Assembly (NCBI GenBank): GCA_053919585.1
Contig: CM132818.1
DNA from: Euprymna scolopes
Taxonomy: Eukaryota
DNA: 64,000 nucleotides
Direction: 5' to 3' (one strand)
Shown: in pieces, positions 1 to 64,000 of the stretch
Position numbering within the stretch: position 1 is the first letter of the stretch
Layout of the letters: the number at the start of each line of letters is the position of its first letter
Notes under the pieces: model-generated
The model's database searches: none
Seen by the model: the letters and a program-made list of their open reading frames with translations, nothing else
What the model was told of the DNA's origin: nothing
Made by a program: the position numbers and the translations under genes

Positions 1-479
1 ATTTGTGCTGAGTAAGAAAAACTCAATAGCAATTCTGAAATCCAAAATTTTAGAAGATTTGAGGAACAAAATCTACAATAATATAGCAAGAGCTCTCATT
101 GCCTTGACAAAAACACTTGGCAATTTGATATAGGTAGGACTCCCAATATAGACCTCCATTGACACTAATATAGAATCTGCCACTAACACCCCATGCATAC
201 AAAGAATTTTAGTGTCATTATAACCAGCTATCATTCAAGTCTGAAAAAAAAAATAAAATAAAATAAAAAAAAAATAAATAAATATAAAAAGGTGCAAACT
301 TTAAAATTATCAGTTGAAAATTGCAAACATTTACTTTCATAAATAGTGTATTTCCATTTTCTTACGAAATGATTACTTTTATAGTTGTGACCTCTGCTTA
401 CATCTATCTGCACACGTCATGATCACTCATTGTAGCTCTAGGTAGGTTTCCCTTGGTTATCCTGAAATACCAGTAGTTT

Positions 480-930
480 TGGATTCGATATGGAATGATG
501 GATCCGATCTTTACTGCCTGACAATTTCAGGAAAAGTGCATTGAACAATACTACCAGGTCTTGTTGACGTTACAAAAACTCTGAAGACTGAATAGAGCAA
601 CAGTATGGAAAATCCTCAAAATTAGATGCATACCAGGATGAATCCCAATGCTTAAACAATTTCACTGGAACATAAAAGCAGACCTTCACTTTGACAGTAA
701 ACTCATTGAACCAATAGCTATTGATAAAAGTGTTAAACATTCTTCCAACATACTCTTCTATATAATTTGAAATTGTTTTTCAGAATTGTAATGTTGGTAT
801 GTTTTCTGAACTAGTGGCAAAATCTTCAATCTGACTCATTTAATGCAAAGTCCAAGAACATCTAAACTTTTGTGCAGGAGTTCCTCTATGCCAATGATGT
901 AAACTGTTGCCGACACTGAGGAGGACATGA
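480..930 (+). mobile_element. Highly decayed RTE-like LINE reverse transcriptase fragment
   Basis: Broken-frame remnants NRATVWKILK, KQFH and VQEFLYAND (YADD-like) in RT order. Confidence 0.4.
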
Positions 931-1864
931 ATCTCAAAAGAGTAACAAACTACCGAGTTTAGTTTCTATATATGCATTGATATGGCTTTTTAAAAACAAA
1001 TTAATCACAAAATCCAAAAAGTCTCAGGTTTTATCATACTTGACCATCAAGATAATGTTAAAATGATGACCATCCCGAGTGAGACACCTAAAGTTGTTCA
1101 GTTCAGTAGATGCATGCAAATTCACTATCTGTAGAGACCAAGTTCCAAAAACATCTACTTAAATATGTTAAGTGAGGAGCTTTCTTCTCACTACAATTTC
1201 TAATTTAATTAGACCTGGTTCTATCTGCAATCTTAATGGTCTACCTAAAACCCATAGAGGAGTACTACTATTAAGACTCATTTTATCTATGATAGGATCC
1301 TCACAAAATAAGTCAAATAGTTTGCCATTATTTTAGAACCAGTTTTGGAATGCTATAGTTTTGTATTTAGGATTCATTCACATTTGTGAATTTTATACAA
1401 AATTATTTTAACATTGACAAATTTATGTATTCTTTTGATATTTAGAGTTTTTTTTTTGTTTTTTTTTTAAAGACTTAGTATATGTGCAGATGACTTAAAT
1501 CATGGTCCAATCCACACTCCCCTATTCCAAAAAGTATTTTCATGGAATTCATGAAGATTGTCACTACATCAAATTCAGTTTTTATGACATACAGATTTAT
1601 AGCATCTCTATAGGTTCTTTCTTGGGATTGACATTGAATAACATTTTTGTAGTTTTTACTGAAGAATGTATTCTGGTTTTCAAAGATGTTAAAAATGAGA
1701 CTGAAGCATGTTTTTTTATGTCAACATCCATCCAGCTCTGAAGTTTACTTTGGATAAGGAAGTTAATTCATTTCTTCCATTTCTTAGTGTTAGTTTCTAA
1801 AGCTTTCTGATTTTCTCCCTTTGGTCTATCGAAACCAACATTTACTGCTTTTTTTTTTTTACAC

Positions 1865-2035
1865 TTGTTGGGACTCCTTTTGTCCCATAAAACAAAAGTT
1901 AAATTTAAGACCTTCCCCATCGGGTCTTAAATGATTTGTTTGAAGAAAAGACTGGATGATGAAATTAAGTTTATCACTAAGACTCTCTGCAACAATGGTT
2001 ACCCTTTAGACATTGTTGAATCTACAATTAAAATA
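1865..2035 (+). mobile_element. Penelope-like element fragment (RT thumb region)
   Basis: Translates RLDDEIKFITKTLCNNGYPLDIVESTIK, resembling the E...I...L..NGYP motif of Penelope RTs. Confidence 0.55.
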
Positions 2036-5000
2036 TAATTTCAAACTTTCATAAAAATAAAAAAAAATTGCCAAGATGACATTCTTTCCATTCCAGAAAT
2101 GTTTGTAACAAGCATTCAGAATAATTGATTATGAACAATTGTAAGCCTATAATTACTGGAATCCTTGAAATCTGTACCCCCCCCCCCAAAAAAAAAGGGG
2201 GGGGGGAGAGATTTTAAATTTCCTTCAACATGAGAAAGATGGTAAAAAAAAAATTGAAAGAATTGATTCAACTACCAAGTGACATCAAAGAAAAAACAAG
2301 ATCAACAATCTGATGATGTCAGAATATTGGAATTTGGTGAAGTTTAGAAGATAACAGACAAGTTGATGCAATAAACTAGATGAAAAGCTCAAAGCTGGTG
2401 GTACATGGAGATATCCACTAAGCTTCATATAAGATGAGGAAAAGACAATTTATGATAAGAAAAGCAACTGAAGCACGCACAGCTCAGCAATAAGTTGAAA
2501 CACGTACTGGAGCCGGACATGCTGTGGTTAACTATCAAGATTAGAAGAAATTCTCAGCACAAGTGACTTGTTGCCTTAGCAAAGGTATATTCAGAATCAT
2601 GCAAAGTTTCCAGTAACAACCTTGTTCTTTAGGGTTATCAGCAACAAAAATGACATGACACCTTACATCTGCATTTTGAGCAAGGTAATGAACCCCTGGA
2701 ATCAACCAGGTAAATCATACATGTGACCGTAAAAATCAGGTAAGACTGATAGACTTGTTGACAAAACCCTTTCCCCTAATACTAAGGATGAGCTAAAGGA
2801 TCTTAAGGTTTTTGAAGGCTTAATTTGCCATATAAATGAAAGCTTGTGGCTGGTTCCAAGGACACTTTAAGGTGGCCATTAAAACCAAAAGCTTGTTCAT
2901 AAAGTGAAGTCAAGAAAATAAAGACCAACCGAGTCAAATATGAATTCAAGATAAAATTTTAAAAGTAAAGTGGAAAATCCTATTTGTGAGACATTGGCCT
3001 GGGTTCTTAGTTGGACGAGTACACCCCTTGTCGATAAATGGGTATATTCCAGTCAGAATGTTGTGGTTTACTTGATCTGTGTTAGTAAATGGACTTTCTT
3101 GTATGTAGGGTATTGGCTTAGGTGGCAAAATACTTGCCTTGCATACAAGTAACTGGTTTTGAATCCTGAGTTTGGATATGTTCTATTAACGAGCCCAAAA
3201 GAGGGCAAAATGTGAATCTAGGACTTCTAGTCTGGTTTTCATGGTTTCTGGAAATAAATGAAGTGGATGACCAATCCAGTTTCTGCAAATACTGAATATA
3301 CAACACATAAGGTGTTGATATAATTGTGCATTGTTCTTGCCATCCACGTAAGACACTGATCATCTCAAGTGAAATCTAGGAAGTTATTAAATATTCCCAT
3401 ATTTTATGGAGAGAAGTATTGTGGATTTTACAAGTACTAGATTGTCTTTACTGAGCATAGCTATTGTATGAATTTAAACAGATAAATTAGGATGAAAGCA
3501 GAGTTAGGGTAACAAGTACTCCACAATCATCTTTTTAGATTATGGGGAAGAAAGGAAAAAGTTCCTAAACACAATTTGAGAAATGAATTTAGAGCAAAGA
3601 GAAATGTACAACATGCAACAATTAGTTTTTTTTTTTTAGCTTTCATTCTTGGAAAGATAAGTTGAGTAAAACACTGAGTTTCAGGTTTTTTTTTAATTTA
3701 AAAAATACCTCAAAATTTTGATGGATTGATACCTTTATTTCAATATTGATGCATGGATTGGAAACATGAACGGAGTATCGAAAACATCATCCAATTGGAC
3801 ACTTCAAAACCATTGCCATTGCAGTATATATGGTTTAATATAGAAGGACAGGGTTTCCATTTCTGAATTATTTGAAGAGTGCAGCATTAAGCATTGATGC
3901 ATTTCTAATGAAATCACAATTTTGTTGGGCAGGTCAACTTGTCTACATGAATGAAAGTGACTCACTTAAAGTCAATTGACAGGTGGTCAGAGTGTAAGAC
4001 ATCCATTACATAGGTATAAAGACAAATTGAAAAATAAACTTGCTGGTATGGAGATAAAAACTTGAAAATAATGCCTCAGATAGAAAGTTAAAGAGGGAAA
4101 AATATACTGCCGGCATTAACACTTGTGTAAACACAAGATTATCAAATCAAGCCAGTCTACATAGAATATGAATAGGAACTGTGCTTGTTTAACCCATAAC
4201 TTGAGTTAAACAAGGCATGGTGTCACTTTGAATGTAGGTTACCTGGACAGGAGTCAAACTTTAACACAGAGTTATGAACAGTACATAGGGCCCAAGCAAA
4301 GCTGGGCTGAACTGCTAGTGTGTAATGAAGACATCTGTCATATCGGAATGAATAGAGAAAATGACATTTCTTTTCCATCAGGTATAGGGAAACAATTATG
4401 AAAAACGAAAAAGTGGATTTAATTTGATGGTTAGGATTACCCAACAAATAGTAAAGACTGGCTCCATGTAATAACCCTCAAGAGAGGGGTTGATAACAAG
4501 AGCTGTGGTTGGGAATAAATGGTAGGAGGACTTTAATCAGTAAAGAACCCAATGAGCTTTATAGTAGTTGGCTTAAACTGATAGGGAAACCTAATGTTGG
4601 GAATTGAATGATAATCAATGTTTCACACTTCCATATTTTTATTGTCATCGGAATCTGTAAAATCAATTATTCAATCAAATTGATCGTCTACACTGGGAAC
4701 CCATTGCAGTGCACCAGGAGGAAGTTTCACATGCCTTTCTGCAGTGACCGTCCACAATATATTGTAGTCTACCTTGCACTGTAAAGAACCCACTGATTTT
4801 ATAAAATCATTTTTTATATATAATAGTTTGAATTAAAGTTTAAAATGCAAAAAGTCTAGTATCATGCTTCAATTGTGCACTAAATAGAAACATTTCAAAC
4901 ATGCCTGTCATATCAAAGAACTTGATTTTATAAATCGTGGTTTTTGTGGTACTAAAACTTCTCAAATGTACTCATGTTAGGTTGTGTAAGGTGTTAACTG

Positions 5001-8000
5001 ATCAAAATCGTTTCTTCTTGCATCAGATTATCAATTATTGATACTTATCAAAGACATTCTAATACAACACCTATCTAAGAACACTGCCAAAGTTCTTTAG
5101 TGTTAAATTTCATAAAAAATCTTTCTAGCTGTTTTCGAATCCATAGGAAATGAACTCAGTTCCTTATAGACATTAGGGCTAGATTAAACAAAAAACAAAG
5201 ATCCAATGGGCAATCACAGGCACTGAATTGTATGCAATGCAGAGGAGCATTAACATGCTATCAATCAATACATTAGTGTCACGTTACTGATAGGATATGA
5301 CTACTAATGAAAACAAAACTCTTCATTCTAATTTTGAAGAGTTCTTCACTAAAAGTATCAAAAGTATGTTGTGAAAGGTTACCTGCATTTGCCTGATGGA
5401 TTGATAGTCGTTAATACCTTTCGCTTGTATGATCGAATGTGCACACTTGGAGAGAAATGGTGAATTTTGGAAAGATGCTAAGAAAATATTCTGATGAAAG
5501 GGAAGCATACTGAATGCTGTGCAAAATAAAAAAGAAAGCTTCTAACATTCAACCGTCGTTCCGAAGTGCAACATTAGGTGATGATAAGAGGAGTCATTCA
5601 AAATAGATTGATAAGCTAAGTTTGATGAAAAGGAGCTATGCTTAATCTAACCTTGGGTAACCAGGTTGATAAAGGAAGTATCATTCACTTGGCTGACGAT
5701 ACAGAAGTTCCTCTGGGTCAGCAACAGCCTATATAGTTGGCATTGCTATTACACCATTTAGTGGTGAGGGTGTAGTGTCTTTCATTGCAACAAGTTAGTT
5801 GAAGGCTTACTATTCCACATGTTTAAGGGATAATTCTTTATCCTTGTTCGTAGCAATTGAGTGCCAGCATTTGATAAAGAGAAACACTAATAATTTGATC
5901 AACGTAATGGCAGGAATTTTACATGAATAAAAGCACTTGTTTTCTAACATTTGAAAACAAAAATTTGGCGAAAGATAAGCAGGAAGTTCATGACTAGATA
6001 TTGAATAGTATTTGGATGTTGAAGTTTGGGCTTCCAAAATAACTGGCATTTTCTAACCCAAATTAGATTTGATTTATTTTCAAATATATTTTAAACAACT
6101 TACCTAGAGTATGCATGGAAGTACTCCTTTATTTTTTGCCACTATTGTTCAGGGTTCCTCTTCCTCATTTAGGTGACTTGATTTGTCAGATGTAGGTCTG
6201 CTTTTACAATTTTAATGTTTCAAGAGTTTGCATCAACTTTGTCAACAAATATGCTTACCTGCCATGTTTAGAAAGTGAGGGTTGGGAGAGGGGGATTATT
6301 ATCAAAAGGGATTTTCCTCTTTATATATGTTCATAATTGCACAACTTTTATTGCCCCTTCCTCCATTGCATATTGTTCATGTAGATTATAAGTAGGTAAC
6401 TCATTGAACGATTTTGTTTTAGCGATTGGCAAATCAATAATCAGGATTTTGGCGATTTAAATGTTATGATCGATAATTGACTAGATAAGTTAGTCAAGAT
6501 AAACATGACTAACCCGCCCACAACCTTGTCCCCAGATTTCCTTTTCGGCCGGATGGCAAAATTTGTATTTTTGTTTTAAATATTTTATTCAATAAAGAGC
6601 CTCTCACTTGGGACAAATAGGTAAGAAGTCTTGTTATAAAGGCTAGAAACTTTCAACAATCCCCAGACAAAATTGAGGCATTTTGAGAAATACTTCCAAT
6701 GTAATTTCAAATAAACACATTAGACAATAACAAAATTACTAAAACCGAACTGGTAATACTTATGGGGTTTTTCAAGTGTGGGATTCTTGTATGAGAGTCC
6801 GTTTAAACACCGAAGGCTATAAATTTCAAAAGGCTATAATATATAATAACAGGAAGACCAAGCTTGTAGTGATTTAAGAGAAGAAAAAAAAAAAAAAAAA
6901 GGAAAAAAAAGTCCATCTTTATCAAAGAAATACATATCACATTTGGAGGACCTGTTCTTACAGTCAAATTTTATGGATTATTTAAGGACAATGCCAACTA
7001 TGAAGGATTTATTGAAGACAAACAGCTGCTACTGCTCTTCAAATGTTTGATCAACCAAGTTGTTTACATTCATTAACCCTAACAACTCAGATCATGGAAA
7101 AGCAACCAGATTAGAAAAGTGGGGTTCATACCTCTTAAGTACGTGAGTGTAATAGCGTCAACAGAAAAAAAACTAGAACTTTATTTTTTTTAGCATTTGT
7201 TTTTATATTTACGAAGATTACTTTAACATTTTTTGAAAGATTAAGTTATTTCTGTTAGGATCAATAAAAAAAAAAAAAATAAAAACACTGGAATGTTGGT
7301 GAGAATCACTTGAAGTTCAAATGGAAGCCCATAACACAAATTGCTCATTTCCTCACAAACAAACAAACATTCTGTTCCACTAGGAAGATATGAGGCACAA
7401 TGCAAAAAGGTTGAGTATGATAGGCCAGAATACAAAAATTGCTTGAGCAATTCCAACATTCCAATAGGAGCACCTAAGGAGATTAGCCATAAACTGAAAA
7501 CTCAAAACGAGGTAAAGCCCGAGAGTGAACCTCCTAGGACTATCCAGAAAAATCAAATAAAGCAAGGCCAGAAGAAACTACAAATGACCCACTCACTGCT
7601 GGACTGATCGTAGAAGATATATCGACTGGAACATAATTTTGTGATACATTCCTGGGCAAATTCTTTTAAACTTTACAAAAACAAAATAAATCAGACATCT
7701 GATTTTAAACTTTCAAGTGTATTCATTACACCTCGCCTCAAACAGAGGATTTAGCGAATGGTGGCAGAAATTAGCAGATTCTACAAAATTTTCCCAACTG
7801 TGAAATGAGGGCACCATAGATTGAAACTCCGGAATACTTGCCATGAAAATAATGATAGAGCAGAGTAGCAACATAACTACTTGATAAATTCTGTTTATCA
7901 ATTTCTGATTTCAAAACCAGAAGTCATCACCAAGTAGACATTTTCTCTTTAACCAACTTTTGATAACATCAGAGACGAGTATCCAAGCTTTCATTAGGAC

Positions 8001-9787
8001 TGTTGGCCTTGTGCAATTCTAAAGGGAGTCAAGATTGTTTGGGATTCAACAAAAAAAAAAGTCTAAGAAACATTGGAAGAGTTTTTGTCAATTTTATAGC
8101 ATTTTTAAATGCTGGAGAAGGAGTATGGGTTTATACTTTTCTCCATTAAGTAAATTACTAAGTTCAACTCCAGTTGAACTTTGCAGATTTCATAATCTGC
8201 ACCATTATACCACTTGAAATTTGTTTCACAATAAACTCCAGTTAAAAATTAGATTTGTTCATTATATAATTGTTTTAATTAAAAAAAAAAAAATTCATCT
8301 TCCACCCACACAATAAAATGCAGTTTCAATTATCTGTACTTAAAATCCGAAGACCCCCCCCCCAAAAAAAAAAAACCTATTTACCGATATGTATACCCAA
8401 CATTCAGGTGTTTTAATGCAATTAAGCAAAAAGATTGACACATTCTTTTCCGCTTGTAAAAGATGTAGTTTTTACAAAAAGTGAAAACATTTTTTAAAAT
8501 GTTAGTTAGAAATCTAAACAAGAGCAATTGATCATTTAAAAGATCATGCAATTAGTTACTCCATTTAAAAAAAAAAAAAAAAAAAAAAATGGTGTAATAT
8601 TCATGTTCTCTTCAAAAGTGCATGAACAAATAAACAGCCACAATTAAAAATTGGGGAAGATTTTTTGTCTAATCAGAATTACGTGGAGGAAATAGCTGCA
8701 ACCAGTAACCCGAGCTTTAATTTGCGGTTATTTCTGGATATCCTTGTGAAGTACTCAAAAGAAGTTGATCAAGAGTAAATCTATGACTACTGACAAAAAC
8801 AAAAAAACTTCAACTTAACATCTGCGGCCAACGAACAAGTTAGAGTTTGTTTATCTTCAAATCTTTCATTTAACGGGCAAACAACTAAATCACAAAATCA
8901 GCTTAAGTTGAGCCGTCGCCACAAGAAACACCACGTATCACACAAGGCAAAAAATTTATAATGTATATGCCCTTTCTGTATTCTTATAGACTGGAATGTA
9001 TCAATCGGACCGACAAATTACATCAGAAAGTAAACACCTAAAGCCAGATCGAGTACTTCATTACTGATCAAAAATTATCTGATCATATTAGTATTTGCAT
9101 AGTGAAAACTCATTGGCATCATTTAATGACAAGCTTTGAAATTGGTCATGTTAAGCATTCCGGTATTTTGTTATGCAAAATATGCATTGGAAGCCAATTG
9201 AAAGGTAAAAAAAAAAGTGGACAGACAACATTTGTGAATGGACAAATATAAACCAAGTGAACACCTTTGCCCAAGATCGTGAGACTTGGGGGGAGGGGGC
9301 ATTCCACCATGTTAACACATTTTACAGCTAACGTAGATAATGTTTAATAAATATTGCACATTTAAACTTCATAAATAAAAGGTTGATTATCGAATGCTGA
9401 TAGTGAGTGTTTAACAATGATTTGATTTCAGACATTTAAGGAGGAGGAGGTTCGTTCTAAGCAAATTTTTCCTCAATTGCTTTTCTTGTACAATGAAAAG
9501 TATTTTCAATAAATGTTGGCATGGGAGGATATAAGCTTATTTTAGATATCAAAGTGAAATAATTTGATAAAGCTGCAAAGCAAAAAAAAAAAAGATTGGC
9601 ACATTTGTTTATAATTTGTAGCATTTACAGTTGAATAAAATATAAACTTTAAAAATTTTTTAAAGTCATTATAAATAAAGTTTTTTTTTTTTTTACATGC
9701 TAATTATTCACTGATACAGTGATTTCACGTCTTAAGCAAAACATTTTGTCCATTGGTACCCCCATTCCAGATTAAAAAAAAAAGTTA

Positions 9788-9920
9788 TCACAGATTGCAG
9801 GAGTTGAGGGGCCATTCAAAAGGTGCATATTTGATCGCAACATTGCCTATTTTGTCCAAAGTAATAAGTAGAAGACGGGCACGTTCTTGCTTCTCCTTAG
9901 ACAAATAATGTAATGTTGAT
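9788..9920 (-). CDS. DUF547-family protein, terminal coding exon
   Basis: Acceptor tctcttccAG. Phase 2 matches the previous exon. Translates (K)STLHYLSKEKQERARLLLITLDKIGNVAIKYAPFEWPLNSCNL*, with a C-terminal Y..F/YxW.LN motif typical of DUF547 proteins. TGA at 9790-9788. Confidence 0.88.
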
Positions 9921-10941
9921 CTGGAAGAGAAAAAAAAAAAAAGAATTTATTTTAAGAACTAATAAAAAAAAAAAAAAAGAATTTATTTTAAGAACTAATA
10001 AAAAAAAAAAAAATCATAATTAAAAATATTGAAGCTTAAGTGAAATATGGCAGTTCAGTATAAGATAACAGAAAACTTATATTCATAAATATTAGTGAAA
10101 AATATTAATGTATACCATAAAATAAAAATCAGAAAAGTAGAATTTGAATATTAAATAAATTTACTATTCAATGTCCACGAACACCAACTGACAAGCTAGC
10201 ATGTCATTTTAACTTTTTTTTTTAGAAGGGAGATAATCTATGACAAACATTTTTTCGTCCCTTAATGGAATGTAGTTATTTTGGAATAAACAACCAACTG
10301 CAAATTCTTATACGAAATGGGCACTACCAGATGTATTTACATGTAATGATGGCTACTGTATTGAATTGGCCAAGGCACATTCATCTAAAGTGCACCAACA
10401 ACCGTTAGTTATGAGAAATATTTTGTGTGAGAGCAAATACGTTTTAATAAATTCTAGTTATTTAAAAAATATTTCAGGAAGTTGTGCAAATCAAAATGTT
10501 AAAGTCTCCGCATACATTGAGTTTTGTCAGAAATATAAATACTAATACATACATTTGCCTAAAAGGTTATTCTTAGGACAAATCAGTTATGCTAGTAAAG
10601 TAAGGTGGCGCATTCATTCTTCTGGATAAACCTCTGTAAATACATGGATGCCTTAAATTGCAGGAAGGTTAGCTGGCCAGAGAAAACTTGGAAGCAACTA
10701 ATTAAACAAGACTAGAGTGGAATTTGGAGATTGCTGAACAGTAATCAGCAGAGTGAGCATGCATAATATCAAAAAAATGTCTGAAACCGTGAAAAGTGAG
10801 ATTAAAAAAAAAAAAAAAAAAAAAGTCATGTATTTCATGGAGTTAACTTTGTTCACCTTTGAAAAGAATTTTCAGGCAAAATTTGAAAAGACAGGATTGA
10901 AGTTTCAAAAAAACATTTCATCTGGTGTAGTTTTCACTTAC

Positions 10942-11120
10942 TTGATAACATCGATGTCTTGTTTACCAAAATCTTTGAGATACCATTTGAAGAATCCTGG
11001 TAACCAGATCTCATTCACCTCCGTGTACATGCAGATTTCTTTCTCACAAAATGTTTTTGCCGCTTCATCCAAGGACTTGTCCAAGTTGGAACCATGGTAG
11101 ACATTTAAAGCAGGACTTGA
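10942..11120 (-). CDS. DUF547-family protein, internal exon
   Basis: ttgttttcAG acceptor, GTAAGT donor, 179 nt, phase 0 to 2. SSPALNVYHGSNLDKSLDEAAKTFCEKEICMYTEVNEIWLPGFFKWYLKDFGKQDIDVI contains the F.WY..DFG motif. Confidence 0.92.
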
Positions 11121-12084
11121 CTGAAAACAAAATGCTCACTTTAAATATGTAAAACTAAAAAAAGTTCTACAGAAAAATTTTACAAATACAGCCATAAAGA
11201 AGAAGTTTTCTAATATCTTTAATCCTTAATATTCCACATTTAAAACAAAAGGGAACATGTTCATTCAAACATGGCGACTCGTGAATTACAGGTCTTTCTA
11301 TCTTGGAAACTAATGGTTTGCAAAATTTAAATGAGATTTTCTTATTCAGCATAGTCGAAAACCTATAAAAAAATCATTTTAAAGAAAATTGGAGGTGGAC
11401 CTAATGTAACAATTTACCAAATTTATAAAGACCAATGATTTTATTAATGACAACTGAATATTCCATGTAATTGAAGTAAACTGTCAAAAGAAATCACATT
11501 TATCAATGTTATACAGCTCCACCTGAAAGGGATTTTGAACCAGTACCAGTTTTTTTTTTTTTTTTTTTTTTTTTACTTGTTTACCCAGTACAGTTAAGGA
11601 ATCCGAAAACAGGGAGAGAATTTCAAAATGTAGCAGTCTAAGGGAAGAAACCATTAGAATAGAAGGCTTTCCAGCATCTAAGGAGTGAAGGGGTTGAATT
11701 TTGCTACTAGACGGGCTTGTCAAGAGTATGAAAGTCAAAAAAGCAAACTTAATCTCACTCGTATAGTACATGCAGGTCTACAGACTAAAAATGTTTTGTA
11801 TTCTTGTCAATGTAACTTTCCGGCTATGTTGATGAAAATGTTTGAATAAAATGGATTTGAATGGCAGAAGTTTGTCCTTTTAACCAAATTATGGTAATTG
11901 TTTTCATATATTGCAAGATCAGAAGGATGAATGTCTATTCAACAACCTTTTTCATCATAAACTCTTCACACTTTATGTGCAAAGACTGCTTTGTTAAAAT
12001 TTATAAAATTTTTTTGAAGTCTGGACTTTATGAAAAATAAGTGATATTTGATAAGGACTAGCCAAATTCAATGAAAGGGTCTAA

Positions 12085-12590
12085 TCTAATTGATAAAAGG
12101 CAAAATGTGTGGATCTTGCAAACAATTGACAGGCAATGGATTCTCACAAAATCAGTATCGTTTTAAAGCTCGACTCTTTGGACAACAAATATCGAAAAAT
12201 TGGCCAAAAACATTTATTCCTTCACCGTCAACTGGGCAGTTTTGTACAAGGAAGGGTCACTTTTTTGTCAACATTTTTGCAAATTCATCTAGCACGCTTG
12301 CAATGACTGGCCTTAATTTGAACGGCAGCGAAGTCATGGTGGCCGCGGGGGTTAAGCAGTTTGCTTTTTACACCTTTTCGTCCTTCACGTTACAGGTTTG
12401 AGCCTGACAATTATTTAAAAAAATTTTTTTTGAGGCTTACGTAATGGGATTTTTTTTCCTCTAAAAAACCCGAAAGGAATTATTTTACCAGTCGCTTGAA
12501 CTTTTTTCACACCCCTCTCCACCTGTATTTTTTCTGGTTGTATAGACTCCTTAATACACCACCTTACCACACCTGGGCAACCCCCCCTAG
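12085..12590 (+). mobile_element. Non-autonomous Helitron-like element (family A)
   Basis: A|TC start and CTAG|T end after a GC-rich subterminal stretch. Body (gacaggcaatggattctcacaaaatcagtatcg...) is shared with copies near 42.0, 53.4 and 57.0 kb. Confidence 0.65.
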
Positions 12591-14344
12591 TTTAGAATAA
12601 AGTAGATTAACTAAGGTGACAGGGCAAGGGTTCAAACAATACAAGTAGTAGCATTTGTGTAGTTATGCAGTTAGAATAGAAATTTTAGACGAAATGAATA
12701 CATAGCTGACGAGACAATCATTTTTAGTTCATTTGATGTTAAAATTGATAGCGATTGAAAATTAATATAGAGCTTAATCCTTTCCCTTTAGAATGGAAAT
12801 GGGCATGCGTGTACACATTAGACATGGCAAGTGTTTCCAGTAGAAATAGTTACTCGACCTACTGGAGGGCTCAATCCATAAGCAAAAAGCAAATGTAGTC
12901 ATTCACATACAGCGGTTTTCTCAATATCACAGCTCCTCAATGTGGCTGGGCATGGCAGGTGGTTCAAGGATTTGAAACCTGACTCCACTAGTATAGTAAT
13001 CAGTAGTCTTACCCCTAAACCATTTTGCACGCCACAAAATAGAAATATTTCTATACTTGTTCACACTAACAGTTCCTGATAATTACAGAGACAAACTTGA
13101 CAGTTATTTCACTCACTAGAGATCAAATATCAGTATAAAATTGATCAAATTCAACCAGAGAGCAGCTTGGTTGAAAGGAATATTCCATTTCTTTATAAAA
13201 TGCAGAAACGTATCTAATTGCCACCCCCTCCCTTCTACTAGATACTAGTTTCACAGAAACTTGCCATTTTTAAGACACACTCACAGGTTTTGATATAAAC
13301 AGAAAATAAAGTTTACTATTGTCAATCTTCAATTGCATTTCGTGTTCAAAAGGAAATAAGCTTTTTTATTACATAATAGCTTTTCTTACATCAGAAAAAC
13401 ATTTTAATTAACCTTTTCTAAAATGAAGTCATCATCCAAGTCGATCTCTACAAAAACTTATTTTGGTCTTTAGCTATGGATTCACCTTCACTTCATCCAT
13501 TTTAAACTATAAATCTTCAGCCACCATTTTTGACCACATTTGGAAACAATTTATTAGTGGGGGAGATGCATGTTAATTGAAATTTGATGTAGGTTATGCG
13601 TAATAGATCTTGACATGACCATCTGATCCATGGAATCAGGCTCTGACTACCCGTCTTGGCCAAGTAAAAGTCCAAAGGAGGTGTTACAAGTCACAAGACC
13701 ATTTTTGCAAATGAGACTCATCCACCAAAATCTATCTGAAGCAGAAAATGATTTTTTACTGTTAGATATAGAATATGAAACAATTCAGTTATACAGAATC
13801 GATTATTTTCTTAAATTCCCCATAAAAAAAAAAAAAAGTGATGTATATATCTATAACAAAAAAAAAAAAAAAACATTTTACATCATGTATATTGATTTAG
13901 TATTTTTCTAAAAAATTTTTTTAAGTGTATTTGAATTTTTCAACTCATCCCCCTGTTAAAAATGGCTTTTTAAAATCTTAATTTCTTTGGTATTCCTTCA
14001 GAATATTTTTAAGATGGTGTGGTCTCTTGTAACTCACCATAAAAATTTTATTTTCTTATTTAAAAACAAAACTAGATTAATTTACATAATTTTTGGCCCA
14101 CGATATTCTTTCCATCACTGGTACAGAAGTTTATTTTTAATATAAAGGAAATTCTGGATGAGCACTGAATAATGTAATAAACTAAGTATAATGTTGAATT
14201 TTTAAAATTGTATTTTTTGAGCATTGACTCGAGTGTCTATTTAACACGAAAATTTAGTGGAAATGTGAAGCAGAAAAGATTGCGAGCTCAATTAACAGTT
14301 TAAAAACAAATGCTTAAAAATAAAATGTTTAAGTTGTAAATTAC

Positions 14345-14463
14345 CTTACAACCCCACACGATTGCAAAGTGGATTCTTGGATCAAGTTTTGTTATCGTAA
14401 ACTGTAAACGAGGATCTTGGGATTCAAAGTGAGGCTTGATTGATGCTGGTTCTGGACGATTTC
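14345..14463 (-). CDS. DUF547-family protein, internal exon
   Basis: ctctcctaaaAG acceptor, GTAATT donor, 119 nt, phase 1 to 0. (G)NRPEPASIKPHFESQDPRLQFTITKLDPRIHFAIVWGCK contains the DPRIHFA motif. Confidence 0.92.
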
Positions 14464-16127
14464 CTTTTAGGAGAGAGAGGAAAAAAAAAACAAAAAACAA
14501 AAACAAAAAACGAATATTGAAAGATTTACAACATAAAAAGTTAGTTTTTAAGATGAAATTGCAAAGCAACCTAATTTTGCATAAAAACTAGTAACTATAG
14601 TAAAGTTCTTTAAATGTGATCTCTTTTTGGAAGGGAAGGGGTATTTTAATTTTTATTAAAATCAAAAAAATTAACCTTTTCTGTTTATAAATGTACACTT
14701 TTCCTTGTTATTTTTCAGCCTACTTTGATATTGGTCAATTTTATTTACCGATTTAAAAAAAAAAGTTTTTCAATTTGGTGCGTCTAAAGATATCAATGTG
14801 TTGAACTTAATATAGGGTTTAGAATTAACTTTCAGAAGAAGGGAAAAATTCATGTTGAAAACCTTGGTGAATTAGCGAAAATTATCTTTTCCTAGAGAAA
14901 AGGTTTTGAATGCGTTGGTATTATTATTATGCTAATAAATCAAGATATCTACTGAACTCCACGTGGCATAACAGTTGCAAAGTAAAATAAACATTTGGTT
15001 TGTTGATTTTATCACCACTTATCAAGGCCAATTGAGTATAGGAGTTCAGGTTAGTATCCATTCGATGTAAGACAACACTGAGAATTTGTAATGTTTTGCA
15101 CTTAAATATTTAGTGTTAATTTTTTCTTTTAAATAGACTGGATACATTTTGTATTAATTTTATTTCGGATTTTTTAAAAATAAGATTTCAAAAGTTAAAT
15201 TTAAATGTAGTCAACATATTGGTTTAGCATCCATTTTACATGCTGGCATGGGGTTGGATGTTATTTGGAAATTGAATTCCAAATTTCTCTGGTCAAGTTT
15301 TTTTAAAGGTCATTTCTGTAATGAAGGCAAGATTTATATGATGGATGCCTTTCCTAACATCAAACTAGTAGGGACCAGAGTTTTTATAACGGTATCATCT
15401 TTAGATCATCAAGACTAAGGAGCACTTGCCCTTTAGTACTGTGTTTTTGTTCTATTTTGCTTTCAAAATCAAAAATGCTAATCAAAGAAACGTCATGCTT
15501 GTTTAAAGTGCAAATCGGTCTTTTACTGATAAAAAAAAAAAAAAAAAAAAAAAAAATTCTTTGGTTTTTCTAAAATCATTTAAAAGAATGACAGGCTGAA
15601 GTATTTGTTCTGGATAGTCCTAGGAGGTTCATCTTCCCAGGTCTTGCCTCCCTCTTCAGTGGAGCAAGTATATTGCTTCCAACCAGAGGCATCCCAACTG
15701 GAGAATGCAGTCGGTGCTGCCTAGGCAATTTTAAGAGTGTTGGCTTCATTCTTTGTACATCTTTCCGCACTAGGAAGGAAGTAAATACCACAAGTTTAAC
15801 AGTCTTTACAACATACAAACCAAGTCAGATTTTATAAGCAGAACAAAGCTGACAGAGTGCATGCTCGGAGAAAAACAAGGTGTGTGTGTGTGTGTTAGGA
15901 GGGGGGGGTCCAAACAAAAGTGAGTAAATAGGTTATCAAATATCATGTAACATCTTTTCGCAGATGAGGAGTGTCCTACTCTGGAGTGACATTAAGACAG
16001 CTACCAGTATGTGTGCAGGTATTAACAGAAAGTTCGCATTAGGTAGATTCCCAAACATTAATCGCTTGATGCGCGTCTTGTTGGTAGTAGTGAATTGCTG
16101 AATTTAATTTGTTTTTTTATTATTACA

Positions 16128-16341
16128 TTTTCACCCCAAATAAGGCACATTGCCACTTTGATGTAGGGGGCTACTATCAGGGACATAAGCTACAGGGGTA
16201 CTATGTAGGGAGTTGGGCAGCAAGATGTCGGTTCACGTTACACTTGAACTTCTGCATGTCAGTACAGTTGGGGAAGCAGGGACCCGGAAAGGAATTCCAA
16301 AGTCTAGTGGTTTTGGGGGAAGAAACTACTGGAGTAGAAGT
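16128..16341 (-). mobile_element. 3' end fragment of the CR1/L2-type LINE family seen at 50.3-51.8 kb
   Basis: Near-identical reverse complement of about 51570-51756 (cagaagttcaagtgtaa...gcccaactccctacatagta...gggtgaaaa). Confidence 0.85.
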
Positions 16342-18189
16342 TTGTATTTAATCGTTACCTGTTCTTGTACTAGCTAAACTAATGGATGCACAGTTTCTAG
16401 TTTGGAGTTGCTCTAATAATCTTTGCAAGTGACTCCCATTGAGAGCTTCTGTTAAGTGCCTCGGATGTAGGGACATTAATTTAGGTGTTAGTTCACCATA
16501 TCTTTTGCTCAGCGTCATGATCATTTGGCGTAGGAATATGTATCCTGTTGAGATGCTCTCCGGTTACATACGAACTACATACTTATATAAGGCCGTCAAC
16601 ACTACCTAGAAGCAAGGTTTTTATTCAAGTCTGCTATCTATTCGGCGCTTTGTCTGACAGGATAGTTTTTCCATGTGGATTATTGTCATCTGCCTTTCCC
16701 AGAAAAGGCACCCTAAAACCTCACACGTGGTGGCAGCGGCAAACATTCAAAAGAATTCAGCCTTCGACGATAATACGTTCTACAAACGAAAAGTCGTACT
16801 CATTGATTAAGGATACGCAAAAGTTTTCTCAAAAATATTAAGTTAAAAATACGAGGATTACAAGTCGCATATATTGCCTGTCGGAAAGTGGAACTTGTAC
16901 CCTGAAAGAATTACGACAAATACATCATAACTTAAGATTTCGAGTTGCTACAAAAACGATGAGACGATTTAAAAAGGGTAATAAATGAACATCGTACTCC
17001 TACAAGTCGTTTCTAACTACGAGTGGAGACAGCTTAAACGCGAGGAGTTAACATGCATCTCCAAGAAGAAAAGAAAAAAAGTATTAAATATATTATATTC
17101 ACTTATGCAAACCAAGCAGTAAAAAGAAAAGAAACACCTTAAAGCCACACACGCATACTGTTACTCGGCTTCCATGGACAGACTGATAACTTCATCTTTG
17201 AAGAACGCAAGTTATGTATATGGCGATAGCTTGCCTGAATGCTTACACTCCAGGAGTATTTTATCCTTTTTACCATGGTTTATGAACCTGGTTTTAGTAG
17301 GTTGCAACTTGCTAGCAGAAGTGAGAGCGCAATGATTAAACAGGCAGTGAGAAGCGGGTTGCTTCTCATGTTCGAGAAGCATATTCCCAAGATCCAGTCG
17401 TGTTAGGAACTTGTCTGCACCAGTGTCAGTTCTTCTGGAAAAGATATTTTACACTTCATTAAAGATTTCCACTTGTTTGCTGATTTCTCAAGCTTGCCGA
17501 GATATTAAAACTCGCATTTTTCTGAGAAGCATTTAAAAGTTGAAATAAACTTGAGTTCAGCATCGAAAATTACTTGGCAGAGAATGCCATCTTTCATAAA
17601 CTTGCAAATAATGGTTGTGTCATCTATTTTTTCCTCCAAAATTTGATCAGTTATCATTCAGCAATCTGACTCTCAAACAAGTCAATACCAATCTTGTCGC
17701 GGTTGATCAGGTATTAAAATTTGTTTCATGAACTCGTTTTGCAAATGGAAATATGCATCTGATGCATATTTCTGATGACATGCTTGGCCAGAAAACATTC
17801 TCTTGCATGCTGTAGACATTTCTCTATGCCCATGTGTGAAGAGTAAATCGTGCACCCAATGTAACTCCAGACTGAATGGAAGGAGTACAGTCAGCCTTAA
17901 AAGTTCCTTCTGGATGTACATTTCATCATGGATGTAGTACAGTGGAAAGGTCTATCTTCGCAGATGGTCAACCCTCCTGTAGTACTGTTTTCCCAGAGTT
18001 AATTGCATACCTTATTTTAGTCTTGCTTTCCAGATTTGCATCAGTCTTTCATCTTGGATAGGAAACTAATATTAAGCTGGAATTTGGTTTGATGATTTTT
18101 TTTAGGTTGTCATATATGACCATGATTTTTTTTCATTGTAGTACACAACATTGCTAGTATATTTCCCTAGTATATTTCCAAGTCTGTAA

Positions 18190-19115
18190 TACGAGGTGCC
18201 TTAAATAAGTTTCCAGACTTTTTCCGTATGGGCATTTTTGATAGTACACACATGAAACTAGTCCCCTTCAAAGTAATCTCCTCTGGTCCAGCTGCAATGC
18301 ACCTGTACTGTTCCAGAAACTTCTGGAAGTCAGCCTCTTTCATCTTGTTTCATAACGACAGCCTCTACGGTTTTCCTTGAGCTTAGGGGATAAAAGTCAC
18401 AGGTTTGGACTATAGGGATGGTGAGGAACTGTCTTGATGCCCATCTTGGTCAAATAGTTTGTAACAAAGATGAAGTTGTGGACTGATGCATTGTCCTGGT
18501 GGAAATGCCACTGACCAGATTTGAAGAATGCTGGCCTCTTCGACGGAATCTTTTCCTGAACTCCATTAAAACCTCAACATAGTATTCTTTGTTGACTGTT
18601 CAGTGGGAACCCAGTGCATGTAGCTCATGTCCGTGCCGTCAAAAGTTTCTGAGTGGATTTGTTCTGTCTTGCCTTGGGTTTGGGAAAGCCAGCATGCTTC
18701 CACTGGGAAATGTCTCTTGATCAAAGCAGTGGATCCAGTTTTCATTGCAGGTCAGAGCATCAAGAACTGGGATCTGAATTGATCAGCTCTACCATATCCA
18801 TGCTGTCAGGACATCTTTCTGATCAACTCTGGGACAAACTTCGCACATATCTTCTGAATCTTCAGTTTCCACACTTATTGTCTATAGACAAACGACGGTC
18901 CTTATCCAGGAGATTGTTTATTCGACCAATCAACTCTGGTGTTCCGACTTCCTTACTCCTCCCCTAGACTCCCTTGAATCTTATGCCCCTCAAAAACTGA
19001 TGCTTGAAAGATAGCCCAAAAGCAGTCTGAAGCATTCCATATGCTTCTGTAGCATTTTTTTTCCAAGTTTAGAGCAGAATTTTATTGTATATCATTCTTC
19101 TACATCCAGATTGTA
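18190..19115 (-). mobile_element. Decayed Tc1/Mariner (mariner-type) transposon
   Basis: Minus-strand remnants IKFCSKLGK.NATEAYGMLQTA (N-terminal HTH) and GQWHFHQDNASVHN (second catalytic D region). TA-flanked TIR-like end tacgaggtgccttaaataagtttccagact. Many frameshifts. Confidence 0.8.
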
Positions 19116-19800
19116 TACAAGTCAATAGTTCCGCATATTTTGTTAATATGTTCATGCTGATCGGATTATCACCATGTCAATATTTTCAGTTCGAACAAAC
19201 TAGAACTTATGAATAGATGAAGCATCAGGTTCAACCATATAGAAATGGTGCAATTTGATGATTGTGTTTGCAAGTTTAGTAATAAATGCTATAGTTATTC
19301 CACATGCATTTCCATCCCTTCACTAGATTTGAAGTAATAATTGAGACTGCTTAGTGACATGTTTACAAAACCTGCAGTGTTCAAATTTTCAACGACTTCA
19401 GTTTTTCAAGACCTTCAAACATAATGAAACTTCAAAACAATTTGATATGATATAAACCAAAAACTTAACCGACAACAGGAAAAGTTATTTTCATTTATTT
19501 ATTTCATGAAGTAGTTTAAAAAAGGTCAGTTATTTACAAGTTCTTTAATGCCTGACAAAACTAATGAACTATTTACAACTTTTGTTAATTCTATGTTTAG
19601 TGCCAGTCATATGATATTTCAAGGCACTTTGATCCATTTTGCTCAAAACAAATGCCTTTTTACATAAACAATATGCCTGTTGACAATTATATTTACATCC
19701 CCTGACCCACTTATATTTAGCCAGCCAAATAGAATTAAATGCTATTTTCCCAATTGTAGATTTGTCTGTGCTGTGTTAGTTTTACATCTAAATTTCCGGT

Positions 19801-19900
19801 ATTGTGGATATAAGAGTTACACCCCTTTATCATGAAACTACCCAATGTGGAAAACATCAAGTAGTTTCATGATAAAGGGAAGTAACTCAATATCCACAAT
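19801..19900. repeat. Long imperfect inverted repeat (about 40-bp arms, 19-nt loop)
   Basis: attgtggatataagagttacacccctttatcatgaaactac ... gtagtttcatgataaagggaagtaactcaatatccacaat. Confidence 0.9.
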
Positions 19901-21787
19901 GATGCAATTTCTGATAAAATTGCATAATTCAATGCAATTTCAGAACAATGTATTTCTATTTTATTTTCAATACTTTAATGGTATTTTTATTATTACTTAA
20001 ATAAAATTAAAATTTATTAAATTATTTTTAATATATTCAGACAAATTTTTACTGGGTATGATTTGCAAGGCTATATTTTCAAAAATTTTTCTATGTAATA
20101 ACAGAAATAAGGCCTTTTCAATGCAAGAAGTCAAAATTCAATTACTTTTCAAGCTTGTGTGAATCCTGTACTGCAATCTTAAGTACGTGAGACATTGTCG
20201 ATTATTCCATTACATTAGTAATACTACTGCCAGCTACCGTCATGTTATTTGCTCTGAGGATGATTGCATCTTTCAAGTTACCAAAGCATGTTTTAACTAC
20301 TAATATACATACTGGCATGTATACAGGTGAAAAAATAAAGTTTTACTTTAATATTAACTACCTATATCTATCAGGGAGTGTTTTTTTTTTTTTTAAAATA
20401 GGATTTTGGGTGGATTAAAATATTACAGAAGAATTCTTAAATTATGAATTGAACCAAATGGTTACAAAACTATTAAAAGTTTTAATCTATATCATTGAAG
20501 GTAGCTTCCAAAATATTTTTTCATTTTACTTAATTATGATTAAAATCCATATTAACGTAGTCTGCCTTCCACTGAAATGGTGCTTTCCTTAAAAGAAAAA
20601 CTAACCAATTCACCAATAAGATTTGCCAGTGAATTTATTGTGAACTATTCTTTATTTTAGGAGTAGCTGATTTGAATGGATTTTTAACCTAAATGGTTAA
20701 AGGTCAACCCATCTCAATGAAACCATGGTATGTCTGAAATAAGTTTTAAATAAATCCATATCTTAGCTTATACTTGCAATCCAGCATTTTACCGATTTCT
20801 TTTCAAATTATTAAAAAGGCAAACTTATGATTCTAATTTAATTTTGTAAATAAATATTTTTCAAAAATAGGATTTAATTTTTTTTATATGCTATTGCATT
20901 TGATTCCAATAAATCAATGATTAATATTTTGATGTTTGATTACATTGAAAATCAGTTTCATGAAGCACCCAAGCGACATAAAAATAGTGAGCATCTTGTG
21001 CCGTTGAGTACACCCTCCAGATATCAAAATATTTAAAAAATTTTTCCTGTGTAAAAGAAATTCTAAAGAAGCACTCCATTTTCTGTCATACCATACCATA
21101 GCATAGCATTCAATGTCAGGGACAGAAAAACAATATATTGGTTTGGTTCTGTGGCACATCAACCCTTTTTAATGCTAAATCAGAACATTTTGATCAGCTT
21201 TTCTACTTCAACTTTATCTTCAAATAACCGATTGATTATCAGTCACCACTTTTCACCATATTTTTTTTTTGGGGGGGGGGGTAATTATTGATAGTTATTA
21301 GTGAGAGTTGGAATAGGAATAATATTGAGTAGGTTGGTTCGGGTTCTGTGATGCTTTGGCCTGATCAGCTGAAGGTTTAGATCATAACTCTACAACCACT
21401 CATCTAGCATAGATGAAGGTCAAAGTAGTGTTGCAGTGGGTGTAACCAGTCCCTTGGTTTATGAACTGCTTAACCACCAGAGTATCAGCCAAATAAGAAT
21501 TATTGGCCCCCATCAGAGAGAAATAAGCGAGCCAGAAATAAAATGCAAACTAAGCCAAAAACAAAAAAAAGTCGATACATATTTTAGTACATTGTAGTTA
21601 GGAGTAAAACATTTCATCACCTGATATTCATAGTTTTATTCAAGTGGTAATAACCTGTAACTTAATTTTCAATTCTATCAAAAGAATACTTTGAATCAGA
21701 ATTCAATTAGGACAAAAAATATTTGACACAAGATGTCTGAATATCAAGACTTCTGTCAAGTCAATGAATATCAAAAGATTCACTTAC

Positions 21788-21940
21788 CCCTGAGAATTCC
21801 ATGTTCAATATCTTGCAAAGTAAAGTTCTGTTTACCAATTTGATAAGCCGAAGTGTGCCAGAATTGTTGCAGATCACGTATCGAATGTGGAAGTTTTGGT
21901 TGGCCGACAATGGCATGGATCGTCAATATGTTAAACAAAT
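21788..21940 (-). CDS. DUF547-family protein, internal exon (follows the U12 intron)
   Basis: 153 nt, phase 1 to 1, GTAAGT donor. (N)LFNILTIHAIVGQPKLPHSIRDLQQFWHTSAYQIGKQNFTLQDIEHGILR has the N.YN-like, Y.IG and L.DIEHGILR DUF547 motifs. It is absent from the ORF track on this strand. Confidence 0.93.
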
Positions 21941-23685
21941 CTTGTCAGTTTTGTCAAGGAAACTTTTCCCAGGTTTAAAAATGACACATCCTAAAACAAT
22001 CTTAGGAACCATTAATACAGAAATCTTAAAAAATAAAAGGAAAATTTTACAAGATGGAGCAATTTTACCTTTGTTAAAATTGTCCATAAGAGTCGTTATA
22101 CATTAATTTCAATGTACTCCAGATTTGTTTACATATTTCCAAAAGTTATCTTAATATCCTAATGAAAAATTAGGATTGGACTTTCATTTTAAAGTCATCC
22201 AAACAACTCAGTTTGGAAAAGTTACATTTCTTTGCACCCACTTTTTGTGCTTATGATTTTCTATTAAATTACATTTTATGCATATATTTAGTGAATATAA
22301 ATAGTGTATACTTTTAAGGCATATTTCTTATAAAATAGAAATGGTTATGAATAGCAAGCTCAATGAAGAACTATTATTGCCTCCAGAACCCCTACTCTCC
22401 AATTGACATTGGCCTGCTTCACCTTTCCATAGCCACACAATGGCTCTTTAGTGTCCGTTAGTTCAAGATTCTTGACAGACACTAAAATGGATAGCATCTA
22501 AATTATCTACCAAATTTTTAAAGTAAAAATTTATACATAAAATCCAACTTGTCTGGTTTTATGACTGAACAGACATTTGGAAGGCTCATCTACATGCTAA
22601 TATATTTGAGACTATTCATGTTCCTTTGTGGCCAGCAGGACTAATGAAGATCAAGCAGGACTAATGAAGATCAAGCAGGACTAATGAAGATCAAGCAGGA
22701 CTAATGAAGATCAAGCAGGACTAATGAAGATCAAGCAGGACTAATGAAGATCAAGCAGGAGTCAATATCAGGATACTTTATTCTCTGGTCATCTTTCAGT
22801 AGAAAGCAAGGAAGCAGGTGCCAGGGTCGTAACTGCAAATCTATGAAGTGAGAATAACGTTGCTTTGGCACATGTGCAACTACCATTCTTGTGCATGTTC
22901 TAAGCTAAAATATTTCCATTTTGTGATCGCTGAGCAGCCTTGTTGCTCTGTATCAAGAGAGGAGTAATCTTGCACATTTAAAGAGTTACAATCAACGAGA
23001 ACTTTGTACTTTGGGGAGATCAGGCAAGCTTGAAGCCAGATCTTCATAGGTTCTGCGCAAAAGGTATATTCAGATAAAAAAAAAAAAAAAACCCTGAAAG
23101 GTCTGATGTTAGATGACAAATACGATCAATAAAGTTCATCCATGCATAGTCTTGCTGTTTCATATACGTTATACCGGCAGCTACATAGTCAATCCAGGTT
23201 TCATTACCTCATTCAGAATGCAGACAGTAATTGTTCAATCTAAGGCTCTCACGGGAAGTGGAGTTTCATGATGTGACAAAAATAACAGCATCAGATTGAA
23301 CATGCATTTTTCTTAGATGCAACCTAATTCGGTCAAAATCTTTCAATTCTTTTTTACCATCCTCCTAGTTTAGAATTCTGAAATTCTATTTGTCCTTTTG
23401 TTAGATTCCAAGGAGAAAAATATGGAGGTTCAAAATTATCAATAAATTATTGCAGAAAAATAGTATTTTCATGAAGACAAAACAGAAAAGTAAAAATGTG
23501 CATAAATAGTTATTACTTTCTAGTTATTTGTTACGTAACAAAACCATAATACAATTTGTTCAATATCATTGTTTACAATAATTTAAACTTTCAATTACTG
23601 GAATAGGATTCAGATTTAAAAACATTCAGTTTATTTGAAACTCATTACACAAAGTTAAATTGTTAATGAAAATCTTCAAGGATAC
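21941..23685 (-). other. U12-type (minor spliceosome) GT-AG intron, 1745 bp
   Basis: 5' splice site GTATCCTT (23685-23678). Branch site TTCCTTGAC (21961-21953) ends 12 nt before the 3' splice junction. No polypyrimidine tract. Splicing restores the AFFIN motif in frame. Confidence 0.9.
22634..22760. repeat. Minisatellite, 20-bp unit x6.3, perfect
   Basis: (AGCAGGACTAATGAAGATCA)n inside the U12 intron. Confidence 0.97.
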
Positions 23686-23843
23686 TAATAAAAAACGCTT
23701 TTTGTTGATCTGTTGATAATTCACAAATGTTGATGTAGGGTAATTGTGACACTTCCTGTTTTAATTTGGTGAATTCACCACTTGTCTTGAGTTTTGTGTA
23801 GTCAACATTCATACCATCTTTGGAGACAAATTTGGTTATTAAA
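23686..23843 (-). CDS. DUF547-family protein, internal exon
   Basis: ttattttccAG acceptor, GTATCCTT donor, 158 nt, phase 2 to 1. LITKFVSKDGMNVDYTKLKTSGEFTKLKQEVSQLPYINICELSTDQQKAFFI has the DG..VDY and AFFI(N) motifs. Confidence 0.92.
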
Positions 23844-24964
23844 CTGGAAAATAAAAAATAAAATATATCAATTGTATATTGCCCCACTCCCACCTTCAGG
23901 ATACATATCAGTAGGCTTATAAGCAATTAACTCCTTGAGTTTGAAAAACTATTTTTATGTGACATCCTCTAAGTTCAGGATTTCATTCTACTGATTAAGA
24001 TGTAAATTTTAAACTTAAACTAATAAGCTTTTACATTTAATAGTTAATTTCATAGCTATAAATAAATTCATTTGCAGTGGAATTCACTTTTTAGTGTGCA
24101 TCATAATATGTCAAAATGTGCACATAAAAAATGCAAAATTTGGAGTTGAGAGGAAAAAAAAAAAATAAATAAATAAATAAAAGATCCCCCCCCACAAACG
24201 AACTTTAAAATTCACTTCCATCAAGCATCTGTATGAACAGTGAAAAGCTGAAAACAATCATAAGCAAGATGAGGATGTTCGCTAAACTCAAACTAATCAG
24301 TTTTATTTATCTTTGTGGCATAAGCATTCACCTTGAGCTGGCTTCTCTCACCTGCAGTGAATCCTGAACAATGGGAGCATCACACAGCAGTCCTGAGTAA
24401 AGTTATGGGAAATGACAAACTAATCAATTCCATCATTGAAAACTGACCACTTGTGCATCTGAGAGCTCATTAAAGTACTTCCCGATATTATCCATGTCCT
24501 CAACTGCTTACCAATATATCTTGTGCCAAAAATAATTCCAATATAGACAATAAGCTGCATACATAAACCAGACAGCACTGCAATAACATGGATGATAAAG
24601 GTTTCTGATTTAGGCATCAAGACAGTCAACATGCCAATAACGGTGTGGCAAAGGCAGTCAAAGGCACTGGTCAACAAATCTTGTCTGCGTTTTTTGACTG
24701 ATTAAGGGTGAATCTGTGCTGAGTCCAGAAATCTCATGGTTTTGCTCAGTCAGGTCAAGTTTGAGATATGACATGTTTTTATATTTTTATTCACATGTAC
24801 GCATATGTGGAGCATTTTAGAATAAGTTGGTGGGGGTAAAATGTTGTATGGAATAAGTTTTTTTACTTATGGACTGGGTTAACTTTTTAAAGCGTTTGAT
24901 CTTTCGTTTAATTTTTTTTTAATTTTAATTTGTTGCATGTGAATCTGTCAATCCTGTTTATTAC

Positions 24965-25685
24965 CATGGCAACGTTCATTGATGCTTTTGCTTTTTGTGT
25001 GCATTATCTTCTGTGTATTTTTGTTTTGCACATGAGATTGCTTCATTCAGAAATAAGGTAGATATCTTCTGCTACATATGTGGAAACTACAGCACTGCTC
25101 CTAATAGGAAACCAGTTACCAGTTTCATAAGGCGTGCTTACTATGCTTATGATAAAGTTTGGGCGCAACACATGGTGTGCAAGGCATGCACTGAGACTGC
25201 GTGGGTGGACCAATGGCAAGAGGAGTCTGAACTTTAGAATTCCCATGGTTTGGGGGGGAGCCAACAAACCATGTCACTGACTGCTACTTTTGCGCTGTTG
25301 ATTTGACTGGGATCAACAGAAAGAACCGGGGCAGCTTCAAGTATCCTGATCTTCAATCAGGACATCCTATAATTCATCGTGATGAAATTCCAGTGCCTAT
25401 CTTCACAGGACTTCTGGACATTAGTGACGAAGATACCTCCAGTTGTTTCTGAGGATGAAAACACATCCATTTCCCCCAAAAGGAGTTGAATGACCTACTT
25501 CGCGACCTCAGCTTGTCAAAGAACAAGGCCAAATTTGGCATCCAAATTGAAGTAAAAATCTAACAGTGCTAGTATTACCTGCAAAAGACAAATACCTCTG
25601 TTTTGAAGAAAAGGACTTGGTGTACTGTGCAGATATTGTGCAACTTTTGCCCAAGCTTGGGGTGCAATAGTACGAACCCAAAATA
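24965..25685 (+). mobile_element. Decayed DNA transposase N-terminus, probably Chapaev3/CMC-like
   Basis: FCYICGNY...RAYYAY..DKVWAQHMVCKAC, IPMVW.EPTNHVTDCYFC, QKELNDLLRDLSLSK and DLVYCADI across frameshifts. The superfamily is assigned from recalled motifs. Confidence 0.65.
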
Positions 25686-26903
25686 AAAAATACACAACTG
25701 ACTCGACATCTCAAGACAGCATCATTTAGAGGTAGCAGTTGTCAGTCTAGAAAGATTAAAGAGAAAACTTTAATCTTTGAGATGTTGATGTACATGCTCA
25801 TGTAAAGCATGACCTCCTCCAGCTCGTCCACTGCAAACGCGTTATTTTAACGTTAACAATAAAGAGAAATACTTAAATGAGACTAACAATTAGTTTGAGC
25901 AAGCTATTATCCTCATTTTCTTTGTTAAAGAGCTGAAAGTAACCACAAGTGACATGGAGATATTTGGTAACAAGTTCAAAATACATGTCTGTGTGGACTT
26001 TAAACCTAGGGTATATTATATACTAGCAGGAATACACGGCAAATAGAGGAAATTCATTTGGACACACCTGCTATACCGTGAGCAACATTGATACACTCAC
26101 CCCTATCCGAATATATAGAGGGGGCATTTAAAAGATACAGTAATCCTACTTAAATGGATAAAAACATGAAAAATGTACCCCCCCCCCAAGAAAAAGTACC
26201 TGCCCACCTCAGATTCTTTGAAAGACTGGATACAAACAGAAGCTATTCTCAGGCTATTGAGCACTTTTTGATGACTATACCACTAAGCGTATTCCTAAAA
26301 GCTGTCTCAGTCTAGAGATATTTCTATTTATGATCCGTTGTAACCTGTTACTTTCAGGTGGTTATCTCAGCACAGTCTAAACTCCAGGATTTTTATGTAT
26401 CCTTGAAAGGTAGGATAGAAAAAAACTTGCAAATAAAGCAAACAGATTAATTCAGTTTTAAATTAAACAATTTGTTAAAAAATAAATAAAAATTAAATAA
26501 CCAGGTGTTGGGGACAACCTGAAAAAGCGAACATTGCAACAACTTTGACACTGCAAATTTATACTTTTAAAAATGGAAGATTCATGCATGCATAGATTGT
26601 AATTGTTAAGAAAGCCTTAAAGACTACACAGCTAAATGATTTTTTTTAATTCAATTAATTTTTGCAGTAATTAATATCAGTTTGAAAGAAAAGGTCCACT
26701 GATGTTGACTCACTGCTACGAATTTGGAAAAGTATCAAGCAGTTGCAATTTAAAAATTGATTTATGTAACCCTCAGTTGATTTCAACCTCCAATAAAATT
26801 TGAAAGAAAAAAGGTTTCATATTCTAATTTAATTAACGCCGATAAAAGAACAAAAAATGCCAAGCAAATAATACAAAGTACAAAATATTTAAAAGAATCT
26901 TTT

Positions 26904-26959
<56 letters not shown>

Positions 26960-27108
26960 TCAAAAGGCGGGTGCGAGCCTCGAAACTAATAGCTAACCCA
27001 ATCGGATATCGTAACATGACATAAATTTTTTGTATTTAATGCATGCGAGAGACGAATGGTGTTCATGCATGCACAGATGTTAAATTCAACACAAGAGAGG
27101 TTACTAAC

Positions 27109-27241
27109 TTCTATACTTTATAGTAGGTGCTCGACCAAGCTCCAATCCCTGTTCCCTCTGTTCTGGAAAACATTTACAGCAAATAACTTCATAAAAAGAA
27201 CAGAACTTCCATGAACAAAGTTTCTTTCCTAGAAATCCCAT
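27109..27241 (-). CDS. Candidate first coding exon of the DUF547 gene
   Basis: ATG-initiated open frame MGFLGKKLCSWKFCSFYEVICCKCFPEQREQGLELGRAPTIKYR ends at a GTTAGT donor, in a relatively CpG-containing region. Its phase 1 end does not match the phase 2 next exon unless the weaker GTATAG donor (27116) or an unidentified small exon is used. Confidence 0.4.
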
Positions 27242-27670
27242 TTGTGAAATGAGATAAGAGTTAGTTTAACCGACTACAATGTCGTCATCTTCAAGTCTAA
27301 CGTAAACAAATCCTTGAGCTGTCTTAAATCAAGACCTAAGTAATTTTCTACCCATTTGACTTAGTTCTTCCAATCCTTGAGACAGCAAGAACCAAAAATC
27401 CTTTTAATCCTTATCCTCGAGTGTCTCCCGAGTACCGTCAGTGTAAAACAAACAAAAATGCGTTGATAGACATTGCATTACTACATATTACCTTTGCTTG
27501 AAAGGGGCAAAACATTCAATTTTTTTAGTTTTCATTTTTGCACTTCCAAATTTCACTACAAATACATAGATAAATGCACAATTATATAGAATGAGCACAA
27601 TTTCTTTTTATATTAGTAGAAACAGTAGATTCAAAGTGAATAAACAAAGTTCACTCTGAGCCTGTCCCCA

Positions 27671-27707
<37 letters not shown>

Positions 27708-28749
27708 CGTGTTAACTAGATTCCAATTAGAGATATATAGGAGGCGATCTTGCAAAAATTGTGCTGAACATGAAACTTCTTTACAAACCTCTACTCCAGA
27801 AGCAACAGTGTTTTTTTTTATCAAAAATATTAATGCTAGACACGTACACACTCAGTTCGGTCCAAGTGGGGAGTCAATTCTTTCAATACATTTCTTCCAC
27901 ACACTCTTAACACGACATTAAAATTCTGATTAGTGGTCTTTATGCAAAGTTTATTACAAACATAAAAATAAGAACCAATGATTATGAACAGATTAGAAAA
28001 CTTTCGGAGAAATTTGAACTTTGTTCATGTGTTAAAATGTTTACATAAAGAAATAAACTAATCTTTAGCAACATCCAAAATAAACAAAGGTCATCTTGAC
28101 AAAGATGGAAAAGACAAACCTGTAAGGCTTCAAGACAAAATGGAGGTGAAAAGAAAAGCAAATACTCAAAAATAGAATTTGATAAAACTAAACGTTTTCT
28201 TACACAAGGAATCATACGAGATAAAATAAAGCTTCACTTCTCTTACCGACTTAATTTCTTAAACACATACAATCTGAAATTGAGACTTTGTATTGATAAA
28301 CTCTTCATGCTTAAAAAGATAAGCAAATCTAACAAATACCAAAATAGGCAAAGTATGTTATTAAAACTGTTTGGTGGCTTCTATGCCCAGAAAAATAGTT
28401 GAACGTTTGTTGCATAATGCACCATTTATTCATAGCAGAAAGAATTGAACAAGTTCTTAGCACTAAAGAATCAGCAAAATATTTTCTAGTTTATCATAAG
28501 CATGCAGACAATCACTAGTGGAGAAAAATTCTTTTAATTTGGTGTATATAAAAAGTTTTGTCTCAGACATAGTTGGTAAAAAAAAAAAAAAAAAAATCTT
28601 AATGGCTCCATAATTTCTGGCATTGTTTCTGAGTTCTTCGCTTTGGAAAAGTCAATAATTAGTAGAGCTGTGATATTCTTTTCATTCTTTTGACTCCAGT
28701 ATATATCTGACACAGTAAGAATGTCAATCAACCGAGAACCACATTAGTC

Positions 28750-28789
<40 letters not shown>

Positions 28790-29319
28790 CGGATATATAC
28801 TCAAGAGTGAAAACAATGAAAAGAATATGCTGTTGTCACAGTTCTAATAGTAAACCTTCATGTCCACAAGTAACAGCAGCATGATGGTTTTGATAGGTGT
28901 TCAGTCAAGACAATGTTTTTATTTATAGTAAAAGTTGCTCAGAAATTAGCTTTTTATTTAAAAGTAGAAATGGTTAGATTATTCTAGTAATGCAATTTTA
29001 ATTCATAGAATAAAAGTATGAAAAATTGCCATTCGGAAAATGAATTATCACCAAAATCTTATCAAACGGACAAATTCAAGTCATTTTTTGCATTTGAATG
29101 ACAACCAAAAGCTTTTGATTTAAGCAAGAGTTAAAAAGTAATGATCAAATAATCTTGCGAGGTATTTCTTGCGCCCTTAATTACAGAAATACTCAAACTA
29201 ATAAAAAAAAGTTAACTAAATTATTTCTCAATAATTTAGTTAACTTAATTTTCAGGTCAGATGGATTAAACAAAATTTAAAATGGTCACGATCTGTTAAA
29301 TAGAATGTTGACTCTAAGT

Positions 29320-29990
29320 GCCATACCCTGGTAAACTGCCTCAGCTGGTGGGCTAAGCTATACAAAGTAGTGATGTTAGCATGGGATCACTAGATGAAGG
29401 ACCTTAATAAGTGACCAGAGCAAAGAAGCAAAGAGTTCCACAAGCTTAAATGGCTAAGTGTTAGTGACAAAGACAAGCCACAGAGTTGGAAGATATTGAT
29501 TGGTCAAGCCTGGAGATGAATGGATGGACTGACCGATTACAATGGCCTTGATAAGTCACATAAGGGGAAATAACTCCTAACCCATACTAGATCATCCATT
29601 GCATATGTTAACAAAGACCATGCCTTCTGTTGCATGCAAGAATAGAGGTGGAAAAATATGCAACTAAAGCATCTAATAAGATACATGCTAGGAACAGTCA
29701 TCGGCACTTTGAAGAGATAGGCAAGTTAGAAGAACCAAAATATGAAAACAATTACCAATGGAATATCCTCGGACTGTGAAGTAGAATATAAGAACAAACT
29801 TAGATTCCAAAAGGCCACAAGCTATACTTCGGCAACAGAAAAGGCAAACATTTACATGGTGTTGAATTTCTTGTGAACAGAGGCATTATGAACAGTCAGG
29901 AGTTGCTAGCCTATATCTCATTGGCTCATTAACATTCACCAGAGAGCAATCCCTCAACAATATATGATAAAATTGATAATTTAGCTTTCA
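29320..29990 (+). mobile_element. Decayed RTE-like LINE 5' portion (AP endonuclease remnant)
   Basis: Broken frames IGT..IGKLEE..YE..YQWNILGL.EV and KHLHGVEFLVN, typical of the RTE endonuclease N-terminus. Confidence 0.5.
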
Positions 29991-30739
29991 AACATCTCAT
30001 ATTTTAAAATGAGATCAACGCTTCTATCACGGAAAACACACCCTCACACTGTGTGAGTGTAATATATATATATATATATATATCACACTATGTGAGTGTA
30101 ATATATATATGTTAACACCCATTTTTGTTTACATATTCAATGCCAACCAATTATGTTTAATCGTTTCACCTCATTCTGCCCATCACTATATAACAATCAT
30201 AAATTATTTGGCATTGTCTGGGTGAAGTGATTGTAAGAAAATTTTGCAGTTTTAAATTAAAGTTTATCTTTAAACTAAAGATAAAAGAAATTTTGAATTA
30301 AACAGCCGATACAATTTTCTATTAGACAGTCTTAATCTAAATCCAAAACCATGTAAACTCATTATGCACTTTGATCAAAATCAAGGAAAGAAAGGGGGGG
30401 GGGGAGGAGAATTCTTATAGCTTTTGAATTGTTGCAAAGAGAAAGCCCTGTTTAAATTTACCATAAATTTATGTCCTTTTGTTGGAGGTGGGGTAGCATT
30501 AAGAGTTCCATGAGAATCTTTAACATGCTACACTAACATTGTAATAAGCTAGTTTCTTCATTTTTGGACTAATAGCCTTAAATAAGGTATGAAGGCCATT
30601 CTCCCCACCCCAGGTAGGAGTTAAATTGCTTCAATATAATTATTTAAACACAAATATATCACTGAACAATGAAACCAAATCATTTGCATATTTTTTTATG
30701 TTTATTTAAATATGCTACACACCTATTCTTAAACGGCAC

Positions 30740-30888
30740 AGACGTTCATGGATATTAAGTTTAGCATAAGACATTCATGGATATTAAGTTTAGCATAAGA
30801 CATTCATGGATATTAAGTTTAGCATAAGACATTCATGGATATTAAGTTTAGCATAAGACATTCATGGATATTAAGTTTAGCATAAGAA
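30740..30888. repeat. Minisatellite, 29-bp unit x5
   Basis: (CATTCATGGATATTAAGTTTAGCATAAGA)n. Confidence 0.97.
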
Positions 30889-31021
30889 CCATAGGGGGGA
30901 AAAAAATTGTCTAACTTGAATTGGAAGTCTGGTTGAAATGCTGTCTTGTCAAATCAGCAATTTAAACCCAGCCCAACTAAAACATGATCATAACTCCATA
31001 TACTATATTTTCCAACCATTT

Positions 31022-31069
<48 letters not shown>

Positions 31070-31431
31070 TGAAACAAAAGATTAAGGCAAGGGACCAGAG
31101 CATCATTTAATATTTACCAGATACCTAGTCTTTGAGAGTGATTATATCTAGAGTAACATCCAATATTGGTGCAAGGATTTCTAAATTTATCTGCACATTT
31201 AAAAATGTAAATGTAACCGAATCATAAAATGCGTGAACAAAAACCATATAATCAAATAATTTGAAACAGGAGAGACCTTCCTTTACTTCCAAGAGAAAAA
31301 AAAAAAATTAAATCTAATTACATCTATATATTAAAGTGAAGCCGGTTTATTTCTTGGTGTCATCAATAGTTTTTCATCTGATAATATTGATCATCCCAAT
31401 TTTTTTTTTTTTTTTTTTTTTTTTAATTCAT

Positions 31432-31465
<34 letters not shown>

Positions 31466-32575
31466 AAAAGTATTATGATCCAATTTCTATCAAAAGATAT
31501 TTATTCCAGTTAAGATTTTTAATGACATTTTTAATGACCTAAATAGCTGCAGCTGCTGAGGTTACTGAAAATACATTGGTGCATATTTCAGCTTTCAGAT
31601 AAATTGCATTTGTTTAGAAATAAACTTGTATATCATAAGAGTAGGTAAAAATTTTATTTTATTTGGCCATCATTTCATTAAGATGGTATTTTAAATATAT
31701 TAAAGCAGTGTTACTTCATAACGTATTCATAGTTTTTTTTTTTTTTTTTGTAGTATTCATATTTTATCAGACTCATGTTTAACTCCAGAGTTATGTCAAA
31801 GCCTTTCCCTAAGAAATGAGTTTTCAGGGGGCCTTCATTTTGATGTTAGTATTTGTTTAACGCCATTTAAACAATTTGTGCTGTCAGCTGTGAGGATCAA
31901 ATCATCAATCAATATTTGTTTGGAAAATTTTGAGAGGATAGATTTGTAGTTAGATTATACAGACTACTCTCATCTTGGTCATTTTTTTCATAACATTTCA
32001 GTTGATGTAACATTAACACTTATACTTAAATCATGGCTGACATGGATTATCTAAAATTTTGTAAAGGATTTCAAAAAGATTTCCCTGAAGAAACGATTTA
32101 GGTTGATTTGCTGAAACATGAAAACGATAAGAATAGTACTTTGATTATGTCTTTCTTGGTCTTAAGTTATTTCCCTTTTGATATAAGAGTTCTATTCCTT
32201 TGATAAGTTTTTAGAGCAGTCTCCTTTGCTTGTCATTGGAAGACAAAAATGGTGGTTGTAACAGACATGACTAACTAGATTTATGTAATGCATAAGCTAA
32301 CAATCATACCTAATACAAACACTGAGTGATCGGTGTTCTGTTGATGCAGCCATGCAGGATTTTATCTAGGTTTCCAAACTTCAGTTGACAGATTGGTCTG
32401 TTGTATCTAGCAATAACAATCAAATCTGAATAGTTGGGGCATGTAGATATTGCATTCACATCTATTTCACGAACATTATCATTATGCAGTCATTTACAGA
32501 CAAAAAGTCTCCTTATAGGTTATTTTAGCTTCAGACAAGACATGAAGTCACAATGTAAGGAGCTAAGTATATATA

Positions 32576-32613
<38 letters not shown>

Positions 32614-33430
32614 TTCAAAAATTAAAGATTGTTCATCTATTCAGTGGGTTTTATTCAAATGACTTCTCAAAATGGAATATATCCCCTGAGCTTCCAGTTA
32701 GGGTTGAATATTCAGAATAGAAAAATGAATCTTTTTGTCACCTTATCGTACTTATTCCATTTGTAAATTAGTTGTAGGCCATCTTAATTGTGGGATATTA
32801 TAATTTGGTTTCCAGATAATGTTAGTTCGTCAGAAAATTTTTGGTTTCAGGGCCAACCTCAGCTTTTTATGCATACCCCCCACCCCCCCACTGATGGGAG
32901 ACCAATATTATTGAAATTGCAAGTAAACGAACTGTTTAAATTCAGATCAATAAAAAAGTTTTATAATGTGGTTCCTATTTCGGTTGACAGTGTCTCACAT
33001 GCCAAATTTAAAGTTTAACAGTTGTGTCTGACATGCGTTAAAGATGGAGGTCCTATCAAAAGGAAAAAAAATGAAAAGAATTAAATGAGTATAAAAGATA
33101 CAATTGAATGAATAAAATACAATGAAATGAAAATACATAGGAATGTGCATGATTATATATCTATACTCTTACAATTTTTTTGTGTATTGATATATTAAAA
33201 ACCCTTTTTCTATTTAAAAAGCAAGTAAAACATGGGTCGTGGAATTGTATTCATCTGCAAAAGATCTAGCTAATTTGCATATTCGTTTAAAGATTTTTAT
33301 TCAGTTTAATTTTTTCGATTTTCTTAGATGATCATCTTTAGTTAACTATTACATGTAATTATATTAATGCAGATATTCTACATGATTTATACTTGCATAG
33401 AAGGTTATAGTAAACGCAAACCATTATATA

Positions 33431-34199
33431 TCTATATATATATATATACACACGTTTAAAAAATTTTGCCTACCTAACTCTTGTCAGTTTTTGGTCTACA
33501 GACAGGAAACTTTCTAGGGTACTAGCATGGGCGCCCGGCGTTGCCCGTGTGTTTGGATGTGTATGTTGAGAAAAAAAAAAAAAAAATTAGGAAGGCAGGC
33601 TCGAACCTATACCGCAAAGGAGGAAAAGAATGGGGTAAAACCTAACGTTTATGCTGTTACGACCACCGCCAAACCGGAAGCGACATTTTTTTAATATTAA
33701 GGCTAGACAATATAAAGGAGAGCATTACTTTCAACAATATCGGCGAAAAAAGTGACCTCCCCCCAGAAACCGATCACATTGATTTTCCCAAATCTCAGTA
33801 ACCTGTATATCAAATTTCGAGTCTGTAGACTAAAAATTGACAGAGTTATTGCATAGGGAAATGTACAGACACAGACACTTCCACTTTATATAGATTCAAA
33901 CCCATGCAAATCTTTATTTGGGTTTTAGCCGAGTAAAAAAAAAAAAAAGTGAAACTTAAAATGAAATTTGCCAGGTGAAGGTCAAACAATGGCGTTACAA
34001 ATATGCATACATAACGTAATAGCTATTGGTTCAGGTTTTAATTTTTAGCCTTGCAAACATGTTTTTATAGCTCAGGCATTAGCGTTAAGAAAAAATTTGT
34101 TTTAAATTATATATTAGGTCTAATATCAAATATGAAATTGGCATTAATCAAAACAGTTTAGTATATTTTATGACACTGCAATGCCAGGCGGCCTGCTAG
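33431..34199 (+). mobile_element. Non-autonomous Helitron-like element (outer, interrupted)
   Basis: A|TCTATATATA start and gcaatgccaggcggcctgCTAG|T end. Confidence 0.55.
33522..33894 (-). mobile_element. Non-autonomous Helitron-like element (inner, nested)
   Basis: Minus strand A|TCTATATAAAGTGG ... cgggcaacgccgggcgcccatgCTAG|T, inserted at an AT dinucleotide with no TSD. Confidence 0.75.
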
Positions 34200-37162
34200 T
34201 ACACATTTTACGCACACAAATACAAATCAGTTTTCAATATCCTTTTTGAAAGAGGAAAAAAAAAAAATAGCATCCAAAGTGTTGTGGTCTTGCATGGCTA
34301 ATAAACATAGTATAACTAACAAAAGTGTATTTTACAGAAGTAAACGTCATGATTCCAACACCATAACAGCCACCAGTTATCTTGATAAAAGGTTTTATGC
34401 TTCAAGTTCTTTATACTTTGTTATTCATGGTGATAAGTTTAGTTTTGTAGGGATTTTTTTTGCTTTGCAGAACATGGAGTTTATATATAAAAAAAAAAAA
34501 AAAAAAAAAAAAAATGTTTGGCACATTTAAATTAGGAAACTGATATCTTCAGACAGCCTGATCTGGTAAAACCAGTTCTAAATAAAACAAAAACGGATTT
34601 AAGTAATATCTGTAAGCCTTTCAATACCAGTGTTATAATCAGGGCATCAATTATCGCTTCTCTGGAGTTGGTGATGGTTGTTAAGGTGATTTATGCATTT
34701 GTGATGTATTAAGTGCAGTCCTTTTTGCATAATGGGAGTGCATTATATAGGGTGATGATAATGGATTTCTTCCTCCCCTTACAATGGTTGCATAATATCT
34801 TTAGAGATTTACTTCTATCTAAAATTTACCTTCATTAGTAAGAACTAACTCATGCAAGATGAAGTAAGCTTCTATATTTCTTTCTACATCTTTATATTAA
34901 TGTTTTAGTAGTTTCCATTTATCCTGGGTTCATAACCGATTGAAATTGCCATATTTCTAGTGGTAGAACTATGAGGAATGAAACTGAAACATTTGGACAG
35001 AAAAAGGAGTAAAATTTATTAGTCTTTGTTATAAGAGAATTGATAAAGAACGAGTTATTGGACTTGGTTTATAGAATTCTGAATAAAGTTAGATTACATT
35101 TGAAAGAAACTAGTTGTTGCAGGACAATTCACAACTAATGCTATAATATAGTTGAGGAAAAGTGACTTCTCTCTCTCCAACTTATCGTTGCAAGAAAAAA
35201 AAAAAAAAAAAGTGTACAAATACCAAGGACGGAGTTGAACCCCAAAATATTTAAATTAAGTTTCAAACGAGTAAAATATTTGTTTTTCATAATATTGCAT
35301 TGTGATTGGTCTTTCAAGGCATATATATCTATCTTTGGGCTGGCATTCTAACTATTTAAAAAATATGTAGTAGATTTAGAAGGCTGTCACAATCTACTAC
35401 ATATCTATCCCACACAATGCTTCAAGCAAACTACATATCAATCCTATTTAAAAATAGATTATATTGAGGTTGCTAACTGTCAAAATGGTTGTCAAATTTC
35501 ATTGACTAGTTTGGTCCGATTTTCAAAATGGTGATAGAGCAAATTCATTCATTGTGTGGTTTTTGCAGATTTTTAAAATTTTATTTGTTCAGTAAAAAAC
35601 GTACCCTCCTTTAACAATGCAATGATTTATCAGTTTGAAATAAGTTGAACTTATTCAAATAAGTGTTAATGACTGTTTTGGTAAGAAAAAAAAAATCCAT
35701 TGATGGCGGCCTGCTGCTATGAATACGGAATAAGAGCACGTGCAAGGAAAAAAAAAAAAGAAATCTCCCACTTTTCGTAAAATCTTTCCTAAATATTTAA
35801 AATCCATGAATAAAAACTCGGGTTGTGCATGTTTACAAATAACCCGTGTTAGTCAACTGGTGTCGATCGACAAGGGTCCCCTTTGAATCTCAGCTTTCAG
35901 GGTCATTATTTGGTCCAATAAATCATTAGTGGTTTAATTTACTATGTGTCATTATTTGGAAAAAAATCAGACAAAGGATAACATTTGGCTGCAATTTTGA
36001 GAGAATAAAATAAAAAAAAAAATTTAAGGTAAAGCAGCTATTATTCAATATGATTGAAAAACTGGTCAGTCCAGTAGTTAGAAGCAAAACTGGTTTCAAC
36101 TGGTAGTCAGGAGTTTATCAAGGCTTACAGCGATATTGATGTTATGTGCATAGATTTTGATTTTGCAGTTGATATAGGGAGACTTACTAATTCTTCTCCC
36201 AACCATGGATTAATTTGAGATTGTAACATAAAAGATCGAAGACAAGCAGAGTCAGAGAGGTCAATTTATTATGAGGGGTAATTGGGTATCCATTATTGTT
36301 GTAATTTAATTGGGTATCCATTATTGTAATTTAAGTTTTAGTCTAGATCAATGCTCTTTATGATCCAATGTCAGAATATCCTTCCAATTCACATGATTAA
36401 GTGATTGCTTAAAATCACTTAATTTTGCCAGGATTAAAAAAAAAAAAAAAAAAAATTTACAAAAATGTGAACACCAAATTCTAACAGCTTCAATTCTAAG
36501 CTGAGGAGTTGAATGGAAGCAATCTTAGAACAAATTTCTGGTGCAGTCCAGGTTTAAGCAGAAAAACAAAACAAACTTTCAGAGTTTTGAGTATTCCAAT
36601 AAATTCCTATGCCTAAACAGATTCGATGGGTAAATTATTCAGCAATAAACCTCATCTATTTGCATCAAAGACAGCTACATAGTTCAAGTATTGGTTATAT
36701 ACTTGCAGTCATTTGAAAACTAAAATTTTACAATTCTAATGAAAAATGCCGATTTTATGCCCCCCCCCCCCCAAAAAAAAACACTATTAATATTCTCACA
36801 TTCTTTCCTTCATTTTAACACAATCTTAACTTTTATCAACCTATACCAAATGGTGCATAAGGTTTCTGAATTTTGACACAACTGGTTCTACCGTTCTCAT
36901 CTTGAGAACAATTTTCACGTTTCAGTCAATGTAAGCGGAGGTAGCATGCTCTCATTCCATCAACTATGACTGGATAGAGATCTTAAGTAATTTGCAATTT
37001 TATTTTTTGGTCACCCGTACTGAGAATAAATCCTAACGGTCACTTTTACAATTGGTTTTTCCAAATACTCTAACCGACACAGGCCCACAAGCTACACCTT
37101 AAGGTTAGGTTACATCGACTGAAACATGAAAATGACACTCAAGATGAAAACAGTAGTCCGAA

Positions 37163-37441
37163 GTGTCAGTGTATGAATGAACGTAAGGACCAACTCTTTG
37201 CAGTCCTCAGGGTTTGTGGAACTATGAACAGAGGCTTTTCTAGAGGGACCCAATCAGGAGGAGCCGAAGTGGGCCCAAGGGACCTGGATCCTATACAGCG
37301 TGTGACAAGAATAAAGCGTCCTGCCAAAAACATAGCTTTTGTGTTTTTATTACTAATCTACTTTAACAAATGGTAGCAGAGCGTAGTTCAATGAAGAAAA
37401 TATTCAAGCGAATATAAACTAAAATTATTCACTTTTGGAGC

Positions 37442-37480
<39 letters not shown>

Positions 37481-37583
37481 TATAGAGAGCGTTGACAAAG
37501 AAAAAGACAGCGTCGGTAAAGAAAAAAAGCGGGAAGGATATAACCGTGAGTAAAAGAAGAAACAAAACATTTGTGTTTTGTTT

Positions 37584-37621
<38 letters not shown>

Positions 37622-40600
37622 AAAATAAGACCTTGATATCGTTCGGCTTCAACTGTGAACACATGTTCTGTTTGAAATTTTCTTGAGAAAAAAAACCCCA
37701 AAAAAACAAAAACAAAGCCGGTTTGCTTTTTGTGTAAAGGAAAAAGCAAGTAAAATTAAAAAAATGACCACAAGAATTAGTCCCGATTTTTCATAAGTCA
37801 AAATCCTATGAACTATATAAAATAGACATTTTGGCTTGGTCTGAGGTGTCAGAACTACCTAAATCGAAGGCTTGTATTACTGGCCTTTTCTCTACCATAG
37901 TCCAATGAATGTATGATATGAGAAAAAGTTTTTTCTCAATTATTTATTGCCGAATTAAAGCAGGAGAATGAACTGAATATTTTGATAGCTTTTCTTGATA
38001 AACATTTAGGAAAGGACGATTTAAGTAATGATTTACAGAAATTTAAAGATTTTGATGGATTCTCTCGAAACGAGAATCAGTCTGAATGAATATATTGCCA
38101 TGTTTGACGATAAATATAGAAAAGAATATGAAACTTTCAGAAATTCTGGCTTTCAAACTTTTACGGAATTTTAAAATTTCTGATGAGGAAAAAATGTTAG
38201 TCCTTACTGGTATGGATTATGAAAATAGACATTGTATGAGCAAGCAAAACGTTCCCTAAAAAATTTGAGGGCAATGAAGTAAAGAGTGTCAACAGTGTCA
38301 AATTTGAACCAACTTTCCTTGCTGAAAATGAAGCTTTGTTGGCTGCTGGCTATGTTAAAAAGGGATATAACAGAAGAGGGTATCATCCTAAAAGAGGGAA
38401 CCGAGGATCTGGTTTTGCATCTTCTCAAAGAGGAACCAAGAGGAGAATATTTTAAACTGCAAATCATGTGGGTCTTATATACACTTGGCAGGAGAATGTC
38501 CCGATGGCTGCAACCCTATAGGACCTGACGGGAACTACTTAACTTGCAGATCATGTGGCACTTTTAGACACATGATCGCTAAATGTCCTGACAGTTGGGA
38601 AAATATGGCCAAGGTGAATATTGCAGGAGAAAATGCCATTTTATTCACTGGATACCACAAGCAGGAAATATTACAGCTGGGAACAGGCCAGAAACTGCTG
38701 TCTTAGTGCTTGTTCCAGTACAATGTGTGGCCAAACATGGCTAAACAGCTACATGGATTCTTTAAAGGAAGCTGATAAAAACAAAGTCACATACCAGGAG
38801 GGACACCAAGTTTTTAAATTTGGGGGAGGATCAAAATTGAAGTCTTGTGGTGAATACATGATACCAGTTTACATGATTGGAAACAATGTCACTATAAGAA
38901 CGGATGTTGTTAATTCAGATATCCCTCTTACTGTCGAGATCTTCAATGAAAAAAGCAAAAGTCAAGATGGATCTGGAAAACGACACTGCAGTAATCTTGA
39001 GGACAGAAATTGCACTGAACCTAAAATCAGGGCATTATTGTATCCCTATTGATAAAACAGAAACCGTCCAAACCCAAGAAGTGAATTCAGTTAAGCTTGA
39101 AGAACTGAATATTTCAGAAAGAAAATCAACTTTACTGAAGATTCATCGTCAGTTTGCTCATCCTCCAAAGAAACGACTAGTGGCACTGTTAAAAGATGCT
39201 ATGGCATGGAAGGAAGAATAAGAGGATATGTTGGAAATAACTTCCAACTGTCAGCTATGTCAGGTGTATGCAACCCCCCCCCCCCCCCAGACTAATGGTA
39301 TCGATGCCCATGGCTAAATCATTCAATGAAAAGATTGCAATGGATCTCAAACAGTACAAAGGCCGTTGGATCCTTCATATGATCGACATGTGGTCCAGAT
39401 ACACAATATCAGTATTTATTGACGAAAAAAAGACAAGTTGTGTCATTGATGCCCTGATGAAGAATTGGGTTGGAGCGTTTGGTATTATGGAATCGTTGAT
39501 GACTGACAATGGTGGGGGAATTCAGTTCAGAGGAGATGCGTGAAGTTTCCTCAATACTTAACATCAGGATATGCACCACAGCTGGAATGAGTCCTTTTCA
39601 GAATTGACTGAACGTGTACATGCAATAACTGACATGATGCTGCCAAAGTTAGAAGCTGAGAATAGTGGAATACAACGTGGAACACTCCTTACCTGGGCCA
39701 ACATGGCAAGAAACTCCTTACAATGGATTCAGCAGTCATCAATTAGTATTCGGTAAAAATCCAAACTTGCCCAACATAATGCAAGCTGAATTACCAGCTT
39801 TGGATAGAGCAACAAGTAGCGAGATATTCTTCCAGTATTTGAAAGCTTTACATGAAACACGCAAGGCTTACATCCAATCTGAAGCAGATGAAATTAGACT
39901 TGCTTTAAGATCCAAAATCAGAACAGGTTTTCCAGAATGGAGACTTGGTATTTTACAAGCGGGATGGAAAAGAATGTTGGCTCGGACCAGGGAAGGTAGT
40001 TTTCCAGGATGGCAAAGTCGTATTCATTAGACATGGTGGCGTATTTGTGAGGGTCTCACCAAATAGACTTTGTAAAATAAAATCAGGTTTTAGTGAAACA
40101 CCCGAAGAAAGTAATGAAAAAGCTTTGAAGAAGACCAGGGGGGAAAGAAAGGAAACTCCTACAATGATTCCTGCTACTGTGATAAACTCTTCAAACTGTG
40201 GCATTCACCAACCTGCCCACAGTAACTCCCCATAACCAACCCAAGGATGTTGAACCCAGAAAAACAAATTAAAAATGGGTCAAATCCACTATAGGTTAAC
40301 AGGCTCAGAAAACTAGGTTGCAGCTACCATTTTAGGGAAGGCTGGAAAGAATAGCGGAAAGAACAAGAATTGGTACAATATTCAAGATAATAGAAGTGGT
40401 GAGCAGAGGATCTTAGATTTGCAGAAAATTGAGTGTAAAGTTCCAGAAGAGCCGTATGAAAATAAACTGGTCCATGTTACAGAGGACACAAAGCACAACC
40501 ACTGGAGTGTGATTCTGCCAAGCAAGAAGAGTTACAAAAACTTCTAGATTTCTGCACTTATGAAGTGGAAGACAAAGGCCAAAATACCATATCCACTAGG

Positions 40601-41880
40601 TGGGATATCACCTCTAAAGATGGGGTTGTCAAGGCACATTTGGTAGCTCGAGGATTTGAGGAATATTGTTTCCTTGCCAAAGATCGCCCAACAGTCGGAA
40701 AAGGAACGAGAACTTTTCTCACTATTACCTCGAGCAGAAGATGGAGAGTCAAGACAACAGATATTAAATCTGCATTCCTGCAAGGAGAAAAACTTTGACA
40801 TGCTTACATTCATCCACCAGGAGATCAATATCCCCAAAGGTTTCATTTAGAAACCGAGGCATAACTTATATGGCCTCAGAGATGGCGCAAGACAATTTTT
40901 CTTGAGTGTTCGAAATGAACTCTTCTTTGGGATGTAAACAGTCAAAGCTTGACCCTGCTATGTTTATGAGGACAGAGAATGGGTGGCTGTCAGGCATTAT
41001 GTTTTCATGTCGGGAATAAATATTTTGAGACAGTAATCACCAAATTATGCACAAGATTCTTGGCCGGAAAAATTGAAGATGGTGATTTTAAATACATTGG
41101 TTTCCATATAACACAAGTTGATGGCATAACATTGGAGCACACAGGTTATGTCAAATTTGGACCATCCGCGACTGGAGCTGGCAAGGACCTCTCAAAAGCT
41201 TGATCAGCTCAACCCAAAAGAACAAACACTATACCGAAGAATAGTTGGATAGCTAAACTGGGCTGTGCAAGGTTCAAGACCCAATCTAGCGTTTGAAATG
41301 GTTGACATGAGCACCAAACTCAATCAAGCGACAATCGGTGACTTGATGCGAGCTATAAAAACGATCGAACGTTTGAAAGAAATCAAATCTACTCAACTTT
41401 ACCCACAACTAAAAGGACATGAGGCTAACGATTGTGAGGTTTGCTTTTACAGACGCTGCTCTGGGAAACCTGAATGATGGAAAAAGGCAGTGTCGGGGCT
41501 TACCTGGTATGGTTAAAGGGCAGATTTGGAAATTGCTGCCCAATAACCTGGCAGGCTAAAAAGATAAGGAGTTAGATCAACAATAGCAGGTTTGGCTTTG
41601 CTTGAAGGTTTAGAAGCAGCAATATATTAGACAGATAACTGATCTCTTAACCTTCAAGCAAAGCAGCCTACCAATCACTGCTTTTGTGGATAATAAGAGT
41701 ATTATCGAAGCATTACAGTCAACTAAACTAGTTGATATGCAGTACAATAACTGGGTGTCTATCAAATGGTGGCCAGGGAAGATCCAGCTTGCAAATTCAC
41801 TCACTAAGACAAAGTAAGGCATGTGGATCTGAACTTTTAAACGCTCTTCAGGAGGGAAAAATGCCAGAAGTTTATAATTT
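37163..41880 (+). mobile_element. Decayed Ty1/copia LTR retrotransposon, GalEa-like. No 3' LTR found; left boundary approximate.
   Basis: Copia domain order: gag from ATG 37764 with CX2CX4HX4C knuckle (CRSCGTFRHMIAKC), protease remnant (SACSSTMCG), integrase (HRQFAHP, CQLC, AMDLK, MTDNGG), RT (LVARGFEE, DIKSAFLQG, YGLRDGARQF), RNase H (FTDAALG, VDNKS). Numerous frameshifts and stops. Confidence 0.9.
37371..37384 (+). promoter_or_regulatory. Primer-binding site complementary to initiator tRNA-Met
   Basis: TGGTAGCAGAGCGT lies 2 nt after an LTR-like end (...ctttaaCA 37368). AATAAA at 37310 falls inside the putative 5' LTR. Confidence 0.85.
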
Positions 41881-41959
41881 TTTTAATAAGAGGCATAATA
41901 ATCCTCCAGGCCCAAGGGTAGTCTAACCCGATAAAAAAAAAAAAAAAAAAAAAAAAAAG

Positions 41960-42528
41960 AAGTAACAACTCTCTGTAGAAAAGTGCCCAGTTGAGGGTGA
42001 AGAAATCAATGTTTTAGCCAATTTTTCGGTATTTTTCGTCTGAAGGGTCAAGCTTCAAAACGATACTGATCTTGTGAAAATCCGTTGCCTGTCGAAAGCA
42101 TACAGATTTATATATTTGTAGCTCAAATTTTCAACCCAAACCGATTCAAAAGCTTGCCCTATCTCTGAATACTCTATGTAAAATTTCAAATGTTTAGACC
42201 AGAAATTGTCTTAGTAATTTGGTAGAGACTAGAGGTCAATTTTTTTTAACTTTGACCCCTTAACATTTTTGGGCTCAAATCAAGTTATTAAGTTAGATCC
42301 ATGTCCAAGGAACCTATATCTAAAATTTCAAGTGTTTAAACCCAAAATTGGCGGAGGAGTTTGGTAGAGTTTTCAAAGGTCAAATCGTCGAACTTTGACC
42401 CCTTAACAGCCAAATTTCTGGATGAAAACCGATTACAAAGATTTTCCCAAATCTCACTAACCCGTATATCAAATTTCGAGTCTAGACCGAAAGTTGGGAG
42501 TTATTGTGTAGGGAAATGTACAGACGGA
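41960..42528 (-). mobile_element. Helitron-like family A copy with internal imperfect subrepeats
   Basis: 41970-42095 is the reverse complement of about 12127-12260. It is followed by repeated aaatttcaa.tgtttagacc..aaattg modules and the agggaaatgtacagac block also seen at 33855. Confidence 0.65.
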
Positions 42529-43339
42529 TTAGTTTAAAAATTTTAGTGAAAGTAACGTAAAAATAAGGCAAAGCAAATCCAATTCTGTAAAACTAAAAGT
42601 TTTAAGAGTTGTAGGTTTTTATAAGATTAGTTATAGTTTTACTTTTTTTATAAGTTGGTTATGTAGTTATAGGATAGACAGGTTTAGCTAGTAGAAATAT
42701 AAGCAAGCAGCCATATTGTCAGTACTTGATTTTTCTCCTTTCACTGCTTACTGAATTTAAGAGGCCATTTGCTGTCACCCTGCATAAAGAAATGCGGCCA
42801 CAAACAAAGCTTTCAACACCACACCTTTTATCTAGTATCAGATTTTTTGTTATAAAAAGAAAAGGGTTTACAACTATTACAAGCAGTAAATGGTTAGCAA
42901 GCCATGGTCTTAAGCACTAGTGTAATTATGATCAAGGTGGAACTGGTTTGGTTGTTTTGCTTTACGGCATATCAACCCTTTAAGTTATTTAATGCCGAAT
43001 CCAGTTATAGTACATCAACATCTTTGGATTATTCATGTTGCATCCAGTTATTTTGTAGGTTTTTATTCTTAGAGTTCTTTGTATCTTCAATCGCTAGTTT
43101 AGTGTCTGGTTTGATTGTCTTGTAGTGGATATTGTTTTTGCTCCCTGCCCCACAGAACATGATTTTGCAATGGGATAGGGAAAAGGATTATAGTATTAAT
43201 GTCTGGTACATTTTAAGTTAAGAAACTAGTCAGGAAGTATTGAGAGAGAGAGAGAAAAGGAAACAAGGAAAAGGGGGTGGGAAAGGTGAACTGTTTTTGA
43301 AGAACATAAGTTTGGCGAAAGGGAATAGAAAAACGACCA

Positions 43340-44198
43340 AGTTTTCTGATTCTCTCTGATCTTGATCACGTTGTACAATGGGGAAAGGAGTGGCTGGTTA
43401 CTTTTAATGCATCTAAAATCAAGCTTTTATCTTTACATCAACGTTCTGATCCCCATCTGGCATCAATTAAAATGAATGGCTCTTGTCTTGGGGAGGCCTC
43501 AAGTTTTGACAAGCTTCTGGGCTTGCCCTTTATTCCTGATCTTATGGAACACGTACATCAAATCTGTTGCAAAGGCCGCTGGAAAAATGGTCGGATCCTT
43601 CTATCGATCCAGCAGATATCACTGCTGATGCAATTCTCTATCTATATAAGAACCAGGTACATCCAAGGATGGAATACTGTTGCCACATCTGGGCAGGAGC
43701 TGCTAGAAAGGACTTGTCCTGCCTTGATAGACTTCAAAATAGACTTTGTAGCCTCGTAGGAGATGTCCTTTCCTCTTTGCTGCAACCTATATCTCACAGA
43801 AGAGATATTGTGAGTTTGCTTTATCGTTATTTTCATGAAAAGTGTTTGAGCTTCAATCTATGGCCCCCCCCTCGCCAAACTTTCACAAAAAATACTCGTC
43901 TAGCTGAAAACACTATCAATAATTCCCCCATTCTTTATCTGTGCCTAGACCTAAACGTAGATTCCATGAACAAAGCTTTCTTAGAACTGCACGCCTGTGG
44001 AATTGTCTTCCGTTTTCCTGCTTTCCAGCTGATTACAATATGGTTGTCTTCAAGTCCAACATAAACAAGTTCTTGATGCGCCATTCCACTTGTTAACAAA
44101 TTTACCGAATTTCCATTACTAACAATTACTTTATTGTCCAACTGACTACTGTACTCTTAACCCTTATCCCCGAGTGGTTATGCCTATGTAAAAAAAAA
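43340..44198 (+). mobile_element. 5'-truncated CR1/L2-type LINE (RT C-terminus, 3' UTR and A-tail)
   Basis: DLDHVVQWGKEWLVTFNASK, LYLYKNQVHPRMEYCCHIWAGA, LDRLQNR, SHRRD..LLYRYFH, then a short poly-A. Confidence 0.85.
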
Positions 44199-44527
44199 CA
44201 AACTATTCGATGCATTTTCTCAGGACGGCAATATCTTCAGACAGCCTGATCTGGTAGCACCAGAAGGTGGAATTTGAAATGTCAGGATCACCATTTTGTA
44301 GGAAGGTTTACTTACATAGATATCTATCCTTGTTAAATATGAAAAATAAAATGTCAAAAGGATAACTTTTACAATTTAAATTTTATTCAGTTTCATCAAC
44401 AAAATGAAGGAGTTATGAAAACAGGAATACAAAATCGGTTGAAACAATGCCTGTTCACATTAATATCTCAACTGGAAATACAAATTGTGAGTAAAAGTTT
44501 TTTTTAGGTTGGGTAGAAGTGAAGTGG

Positions 44528-44658
44528 NNNNNNNNNNNNNNNNNNNNNNNNNNNNNNNNNNNNNNNNNNNNNNNNNNNNNNNNNNNNNNNNNNNNNNNNN
44601 NNNNNNNNNNNNNNNNNNNNNNNNNNNNNNNNNNNNNNNNNNNNNNNNNNNNNNNNNN
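44528..44658. other. Assembly gap (131 N)
   Basis: Run of N next to an internally repetitive element. Confidence 0.99.
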
Positions 44659-44659
44659 G

Positions 44660-44770
44660 CATTGTTCAGGCCCTATGTACTGTTCATAACTTGCATATGC
44701 GTGAATAATTTATGTAAAATTTCAAATGTTTAAAACCAAAATTTTGAGTAATTTCGTAGAGACTGCAGAG

Positions 44771-44814
<44 letters not shown>

Positions 44815-45507
44815 TTTAACCCAAATTTTGACCCCCTTAACATTTGTGTCTCAAATCAAAATACAAAGTTTTACCCATGTCCAAGTTACCCACATCTAAA
44901 ATTTCAAGTCTTCAGACCCAAAATTGGCAGAGGAATCTGCAAAGGTCAACTCTTAACTTTTACCTTTTTGGCAGCCAAATTTTTCGCTCCCAAACCGATT
45001 AAAATGCTTGCCGCATGTCTGAATACCCGTTATGTATAAGTTTCAAATGTTAGACCCAAAATTGTTTACATACCGCAAAGGTCAAACCTTTTTAACTAAC
45101 CTCTTGGCAGCTCAAATTTTCGACCCAAACCAATTAAAAAGCTTGCCCTATCTCTGAATACCCTTTATGTAAAATTTCAAAAATGTTTAGACCAGAAATT
45201 GGCCATTTTTTTTTTTTTTTTTTTAACTTTGACCCGTAACATTTTTTTGGGCTCAAATCAAATTAAAAAGTTTGATCCATGTCCAAGTAACCTACAATAA
45301 AAATTTCAAGTGTTTAGACCCAAAATTGGAAGAGTTTGGTAGAGTTTTCAAAGGTCAAATCGTTGAACTTTGACAAATTTCTGGCCAAAAACTGATTAAG
45401 ATTTTCCAAAATCTCAATACCTCTTATGTCAAATCTCGAGTCTCTAGACCGAAAATTGACAGTTATTTGGTAAGGAAATGTACAGATACATTTTCACTTA
45501 TATATAA
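44660..45507 (-). mobile_element. Helitron-like family A copy with expanded internal subrepeats
   Basis: 45110-45485 closely matches 42120-42525. Extra modules lie at 44700-45100. Ends in aggaaatgtacaga...tatatata. Confidence 0.65.
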
Positions 45508-45599
45508 CACCATGTTAGAGAAAATGCTGTTTTGAAAGAAAATAGTAATTATTCACTGGCTATAAACTTCTATAAAACTAGCTTTACTTCATTGATTGA

Positions 45600-45878
45600 G
45601 ATTGTCGGACTGACTTCCTCATCTTGATTGTTATCGTCACGTTTTTGCCCTCAGGCCTTCATCAGGTGTTTTTGTATCGAACTGGGGAACCGTTTGTTAG
45701 GAGTCTCGAACCCAACCCTTTATTATTATTATGGGGGTACCGTGTTCAGACTCCAGCTAGGCTCTGGGACAGTCGTTGATTCTGTTTTGAAGGTTACTTT
45801 TTCACTGCCTTCGTTCAGGATTGAACTCAACACCTTTGGTAACTAAACTTTGATACGTCTAGGACCACTCAGCCATAT
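45600..45878 (-). mobile_element. tRNA-derived SINE
   Basis: Minus-strand A box TGGCTGAGTGG and B box GAGTTCAATCC at tRNA-like spacing. The tail contains cacCTGATGAaggcc...aaaacgt. Confidence 0.65.
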
Positions 45879-45936
45879 GTCACTAGGACAATTCTTAGAA
45901 TGGAGATTTATCTGATCTGAAATATATTTATCAAAA

Positions 45937-45976
<40 letters not shown>

Positions 45977-46279
45977 AAACAAACTTAATATCTCGCAGTC
46001 ACAAACACTTTCTATTTGTGGAGAGCAGTCTGTTAGGTGGTTTGGTCACACACTGGCCAATCAGCTTCCAACGTATTTGAATTCCTTGAAAGACTATTTC
46101 AACATTGTGAAATTTGTCCAGTAAAACTAGCTTTACTTGGCATAGTCTGGAAGCATTTATTTTATTTTTATTTTTTCCTTAACATTTGTTTTAAAGAGTA
46201 CCTTGGCACCAACCAAGACGTCTTACCTTCTTTTCACAAAACAGCTGAGCAATGTTATCTTCAAAGACATTCTAAGATA

Positions 46280-47481
46280 GGTACGGGCAAAATGAATGCC
46301 GATCAAAATCGATAAACATTTTGACCCCTCCCTTTACTTAAAAATTCACCGAAAAATCAAGGAATTAACCAATTTTAATGAAATTCAGTATTTATCAAAT
46401 AATGATCGAAATATAATAAACTAATTTTTATTCAAATCAGACTGGAAATGTATTTTGTTTAAACAAAAAATACCTTTAAAGTTATGGTTTTCAGTAGTAA
46501 ATAAAAACGCAAGAATTTATTTTTGCTTTTTTTATATAAATAAAGCATCGTAATTTGTAACAATAAAATTTTTTTTACAGGAACAAAAAAAAAAAAAAAA
46601 AAAAAAAGCCCTAAAGTCTGTATTAATGAAGTCGATATAACTAAGAAAAATGAATTTCTCGAACTACCGATATTACCATTGAATTAAGCATTGTTTATTG
46701 AATATGCTCACAAAAAAAAAAAAAAATAAAATAAAAAAAAAATAAATAAAAATTATAGCAAAAATATTTCTATTTCTTTTTTAAAAACAGATTTCGCATA
46801 ATTTTTATAGGCAAGATTTTAATTTCCTTGCTCCCAAGAACGTAAAACTTTCGGCATAATTTTTATATAATCTTGAACAATTAAAAAAAATTTTTAAAAC
46901 GGACATAAAATAATTAGATTAAAAAATGATAAAATTTGATACAAACGCTCAGAATAGGAATATACGGATGACCGTCTGGGGGGGGGGGATCTGCCACCCC
47001 CTACCTCCTTTTACTATCATGACTTCATTTTGAAACAGTTTTGATTCGCTGAAATTTTGGCCTTCAGTATATTCGTATTTACCACCTGTTATCGGTTGCG
47101 TTTTACCGAACGGCATAATTACTTGCTTTTTGAGGGCTAATTAACCTGCATTTTGTATAATATAGGTGGTTTTTTTTGTTTTTTTTATTTAATTCAATAT
47201 CTTAAGAATTAACTAATTAGCTTTGAAATAAACCCAGAAAACTAATAATCTTTTAAAAAATTTTTTACAATGAATTTCTTTAACTTCAAAATTTAGCTGA
47301 ATTGGTTAGCTCGCCGTGAGAACATTTTCATAACTTTCACGTGTACAAATTTTTTTTCCTTTAGGAAATTATCTTTAGTCTCTAATCTTTCAAATACAAT
47401 TAAAAAAGTAGTCGGAAATCTACAAAAAAATTATGATAAATCGGCTTTCAAAACTAGGTCCTCCCTCTTTTTGCCCGTACC
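46280..47481. mobile_element. Non-autonomous TIR DNA transposon (1.2 kb)
   Basis: Perfect 13-bp TIRs GGTACGGGCAAAA / TTTTGCCCGTACC flanked by TA on both sides. AT-rich non-coding interior. Confidence 0.8.
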
Positions 47482-48172
47482 TAGCTATTCGGCAACCAAA
47501 CGTTCTCGCTGTATAATTCCTACCTTCATTTTGACACCGTCTTAAGTTTTGCCAATCTATATCCAACAATGCAATAACAAATATCTTTCATTGTTATTAA
47601 GAAAAGAGCGTTTGCTTGTGTTCAATGTCCATATTAAACATTTTGTTAGAAGGATAGAATTTTGTTTCAGGCAGAGTTACCTTCTTTTTACATTTATGCA
47701 AGTTTTCACATGGAGATGTGAGGAGACAGACGCTGACAGGCAACAACTAAAGGACTTTGAATCCATGCAAATTAAGATGGAGATAGTACTTAAGTAATAT
47801 TAGACTACGACTGATAGAAGTAATTTGTATCATTCTATGCGTTTCTACATAAAATGCCATGGCAATTATGATGATCCTCATTTCTTCATTACTTTCTATC
47901 ATTCATGTGCTACACACATATTGGTCTTCAGGTATAATTTTCTGGAAAGTATTAGTTCTGCTATGCTAACACCTCCATTCATTATGACACTATTGGTGTC
48001 AGGAATGCATGCAGCAAGGTGCATATTGTGGTGAAAGGGGGTGTTTGACCAGATGGGATAGAAGAAGAGAGGGCAGAAGAGGGGGTGTTGATGTCTGATT
48101 GGGACAAAACAGAAATGTCTATGGGATTTTGTCAGAAAGAAAAACATTGTTTTTATCTCATTGTTATATATC

Positions 48173-48572
48173 TGTTAACATGAAAGGTTTTTAAAACCTG
48201 TTGAGAGGTCTGAAGAGATCCAGACCCTTAGCTGATTAAGGCTGACAACTTAGAATGGGGGTCAAAGGTAAGGGTCGCCGCCAAGCGTTGTTCGACCTGG
48301 AATGACTAATCACTCCTAATCTGATAAGTAAAACCTCAGTAAAAATTAATAGGATAAAAAGGAGAGGTGCTGAGTGAACAAGACGAAGGGTAAGCTCTAA
48401 GAGGAAGAAAGGGCGTTTGTAACCACTCTCTGAAGGAGAGGTGGGGAAAAGGGTTGGATTTTTAGAAAAAGGATCTAAAAAGAGAGTTGTAGCCAACAAA
48501 CCGAACGGCTTGGCTGGGCTGGTCAAGCGCTCCCGATTTGGGAGCCCTCAGGGCCTGATGTTATGTTAACTA
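48173..48572. mobile_element. Possible solo LTR
   Basis: GC-richer 400-bp island bounded by TGTTAACAT ... ATGTTAAC(T)A. No clear TSD. Confidence 0.35.
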
Positions 48573-49272
48573 GCCTGTGTTAATGGGAAATCTGACTTTA
48601 CTGGTCTTACATCGTTTCACTGCTATAGTCAGTCACCTCAATTTAGACAGTAGCTGTTATGAAGTAATGAAATTAATAGTTTGTTATTGCTATAAACTGG
48701 AGTTCTGTTTGTGGTGAGGACTCTTCATTTTGCAGCAAGCCGCAAGGACCAGCGGAGGGATTGATGTACCTGGAGACTACCTACACAGGGTAGATGATTC
48801 GATCGAGAGGCAAAGCGCCCCACCATGAAAACACAGTGGGTGAAGACGATCAACAGGCCAACTTATGACGAGACAATGTACAATCAAAAGAACACCTGTC
48901 ATATCGGGTGGAATTCGACGAGGTTAAGGACACCTGATGTGGTTGGGGCAGTATCGGTGGCGTTATATATTATAGGAGTGTTTTACTATGCACGTTGACA
49001 GATATTTATAGAAGCCCAAAATATCTGTTAACTAGTATGCATTTGTTTGTCTACACTAGCAACTTCACAAGAAATACGGATATTATCTGTAAATGTTTAT
49101 CAGTTTTCTAAGGAAAATTTTGTTAAATTTTGAAAGTCATCTGAATACAGATAGATAAAATTGCCAATTTTTTTTTTCATAGGTTGGTTCAATTCCATCA
49201 GGGGGGGGGGATATTCTAAATATAAAAATCAAAATCATGACCCCCCCCCCACATTCCCCATAATAGTTAAAG

Positions 49273-49698
49273 CAAAACAAGGGGGTGAAAGAAAAAGCAA
49301 ATGAATGTTATCAAAGACAAACTTACTTTTCTTCTTACTTAAGTTAGTTTTCACTTATTTTAAAGTGTTTTATATAAAAATAAAGCGTGTCGAGTTAAAA
49401 AGCAAAACGAAATCTCAGAAATAATTGAGCCTCTATAATCGCTTAAAAATCGAAAATGAAAATACCGATAGAAACACATCCAATAAATGTTACCGATTGT
49501 GCAAAAATGTAATATTCTAATATTTTAATTTTCGAGTAATTATTAAGGCCCGACTTTGGCTTTAATGAAAACATTGTTTTGCTTTCAAATTATCGTTATT
49601 TTTAAGTAAAAGAAAAAAGTTGAAAAACAAAATTTAAAGTAGGAAGAGAAGTAACTTTGCTTGCCTTTGGTAATATTTGCTTCACACCCCTTGTTTTG
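49273..49698. mobile_element. MITE-like element
   Basis: Imperfect 18-bp inverted ends caaaacaagggggtgaaa / ttcacaccccttgttttg. Confidence 0.5.
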
Positions 49699-49719
49699 TT
49701 CCTATTTACAATGTCTCCC

Positions 49720-49866
49720 CACGGGACAGAGTTAGACACCAGGGTCGTTTTTTAACGTGGAGAAAAGGAACAAAAATAAAAATTGTCTCAGTCGTGAAGG
49801 ATTTCTCCTCCACTGACAGAACAAGAAATTGAAATGCAGCATCTGAACAGATACTACACTTTGATC
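49720..49866 (+). repeat. Dispersed repeat, second diverged copy at about 58015-58177
   Basis: Shared blocks cagar.ttagacaccagg, tgtctc, atttctc, acaagaaa, gaacagatac and actttgatc in the same order. Confidence 0.7.
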
Positions 49867-50329
49867 TTGTCCCGAAGGCCGCCGGTTGGTTCAACTCTCA
49901 AGGAGGGGGGGGGGATTTAAAGGTAAAAAGAAAAATCAGACCACACCTGTATTATATCAATTATTTCTCATGGTGGAAAAATGAGATACTAAATCTTTTT
50001 TTTTTTTTAACTAGCAGTAATATGCTGCATTTGGTTGCATATATTTGCTAGTATAATACTGAATTATTTTTAATGCCACTTTAAAAAGCAAAAGAATTGT
50101 TTAAAAAAAAAAAAAAAAGAAAAAAAAAAAAAATATTATCAATAAATAATATTTAGAGTCATTTATTTTACCACTTATATTTCAAATCATAAATTCAAAC
50201 AAATCTATACCGTCAAAATTATTTTTGTTAAGATAAGGTTTTAAGCTCTATAGGAATGTCCAAATAGGAAGGTCAGTTGGTATAACCTCAGACTGAAGAT
50301 CAAGGTTTTGGTTTATTTCTGATCTCATC

Positions 50330-50671
50330 CCGGCTGTGCTATTAAAAGTGCTGGCAGAAGTAGCTCCAGTTCTCTCCAAACTTTACAAATGCCTCAATGA
50401 ATCTTGCTGGAAAACTGCTTCTGTGATACCAGTTTTCAAGAATTCTGACGAAAGAACCGATCTAGTAAATTATCGCCCCATTAGCCTCACTTTTCGCCAA
50501 AATATTGGAGTCCATAATTAACCAAGCTCTAGTCCATCACCTTACAGATGCTAAACTGACAGACCAACAATATGGACTTAGGCAAGCCCGTTCCACAGCA
50601 GACATCCTAACTAATCTCTGAATGTATATACCATTCACTGGACAAAGCAGGGGAGGGTAGAGCGGTAGCTC

Positions 50672-50704
<33 letters not shown>

Positions 50705-51776
50705 ATAAGGCTTTTGACAGGGTATGGCATGAAGGTCTTCTCAGGAAAATCAGATCATACAGTATTACTGAAAGAACACTTAACATAATTAAATCCTTAG
50801 ACAAGAAAAATCTAGGTTGTCCTCAACGGTCGTACATCTAATATGATGCAGGAGTGCCTCAAGGGTCTATCCTTGGACCTCTATTCCTAATATTCATAAA
50901 TTACCTCCCTGATAAAATTATGAGAAAGGAATATATGCTGATGATACCATGCTCTATAACAGACAACACGAAAACAAATGAACACGTATCTAAAAAAGCC
51001 AGAAACACAAGAGGATGACCTCCAATCTAATGGAATGGGGACAAAAATGGATGGTCACATTCAATGCTGCCAAGATTAAACTTACAAGAAACCTTCTCTA
51101 ACACCAATAGCAATGGCCAAAGACTATCTGAAAGTACATCTTTTAAACTCCTCAGCCTAACGTTCACAGGAAACACGAGTTGGAACAATTACATTGAGAG
51201 CATTGCCAGGACCGCTGCGAAAAAGGTAGGTTCTCTCTACCGTGCTAGAAAGCTACTAATGTCCGAAAGTATCCTGTACCTGTATAAGGTCACCATTCGC
51301 CCATGTATGGAGTATTGTCATATTTGGGCTGGTGCATCTGCTACTAGTCTCTCGCTCCTAGACAAGATTCAAAAGTTGCCAACCCGATAGGTCCTGAACT
51401 GTCAAGCTTCAGCCTGTCCCATCGACGAAATGTTGCATCCCTCTGCCTGTTCTTCAAATACTTTAACGGTGAATGCTGACGAACTACAAGCACTTGTACC
51501 CCCCCCCCAAAACTAAATTCCTCTAAATCCCATCCCTTCACAGTAAAGATTCCTAGATGTAAGAGAACCTACTCCAGAACTGCTAGATTTTGGAATTCCC
51601 TTCCGGGTCTGCTTCCCCAACTGTACTGACATGCAGAAGTTCAAGTGTAATGTGAACTGACATCTTGCTGCCCAACTCCCTACATAGTATCCCTGTAGCT
51701 TATATGTCCCTGATAGTAGCCCCCTACAAAGTGGCAACGTGTCTTGTTTGGGGTGAAAAAAAAAAAAAAAAAAAAA
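50330..51776 (+). mobile_element. 5'-truncated CR1/L2-type LINE (decayed RT) with poly-A tail
   Basis: WKTASVIPVFK, NYRPISL, QYGLRQARSTAD, KAFDRVWHEGLL, GVPQGSILGPL, YADDT, YKVTIRPCMEY.HIWAGA. Poly-A at 51756-51776. Confidence 0.92.
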
Positions 51777-52110
51777 TCTTAGTTATTTACTATTCATATT
51801 TTCCATTTCTAAAAGTAGACAAACAGATGAGCAAGATCTATTTATGTAAGGAGTCACCACTGAAGGTGAACGATTAATGTGATGCAATGATTATCAATTG
51901 AAAGATAAATAGGCAAGATAGAGTCTGCTTGGTGATGAAATTAACAAATTGATAAAAGTTCCATTATATTATAGATCTTTGACAATTTATTGCCAACATT
52001 TTTTAAATTAACAAAGAAAATAAAAACGATTATAAGTTTGATTTAAATCAAATTTAATCAAACTTTAAAATTTGAATATTTTTAGTACTTGTACAGAATT
52101 TAAACAGAAC

Positions 52111-53324
52111 TTTGTGTAATCTATAATATAAATTTTGTGTAATCTATAATATAAATTTTGTGTAATCTATAATATAAATTTTGTGTAATCTATAATATAA
52201 ATTTTGTGTAATCTATAATATAAATTTTCTGTAATCTATAATATAAATTTTCTGTAATCTATAATATAAATTTTCTGTAATCTATAATATAAATTTTCTG
52301 TAATCTATAATATAAATTTTCTGTAATCTATAATATAAATTTTCTGTAATCTATAATATAAATTTTCTGTAATCTATAATATAAATTTTCTGTAATCTAT
52401 AATATAAATTTTCTGTAATCTATAATATAAATTTTCTGTAATCTATAATATAAATTTTCTGTAATCTATAATATAAATTTTCTGTAATCTATAATATAAA
52501 TTTTCTGTAATCTATAATATAAATTTTCTGTAATCTATAATATAAATTTTCTGTAATCTATAATATAAATTTTCTGTAATCTATAATATAAATTTTCTGT
52601 AATCTATAATATAAATTTTCTGTAATCTATAATATAAATTTTCTGTAATCTATAATATAAATTTTCTGTAATCTATAATATAAATTTTCTGTAATCTATA
52701 ATATAAATTTTCTGTAATCTATAATATAAATTTTCTGTAATCTATAATATAAATTTTCTGTAATCTATAATATAAATTTTCTGTAATCTATAATATAAAT
52801 TTTCTGTAATCTATAATATAAATTTTCTGTAATCTATAATATAAATTTTCTGTAATCTATAATATAAATTTTGTGTAATCTATAATATAAATTTTGTGTA
52901 ATCTATAATATAAATTGTGTAATCTATAATATAAATTGTGTAATCTATAATATAAATTTTCTGTAATCTATAATATAAATTGTGTAATCTATAATATAAA
53001 TTGTGTAATCTATAATATAAATTGTGTAATCTATAATATAAATTGTGTAATCTATAATATAAATTGTGTAATCTATAATATAAATTTTGTGTAATCTATA
53101 ATATAAATTGTGTAATCTATAATATAAATTGTGTGTAATCTATAATATAAATTGTGTAATCTATAATATAAATTGTGTAATCTATAATATAAATTGTGTA
53201 ATCTATAATATAAATTGTGTAATCTATAATATAAATTGTGTAATCTATAATATAAATTTTGTGTAATTTATAATATAAATTTTGTGTAATCTATAATATA
53301 ATTTTTGTGTAATTTATAATATAA
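52111..53324. repeat. Satellite array, 23-bp unit (21-bp variant), roughly 54 copies
   Basis: (TAATCTATAATATAAATTTT[C/G]TG)n, with a 2-bp-deleted variant dominating the right third. Confidence 0.98.
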
Positions 53325-53710
53325 TCTCACCTGTCTGCTTAAATACATGTCTATGTATGTTTGCCTAAAACTTTCGACAGGCGACGGATTTTCACAAAAT
53401 CAGTATCGTTTTGAAGTGCGACCCTTCAGACAACAAATATCAAAAAAATTGGCTACAAACATTAATTCCTTCACCATCAACTGGGCACTTTCCTTACAAG
53501 GAGGGGGTCATTTTTTTTTTCGCCAATATTTTCGAAAGTCATCCCCTCTTTTTGATTAACTAGCCTTAAACTTTCGCCATTCCAGTTTTGCAATGGACGC
53601 AACGGCAAAGTCACAGGTTTTACGTTCTTTCCCTCCTTCGCATTACGGGTTTGAGCCTGCCTTCCACTATTTTTTGCTCAACGCACAACTTCAAACACCC
53701 GGGCAAGTCC
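53313..53710 (+). mobile_element. Helitron-like family A copy, 3' end decayed
   Basis: Start t.tataatataatctcacctgtctg is the reverse complement of 57041-57065. Body matches 12127-12405. The end ctcaac...aaacacccgggcaa matches the subterminal region of the 33.5-kb copy. Confidence 0.7.
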
Positions 53711-54593
53711 TAAACTAAACAGGATAATTTAGCCAAAGTTCGTTTGGTTCAATACAAATGCTATAGAAGCAGGATTTTTTTTTTTTTTTTTTTTTAAATA
53801 TGGTATTTTGAAATACTTTAATTTTTAAGAAGCCAACTCAAAAAAGTAAATAAAAAGATCCAAGGCTAGAAATATTTAAAATTCAGCCAAAATCTATGCT
53901 GCATAAAATAATGAGTTTTTGATAAACACCGTTTGCCAATTTCTGATTTCAAATGTACACTATTTAAAGGATAAATATTTTAAGGATTGAAAATTATATA
54001 TGGAATGAATAGAGTTCAATTTATCACAAGTATTTGATATAGAATTTAAAGACGGCCATAGTGTCATCTGCAGGGAATAAGTACCATACTGACAAGTTCC
54101 ACAAATAAAAATCCCTTGGAAAGGAGCTCTGTTCATGAATGGTACGATGATACCACTGCCAGAACTGGCAAAGGCTTGTGCTATCAAGTTTGTGAAAACT
54201 TGAATTTCTTAGAACAGTCTAGAATTGCTGACCTACAGTTCAAAGTACAAAAATCTATGCCAGTAAGTTGGTAATAAAATTTTTAAAATCTTTCATTTCT
54301 TACCCCTCAAGTGTTCCTCTCTCTCAACACATTAGGTAGCGTTAATTCTAATCACATGAAATGCCCCTCCCCCTTCAATGGAAGGAGTAAAATCTTGAAT
54401 TCAGTTTGGTCTATGGCTTTGAAGCATCAAGAGATGTCCATCTTATGAATCCTTAGATTCCTGGGTTTCCTGCATCCCAAATAACTGGTAAACTCAAACT
54501 CATCCTATCATATTTTTATCCCTGTTCAGAACTAAAACTTTCTCATAACCAAATTATTTCCCTTCTATATAAATAAAACAGATGTATGCATGT

Positions 54594-54840
54594 TTGTATG
54601 GCACAATCATGTTGACACACCAATTTGCTAGATCACCAAAGTTAAGCAACATTGAGCCTGGCCAGTACCAGATGGGTGACCATTTGGGAAGGCTAGGCGC
54701 TGTATGTACCTTCTGGGAAGGTTGGACGTAGGGCCAGCACCCTCACCCTGTAATAAAAACTCTTCGCTACAAAAACATCTACAACAATTGTAGATGGCCT
54801 ATGCCCCTCCAGGGGCTTAAGGGCTATAGATGGATGGATG
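54594..54840 (+). mobile_element. 5S rRNA-derived SINE (SINE3-like) with RTE-like body and tail
   Basis: 54594-54706 aligns by eye to animal 5S rRNA (gatcacc.aagttaagcaac.t.gagcc.gg..agtac..gatgggtgacc...tgggaa...g.gctgta). It is followed by RTE-like 5' and 3' motifs and a (GATG)n tail. Confidence 0.8.
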
Positions 54841-55073
54841 TTCGAAAATATTTAACCAATAAACTCTTAAACTACTGATAACATAGCACTGAAATTAATA
54901 GGAAGTAGTAAACACACCAAGTATTGTTTATAACCAGTAAAATCTTTGGATGGATGAATAACATGGCAGCAAATTGAAATGCAAAATGTTTGTCAACTTG
55001 CCGACATTTCTATTATTTTTCACATGCGCAAGCTCATTCATAGCTTGAAGTGGTTTAATTTTAAATCTTATCT

Positions 55074-55145
55074 ATAACTCAAATGGTAGGGAACATGCCT
55101 GGAGTGCTGAATGTTTTGGTTTCGATTCTAGCTGATGGCACCCAA
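55074..55145 (+). mobile_element. Decayed tRNA-like SINE head or tRNA pseudogene
   Basis: A-box-like TAACTCAAATGGTAG and B-box-like GGTTTCGATTC. No intact cloverleaf. Confidence 0.4.
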
Positions 55146-56656
55146 ATCATTTTTTAAATCTTGAAATCAGTACTATATATTAGGTGCAATATAATTGTTA
55201 ATAGTGAACTAGCTCTGTAGTAATAGGAAACGAATTAAAATATATTCAAGCATATTTTAAGACTGGGTATCCCCCCCCCCCTCTTAATACTAACATGTGG
55301 TTGATTAGGTGCGAGAGCATAGAAAAGTTATTGAATTGATAAGCTACTTTGTTTTGTTGTTTGGGTTACCGTTTCCTTTCACGGAAGTTTGGTATTGAAT
55401 TTGAGATAAGATTCAAATGAATGTTAAAAAAGGAAAATGGTTTTAATTGCTATTCTTTTTCTGATTTGTTGAAATTTGCCCTTTTCACTTCTAAAGCAAA
55501 TAGTTTTTACAGGAACGTGTGAAGTCGATATTTTTAAACCAATAAAAATTGGTTTCAAACTCCTAAAGTATGAATCCTGTGTGAAATTTACAGCCTATAA
55601 GAGTGGCCTAGTCAAGTGAAACCAGAATTCTTCCAGGTGACACCTGCAATGTGCCAGGACAACTCAATGTCAACATGGCCCAGGATAAAAATCCTGGGCT
55701 CCCAAAATCAAAGATTAGACCATTCCTGTAAGGATCTGGGTTCTATTGATTATGGTGGGAGTTTAATTCTGTGCAGTTCTAAGAGGTCTGCCTTTCCAGG
55801 CCTTGCCTTCTGAGGAGAGTTTATTGCTAATCACTTGAGGTGCCCTTACCGATGGACTGCCCAGGCACTTTTTGCAAGTCAGAGTGCTCCTCCTTGGGAG
55901 TGATCACTTCCCAATCCCACTTTCAACCTTGGTGTCAAGTTCTTGCAGTGGGAGAGAATTAAACAACTTGAAATATTTGACTCGAGTGTCTCACTGAAAT
56001 TTAAGCCTGCTGCAACATCTCCAGGGAACTCCTACACATACAAAACATTGAAAACAAACTGACACTTTATTTAAAAACTAAAACCCAACAAACTTTAGTC
56101 TTTCAAAGTATATCTTGCATGTCTAAAATTGTTGATATAAATATATTTTGTTAATTTATTTTTCATTTCAAAATTCCTATTAAACAAGGTAGCACTTGCT
56201 AACTAGTGACTTATTCATAACATAAGTAATTTTTCATTCATCCATTTAACTACATATATTGTTAGTGCTGTTCTGGGCACTTTTCAAAGATACCAAAAAT
56301 ATATGTGTAGTCAGGAGGCGGCACTACAAACGTAGCATTTTACTCGGACATTTACCCATTTTGAAACCTCGGATTTATGTTGGTACAGATTTAATTATAA
56401 ACCCTTTGTGGGCATATGAATAGGAAAACTGACTTCTCAAAAACTTCAGAAAAAACTGCATATCTGAATTAACATTTCGATATATTTTCTAATTACAGAT
56501 TCCGATTCTTTATGAATCTAAATATTTAACTATTGAGTTTCTCAGATTACAGTAAAAACGCATATTAAATGTGCATATATTTTCTCAAAAAACAACTTGT
56601 GGGTGGGGGATCTATAGATTTTAATTTTACTGGTAGTTTAAAAATCAATTTTATTA

Positions 56657-57065
56657 CTAGCCTGGGTGCCCGGAGGTGTGTTGAGGAAAAAAAAAAAAAA
56701 AAAAAAAAAGTGGTGGTAGGCAGGCAGGCTCAAAACAGTGACGCGAAGGCAGAAAAGAAAGTGAAAGAAAATCTGACATCTTAGCCAATGTCTCCATGGT
56801 GTAACCAGAAGCCAAAAGTGTTGAAATTTACAAAAGTTAATCTAACAGTGACGATAACTTGCTAAAATGTCGGCGGGGGGGGGGGGGTTCAACCAATGGC
56901 CGAGTTTAGGGTGAAGGAATTAACGTTTTTGGCCAATTTTTCAATATTTGTCATCAGAGACATGTCGAGCTTCAAAATATTACTGATCATATCGGAATCC
57001 GTTGCCTCTGTTGAAAGTTTTTGCGAGACATACATTTAAACAGACAGGTGAGATTATATTATAGA
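56657..57065 (-). mobile_element. Helitron-like family A copy
   Basis: Minus strand TCTATAATATAATCTCACCTGTCTG ... ccgggcacccaggCTAG|T. Confidence 0.7.
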
Positions 57066-57411
57066 CTACCAGCAGTGGAAGATTTTGTTTTAAACAAAAA
57101 TTAAAGGAATCGTTTTTGGCATTCTTGATTCTGATACCCCAAAAAGTTCCGGTTCCAGATTTCAATTAATTATCCCAACACTGAATACCGGTTTCATAGG
57201 TCATTGTTCTGCAAACACTTGACCCTTCTAATCAATTTCAATTATTTAAGATCCTCACATTTTCCTTAAAATAAAGAATTGAATACAAGTTAAACTTGTT
57301 TCATTTATGCATTTCTGAAATTATAATTCCAGTGAGGGGCTTTTCATCAAGATTTGTTTTTTCATTGCAGTAGGAAGAGGTTCTTACTGTTAAGGAGGAA
57401 CCAGTTTAGCA

Positions 57412-57448
<37 letters not shown>

Positions 57449-57554
57449 GGTGAAAAACTAGCAACACAAATGAATACATTTAAGGCAATGGCAGAAACAC
57501 TATAGGAAGGCCTCCAATCTGTAGAGGAATACGAACAAAAGAATGTAAGAAAGC

Positions 57555-57765
57555 CCTCTATTCTAATAGTTTCTTCCCCAGAACTACTAGATTTTGGAAT
57601 TCCCTTCTAGGTTATTGCTTCCAACTGTACTGACATACAGAAGTTCAAGTGTAATGTGAACAGACATCTTGCTGCTCAACTCCCTATATAGTATCCTTGC
57701 AATGCATGTCCCTGATAGTTCCACTTTGATGTAGAAGGCTACTATGTCTTGTTTGGTGAGAAAAT
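57555..57765 (+). mobile_element. 3' end fragment of the same CR1/L2-type LINE family
   Basis: Matches about 51570-51756 and the reverse complement of 16128-16341. Confidence 0.8.
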
Positions 57766-58965
57766 TTGAAAAACCCTGTGAAACAAAGCCCCCATCAAAA
57801 GATTCACTAATCTATGTGATATAAGTCAGCACATCAGCAGTTGCCCTAGCATGCCAAAATTCATACTGCTCGTCACTAAGTTTGCTTATATTGAGGTGCT
57901 TGACAGTCTTGATTTATCACAAACACAAGTAACATACAAGACTAATCAAAGTCGAATCACCAGTATTTTTAAATACTAGAAAAAAAATATTCCTATTTAC
58001 TTGCCTCTTTACAAGGGCAGAATTAGACACCAGGTCGGTTTTTAATGCGAGGAAAATCCAGCTCCCAAAAAGGGCCATTCTAGATAAAAATAAAAAGTGT
58101 CTCTAATGAAAAATTTCTCAAGTGACCAAGGACAAGAAAAAGGTGAAGTGTAGCATGAGAACAGATACACTTTGATCAACTTGCTGCTAAACCATAACAT
58201 GTGGTTTTTGCCATGTTGAAACTATTTAAAACTCCAAAGCCTAAGATGGCAAATCAATATTATCCAAGATAGCATTTCTTCAAAGAGCCAGCCATGGTTT
58301 AACAGCAGCACTCTCCCAAAGTATTTTTACTCACCACCTCCAAACAAAACAAGGGTGTAACCCTCTGTTGACAAGGTCATGCTCAGTTATCTGGGACGAG
58401 GATAGAGTAGTGATTTACTGGCAAACCACAATTACAGGAACCTAATTTCTTCAAAAGTGAAGAATAAGAGAAACTAGCAAAAAAAGAAGCAGAGCAAGAT
58501 CAGCAAAGTATCCTTTTGCAAGAAATGTTCCAACTTTACACTTAACTTTCGTCTCTTTCCAGCCATGAAGTGGTTTTTGAAAGAGTTTCCCTTAAATAGT
58601 GCAGCCTTGATTTCTGAGGCAAGTCATGTCAGTGCTTGTCACATCTGAATTATTCTATAAAAACAATCTCCAGAGATGAGATATACATAACTTAGAGTGG
58701 TTTTCTATGTAATGAAAAACTGTGGTAGGTTTTGCTTAACTGCTGTAAGAAGTGGGTCAGGGGGTATTACTTATTGAACGCACCCTCGTATGCAGTAGTA
58801 CATTCTCCTAAAAAAATTCCAGACCAAACAGCCAGCCTTCATTTAGCAGCAACACTCCTGAATGTGGTGCTGTTACAAGATCATGATTCATGGCTGTTTT
58901 TAACTATTTAAAGGGTATGAAACACCATACTGATTAACCAATCAGAGGCAACACACAGCATACAT

Positions 58966-59008
<43 letters not shown>

Positions 59009-59129
59009 CAGAATCATTTCTGAGATGATAGAGCTAAGACTATTCCAAATAGTTTTGAAGTATAGATACACTCTGCAATTGAAAATACAGTAGTGTTTCG
59101 TTTTATGGAAGTCGCTTCAGACAAGACAA

Positions 59130-59345
59130 AGCCATTTGATGTAAGAAGCTAACAAGAGCAAGAGTTATCACAAAGATGTCTATTGGCCTTAGTAAGACTA
59201 AGGTTATAGGCAGGAAGAAAGTTACACAAAACTGCCATCCTTGGAAAGAAGCTACTGGCATAAGCTGTATCATGAGGTATCAAAACAGCGAGTTGGAGAC
59301 CACTAGACCAAGGAGTCAAACGAGCTGAAACAGAAGCAGGTAATA
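59130..59345 (-). mobile_element. CR1/L2-type LINE 3' fragment
   Basis: TAYASSFFPRMAVLCNFLP.YNL...NRHL resembles the SFFPR....WN.LP C-terminal motif. Confidence 0.6.
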
Positions 59346-59364
59346 ATAGATCAGATAAAAAGGA

Positions 59365-60000
59365 GGACAAATAGATGGTTGCACTTAATGCAACCAACAC
59401 AAATCTCCTTTCCTTTGAGAAACCTTATCAACCATCAAATGCAATGGTTGATAGCACCCTTTTAAAGAGTTCAACATTCAAACTCCAGCCTAATGATATT
59501 CACAGGTAGCATAAACTGAAATACATAGAAGATACTGCCAAGTCTGCAGAAACTGCAGCGTTGGTCTTTATCAGATAAGGAAATTCTCATGCCTGCTAGT
59601 ATTCTGTATCTTTATGAAACCACAATTCGCCCATGCATGGAGTATAGTTGCCACATCTATGCTGGTGCACCAACCACTAGTCTCTCCCTCCTAAACAGGG
59701 TGCAAATAAGAGTTTCTAACACTGTCTACCAAACTCCAGCCATGTCTCATCACCATAAATGCTGCATTCTCAATGTGCTCCAAACTTACTGCACTTTTAT
59801 CTTCCTAATGGGCAATGTCAAAATTTCTAACTTAATAGGTTAACAAGCTTTAATCATGTCGCATCCCTGTGCTTGTTTTACAAGTACTTCAACAGAACAT
59901 ACTTCAATTATACTTCACGCCAATACAACCAGCAAAATCACCCCTTCACTGTAGAGATCTCTAGATGCTGGAAGGTTTTCTACTCTAATAGCTTCTCAAA
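59365..60000 (+). mobile_element. Decayed CR1/L2-type LINE RT C-terminus
   Basis: SILYLYETTIRPCMEYSCHIYAGA..TSLSLLNRVQ and VASLCLFYKYFN. Homologous to 51050-51580. Confidence 0.8.
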
Positions 60001-60212
60001 CTCGAAATCTAGTGGAATAGAGAAGTAAAAATAACTGAAACCGACAGAACCAGAGTTTTCCTTCTAAACAAATTGCCCTACCAAGGCTCAGACGTAGTCA
60101 TTTCACCTATAGCACATGAGATGATGCATACCTCTCCCTCACATTAATGTATTTTGAAAGAATAAGCACTACATACCATGTCCAGTTGCTGCCAATAATT
60201 GGCATTCCATTA

Positions 60213-60314
60213 CTTAAAGCACCCAGTAAATTCCCAAGTGGTCATACCTCTGACCAGGCTCAACGTTACTTAACTTTAGTGATCCAAAAAGCATTTCAAT
60301 GTAATACAACCATA
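60213..60314 (-). pseudogene. Second, more decayed 5S rRNA-derived sequence
   Basis: Minus strand tatggttgtattacattgaaa...gatcactaaagttaagtaacgttgagcctggtcag...tgaccacttgggaatttactgggtgct follows 5S rRNA with deletions. Confidence 0.65.
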
Positions 60315-61625
60315 ACCAAAAGAAAATATTGCATTTGGAGCTGGGTCCCAATAGCGTTGACAAATGAGTTTGCTGTCTAAGGTTTTGTTAAAAGAAAAAA
60401 AAAAAAAAAGCGGGTGCAGGAATTTCAATGATAGCCAAACAATAGATCTGTTGTAAGACAGGAAAAGTAGTTAAAAACGACATTAATTTACCAGCAATCT
60501 TTCTAGGACATGGTTATGTGGTTAAAAATTGTATTTTCTGAATCGAGAAATTGAAGTCATTTTTACAAATAAAATATATCAAGTTAGGATTTGATAAAGC
60601 AAATAAGTTTGAATAGATTTCTCTGTAGAAGACAGAATGAGGATTTCAGGAAGGAAAACATCTCAAGTCAAGGGTTAGATTCAGAAGAGATTAGCTTTTG
60701 ACAGAGCTTCACACCTTATCCTTTCTGGCAGGCATTTTGATATATGCCAAAGCTTATTTCAAAGTGTTCAGCTTTCCACAATAGGTCTGCAGTGATGACA
60801 AATATGTTGAAAAATATTCAGAAAATCGTTTTAAAAAATGTATATCCTTTTTAAAAAGGATAGTAAGTTTTATAATTAAGAAAAATTAACTTGTACTGTT
60901 TTGTAATAAAGACGGTTGGATCAGGAGTTTTATTTCCACTTGTTACAGGCAAGTAAGAAATTGAGGGATTTACTTTAATTTTGCAGTGAAAATTGGAGCA
61001 ACAGAAAACTAAAAGGCTAATTTGGGGGGGGGGATGTGCATCTTAGTTTTGTTCTTAGTATGGAGAGTTTAAAGTTTGACACATTTCAAATCAGCATATT
61101 TGCTGAACTATAAAAAGGTAAGATAAAATTGGTCTCATTTTTAAACTAAAATTCAATAATTTTTTTTTTTGCAAGGTTAATGATTTTTTTCAAATCCAAT
61201 AATGATGTTCACTTTACCAGAAAAACCGGTCTGCTTCCTTGAATTTGCAAATGGTGAATCATGAACATTTGTTTAACATGCATTTTGTAGAAAATTCCAA
61301 AGATATACTAGAGAGTTCATAATGAAATAGGATGGTAAATTTATAAAGAATTGGTGTTGCTGCCAAACTAAAACAATGTAATGCCTCTCAACTTTAGATA
61401 TGAACTGCTTTTGAGTAGAGGATCCATAAAATCAGAAGAGCCAGTAGGGAACAACTGGCTTGTAGGTCTTAAGACAATTATGCATGTCTAGTGGGACGTG
61501 CCCAAATTCCACGGGGGGGGGGATTCATATGTAATATATTGATGTCAGCATTCTGTAGATATTCAGCATAAATGGAGACATCGATATTGTAGCTATTGTT
61601 AAAACTGCAAAAGTATTTATCCAAG

Positions 61626-62028
61626 CTAGTAGAGATGCCCGACGTAGCCAGGTGGTAATATACAATTAAATCTACTTTAATTCTTGCAAATTTTGTATAT
61701 TACAGAGTCATGTTCTATCGATTTTTATATCTTATAAAGCAATTTCAAAAATATTTTGGGTTCAGATTTGGAACAAACACGTTCCTTCAGTTATAATCGG
61801 AACCAAGACCCATGAAGAATTCTTGATAAAATTATTTAAAAGAAATTGGAGTGCCATTAGCTATGATTATGATTGAGGAATTCTTGGTAAAATTATATAA
61901 AAAAAAAAAAAAATGCCATCAGCTCTTATCGAACCTTATGAAGAATTGTTGGTAAAATTATTACAAGAAATGCAAGTACATAACAATCAAATGACACAAA
62001 ATAACATGCTATCGTATTGATATATAGA
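61626..62028 (-). mobile_element. Non-autonomous Helitron-like element (family B) with three internal subrepeats
   Basis: Minus strand A|TCTATATA ... cctggctacgtcgggcatctctaCTAG. Internal ga.gaatt.ttg.taaaattat occurs three times. Confidence 0.55.
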
Positions 62029-62789
62029 TTACCAGTTACAAGGAGTCCAATAGTTGCAAGACACTATACCCAAAACTTCTGGAATACCCTGTTGAATGAA
62101 TGAATGGTCCTCATTACAATGATTGTAGGAAGATACAAACTAAAACTCAATTATCTACGAGGAGATGTTACAGCTTGAAACCGCTTTTTTTTAATAATTA
62201 AGTTTATATTTGGATTATTTGGACTACAAATCACGTTTTAGCTGATATAACTTTCGACCTTTAGTTGTATTATGTCGAACTGAATTTTTATTGAATTTGA
62301 AAAATCTGCATGGAATGTTGAACAGTACCCTTTATTCAATCCAAAGGTAGCATGCTCTTGTTCCATCAGCCATGACCAGTTAGAAATTCCATGCAGATTC
62401 GAGAGTTCAAAATACACCTGAAAGTTTAAGGCTACCTCAGCCAGAACGTTGTGCAAATAACACTAAAGATGAAAACTGAATCCAAATGATAAAAATCAGA
62501 AATTAAAATTCTTTATATGCTAAAACAGATTTTAATGTTTATAATTTTTTTCGTGAAACATTGGTTTTTCTTGGAAGAAATATTGTAACTGCAATCTGCC
62601 TTTAACTAGCCGAGTGCTGTCCGTTTCATTTAAACATCAATTTCCTATTTTGCTTGCACAGTTGCCACGAAAGCATTTTCTGTTGGTGTGATTGCCCCTT
62701 TTATATACAAGCACATTCCTGTACAATAAAATCAAATGTAGCATAAAACTAAAAATTTAATGGCGGATGGACACAAGGTAGTGATTTTG

Positions 62790-62820
<31 letters not shown>

Positions 62821-64000
62821 CTTAGGCTCCAAGAATTCAACATTAACAAATGTGTACGATTGTTTCAGAGATGACAAATTTTTATTGAAATAAAGCCTCA
62901 ACACCGGAATTAGACACCAAATCGAAATTTTAAACATGATAAAAGATTAAAGTGCTGTATAAACAGTTATTCTCACTTTAGTCTTCATCAAAGACTTCAT
63001 TTTCCATATAGCTCTGGCACTCATTTCTTTTACCACAGAGTTGGGATTATATGGGATTATATCTAGTACTTTAAACACTTGGGTCACCATACATATGCTT
63101 ACTCTTACAAATAAAAGTTAAGCCGTCAAATTTGTTCTCCGACTGGTTACAAACGTTTATGAAAATATATAAGCGTGTATGTCAAAACTTAGTTTGAGAA
63201 TGACCAACGATTTGTTTTGAGGATTGATTTTTTTTTTTTAAAGACAGGTTATCTGGGAGAATTATTTCTATTGAAAATCAATGTGATCTCCCATGAAATC
63301 ATGAATGTATATTTCCTTTTGATAAGCGTAAGAAAACGCTTCAAAATATTTTGCAATTATGATTTTAAATACATTAGCAACTTGCAGGTAAAAAGTCTTG
63401 GTAGTACTTGATAAGCATGCATGCCATCTGCACTTTCAATAGTGCAAAAAAAGAAAAGTGATTGAATCAATATAGAGCAAGAGAATAGCAAGGGGAGATA
63501 AGTTACTTAAATTCCTTTTCAAAACAATAGCAGCAAATATTGATGCTAGAATCAATTGGTAGTCATAGAAATAATTTGGATGAACGAATTCAGCTTCGTC
63601 ATTGGTTATCACATTCCCACTCTAGGCCAAAGTTGACCTGGGAGCAACAATAACTAAAAGGTAACTCCACCTTCCTCACAGCCTCCAAATGTGGCCTCAC
63701 CACTGGATTTTTTTTATCTGCAAGACAAATTGAGTTTGTGGCAAAGATGTTAATGTTTTTCATGAAGGGGCAATTTCTTATTTAGGAAAAGAGTTGATTC
63801 AAACCACTAAGTAGTAACAAACAGATAACAGTTAAGAGTCAAAAATGAAAAGCAGAGTTCTTCCAGAAAATTAACTTTTTATAAAAGAAATAAAGAGACG
63901 AAAAGGTATTTACTTTTGAACTACAACATTCAACTGTTTTTATTCAGATGAATCATGCTATTATGTACTGCTTAGATTTAAGAACTGTGTCCTGCGATGC

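What the first reader, a model, noticed from the sequence alone, without database searches (positions are those of the whole stretch)
21941..23685. U12 minor-spliceosome intron splitting the conserved AFFI-N motif of a DUF547 gene
Seen: the donor is GTATCCTT, a TTCCTTGAC branch site lies just upstream of an AG with no pyrimidine tract, and joining the exons gives an in-frame KAFFI-N-LFN. Known: these are the U11/U12 recognition signals, and such introns are rare and can be rate-limiting for expression. Inference: this uncharacterised gene depends on the minor spliceosome, and standard gene finders may mis-model this junction.
Basis: partly seen in the sequence, partly recalled or inferred. Interest (0 to 1): 0.7.

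Follow-up and report, generated by a model that had tools for sequence, protein, structure and literature searches.

The report
Ancient U12 intron in DUF547 gene
A 1,745-base intron in an uncharacterised cephalopod DUF547 gene carries textbook minor-spliceosome (U12-type) signals, and the same intron sits at the same codon in other molluscs, a brachiopod, an annelid, amphioxus and a fish, so it is real and old but an ordinary example of a well-known intron class.

Summary
On the minus strand, exon A ends at 23686 (…KAFFI + A). The intron, 23685-21941, starts GTATCCTTG. TCCTTGAC (21960-21953) puts the branch A 13 nt before the terminal AG, with only 3 pyrimidines in the 11 nt between. Exon B starts at 21940 (AT + LFNILTIHA…), so the intron is phase 1 inside the conserved Asn codon of the DUF547 motif.

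The junction is backed by transcript-sized contigs. One ORF (P0145) is identical to four of the window's exons and reads KAFFINLFNILTIHA. A relative's cDNA contig aligns to the window with a break exactly at 23686|21940.

The intron at this codon and phase is U12-type in Octopus, Patella, Crassostrea, Lingula, Owenia and Branchiostoma, and U12-like in Amia. A charophyte alga has no intron there. The gene's other four introns are ordinary U2-type.

Minor-spliceosome dependence is inferred from sequence and conservation, not shown. The worry about gene finders is only weakly borne out: the seven annotated orthologues whose genomic loci I checked all model the junction correctly.

This is a new member of a well-known kind, and interest is low. 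A sibling note from this scan concerns the same gene's CxxxxCP motif.

The parts
23686..23843 (-). Exon A of the DUF547 gene (158 nt; t + LITKFVSKDG...DQQKAFFI + a). It is preceded by a U2-type acceptor, ttttattttccag.
   Evidence: 100% identical to transcript ORF P0145; blastn to cDNA contig L004 ends exactly at 23686
21941..23685 (-). U12-type GT-AG intron, 1,745 nt, phase 1, inside the Asn codon of the KAFFI-N-LFN motif.
   Evidence: orthologous U12-type introns
23677..23685 (-). 5' splice site GTATCCTTG (U11/U6atac recognition sequence). The exon bases before it are TTA, so -1 is A, not G.
   Evidence: -1 G is described as the hallmark of major and minor-like introns in PMC11347168
21953..21962 (-). 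Branch-point sequence TTTCCTTGAC (U12 snRNA pairing site). The predicted branch adenosine is at 21954, 13 nt from the intron end.
   Evidence: the same GTTTCCTTGAC variant appears in published U12-type SMYD2 introns (PMC7367187 Table 1)
21941..21942 (-). 3' splice site AG, preceded by CAAAACTGACA (no pyrimidine tract).
21788..21940 (-). Exon B (153 nt; at + LFNILTIHAIVGQ...GILR + g), the DUF547 core. It is followed by a U2 donor, GTAAGT.
   Evidence: Pfam PF04784, E 1.9e-10, profile positions 16-65
14345..14463 (-). Exon C (NRPEPAS...DPRIHFAIVWGCK), flanked by U2-type sites (22-nt pyrimidine run before the AG; donor GTAATT).
10942..11120 (-). Exon D (SSPALNVYHG...DIDVI), with U2-type sites.
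9788..9920 (-). Last coding exon E (STLHYLSKEK...PLNSCNL, then stop), with a U2-type acceptor that has a 23-nt pyrimidine run.

Best explanation
This is a genuine U12-type (minor-spliceosome) GT-AG intron in a small (~290 aa) DUF547-only gene of a cephalopod mollusc. The likely mechanism follows established knowledge of minor splicing. The U11/U12 di-snRNP recognises the 5' splice site (A|GTATCCTTG) and the branch sequence (TTTCCTTGAC) together. The adenosine at 21954 attacks the 5' splice site after U6atac replaces U11. The AG 13 nt downstream is chosen by its short, fixed distance from the branch point rather than by a pyrimidine tract and U2AF. Splicing joins 23686 to 21940 and rebuilds the Asn codon (A|AT) in the most conserved motif of the domain. 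The intron was already U12-type in the last common ancestor of protostomes and chordates and has stayed so in this lineage. Shown here: the motifs, the exact junction in transcript-derived sequence, and conservation of position, phase and type. Inferred: that the minor spliceosome removes it in this animal.
For: Motifs and geometry. Exon B is DUF547 profile 16-65, so the split Asn falls at profile position 15 with no indel. Junction: P0145, a 292-aa ORF on a 1.2-kb Logan contig, is identical to exons A, C, D and E, differs at 2 of 52 residues in exon B, and reads KAFFINLFNILTIHA. cDNA contig L004 aligns as 1612-1773 to 23847-23686 and 1774-1930 to 21940-21784, contiguous in the query. Orthologous introns at the same codon and phase, each given as donor / branch site / distance from branch A to intron end: Octopus GTATCCTTT / TTCTTTAAC / 11 nt; Patella GTATCCTTT / ACCATAAC / 11; Crassostrea GTATCCTTT / TTCCTTAAC / 9; Lingula GTATCCTTA / TTCTTTAAC / 11; Owenia GTATCCTTT / TTCTTAAC / 10; Branchiostoma GTATCCTTC / TCCTTAAC / 17; Amia GTATCTTTT / GCCTTAAC / 12. 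48 genomic ORF fragments from other species read ...D[ILV]YN (intron AG + AT). 15 of 42 carry the tripeptides that encode TCCTTRAY within 8 residues of the acceptor, against 2.7% background, p = 1.4e-13. The gene's other four introns have GTAAGT or GTAATT donors and pyrimidine-rich acceptors. Chance for a fixed GT/AG pair is about 8e-7. Phase 1 is the commonest phase for minor introns and molluscs are relatively rich in them (PMC10639083). The same motif variants are classed U12-type by intronIC (PMC7367187 Table 1).
Against: P0145 and L004 are assumed to be RNA-derived because they are intron-less and transcript-sized; the library type was not seen. No formal intronIC or PWM score was computed. 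No minor snRNA gene lies in the window, so the presence of the machinery in this genome rests on the literature for molluscs and on an untested sibling note about an AT-AC intron. In two unidentified compact-genome eukaryotes the intron at this position is short and U2-like or ambiguous (L001, L002), so the type is not fixed everywhere. Exon 1 of the gene was not located in the window.
Confidence: 0.92

Rival explanations
1. A real intron at these coordinates that is removed by the major (U2) spliceosome, with U12-like motifs that are relics or coincidence (a 'hybrid' or 'minor-like' intron).
For: It has GT-AG termini. Minor-to-major conversion is known (PMC10639083). At the same position L002 has a plainly U2-type intron and L001 an ambiguous one.
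Against: The donor has T, C, C at +4 to +6, where U1 and U6 pairing needs A/G, G, T. Position -1 is A, not G (PMC11347168). There is no pyrimidine tract between the branch site and the AG. Both signals are kept in at least seven other species from five phyla while the rest of each intron is unrelated. The chance of both motifs at a fixed pair is about 8e-7.
Confidence: 0.05
2. The gene model is wrong here: other splice sites are used, or the two exons belong to different transcripts.
For: No reads from this genome were available. Some annotations of orthologues differ around this junction (P0173, P0175, P0254).
Against: P0145 and L004 cross the junction exactly. In-frame stops on both sides leave no other GT/AG pair that preserves the motif. 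Seven annotated orthologues use the homologous sites.
Confidence: 0.01
3. The locus in this window is a silent or decaying copy, and the transcripts come from another copy.
For: Exon 1 of P0145 was not found in the window. Only a 7-residue match, out of frame with a nearby ATG, lies at about 57,072. Exon B differs from P0145 at two residues.
Against: Five exons are intact with consistent phases and good splice sites, and four are 100% identical to the transcript ORF. In octopus the first intron is 33 kb, so exon 1 may simply lie outside the window or in the N run, which was not touched.
Confidence: 0.02

Closest known systems
U12-type (minor-class) GT-AG spliceosomal introns, as catalogued by intronIC/IAOD and MIDB
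   Same: 5' splice site /GTATCCTT, branch sequence TCCTTRAC 13 nt from the 3' end, no pyrimidine tract, phase 1, flanked by ordinary U2 introns in the same gene, and conserved in orthologues across phyla. The motif variants are the same as in published U12-type introns of SMYD2, RNF121 and UFD1 (PMC7367187).
   Different: Nothing mechanistic. The host gene is a DUF547-only protein that went unmentioned with U12 in the searchable literature (0 papers), and no mammalian orthologue appeared among the 120 listed relatives. If mammals do lack it, it would be missing from human-centred lists of minor-intron genes, but that absence was not specifically tested.
Orthologous intron in Octopus sinensis LOC115217066 and Lingula anatina LOC106154375
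   Same: Same codon, same phase, same intron type, and in octopus a similar length (3,345 nt). Both genomes were included in the pan-eukaryotic intronIC survey (PMC10639083), so these introns were presumably scored there in bulk.
   Different: Different species. The window's branch site has G rather than A at the R position, and a perfect TCC where octopus and Lingula have TCT.
Minor-to-major intron conversion (Larue and Roy 2023; Moyer et al. 2020)
   Same: At this same position L002 carries a short U2-type intron (GTATTTTC donor, ACTAA branch, pyrimidine tract). L001 carries a 70-nt intron with a GTATCCTC donor but a degenerate branch site.
   Different: The window's intron shows no sign of conversion. 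The taxa of L001 and L002 are unknown, so the direction of change is not established.

Membership tests
U12-type (minor spliceosome) intron | 5' splice site matching /[GA]TATCCTT, unlike the U2 consensus GTRAGT | tested here: met
   GTATCCTTG at 23685-23677
U12-type (minor spliceosome) intron | Branch-point sequence TCCTTRAY | tested here: met
   TTTCCTTGAC at 21962-21953
U12-type (minor spliceosome) intron | Branch adenosine a short, constrained distance (roughly 8-21 nt) from the 3' splice site | tested here: met
   A21954 is 13 nt from G21941. In the orthologues the distance is 9-17 nt.
U12-type (minor spliceosome) intron | No pyrimidine tract between the branch site and the 3' splice site | tested here: met
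   CAAAACTGACA has 3 pyrimidines in 11. By contrast, two of the gene's U2 introns have 22-23-nt pyrimidine runs.
U12-type (minor spliceosome) intron | The sites are really used: mRNA joins the flanking exons exactly | tested here: met
   Transcript-sized contigs P0145 (near-identical) and L004 (about 82% nucleotide identity) cross 23686|21940. No reads from this genome itself were available.
U12-type (minor spliceosome) intron | Orthologous introns are of the same type | tested here: met
   Octopus, Patella, Crassostrea, Lingula, Owenia and Branchiostoma; Amia is U12-like
U12-type (minor spliceosome) intron | Formal classifier score (intronIC SVM or U12 PWMs) in the U12 range | not tested
   The program and its matrices were not available. 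I compared only with published classified examples.
U12-type (minor spliceosome) intron | The genome encodes U11, U12, U4atac and U6atac | not tested
Molluscs are reported as rich in minor introns.
U12-type (minor spliceosome) intron | Splicing depends on minor-spliceosome components | not testable with these tools
   Needs a knock-down or an in vitro splicing assay.
DUF547 (Pfam PF04784) protein | Match to the Pfam profile above the gathering score | tested here: met
   Exon B alone scores 41.2 bits against a cut-off of 27, E 1.9e-10. Exons C and D give weaker matches to later profile positions.

The most novel reading that the evidence does not exclude
This is an ancient bilaterian minor intron in a gene family with no mammalian member among the 120 listed relatives, so it may lie outside human-centred lists of minor-intron genes. 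Because it splits the most conserved motif of the domain at a fixed codon, and some compact-genome lineages have a short U2-type or ambiguous intron at the same place, it offers a clean natural series for studying how U12 introns convert to U2-type.
Probability: 0.45. Interest if true: 0.3.

Novelty: new member of a known kind. Interest (0 to 1): 0.2.

Why it matters
It matters mostly for annotation. The junction should be modelled as 23686|21940 and the gene flagged as a minor-intron gene in cephalopods. Conservation from molluscs to amphioxus and a ray-finned fish dates the intron to at least the protostome-deuterostome ancestor. That adds one well-anchored marker for studies of minor-intron retention, loss and conversion in lophotrochozoans, where few individual cases have been described. 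It does not change the understanding of splicing and says nothing about what DUF547 does.

Tried and rejected
So there are no junction reads, no intron-retention estimate and no lariat evidence.
- The word-index protein search with exon B alone found nothing. Its length rule hides full-length relatives from exon-sized queries.
- Literature: DUF547 together with U12 gave 0 papers.
- An Rfam scan of the window found no minor snRNA, only a 5S-like element.
- Pfam scans of ten other stop-free stretches around the gene found nothing.
- Motif counts alone are weak evidence: GTATCCTT occurs 5 times against 1.7 expected, and TCCTTRAC 5 against 4.4. Loose donor/branch pairs occur elsewhere in the window. 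I therefore did not rest the case on counts.
- The Acropora look-up returned a transcript contig, so the cnidarian state is unknown.
- The search for exon 1 gave only a 7-residue match, out of frame with the nearby ATG, and I did not pursue it.
- tblastn with the relative's RabGAP-TBC ORF found nothing in the window.
- The N run at 44528-44658 was left alone.

Full report
OBSERVATION. The gene lies on the minus strand. Exon A ends ...AAA GCG TTT TTT ATT A at 23686, and the next bases are GTATCCTTG (23685-23677). Near the other end the sequence is ...GTTTCCTTGACAAAACTGACAAG|ATTTGTTTAAC.... TCCTTGAC occupies 21960-21953, its second-to-last base A21954 is 13 nt from the last intron base G21941, and exon B begins at 21940. 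Translated in their own frames the exons give ...STDQQKAFFI (+a) and (at+) LFNILTIHAIVGQ.... The intron is therefore phase 1 and the split codon is A|AT, Asn. The reading frame closes six codons after the donor (TAA) and opens just after a TGA at 21947-21945, so no other GT/AG pair could keep the motif.

IS IT MORE THAN CHANCE? Motif counts alone are unimpressive: GTATCCTT occurs 5 times against 1.7 expected, and TCCTTRAC 5 against 4.4. Loose donor/branch pairs also occur elsewhere in the window. The argument is positional. Only 5 of 6,330 GT sites carry GTATCCTT, and only 7 of 7,120 AG sites have TCCTTRAY with its A 8-21 nt upstream. That gives about 8e-7 for one GT/AG pair fixed in advance, and here the pair is fixed independently by protein homology and by cDNA.

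THE GENE. Exon B alone matches Pfam DUF547 (PF04784) at E 1.9e-10, over profile positions 16-65. Exons further downstream match later parts of the profile. With the relative's cDNA and a near-identical ORF as guides, the coding exons are A 23843-23686, B 21940-21788, C 14463-14345, D 11120-10942 and E 9920-9788, with consistent phases. The other four splice-site pairs are ordinary U2-type: donors GTAAGT, GTAATT and GTAAGT, and acceptors such as ttttattttccag and a 22-23-nt pyrimidine run before the AG. Only the A/B intron has T-C-C at +4 to +6, an A at -1, and a purine-rich stretch (CAAAACTGACA) between the branch motif and the AG. A G at -1 is described as the hallmark of major and minor-like introns (PMC11347168).

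The one representative search, with exon B, gave 143 hits. P0145, found with the octopus protein as query, is a 292-aa uninterrupted ORF on a 1.2-kb Logan contig. It is identical to the window's exons A, C, D and E and differs at 2 of 52 residues in exon B, and it reads ...DQQKAFFINLFNILTIHAIV.... A second intron-less contig from a relative (L004, protein P0001) aligns to the window at about 82% nucleotide identity. Query bases 1612-1773 align to 23847-23686, and 1774-1930 to 21940-21784, so the break falls exactly at the predicted junction. I take these contigs to be RNA-derived because the genomic gene spans more than 14 kb with at least four introns. The library type itself was not visible.

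COMPARATIVE EVIDENCE. Genomic loci of annotated orthologues were fetched and the intron at the Asn codon was read.

- Octopus sinensis: A|GTATCCTTT ... TTCTTTAAC, 11 nt to the AG.
- Patella vulgata: A|GTATCCTTT ... ACCATAAC, 11 nt.
- Crassostrea virginica: A|GTATCCTTT ... TTCCTTAAC, 9 nt.
- Lingula anatina: A|GTATCCTTA ... TTCTTTAAC, 11 nt.
- Owenia fusiformis: A|GTATCCTTT ... TTCTTAAC, 10 nt.
- Branchiostoma lanceolatum: A|GTATCCTTC ... TCCTTAAC, 17 nt.
- Amia ocellicauda: A|GTATCTTTT ... GCCTTAAC, 12 nt.

All are phase 1 in the same codon, and lengths run from 198 to 5,826 nt. These motif variants equal those of introns that intronIC classes as U12-type (SMYD2, RNF121, UFD1; PMC7367187 Table 1). 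Klebsormidium nitens has no intron at this codon, and the Acropora look-up returned a transcript, so it is uninformative.

In addition, 48 cluster representatives are genomic ORFs that read from the intron into exon B as ...D[ILV]YN, that is intron ...AG plus exon AT or AC. Of the 42 with enough upstream sequence, 15 carry S-L-T/I or [FLIV]-L-N/D, the translations of TCCTTRAY, within 8 residues of the acceptor. The background is 2.7%, giving p = 1.4e-13. This is a lower bound, because one frame turns the motif into a stop codon.

Two unidentified compact-genome eukaryotes have short introns at the same place. L002 is plainly U2-type: GTATTTTC donor, ACTAA branch, pyrimidine tract. L001 has a GTATCCTC donor with a degenerate branch site. 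Both are compatible with minor-to-major conversion, a known process (PMC10639083).

MECHANISM. From established knowledge of minor splicing, the U11/U12 di-snRNP binds the 5' splice site and the branch sequence. U6atac replaces U11, A21954 forms the lariat, and the nearby AG is selected by its distance from the branch. Conservation of both signals over more than half a billion years, in introns that are otherwise unrelated in sequence, argues that they are used. Phase 1 is the commonest phase of minor introns and molluscs are relatively rich in them (PMC10639083). Dependence on the minor spliceosome in this animal remains an inference.

'Gene finders may mis-model this junction': the seven annotated orthologues checked at the genomic level model it correctly. 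A few other annotations look disturbed there. Tegillarca P0173 skips the last ~37 residues of exon A but keeps the Asn, and some partial models start at exon B. No protein in the list was marked as this window's own, so this genome's annotation could not be judged. 'Rate-limiting for expression' was not testable.

WHAT ORGANISM. The closest proteins are P0145 (near-identical), the relative's P0001 (79% over the aligned exons) and the cuttlefish Acanthosepion pharaonis (76%), then Octopus (59%). An earlier follow-up in this scan calls the genome a mollusc. A decapodiform cephalopod is my inference.

NOVELTY. U12-type introns are textbook. Octopus sinensis and Lingula anatina were in the pan-eukaryotic intronIC survey, so the orthologous introns have presumably been scored in bulk. 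No paper in the library mentions DUF547 together with U12. I class this as a new member of a known kind and score it as low interest.

Noticed in passing
window 22634-22760: Inside the U12 intron there are 6.3 perfect tandem copies of a 20-bp unit (AGCAGGACTAATGAAGATCA on the plus strand), 100% identical, so the array is recent.
   Followed up: no
window 14345-14356 and 11112-11120 (minus); proteins P0145, P0001, P0161, P0004: The DUF547 motif C-G-A-x-S-C-P, kept in gastropods, bivalves, Lingula, Owenia, Amia, Acropora and Klebsormidium, reads W-G/S-C-K-S/T-S-P in all four cephalopod-like sequences. The change is therefore lineage-wide, not an error in this window. This bears on sibling note s1-275230.
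   Followed up: partly
window about 57052-57122 (minus): An exact 7-residue match (LVVYNII) to the N-terminus of transcript ORF P0145, and a nearby ATG opening MPKTI (compare MAKSV), lie about 33 kb upstream of exon A. That is the same distance as exon 1 in octopus, but the two pieces are in different frames and the rest does not match. Exon 1 of the gene was not otherwise found in the window.
   Followed up: partly
L003 1-838, L008 1-78, L012 1-39, L004 481-1398: A RabGAP-TBC gene lies head-to-head with the DUF547 gene in octopus, Lingula, Owenia and on the relative's contig, so the gene pair is deeply conserved. tblastn did not find it in the window.
   Followed up: partly
L001 2279-2350; L002 564-632: Two unidentified eukaryotes with compact genes have 66-70-nt introns at the same codon and phase. 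One is U2-type. The other has a U12-like donor, GTATCCTC, and the same degenerate ACCATAAC branch motif as Patella.
   Followed up: partly
window 16806-16816 (minus): GTATCCTTAAC, a U12 donor motif overlapping a branch motif, sits inside the long B/C intron. It is not at any exon edge and I take it for chance.
   Followed up: no
window 18400-18600 (minus), inside the B/C intron: Stop-free stretches (…FHQDNASVHNFIFVTNYLTKMGIKTVPHHPYSPNL) look from memory like a mariner-type transposase remnant, but a Pfam scan of one 58-aa piece gave no hit at E 0.01.
   Followed up: partly
proteins P0002, P0003, P0005: Some database proteins contain the exon-B segment repeated 2 to 13 times (for example P0003, 776 aa, with 13 matched stretches), as if an exon-B-like piece had been amplified in tandem in some genome.
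   Followed up: no
window 54594-54708 (plus): There is an Rfam 5S rRNA match (49 bits) in a region that a sibling note describes as a 5S-headed SINE.
   Followed up: no
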